11,106 bases of DNA. Source: an uncultured bacterium (lineage in GTDB: Bacteria; Aquificota; Aquificia; Desulfurobacteriales; Desulfurobacteriaceae). The stretch covers positions 1 through 11,106 of the forward strand of contig CAZZKT010000039.1 of NCBI GenBank assembly GCA_964654625.1. Direction: 5' to 3'. A program made the position numbers and the translations under genes. This document shows positions 1-11,106 of the stretch, in pieces. The stretch's first letter is position 1. Each line of letters starts with the position of its first letter. The notes under the pieces were generated by a model, which did no database searches, was not told the origin of the DNA, and saw only the letters and a program-made list of their open reading frames with translations.

Positions 1-357
1 TCTGTTTTTCAATCCGGGATGAGGAACGGTCAAAGTTTTCGTCCTTATTCGCAGGTTCTCCACCAAAACGATGTCCGCATCAAAAGTTCTTTTTCCCCAC
101 CTTCTTCCCTTTTTCCTGCCGAGTCTTTTCTCACACCACTTTAAAACTTTTAAGAGTTCAAAAGGAGGATGGTAAGACTCAATAAGAATCCCTGCGTTCA
201 AAAAACTCGGTTGTTTTTCAAAACCCCAAGGGAGAGTTTCAATTATTCTTGTTCTTTTTATTACCTTTCCGGCGAATTTATCTATCAGTTTTATTCCGGA
301 TTCAATGTAGAACCTTCTGTTTCCAAGGTTTGAACCGAGAATTAAAACCGCTTTCAC
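1..357 (-). CDS. folK: 2-amino-4-hydroxy-6-hydroxymethyldihydropteridine pyrophosphokinase (HPPK), N-terminal 119 codons; C-terminus lies beyond position 1
   Basis: Absent from the ORF track because it runs off the window. Reading the minus strand by hand from 357 downward gives V(GTG)KAVLILGSNLGNRRFYIESGIKLIDKFAGKVIKRTRIIETLPWGFEKQPSFLNAGILIESYHPPFELLKVLKWCEKRLGRKKGRRWGKRTFDADIVLVENLRIRTKTLTVPHPGLKNR, with no stop before position 1. The blocks LGSNLG, TLPWG, FLNAG, RWGxRTxDxDI and LxxPHP are the conserved HPPK motifs. An in-frame TGA three codons upstream (364-366) fixes GTG 355-357 as the start. That GTG overlaps the TGA stop of the SPFH gene (GTGA). Confidence 0.75.
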   Translation of the reverse strand, partial: MKAVLILGSNLGNRRFYIESGIKLIDKFAGKVIKRTRIIETLPWGFEKQPSFLNAGILIESYHPPFELLKVLKWCEKRLGRKKGRRWGKRTFDADIVLVENLRIRTKTLTVPHPGLKNR

Positions 358-1283
358 TCTTTGTCAATCCACATGTGAAGGTTGGAAGACTGCGGAACAT
401 TTATGAAGAGTTTTACGTTCTTGTTTTCCTTTAAACTTTCCGCAATCTTCATCTGAACGTCAAGTTCTTTCCACCTTAAAATTTTGCTCGTTATTGACTT
501 TGACAAAAGTTCGTTTGCCTTTGCTTCCGCTTCTGCCCTCTTGAGTCGTGCTTCCGCTTCCGCCTGAGCCTTTATGACTTTCTGGATTCTCTCTGTCTCC
601 GCTTGAATCTTTTTAACCTCTTGCTCTCTTTTCGCCTGCTCTTCAACGTATTTCATTCTTTCCGCTTCCTGTTTTGCAAGTTGAACTTCCTTGATTTTCT
701 TTTCAATTTCCGGAGGAAGGAGAATGTTTCTTAACTGAACGCCGACCACTTCAACAGACCTTTTTGACTGCTTTGATATTTCTCTCCTGATTCCTTCTTC
801 TATCTTCGTTGCTATTTCGGTTCTCTTCGTAGGAATAACTTCTGCGGGATAACTTCCGATAACGTCTCTGACAACTTCCCTGACTATCGGATTAACGAGT
901 TTCTCTTCCCAGTTCCATCCCCACTCCTGGAGAGTCTCGGAAGCCTTATCCGGTAGCAGTCTGTATTGAACCGTAAGTTCAACCTGAATCGGCAATCCCC
1001 TTTCGTCAAGAACCATTATTGAAGGTTTGTTTATGAGACCGACTTTGTCCTTTAAGTCTTGCTCTCCCTTGTAGTTTATTGCGTGAATCTTTACGTCCAC
1101 CTTCTTGATGTCTTGGATTATCGGAATTCTAAAGTGAAGTCCCGGCGGAAGTTCGTTTTCGTCATACTTTCCGAGCGTTATCTTCACGCCCACAAATCCA
1201 GACTCAATAGTTTCAAAAGGTTTGAAGGTCAAAAACAGAATTATTCCAAGAACGATTGCGGTAAAAAGCCTTATCACATCCAT
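354..1283 (-). CDS. SPFH/band-7 (stomatin/flotillin-like) membrane protein, 309 aa, N-terminal TM helix, C-terminal EA-rich coiled coil
   Basis: ORF 354..1283 (-). N-terminal hydrophobic helix LFTAIVLGIILFLTF. The band-7 core begins at PPGLHFRIPIIQDIKKVDVKIHAINY. The C-terminal third is Glu/Ala/Lys-rich heptads (KQEAERMKYVEEQAKREQEVKKIQAETERIQKVIKAQAEAEARLKRAEAEAKA), like the EA repeats of bacterial flotillins. ATG at 1283 is preceded by GGGG at -10 to -7. This SD sits inside the end of the PilZ gene. Confidence 0.85.
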   Translation of the reverse strand: MDVIRLFTAIVLGIILFLTFKPFETIESGFVGVKITLGKYDENELPPGLHFRIPIIQDIKKVDVKIHAINYKGEQDLKDKVGLINKPSIMVLDERGLPIQVELTVQYRLLPDKASETLQEWGWNWEEKLVNPIVREVVRDVIGSYPAEVIPTKRTEIATKIEEGIRREISKQSKRSVEVVGVQLRNILLPPEIEKKIKEVQLAKQEAERMKYVEEQAKREQEVKKIQAETERIQKVIKAQAEAEARLKRAEAEAKANELLSKSITSKILRWKELDVQMKIAESLKENKNVKLFINVPQSSNLHMWIDKE

Positions 1284-1286
1284 CTT

Positions 1287-1937
1287 TTACCCCGCTTTTG
1301 CTTCTGTCAAAAGTTCTTTTACAAAGCGGGTGTAGTTTCTGATTATGTATTTCATAATGTCAAAGTTTGCTTTTACGATTTTTGCTCCAAAGGTAACTTC
1401 GTGTTCGGTCATTTTCGTTCTTACCACTTCAACCTCAAGTTTTTGAGAACCTTGTTGAATAACAAGAATGTTTCCTTCTCTAACATCCTCGTGGAGAAGG
1501 GTTTTTGAAAATCCCTTTATTCCCCCGAGGCTTATGTCCAGTATGTAGCAGTTTCCAAGTTCTTTACCCTCGGGACTCAAAACGTTGAACTTTCCGAGAA
1601 ATTCGGGACAAAAAGAAAATCGGTCAAAAGCCCTGCTTTCTACGATTTTTTCGCCTTTAGAAATGTCAACCAAGTATCCTTTCTCAACTTTCTGTTTTAT
1701 CTCCCCTATTATGAGTTCTGTTCTGCCGTCTTGAAGAATGGACTTCACAAGTAGTAATTCCTTGTCTTTTAAAACTTCTGCTATTCCTGCTGGAGAAAAT
1801 CTGTCAGCGATGAAGGTCCCATCTTCCTGTTCAACGACTCTGAAACTGAAAAGGATAGGTATGGAAACCGTATGCACAATGTCCTTACATTGGGCTTGGA
1901 AATGATAGACACCATCAAGCCTCTTTCCTTGCTCCAT
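1287..1937 (-). CDS. PilZ-domain c-di-GMP-binding protein, YcgR-like two-domain architecture (about 100-aa N-domain plus PilZ), 216 aa from ATG 1937 (alternative TTG 1958 gives 223 aa)
   Basis: ORF 1287..1958 (-). Both PilZ signature motifs are present with canonical spacing: RAFDR (RxxxR) at residues 102-106, then 27 residues later DISLGG (D/NxSxGG) at 134-139. I hand-checked nt 1521-1538, which read gac ata agc ctc ggg gga on the minus strand. The first in-frame codon at 1956-1958 is TTG. The first ATG, at 1935-1937, has GAGGG 9 nt upstream and is the preferred start. Either start overlaps the 3' end of the upstream MCP gene (stop at 1915-1917) by 23 or 44 nt. Confidence 0.75.
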
Positions 1938-3735
1938 TTTCAGACACCCTCTCAACAATTAGTTCAAACAACTCTACAGTTTTTATGGCGTTCTTTTCAA
2001 ATGCCTCAAACTTTTCACAAACTTTTTCTTCACCGATGGACTTAATTATGTCTTTCGCTGATATGAAGCAGGATTCAAGTTGAGCGTCAAGTTTGTTTGC
2101 AAGTTCGTCAATATCTTTAACCTTTAAAGATTTCAATTCTTTTTCAAGCCATTTTTTAAGGGGTGAAGTTTCGTATTCCAAGGGAACCTGAACTCCTTGA
2201 GAAACTTTTGGAAGTTTTGACATCCATTCCGTAAATAGTTCAAGACCCTTCAAGACTTTGAGCATTTCTCCTATGTCAAACCTTGAAATGTTGTCCTGAA
2301 CACTCCTGATGGATGCTCTCGTGCTGTAAATCCTGTCGCTGAGTTTCTTAAACACTTCTTGAAACCTTTGAATTTCTTCATTGATTACCGCAACGTTTTC
2401 CCTGACGATGTCAAGAGCGCTGAGTTGCTGTTTGAGAGAGAACAAAACGCTTTCCATTTTCTTTGACAAAGACTTTACCCTGTTTCTTATGTTCGTAAGA
2501 ACGTTTTCAGTTCTTGCCATTTCTTCTTTAACGTTAAAGGCTTCTCCTGCCCTCTCTTCAAGGTCCCTTGCAAAGCCTTCAATGAGGTGGATAATGTTGT
2601 TAACTATTTCACCGATTTCTTCTGCAGAACTAACCGTTCTTGTTGCAAGTTTTCTTACTTCTTCTGCAACAACCGCAAATCCCCTTCCGTGTTCTCCCGC
2701 CCTTGCAGCTTCAATTGCAGCGTTAAGAGCAAGGAGGTTCGTTTGGTCCGCAATCGTTTTGATGGTTTCCACCACGTCTTTTATCTTTACGGAACTTTGC
2801 TGAAGTTCTTCCATCTTACTTCTCAAAGCGATAACTTTGTCTGCAAGTGCCTGAACGTCATTTGCGGACCTTGCAATCGTTTTTGTTCCTTCCGCAGTTT
2901 CTTTATCAACGGAAGAAACTTCACTACTTGCGGAATTAACAAGTTTGTTAACGTCCGCTATTGAATTGGCAAGAACTTCCGAAGAGGCGGAAAGTTCCAA
3001 GAACTTGTCTCTTATGTCTTTGTTCTTTATTGAAGTGTTAAAAAGTTCCATTGTCAAAACGCTTGAATCGTTGGAAACTTTTGATGCAAGTTTTCCGAGT
3101 TCTTCAAACGTTGACCTTATCCAAGATACAAACCTGTCAAACTCTTGAGCAAGCATTCCAAGTTCGTCTTTTCTGTTGAGGAAAAGTTTCTTGGTGAGGT
3201 TGCCTTTTTCAATTTCTCTCATGGTTTCTATCATCTTTTGTATGGGAATTACGATAGCCCTGTAGGAACTGACTGCTCCAATTCCTATGATTATCAAACT
3301 AAAAAGCGGGATTATTCTTACAAGTTTTTCTGCAAAATCCAAAAGATTGTGGGCTTTTTGAGAAGTTACCTTTCTTATTGAATCTATTTGTTTCTCTCTT
3401 TCGGTTAAAAACTCTGAAGTTTCTTCACCTTTTTTAACAGTTGAAATAATTTCAAGAAGCACGGTGTATGCTTTTGATGATTCAGGAAAGTCAAATTCGG
3501 TAAGTTTAACGAGTGAGTGTTCTAATTTGTCAAGTGCTTGTTCTTTGTGAGTTTGATTTTGGGTTACTACGGATGCCTTTAGTTCGGTGATTGACTTTTC
3601 AATTTTGGACAGAAAAGAAGAGAATTCGTTAATGTTCCGAAACTCTCGGAGTTTAAAGGCTACAAACTCTGTGAAGAATAAAATCATTGCCACTTCCACA
3701 ACCAAGGAAACAACGAGTTTCGTTTTAATCTTCAT
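1915..3735 (-). CDS. Methyl-accepting chemotaxis protein (transmembrane chemoreceptor): TM1, small (~110 aa) helical periplasmic domain, TM2, HAMP, MCP signalling domain, plus ~120-aa C-terminal extension of unknown function
   Basis: ORF 1915..3735 (-), 606 aa. TM1 is [23 protein letters not shown]2 is [23 protein letters not shown]-like segment follows ([42 protein letters not shown]). The invariant MCP hairpin-tip motif [31 protein letters not shown] was hand-verified at nt 2656-2745. ATG 3735 has GAGGGG 6 nt upstream. Confidence 0.9.
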
Positions 3736-3754
3736 CTCCTACCCCTCAAAAGTC

Positions 3755-3782
3755 TGAAGTTTGTTTTAATAAAAAGTTTAAC
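3755..3782 (-). promoter_or_regulatory. Putative sigma70-type promoter for the MCP-PilZ-SPFH-folK gene string (TTGATT, 16-nt spacer, TAAAAC)
   Basis: On the minus strand, 50-25 nt upstream of ATG 3735: TTGATT ttgttaaactttttat TAAAAC. The -10 is a weak 4/6 match. The region is AT-rich, so chance matches are likely. Confidence 0.25.
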
Positions 3783-3868
3783 AAAATCAACTTCCAGTCT
3801 CAATAGGCTGAATGTTTCCTCTGTTTGTAATAGCGGAAAAATCTCTTCACTTCTTTTGAACGAATCCC

Positions 3869-3897
3869 TTGTCACTTTTTACTTCGGGTCTTATATT
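3869..3897 (+). promoter_or_regulatory. sigma70-type promoter for tRNA-Ser: TTGTCA (3869-3874), 17-nt spacer, TATATT (3892-3897)
   Basis: The -35 match is 5/6, the spacer is exactly 17 nt and the -10 match is 5/6. The predicted TSS lies about 6-8 nt downstream, 5-7 nt before the mature tRNA 5' end at 3911. Confidence 0.5.
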
Positions 3898-3910
3898 TTC
3901 TCTACAGCAC

Positions 3911-4003
3911 GGAGGGGTGCCCGAGTGGCCGAAGGGGCACGACTGGAAATCGTGTGTACCCCGAAAAGGGGTACCGCGGGTTCGAATCCCGCCCCCTCCG
4001 CCA
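3911..4003 (+). tRNA. tRNA-Ser (anticodon GGA), class II with long variable arm, CCA encoded
   Basis: Folded by hand. Acceptor stem GGAGGGG (3911-3917) pairs with CCCCTCC (3993-3999). D-arm is CCC/GGG. Anticodon stem CACGA (3938-3942) pairs with TCGTG (3950-3954), and the loop CTGGAAA has U33, anticodon GGA at 3945-3947 and A37. Variable arm is a perfect 7-bp stem, GTACCCC with GGGGTAC, and a GAAAA loop. T-arm is GCGGG, loop TTCGAAT, CCCGC. Discriminator G at 4000, then CCA 4001-4003. Confidence 0.92.
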
Positions 4004-4016
4004 TATGAATTGAAGT

Positions 4017-6281
4017 TTAAGTCTTAAACGTCATCATTATCTTGTTAAGTTCCTCAATTTCCCTTTTAATGTTTTGGATTCCTGCAATCAGCGATTCAAC
4101 CATTTCGTAGTTTTCCTTTGAAGAAGCACTTATCACTTCAATTTCTCTCAAAATCTCCTCAATGTCGGAAAGCATCTTCGCGGACTTAACTTTCAAAGTT
4201 TTGAGAACATCCGCCGTTCCCTCTATCATTTCTCTGACTTTATCCATTTCCCCCGTTACTTCGTCTTGGGCCTTTTTGAGCATTTCAACGTTTTCTTCCG
4301 TGCTTTGGATGATTGTTCCAGCAGTTTGATTAATGAAATCACTGATGCTTGAAATTATTTCGCTTATTTCAGAAGTGTTCTTTCTTATTTGTTCTGCAAG
4401 TTTCCTTATCTCATCCGCAACGACCGCAAATCCTCTTCCCGCATCTCCGGCTCTCGCCGCTTCAATTGCTGCGTTTAAAGCCAAAAGGTTGGTTCTGTTC
4501 GTAATTTCCCCGATGATTTCTGAAATTTCCTTAATTGTTTCTGTCTTTTTACTCAATTCTCCAAGTTTTGACGAAATTTCACTGCTTTCTTTCTCCGTTT
4601 TTACGACTACTTCTTGGAGATTTTTGAAACTCTCCATTACTCCTTTAAGGCTGTTGGTGGCACTTTTCATTTTCGTGAAAGAACTTTCTATGAGGTCTTT
4701 GAACTCTTTAAGGGGTTCTGACACAGCCTGCGCTATTTTTGAAGCGGTTGAAACTGCTTCAACCTCTTTTTCTATCTTTTGCTTTGAAGTTTCAGCCTTA
4801 TTTGCAAGTTCTTTGGCTATCCCAACGGTTTCCGAAAGGACTTCCTTAGCCTTGGAAACTATTTCTCTCGTTTTCCTTATGAAACTGTTAAAGTATCTTG
4901 ATGCGGTTCCCACCTCGTCGTCTCCGTGAATGCTCAATTCCTTGGTAAGGTCTCCCTCTCCTTCCGCAAGGTCTTTTGCGGTTTCTGCAAGAAGGTTGAT
5001 GGGCTTAACCACAGAAAACTTAACAAACGCAACCATACCGGCCATCAGGAAAATCAGGAATACAATGGCAAACGCCAAAGTTTTGTTCTCCTTTATGGAT
5101 GTTAATCCTTTCAAAACTTCTTCTTCCTCAATCTCTGCAACTATTGCCCATTTCTTGTCAAATACGTTTATAGGTGCATAAACGAGAAGAACCGGCCTTC
5201 CGAAAAAGTTCTTCCCGAAAGCCCTTCCTTTTTCACCGCTCAGAGCCTTTCTCACCGCATCGTTTTCAACTTTTAGCACTCCTATGGTCGTTCCCGAAAT
5301 TTTCACCAAGGGGTCGTCAATGTCTTTTAGAAACCTTACGTTGTTTCTTAAAAGGAGGTCTTCACCCACCAAGTAAACTTCCCCCGTTTTGCCAAGACCG
5401 ACTTTCTCAAACTCGTAGTTAAAGTTAACGATGGCGTCTATCTTATCAATGGGAAGTTGAAAGGCAACAACTCCTATGACCTTGCCGTTTTTGTAAACCG
5501 GAGAAGCGATAAATGCTGCCGGCTGGTTGTAACTCGGCTCGTAGGGTTTAAAGTCGGAAAAGGCAACTTTCCCTTCTGGAAGTTCAAGGGCTTTTCTGAA
5601 AACTTCTGCAAGACCGGTATCCTTGTAGGGTCCCTTAAAAAGGTTTGTGGCAAAGTCCTTTTCTTTGAAGTCCGTGTAGAAAACGGTTCCTTGAGTGTCA
5701 ATGAAGAAAACATCGTAGAGTCCAAACGATTTAACCATTTTGTCAATCCACGGATGAATTTTCTTGTGAAAGTTCATGTAAGTGGAAGGAAAGCCTTCTA
5801 TCCAAGAGGATTTGTTCTTTTCTCCTATTGGGTTCGGATTTTTAACGATGAATATGTATTGGGCTACGATACCCGCTTCGCTCTTCGGAAAGTAGTAATC
5901 AATCGGTTTCGGTTTGGGAGCAGAGGGAACTTTGTAGTTAACCTTGTTCAAATAATGATTTTCGTATTCTTCTCTCAAAGCACTTAACACCGCTTCCCTG
6001 TCAACGGAAACTTCAAACGGTAAGTTGTAAAATGCCCTTGAAAAGTCTTCAAAAATGTTCTTTAAGAGGTTGTCTTCCGCAACGGAAACGAGCAGGTTTT
6101 CCATATAGGAAAAGTAGTCTTCAACGTGTTGTTTTTTCCCTTCCTCTATGACTTCCAACCTTCCGAAAGCCTGCTTTATGACGTTATCCTTTGAAGACTT
6201 GTAAGTTGAAATTCCAACTACAATTGCAAGAACCCAAAGTCCAAGCACTCCAAAAGCAAGGAGTTTTCTTTCTATCGTCAT
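4017..6281 (-). CDS. Methyl-accepting chemotaxis protein with large (~350 aa) double-Cache-like periplasmic sensor, TM2, HAMP, MCP signalling domain; 754 aa from ATG 6281 (track ORF extends to ATG 6329)
   Basis: ORF 4017..6329 (-). The invariant motif [31 protein letters not shown] was hand-verified at nt 4421-4500. The periplasmic region contains two Cache/PAS-like blocks: [17 protein letters not shown]...[32 protein letters not shown] and [15 protein letters not shown]...[24 protein letters not shown]. Start choice: ATG 6329 and ATG 6308 have no SD. ATG 6279-6281 is preceded by GGAGGAGGG and AAGGTGAG and gives the typical short cytoplasmic N-terminus MTIERK followed by TM1 [18 protein letters not shown]. 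Confidence 0.88.
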
Positions 6282-6383
6282 TCTCACCTTCAACTTGCCC
6301 TCCTCCATGCAGTTTTTGGATATGTGCATTATTTATGCTACACTATTTTTGTCGTAATTAGAAGTAATTGCAGGAGGTAAGTT
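6282..6383. promoter_or_regulatory. Divergent intergenic region (102 bp) with promoters for the MCP gene (leftward) and the oxidoreductase-purH-ABC-hemB string (rightward); strand-switch point of the window
   Basis: This is the only sizeable non-coding gap besides the tRNA region. It contains the SD GGAGGT 5 nt before GTG 6384, and SD-like GGAGGAGGG and AAGGTGAG on the other strand before ATG 6281. The -35/-10 hexamers are ambiguous. TTATGC-16-TAATTA is a weak candidate. Confidence 0.35.
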
Positions 6384-7742
6384 GTGCATAAGGATGTCGT
6401 CATAATCGGCGGAGGACCGGCCGGATTCAACTGTGCGAAGACCGTCAAAAAACTGTTTCCGAAAAAGTCCGTCCTCGTAATAACGGACAGAGAAGATTCT
6501 CAAATCCCTTGCGCGGTTCCGTATGTTCTTTCCGGAATGCTGAAACCGGAGGAAAATAGGCATCCTTTGAAGAAATTAGAAGACCTCGGAATAGAAGTCT
6601 TAATCGGAAGAGCAACTGCAATAGACAGTTATAAAGGAAAAGTAATTCTTGAGGACGGAAATTCCCTCTCTTACGAAAAACTCGTAATCGCTACGGGCTG
6701 GGCTCCAAACAGACTGCACGCAGGAAACATGGAACTTGAAGGAATTTTTTATCCTTCCGTAATCACTCAAGAAGTCAAACAAACCGCAGAACGGATAAAA
6801 AAAGCGGAAAAAATTCTGATAGTCGGCGCGGGATTAATCGGTTTGAACTTGAGCGGTTTGTTAAAGTCTAACTTTCCGGACAAAAGGGTTTTTCTGGTTG
6901 AAGCAAGGGACTTCCTCGCAAACGGCATCTTTTCAAAGGAAGTTGAAGAAGACATTGAAAAAGAACTTGAAAGATTGGGCGTTGAATTAATTAAAAACAA
7001 CGCAGTTCTTGAATTTGAAGGAAAAGAAAGGGTTGAAAGTGCGGTTCTGAAAGACCGCAGGATTGAGGTTGACACCTGCTTTATTTCCATAGGTTTTAGA
7101 CCGAACACGTCCCTTGCCATGGAGGCGGGCATAGAAACTGACCACAAAGGAGCGATAATAGTTGACAGTTTTATGAGAACTTCCGTAGAAGGCATTTTGG
7201 CATGCGGAGACTGCGTTCAACACAGGTCCGCAATAGACGGAAAGGTAATAACCGCAATGTTTGCAAGTGTTGCCGGAAGGGACGGAAGGGTGGCAGGGAT
7301 GAACATTGAAGGGCCGGAAGTAAAACTGGAAAAAGTAGTTCCTTCCGGAATAACACAGGTCGGCAGTCTTTTTGTCGGATTTGCAGGATACACCGGGAGA
7401 ATTCTGAAAGAAAATTCAATCGCTTATTCTTCCACCTCCTCGTCCGCAACAGACGGCCATCCTTCAGCATTAAAACCGAAAGAGTTTAAGGTGAAACTCT
7501 ACTTTGACAAGAGAGGAAAAATTATCGGGGGAGAAGTTGTAGGAAGGTCAAAGTCCGTGTCCTACCTTGTAGAACTTCTAAAAATTTTCATCTTTGAAAG
7601 AAGGCACGCTGAAGAAATAGTATCCTTGACAAGAAACGCATTTCCGCTTCTTACACCTTCTCCTCTTTCCGAACCGATTTCGGAATGTGCAGTTGAATTT
7701 GTTAAAAATTGGTCTTTTGCGGGGGAAAGCGGTGAAGGTTAG
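6384..7742 (+). CDS. FAD-dependent pyridine nucleotide-disulfide oxidoreductase, single-cysteine class (CoA-disulfide reductase / NADH oxidase family), 452 aa
   Basis: GTG start with GGAGGT SD. The N-terminal FAD-binding fold is VVIIGGGPAGFNCAKT. The redox-active single Cys is in SQIPCAVPYVLSG (Cys43, codon 6510-6512 tgc, hand-verified), which resembles the CoADR SFxxCALPY motif. A second Rossmann fold (NAD(P)H) is KILIVGAGLIGLNLSG. The C-terminal dimerisation domain carries AFPLLTPSP, corresponding to the family's AYAPP block. Confidence 0.85.
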   Translation: MHKDVVIIGGGPAGFNCAKTVKKLFPKKSVLVITDREDSQIPCAVPYVLSGMLKPEENRHPLKKLEDLGIEVLIGRATAIDSYKGKVILEDGNSLSYEKLVIATGWAPNRLHAGNMELEGIFYPSVITQEVKQTAERIKKAEKILIVGAGLIGLNLSGLLKSNFPDKRVFLVEARDFLANGIFSKEVEEDIEKELERLGVELIKNNAVLEFEGKERVESAVLKDRRIEVDTCFISIGFRPNTSLAMEAGIETDHKGAIIVDSFMRTSVEGILACGDCVQHRSAIDGKVITAMFASVAGRDGRVAGMNIEGPEVKLEKVVPSGITQVGSLFVGFAGYTGRILKENSIAYSSTSSSATDGHPSALKPKEFKVKLYFDKRGKIIGGEVVGRSKSVSYLVELLKIFIFERRHAEEIVSLTRNAFPLLTPSPLSEPISECAVEFVKNWSFAGESGEG

Positions 7743-9306
7743 AAGGGCTTTGATTTCCGTTTCTGACAAAACGGGAATTGTTGAATTTGCCAAAAAACTT
7801 TCGGAACTCGGAGTGGAAATAATCTCAACCGGAGGAACCGCAAAACTTTTGAAAGAATCCGGAATTGCGGTGAAGGAAGTCTCAGAAATCACCGGATTTC
7901 CGGAAATTCTTGACGGAAGAGTTAAAACCCTCCATCCCGTAATTCACGGCGGAATCCTTGCAAAGAGGGATACTCCCGCTCACCTTACCCAGTTGAACGA
8001 ACACGGCATACCGTTCATAGACCTCGTGGTGGTCAACCTCTATCCGTTCAGGGAAACGGTTGAAAAGGGTGCAAGTTTTGAAGAAATCATAGAAAACATA
8101 GACATCGGAGGTCCGACGCTCATAAGGAGTTCAGCCAAAAACTTCAAGTTCGTGGCGGTAGTCGTTGACCCCGAAGACTATCAAAAGGTTATCAGCGAAA
8201 TTGAGGAAACTGGAGAAGTCAGCGAAGAAACGAGGTTTTACCTTGCAAGAAAAGCGTTTTCCCTCACTGCATTTTACGATGCGGTGATTTCCCAATACTT
8301 TAATTCCGTTGACAGCAAGGGAATTCCCGTTCCTCCGGAAGAGTTTCCGAAAAACCTTACGATACCCCTTGAAAAGGTTTGTGATATGAGATACGGAGAA
8401 AATCCCCATCAAAGGGCATCCTTTTACAGAGATGTCTTTTCTACCGGGGGAGTGGCAAACGCAGAGGTTCTATACGCAGGAAAACCTTTGTCGTTTAACA
8501 ATATATGCGACATTGATTCGGCGTTTGGTCTTGCCTGCGAATTTGACGTTGAAAGGGACGGAGTTTCCTGCGTAATAGTAAAACATTCAAATCCTTGCGG
8601 AGTAGCGGTTTCCTGTTCTCCCGTTCGTGCTTACGAACTTGCCCTGCAAACGGACCCGATTTCTGCCTTCGGGGGAATAGTTGCTTTTAACTCAAAGGTT
8701 GACGAAGAAACTGCAAGGCTTCTGATTCAAAGGTTTTACGAGTGCGTTTGCGCTCCGGACTTTGAAGAGTCTGCGGTGGAGATTCTTAAAAGCAAAAAAA
8801 ATCTCCGGGTTCTCAAGATAAAGCAAGAAATCTTCCCGAGATTTCCCTTTGACCTGCGAAAGGTCTCCGGAGGAGTTCTGGTTCAGGACACCGATTCTGC
8901 GGTATTTTCGGACATGCCGGAGGTTGTGAGCGGTAAAGAACCGAGTGAAGAAGAATGGAAGGAACTTGAATTTGCGTTCAAGGTAGTCAAGTGGGTAAAG
9001 TCAAACGGCGTTGTTTTTGCCAAAGGAACGAGAACTCTTGCAATAGGCGTGGGACAGACATCAAGGATTGACGCAATAAAGTGTGCAATTGAGAAAGCAA
9101 GGTCATTGGGATTTGACCTTAAAGGTAGCGTTTTGGCATCGGAAGCGTTCTTTCCGTTCAAGGATGCGGTTGAAGAGGCTTACAAGGTCGGCGTCAAAGC
9201 AATCATCCAACCCGGCGGTTCCATAAGGGATGAAGAGGTCATAGAAACTGCCAGAAATCTCGGAATAACTATGGTGTTTACGAAGATAAGGCACTTTAGA
9301 CACTAA
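7732..9306 (+). CDS. purH: Bifunctional AICAR formyltransferase / IMP cyclohydrolase
   Basis: The track ORF begins at 7687, but that would overlap the upstream gene by 56 nt. GTG at 7732-7734 is preceded by GGGGGA 6 nt upstream. It gives the canonical N-terminus M-KVRRALISVSDKTGIVEFAK and overlaps the oxidoreductase stop (7740-7742) by 11 nt. The MGS-like domain motif DIGGPTLIRSSAKN is present, and the C-terminal AICARFT domain ends at the TAA at 9304-9306. Confidence 0.9.
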   Translation: MKVRRALISVSDKTGIVEFAKKLSELGVEIISTGGTAKLLKESGIAVKEVSEITGFPEILDGRVKTLHPVIHGGILAKRDTPAHLTQLNEHGIPFIDLVVVNLYPFRETVEKGASFEEIIENIDIGGPTLIRSSAKNFKFVAVVVDPEDYQKVISEIEETGEVSEETRFYLARKAFSLTAFYDAVISQYFNSVDSKGIPVPPEEFPKNLTIPLEKVCDMRYGENPHQRASFYRDVFSTGGVANAEVLYAGKPLSFNNICDIDSAFGLACEFDVERDGVSCVIVKHSNPCGVAVSCSPVRAYELALQTDPISAFGGIVAFNSKVDEETARLLIQRFYECVCAPDFEESAVEILKSKKNLRVLKIKQEIFPRFPFDLRKVSGGVLVQDTDSAVFSDMPEVVSGKEPSEEEWKELEFAFKVVKWVKSNGVVFAKGTRTLAIGVGQTSRIDAIKCAIEKARSLGFDLKGSVLASEAFFPFKDAVEEAYKVGVKAIIQPGGSIRDEEVIETARNLGITMVFTKIRHFRH

Positions 9307-9309
9307 GAC

Positions 9310-10101
9310 ATGGACGCTTTAGCAGAAACCGGAATCAGAGTGGAAAATCTTTCTGTCGGATACGAAGGCAGGGCAATCGTAGAGGGTTTGAACTTTAAGA
9401 TGGAAGAAGGGGAGTTTTGGCTTGTCGTCGGTCCGAACGGTTCAGGGAAAAGCACGCTGATAAAAACGATAACGGGAATAATCCCTCCCATAAGAGGAAA
9501 AATCTTCATTCACGGAGTTGACTGCAGTGAAGACTGCGAAGAAAGAAGGTTTTTCGGCTACGTTCCTCAAACGGAAAATTACTTAAAAGATTTTCCTGCC
9601 ACTGCCTTTGACGTGGTTCTTTCCGGAATTTTCGGGAAAACTTCAAAAACTTTTGGCGTTCCGGACTCCGCAGTTGAAACCGCAGAATACTGGTTAAAGG
9701 AATTTGAACTGTGGGAAGTTCGCAACAAGCGGTTTTCCGAACTTTCCGGAGGACAGCAAAAGAAGGTCCTCATAGCAAGAGCCTTAATGGGAGACCCTCA
9801 CTACGTTTTCCTTGACGAACCTACAACTGGAGTTGACCTTAAAAGTTCAAGGAGAATTTTGGAAATCATCAACGAACTTCACAAAGAGAAAAAGTTCGGA
9901 ATATGCATGGTAACCCACGAACTGACCCTCGTCTGGCCGTATGTTGACAACGTCATTCTCCTTTCCGGAGGGCGTTTTTTCGTGGGAAGCAAGGAAGAAA
10001 TCGTGGACAAGCACCTCCTGACCGAATTTTACGGCGTTGACGTTGAAGTTCCAATAACCGAACACGGACCGGTCTTTCTGGTTGGAGATAAACACAACTA
10101 A
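9310..10101 (+). CDS. ABC transporter ATP-binding subunit, metal (Zn/Mn) uptake ZnuC-like family, 263 aa
   Basis: Walker [11 protein letters not shown]-loop, ABC signature [15 protein letters not shown], Walker [12 protein letters not shown] and an H-loop His (VTHEL). The size and the LSGGQQ(Q/K)(R/K)V signature resemble the ZnuC/MntA group. The start is 3 nt after the purH stop, with no obvious SD, so translation is probably coupled. Confidence 0.8.
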
Positions 10102-10120
10102 ACCTGTTCGGGGGTTGAAC

Positions 10121-11106
10121 ATGATTGTAGGAAGGTTTCCGGAACTCAGGATGAGAAGGTTGAGAAAGAACGAAGCCATCAGAAGTCTTGTCAGAGAAAC
10201 CGTTTTGACCGTTGATGACCTCGTTTATCCGATGTTTGTGGTTGAAGGTAAGGGAATTGTTGAAGAAATACCTTCAATGCCCGGAAAGTTCAGGTATTCT
10301 GTGGACACCCTCACGGAAGAGGTTGAAAGAATTAAGGAACTGGGGATAAAAGCAATAATCCTCTTCGGAATTCCGGGACACAAAGACGAAGTAGGAAGCG
10401 ATTCTTTTTCGGACGAAGGAATTATCCAAAGGGCGGTAAGGAGCATAAAGAAGAACGTTCCGGAGATGTATGTAATAACGGATGTTTGTTTTTGCGAATA
10501 CACATCTCACGGCCACTGCGGATACTTGGTTAAGAAGAACGGGGAATGGGAAGTTGACAACGACAAGACCCTTGAACTCTTGCAAAAACAGGTAGTTTCC
10601 CACGCAAAAGCGGGAGCGGACATGGTAGCCCCTTCCGGGATGATGGACGGAATGATAAAAGCAATAAGAACCGCCCTTGACTCTGCAGGTTTTAAAGACA
10701 TACCAATCATGTCTTATTCCGCAAAGTATGCTTCCGCATACTACGGACCTTTCAGAACCGCTGCGGAATCAGCCCCGGCCTTCGGAGACAGAAGAAGTTA
10801 TCAGATGGACCCTCCGAACATCAATGAAGCGTTAAGGGAAGTAAGCCTTGACATTCAAGAAGGGGCAGACATTGTCATGGTAAAACCTGCTCTTGCATAC
10901 CTTGACGTAATAAGGAAGGTCAAAGAAACCTTCGGTTATCCGACCGCAGCCTACAACGTAAGCGGTGAGTATTCAATGATAAAGTCAGCAGTATTAAAAG
11001 GTTGGCTTGACGAAAAGAGGGTGGTTCTTGAAACTCTTATTTCAATAAAAAGGGCTGGAGCGGACATAATTTTGACCTACTTTGCTCCGGAAGTTGCACA
11101 ATGGCT
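10121..11106 (+). CDS. hemB: Porphobilinogen synthase (delta-aminolevulinic acid dehydratase), zinc-dependent type; 328 codons in window, stop just beyond 11106
   Basis: Absent from the ORF track because it runs off the end. Hand translation from ATG 10121 (GGGGG SD 6 nt upstream) gives [45 protein letters not shown]...[14 protein letters not shown]...[19 protein letters not shown]...[18 protein letters not shown]...[10 protein letters not shown], with no stop before the window end. This is diagnostic for HemB: Cys-rich Zn site, Schiff-base Lys in MVKPA, and YNVSGEY. Confidence 0.9.

Follow-up and report, generated by a model that had tools for sequence, protein, structure and literature searches.

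Signaling by c-di-GMP is known to intersect with chemotaxis in three ways: through fusions of chemoreceptors (MCPs) with PilZ domains, through the MapZ-CheR1 system, and through brakes of the YcgR type. The fusion proteins, exemplified by Tlp1 of Azospirillum brasilense and Cbp1/TlpA1 of Azorhizobium caulinodans, combine a chemoreceptor with a c-di-GMP-type PilZ module; they bind c-di-GMP and integrate it into CheA-dependent chemotaxis (PMC3604760, PMC6454048), and the MCPsignal-PilZ architecture has been listed previously (bioRxiv 10.1101/814665). In the MapZ (PA4608)-CheR1 system, a stand-alone PilZ adaptor brings c-di-GMP into chemoreceptor signaling (bioRxiv 10.1101/2020.02.11.943704). The characterized two-domain PilZ proteins of motility, YcgR, MotI (DgrA), and PlzD (VCA0042), target the motor and not a receptor. 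The same is true of FlgZ, another two-domain PilZ protein.

The window analyzed here, an 11,106-nucleotide stretch of DNA from an uncultured member of the Desulfurobacteriaceae, encodes a chemoreceptor (MCP1) followed by a YcgR-shaped PilZ protein, a pair that in related deep-branching thermophiles is placed between the che and the C-ring genes. No description of such a conserved split pair, consisting of a dedicated receptor and a YcgR-shaped PilZ protein, was found in the literature searched. In contrast to the Tlp1 and Cbp1 fusions, the MCP and PilZ parts are two polypeptides, not one (in all 12 loci compared), the PilZ part has two barrels rather than one, and MCP1 instead bears its own C-terminal bundle of four predicted helices. 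All MCP-fused PilZ domains known to us are single-domain modules.

Organization of the locus and the MCP1 receptor

On the minus strand of the window, the MCP1 gene (1915-3735; 606 aa) is followed by the xPilZ-PilZ gene (1287-1937; 216 aa; ATG at 1937, stop codon at 1287-1289), a gene for a 309-aa SPFH/Band_7 membrane protein (354-1283; Pfam Band_7, E = 5e-34), and the 5' part of folK (1-357; Pfam HPPK, E = 6e-26), with a GTG start at 357. The ORFs and junctions reported in the initial annotation were all exact on re-reading: the 3' end of the MCP1 gene overlaps the 5' end of the PilZ gene by 23 nt in a different reading frame, 3 nt separate the PilZ stop from the SPFH start, and the SPFH stop overlaps the folK start by 4 nt (GTGA). 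A Shine-Dalgarno-like sequence, GAGAGGGTG (1953-1945, minus strand), lies inside the MCP1 coding region, 7 nt before the PilZ ATG, and translation of the two genes may therefore be coupled. The upstream boundary of the MCP1-PilZ transcription unit is a tRNA-Ser(GGA) gene on the opposite strand (3911-4003, plus strand; ARAGORN). The terminator scan revealed no minus-strand terminator-like sites at or between the gene junctions, which makes co-transcription of the minus-strand genes plausible, and in the window the SPFH gene is probably co-transcribed with MCP1-PilZ. The one minus-strand terminator-like site overall lies within the 5' end of the MCP1 gene, promoter-like and terminator-like sites were no more numerous in the scans than in shuffled sequence, and inspection by eye revealed nothing convincing as a sigma-28 or sigma-54 promoter ahead of MCP1.

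The initial annotation treated the SPFH protein as the third member of a module, a flotillin-like scaffold. However, SPFH genes were found beside the pair in none of the 10 other lineages read, where the next gene after PilZ is fliG, one for a CheZ-like protein, or a cofH-like radical-SAM gene in convergent orientation, and the sole SPFH relative found in a genome-contig search (67% identity, in a Hydrogenothermaceae MAG) has an unrelated context, beside Bax1-I and MobA-like genes. Since the SPFH gene adjoins the pair in the window's own lineage only, the scaffold proposal is unsupported; the functional unit comprises two genes, MCP1 and PilZ, not three, and the SPFH gene and folK, the latter a housekeeping gene, are lineage-specific neighbors.

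MCP1 consists of the TM1 segment (residues 1-26), a variable extracytoplasmic segment (27-135), TM2 (136-158), a HAMP domain (159-203; positions 3261-3127; Pfam HAMP, E = 1e-9), a signaling domain (305-452; 2823-2380; Pfam MCPsignal, E = 4e-38), and a C-terminal extension (~486-606; 1918-2280), all on the minus strand. Full-length orthologs with 54-61% identity are encoded in Phorcysia, Desulfurobacterium, and related MAGs. The hairpin tip, the region of contact with CheA and CheW, is invariant in the alignment (mean column identity of the tip region, 92%); it matches what we take to be the universal MCP tip consensus and, judged by its residues, is a canonical CheA/CheW-coupling sequence. The extracytoplasmic segment has the lowest mean column identity, 41% versus 72-92% for TM1, TM2, HAMP, and the tip, and is nearly absent, as judged by length and sequence, from the paired MCPs of 351-423 aa, which fits a cytoplasmic input.

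The C-terminal extension is modeled by AF2 as a four-helix bundle with a pLDDT of 84 and carries conserved motifs in the alignment (F-x-I-G, G-x-E-L-F-x-D-W, L-P, and W). Its topology resembles that of the CZB domain without the Zn ligands, the ligand positions being neither H nor C. Its interpretation as a degenerate CZB was rejected: hhalign against true CZB gave a probability of 1.4%, the extension has no Pfam hit at E ≤ 1 and hence no PF13682 match, and Foldseek returned only generic four-helix bundles, including the CZB of DgcZ (3t9o), with TM scores of 0.62-0.70 and E = 0.4.

The PilZ protein and its family

The 216-aa protein is a genuine xPilZ-PilZ protein with the two-barrel shape of YcgR. 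[quoted passage not shown] The RxxxR motif in the interdomain linker (R102-A-F-D-R106; 1634-1620) and the [D/N]hSxxG motif (D134-I-S-L-G-G139; 1538-1521) are present at the right spacing; none of R102, R106, S136, and G139 varies across the 24 clusters of the family, and the first position of the second motif is occupied by D, N, or E. The top structural matches of the AF2 model (pLDDT, 94) are YcgR, PlzD/VCA0042, MotI, MrkH, and PlzA; those to VCA0042, MotI, and YcgR extend over the whole chain. Fold and motif conservation thus agree with the initial annotation of the middle gene as a YcgR-like PilZ protein with intact RxxxR and DxSxGG motifs, and c-di-GMP is predicted from these motifs to bind at the RxxxR linker and the DxSxxG barrel.

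The Pfam PilZ (PF07238) score of the window protein, 20.2 bits, is below the curated gathering cutoff of 22.5 bits. PilZ matches in 10 of the 24 family members at E ≤ 0.01 (best E, 2e-8), the four invariant residues, and the PilZ fold nevertheless show that this match is not due to chance, and the ortholog from D. thermolithotrophum is named "PilZ domain-containing protein" by NCBI. A word-indexed search with the window protein found only itself; the family, which a full HMMER scan recovered, is small, with named members in Desulfurobacteriaceae, Persephonella, and Nitrosophilus that span, with the rest, 19-39% identity to the window protein. C17 is invariant in this family and C110 nearly so, the latter within an FCPE motif that adjoins RxxxR. 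NCBIfam yielded no hit for the PilZ protein, and PDB sequence searches returned nothing meaningful, whether run with the protein alone or with a profile of its family. PilZN (PF07317) and PilZNR (PF12945) were matched neither by the window protein at E ≤ 0.1 nor by family members at E ≤ 0.01.

The shared two-barrel architecture notwithstanding, the window protein therefore differs from YcgR, PlzD, and MotI in having no sequence match to PilZN, PilZNR, or any PDB sequence, and in being encoded always directly behind one specific MCP ortholog, an arrangement that, to our knowledge, has not been described for any of the three. The PilZN4-PilZ proteins of Aquificae are likewise an Aquificota-restricted variant of xPilZ-PilZ (Galperin & Chou, bioRxiv 10.1101/814665); their N-terminal region is ~210 aa long and includes a pentahelical, possibly membrane-anchoring subdomain, in contrast to the shorter all-beta domain found here.

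Conservation of the pair and its chemotaxis surroundings

The PilZ gene is immediately preceded by an orthologous MCP gene in 12 of the 12 contexts read, which were gathered protein by protein (the window; L005, D. thermolithotrophum; L006, Phorcysia; L010; L012/13; L014/15; L016, P. atlantica; L017; L018; L019, Nitrosophilus; and L020). At these junctions the genes either overlap by 1-23 nt, in different frames, or are spaced 2-10 nt apart. A frameshift artifact masking a true MCP-PilZ fusion was rejected, as MCP and PilZ occupy individual ORFs at each of the 12 loci. The PilZ-adjacent MCPs are mutual best hits at 123-316 bits, compared with 72-108 bits for MCPs encoded elsewhere in those loci. 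The pair survives several rearrangements that disrupted everything else nearby; the window, for instance, shares neither flank with other Desulfurobacteriaceae. The MCP-PilZ coupling proposed initially thus holds across Desulfurobacteriaceae, Persephonella-type, and Nitrosophilus gene neighborhoods, although the adjacency may partly reflect shared ancestry, given the few independent gene arrangements sampled.

The Persephonella-type and Nitrosophilus loci have the pair between cheA-cheW-cheV-cheY, preceded by cheZ where that gene is recognizable, and fliG-fliM-fliN. The che genes immediately adjoin the pair in five loci, co-directional with it in L010 and L016 and divergent in L014, L019, and L020; fliG-fliM-fliN directly follow the PilZ gene with gaps of 1-3 nt in L010, L015, L016, L019, and L020. 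This link to fliG is absent from the Desulfurobacteriaceae, the window lineage, and L012, and cheA, cheW, and cheY are not visible in the 20 kb of the scaffold that carries the window. A cheYVBWAZ operon has been reported in Thermovibrio ammonificans and is conserved in D. thermolithotrophum (PMC5441870), which carries the orthologous MCP-PilZ pair.

The pair is kept in every hot-vent bacterium examined, and in Phorcysia an EAL protein (c-di-GMP phosphodiesterase type) is encoded ~4.5 kb from it.

Possible functions of the MCP-PilZ pair

The explanation that we favor, tentatively and at somewhat under an even chance, is that the PilZ protein, a separate polypeptide, senses c-di-GMP on behalf of a single chemoreceptor and that the two operate within CheA-dependent chemotaxis. 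The membrane receptor MCP1 and the translationally coupled two-barrel protein would form a unit, in which the PilZ protein would bind c-di-GMP at its linker and barrel motifs, dock in the loaded form on the cytoplasmic part of MCP1, and shift the control of CheA by the receptor; the cellular c-di-GMP level could thereby reach the flagellar switch through the CheA/CheW/CheV/CheY pathway. The pair would then be the split-gene counterpart of the Tlp1 and Cbp1 fusions, whose existence and c-di-GMP binding favor a receptor partner by Rosetta-stone logic. The basis is provided by gene structure, fold, motif conservation, the strict MCP-PilZ adjacency, and the che/flagellar location in relatives, from which we infer c-di-GMP binding, an MCP-PilZ contact, and an effect on kinase control. 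Survival of the pair through rearrangements, the mutual best hits among PilZ-adjacent MCPs, the poorly conserved extracytoplasmic segment, and the EAL protein encoded near the pair in Phorcysia speak for the same explanation. Such a compact, thermostable system, whose proteins should suit structural work, would make it possible to address whether a receptor, and not the motor, can be the target of a two-domain PilZ effector and how fused and stand-alone MCP/PilZ solutions evolved.

Several observations go against a receptor partner, among them the motor targets of the characterized two-domain PilZ proteins and the single-domain form of the MCP-fused ones. The main rival is a brake or clutch of the YcgR/MotI/PlzD type: loaded with c-di-GMP, the PilZ protein would bind the rotor (FliG/FliM) or the stator (MotA) and make the motor slower or biased, and its linkage to the MCP would reflect no more than co-expression in a chemotaxis/flagellar regulon. 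The nearest whole-chain structures are exactly such motor effectors, in five loci the PilZ gene is linked to the C-ring genes as tightly as to the MCP gene, and YcgR is reported to contact FliG and MotA (PMC10140304, PMC12713396). In addition, the short MCPs that are paired with PilZ in P. atlantica and L014 lack the candidate docking site, the C-terminal extension of MCP1, and the E found in place of D/N at the motif start in several more distant members, including some from Persephonella, also counts against the preferred reading. We nevertheless consider a brake somewhat less likely: the linkage to fliG has been lost in the Desulfurobacteriaceae, the window lineage, and L012 and that to the MCP never, the N-terminal families of YcgR have no match here, and it is not obvious why a brake should be coupled stoichiometrically to one specific receptor ortholog. 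It is less probable still that the PilZ fold serves primarily in something other than c-di-GMP sensing, such as MCP assembly, localization, or stability, or as a redox/metal adaptor via the conserved cysteines. The subthreshold Pfam score and the conservation of C17 and C110 would suit such a role, and divergent PilZ proteins that have lost c-di-GMP binding have been described (bioRxiv 10.1101/2020.02.11.943704), but the invariance of R102, R106, S136, and G139 in a family this diverged argues for selection on nucleotide binding.

The least credible reading is the one proposed in the initial annotation, a minimal CheA-independent circuit running from MCP through PilZ to the motor on an SPFH microdomain scaffold. 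Although the close spacing of the three genes in the window, the YcgR-like fold, and the fliG-fliM-fliN genes adjoining the pair in some relatives are in its favor, it is largely refuted for the relatives, which have CheA, CheW, and CheY, and it conflicts with the lineage-specific SPFH adjacency and with the conserved canonical MCP tip. CheA-independent output is thus not supported, the case for CheA in the Desulfurobacteriaceae resting on the reported operon and the Persephonella-type and Nitrosophilus loci, and the MCP-PilZ pair leaves the CheA paradigm intact. A weaker version of the same idea, to which we assign a slim probability, would have the PilZ protein act as a c-di-GMP-gated adaptor that partitions between the dedicated chemoreceptor and the C-ring (FliG/FliM), opening a direct, CheY-independent route from receptor to motor in parallel to the canonical pathway; such an adaptor fits the Persephonella-type and Nitrosophilus arrangement, in which the PilZ gene separates the MCP gene from fliG.

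The MCP-PilZ gene pair and its genomic neighborhoods

Four genes lie close together on the minus strand of the window, namely, the chemoreceptor gene MCP1 (606 aa, positions 1915 to 3735; ORF and Pfam scans), a PilZ-like ORF of 216 aa (ATG at 1937, end at 1287) whose first 23 nt fall within the 3' end of MCP1 in another reading frame, an SPFH/Band_7 gene (309 aa, 354 to 1283) that begins 3 nt past the PilZ stop, and folK, whose GTG start at 357 forms a GTGA overlap with the SPFH stop. A Shine-Dalgarno-like GAGAGGGTG can be read 7 nt 5' of the PilZ gene's ATG. These ORFs, overlaps, and gap bear out the layout described in the initial annotation. Scanning of the minus strand revealed no terminator-like sites at the junctions of the four genes or between them, and the number of promoter-like and terminator-like sites in the window did not exceed that in shuffled sequence. 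On the plus strand, a tRNA-Ser(GGA) gene (3911 to 4003) splits MCP1 and the next minus-strand receptor gene, MCP2 (dCache_1-HAMP-MCPsignal; 4017 to 6329, with the start either at ATG 6329 or at the gene callers' 6293), into separate transcription units. Together with MCP3 (NIT-HAMP-MCPsignal, 897 aa; plus strand, just past the window end at 11168 to 13861 of locus L007), there are three chemoreceptor genes within 14 kb of this 41-kb hydrothermal metagenome scaffold. Divergent from MCP2 is a housekeeping block on the plus strand, comprising a gene for a CoA-disulfide-reductase-like pyridine nucleotide-disulfide oxidoreductase (6384 to 7742; 11-nt overlap with the purH start), purH (7732 to 9306), an ABC ATPase gene, and hemB.

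Among the 12 lineages in which the contexts of PilZ family members were read, the MCP-PilZ junction is retained in all, despite rearrangements that alter both flanks, so the adjacency noted in the window is conserved in its relatives. In four Desulfurobacteriaceae loci (L005 from Desulfurobacterium thermolithotrophum, L006 from Phorcysia, L017, and L018), the PilZ gene comes straight after an MCP gene orthologous to MCP1; the two overlap by 8, 23, or 14 nt or are 2 nt apart. Upstream of the pair, where that flank is present (L005, L006, and L017), are divergent genes for a tRNA methyltransferase and DHODH, and downstream in all four loci is a cofH-like radical-SAM gene in convergent orientation. 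Persephonella-type loci (L010, L016 from Persephonella atlantica, the MAG loci L014/L015, and L020) and that of the campylobacterotal Nitrosophilus kaiyonis (L019) share one gene order, cheA-cheW-cheV-cheY-MCP(CZB), then MCP-PilZ, then fliG-fliM-fliN-flgF/G-flgA-flgH-flgI, which extends into flhA in L016, L019, and L020. The che genes run in the same direction as the pair in some of these loci and away from it in others. The PilZ-fliG junction is retained in five contexts. The Nitrosophilus gene upstream of the PilZ gene codes for 368 aa and matches MCP at an E value of 3e-34, and what precedes the PilZ gene in L012/L013 is a fragment encoding the C terminus of an extension-bearing MCP, with a CheZ-like gene after the PilZ gene. 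The PilZ-adjacent MCPs are mutual best matches (123 to 316 bits, versus 72 to 108 bits for other MCPs of the same loci), which, combined with the junction's retention in all 12 contexts, indicates that the pair has been inherited as a unit.

The Nitrosophilus member (AP025696.1, 6905 to 9676), with its Persephonella-like che and MCP-PilZ-fliG-fliM-fliN layout, suggests transfer of an entire chemotaxis/flagellar block between phyla of vent thermophiles. Directly 5' of cheA, where L016 and L020 have a recognizable CheZ gene, L014 (4421 to 4771) and L019 (6409 to 6765) carry ORFs of 116 to 118 aa without Pfam matches, which may encode divergent or truncated CheZ-like proteins.

Only in the lineage of the window itself (L002, L004, L007, and L009) does the SPFH gene follow the pair; none stands beside the pair in L005, L006, L017, or L018. 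A scan of the genome collection yielded one SPFH relative (67% identical), in the Hydrogenothermaceae MAG WFXI01000103.1 (L021, 2662 to 3651), where it adjoins Bax1-I and MobA-like genes. This distribution lends no support to the proposal that the SPFH protein is a scaffold or member of an MCP-PilZ module; its probable co-transcription with the pair in the window seems to be a chance outcome of how the genes are arranged there. The one SPFH relative confirmed by the scan is from Hydrogenothermaceae and not from Desulfurobacteriaceae, to which the nearest MCP1 relatives belong, a mismatch that reflects either mixed ancestry or a sampling gap in the collection.

The two-barrel PilZ protein

The 216-aa protein scores 20.2 bits against Pfam PilZ, just under the 22.5 cutoff (E value, 8e-4), and has no NCBIfam match; sequence searches of the PDB returned nothing, and a word-indexed homologue search recovered no protein but the query. 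When 1.8 billion representative proteins were scanned exhaustively with HMMER, a family of 24 clusters emerged, all of 195 to 220 aa with full-length alignments, at just 19 to 39% identity to the window protein. Pfam PilZ is matched by 10 of the 24 (best E value, 2e-8), and NCBI already uses the name "PilZ domain-containing protein" for the orthologues from D. thermolithotrophum and P. atlantica. Invariant in the family alignment are R102, R106, S136, and G139, the positions of the RxxxR and [D/N]hSxxG c-di-GMP motifs, and the protein probably binds c-di-GMP.

The very confident AlphaFold2 model built on this alignment (pLDDT, 94.1; pTM, 0.85) has an N-terminal barrel of seven strands, which contains a single 5-residue helix and does not end in a helix, a linker containing RxxxR, and a C-terminal six-stranded barrel with a long helix, the canonical PilZ layout. 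Given this predicted barrel-linker-barrel arrangement, "YcgR-like PilZ" holds as an architectural description, but not in terms of sequence membership, the N-domain falling outside the Pfam PilZN and PilZNR families. Also invariant are Cys17 in the N-barrel (1887 to 1889, minus strand), S31, P49, and Y202, while Cys110 (1608 to 1610, minus strand), in an FCPE motif right behind RxxxR, is nearly so; such residues may form an interface with a partner or a site for redox chemistry or metal binding.

The receptor and its relation to CheA

Full-length MCP1 orthologues from Phorcysia thermohydrogeniphila, D. thermolithotrophum, and related MAGs are 54 to 61% identical, and remoter ones are 39 to 43% identical. 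Conservation is uneven, with mean column identities of 92% at the hairpin tip, 78 to 79% in TM1 and TM2 (3658 to 3735 and 3262 to 3330, minus strand), 72% in HAMP, 46% in the C-terminal ~120 aa, and 41%, the lowest of all regions, in the extracytoplasmic segment. Both TM helices are thus conserved on a par with HAMP, unlike the segment between them, and E14, T22, and E23 within TM1 are invariant, a pattern that may point to a function, or a binding partner, within the membrane. The C-terminal extension (residues ~486 to 606; 1918 to 2280, minus strand), located behind the signaling domain, is a predicted four-helix bundle with conserved FxIG, GxELFxDW, LP, and W motifs and a CZB-resembling topology lacking the zinc ligands. 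Its reading as a degenerate CZB domain is unsupported (hhalign probability, 1.4%; no Pfam match; only generic four-helix-bundle fold matches). PilZ-paired MCPs span 351 to 612 aa; in some of them neither HAMP nor the C-terminal bundle is present, and the short receptors of P. atlantica and L014 are without the bundle.

The initial annotation raised the possibility that MCP1 signals independently of CheA. The 20 kb covered of the 41-kb scaffold holds three MCP genes and no che genes. A cheYVBWAZ operon is reported for Thermovibrio ammonificans and is conserved in D. thermolithotrophum (PMC5441870), a species with the orthologous MCP-PilZ pair. Since cheA, cheW, cheV, and cheY lie right next to the pair in five related loci (with a CheZ gene 5' of cheA in L016 and L020), and the MCP1 tip has what we take to be the canonical CheA/CheW-coupling motif, a CheA-free circuit is unlikely, as far as these relatives are a guide.

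Possible roles of the PilZ protein

The PilZ protein presumably works together with the neighboring MCP. Our tentative preference is that it would be a detached c-di-GMP-sensing subunit of its receptor, comparable to the MCP-PilZ fusion receptors Tlp1 and Cbp1 (PMC3604760, PMC6454048) but encoded by two genes. We favor this reading because the MCP gene is the sole invariant neighbor of the PilZ gene, the junctions imply translational coupling, such fusions exist, and the receptor's external segment is weakly conserved or almost absent. The main alternative, a brake of the YcgR/MotI/PlzD type that would target FliG, FliM, or MotA, draws on structural matches to proteins of that type and on fliG-fliM-fliN directly 3' of the PilZ gene in five loci; we consider it somewhat less likely. 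A non-nucleotide role, to which the conservation of C17 and C110 could point, appears improbable alongside the invariant c-di-GMP motifs. Least credible is the original CheA-independent, SPFH-scaffolded circuit, in view of the che genes and the SPFH distribution in relatives.

MCP-PilZ fusions, MapZ-CheR1, YcgR-type brakes, and an Aquificae PilZN4-PilZ type are known from the literature and PilZ surveys, in which our searches found no description of a split MCP and two-barrel PilZ pair. The pair is a testable lead, much less radical than a bypass of CheA. In Phorcysia, a gene for an EAL protein lies some 4.5 kb away from the pair, so Desulfurobacteriaceae possess c-di-GMP turnover genes.
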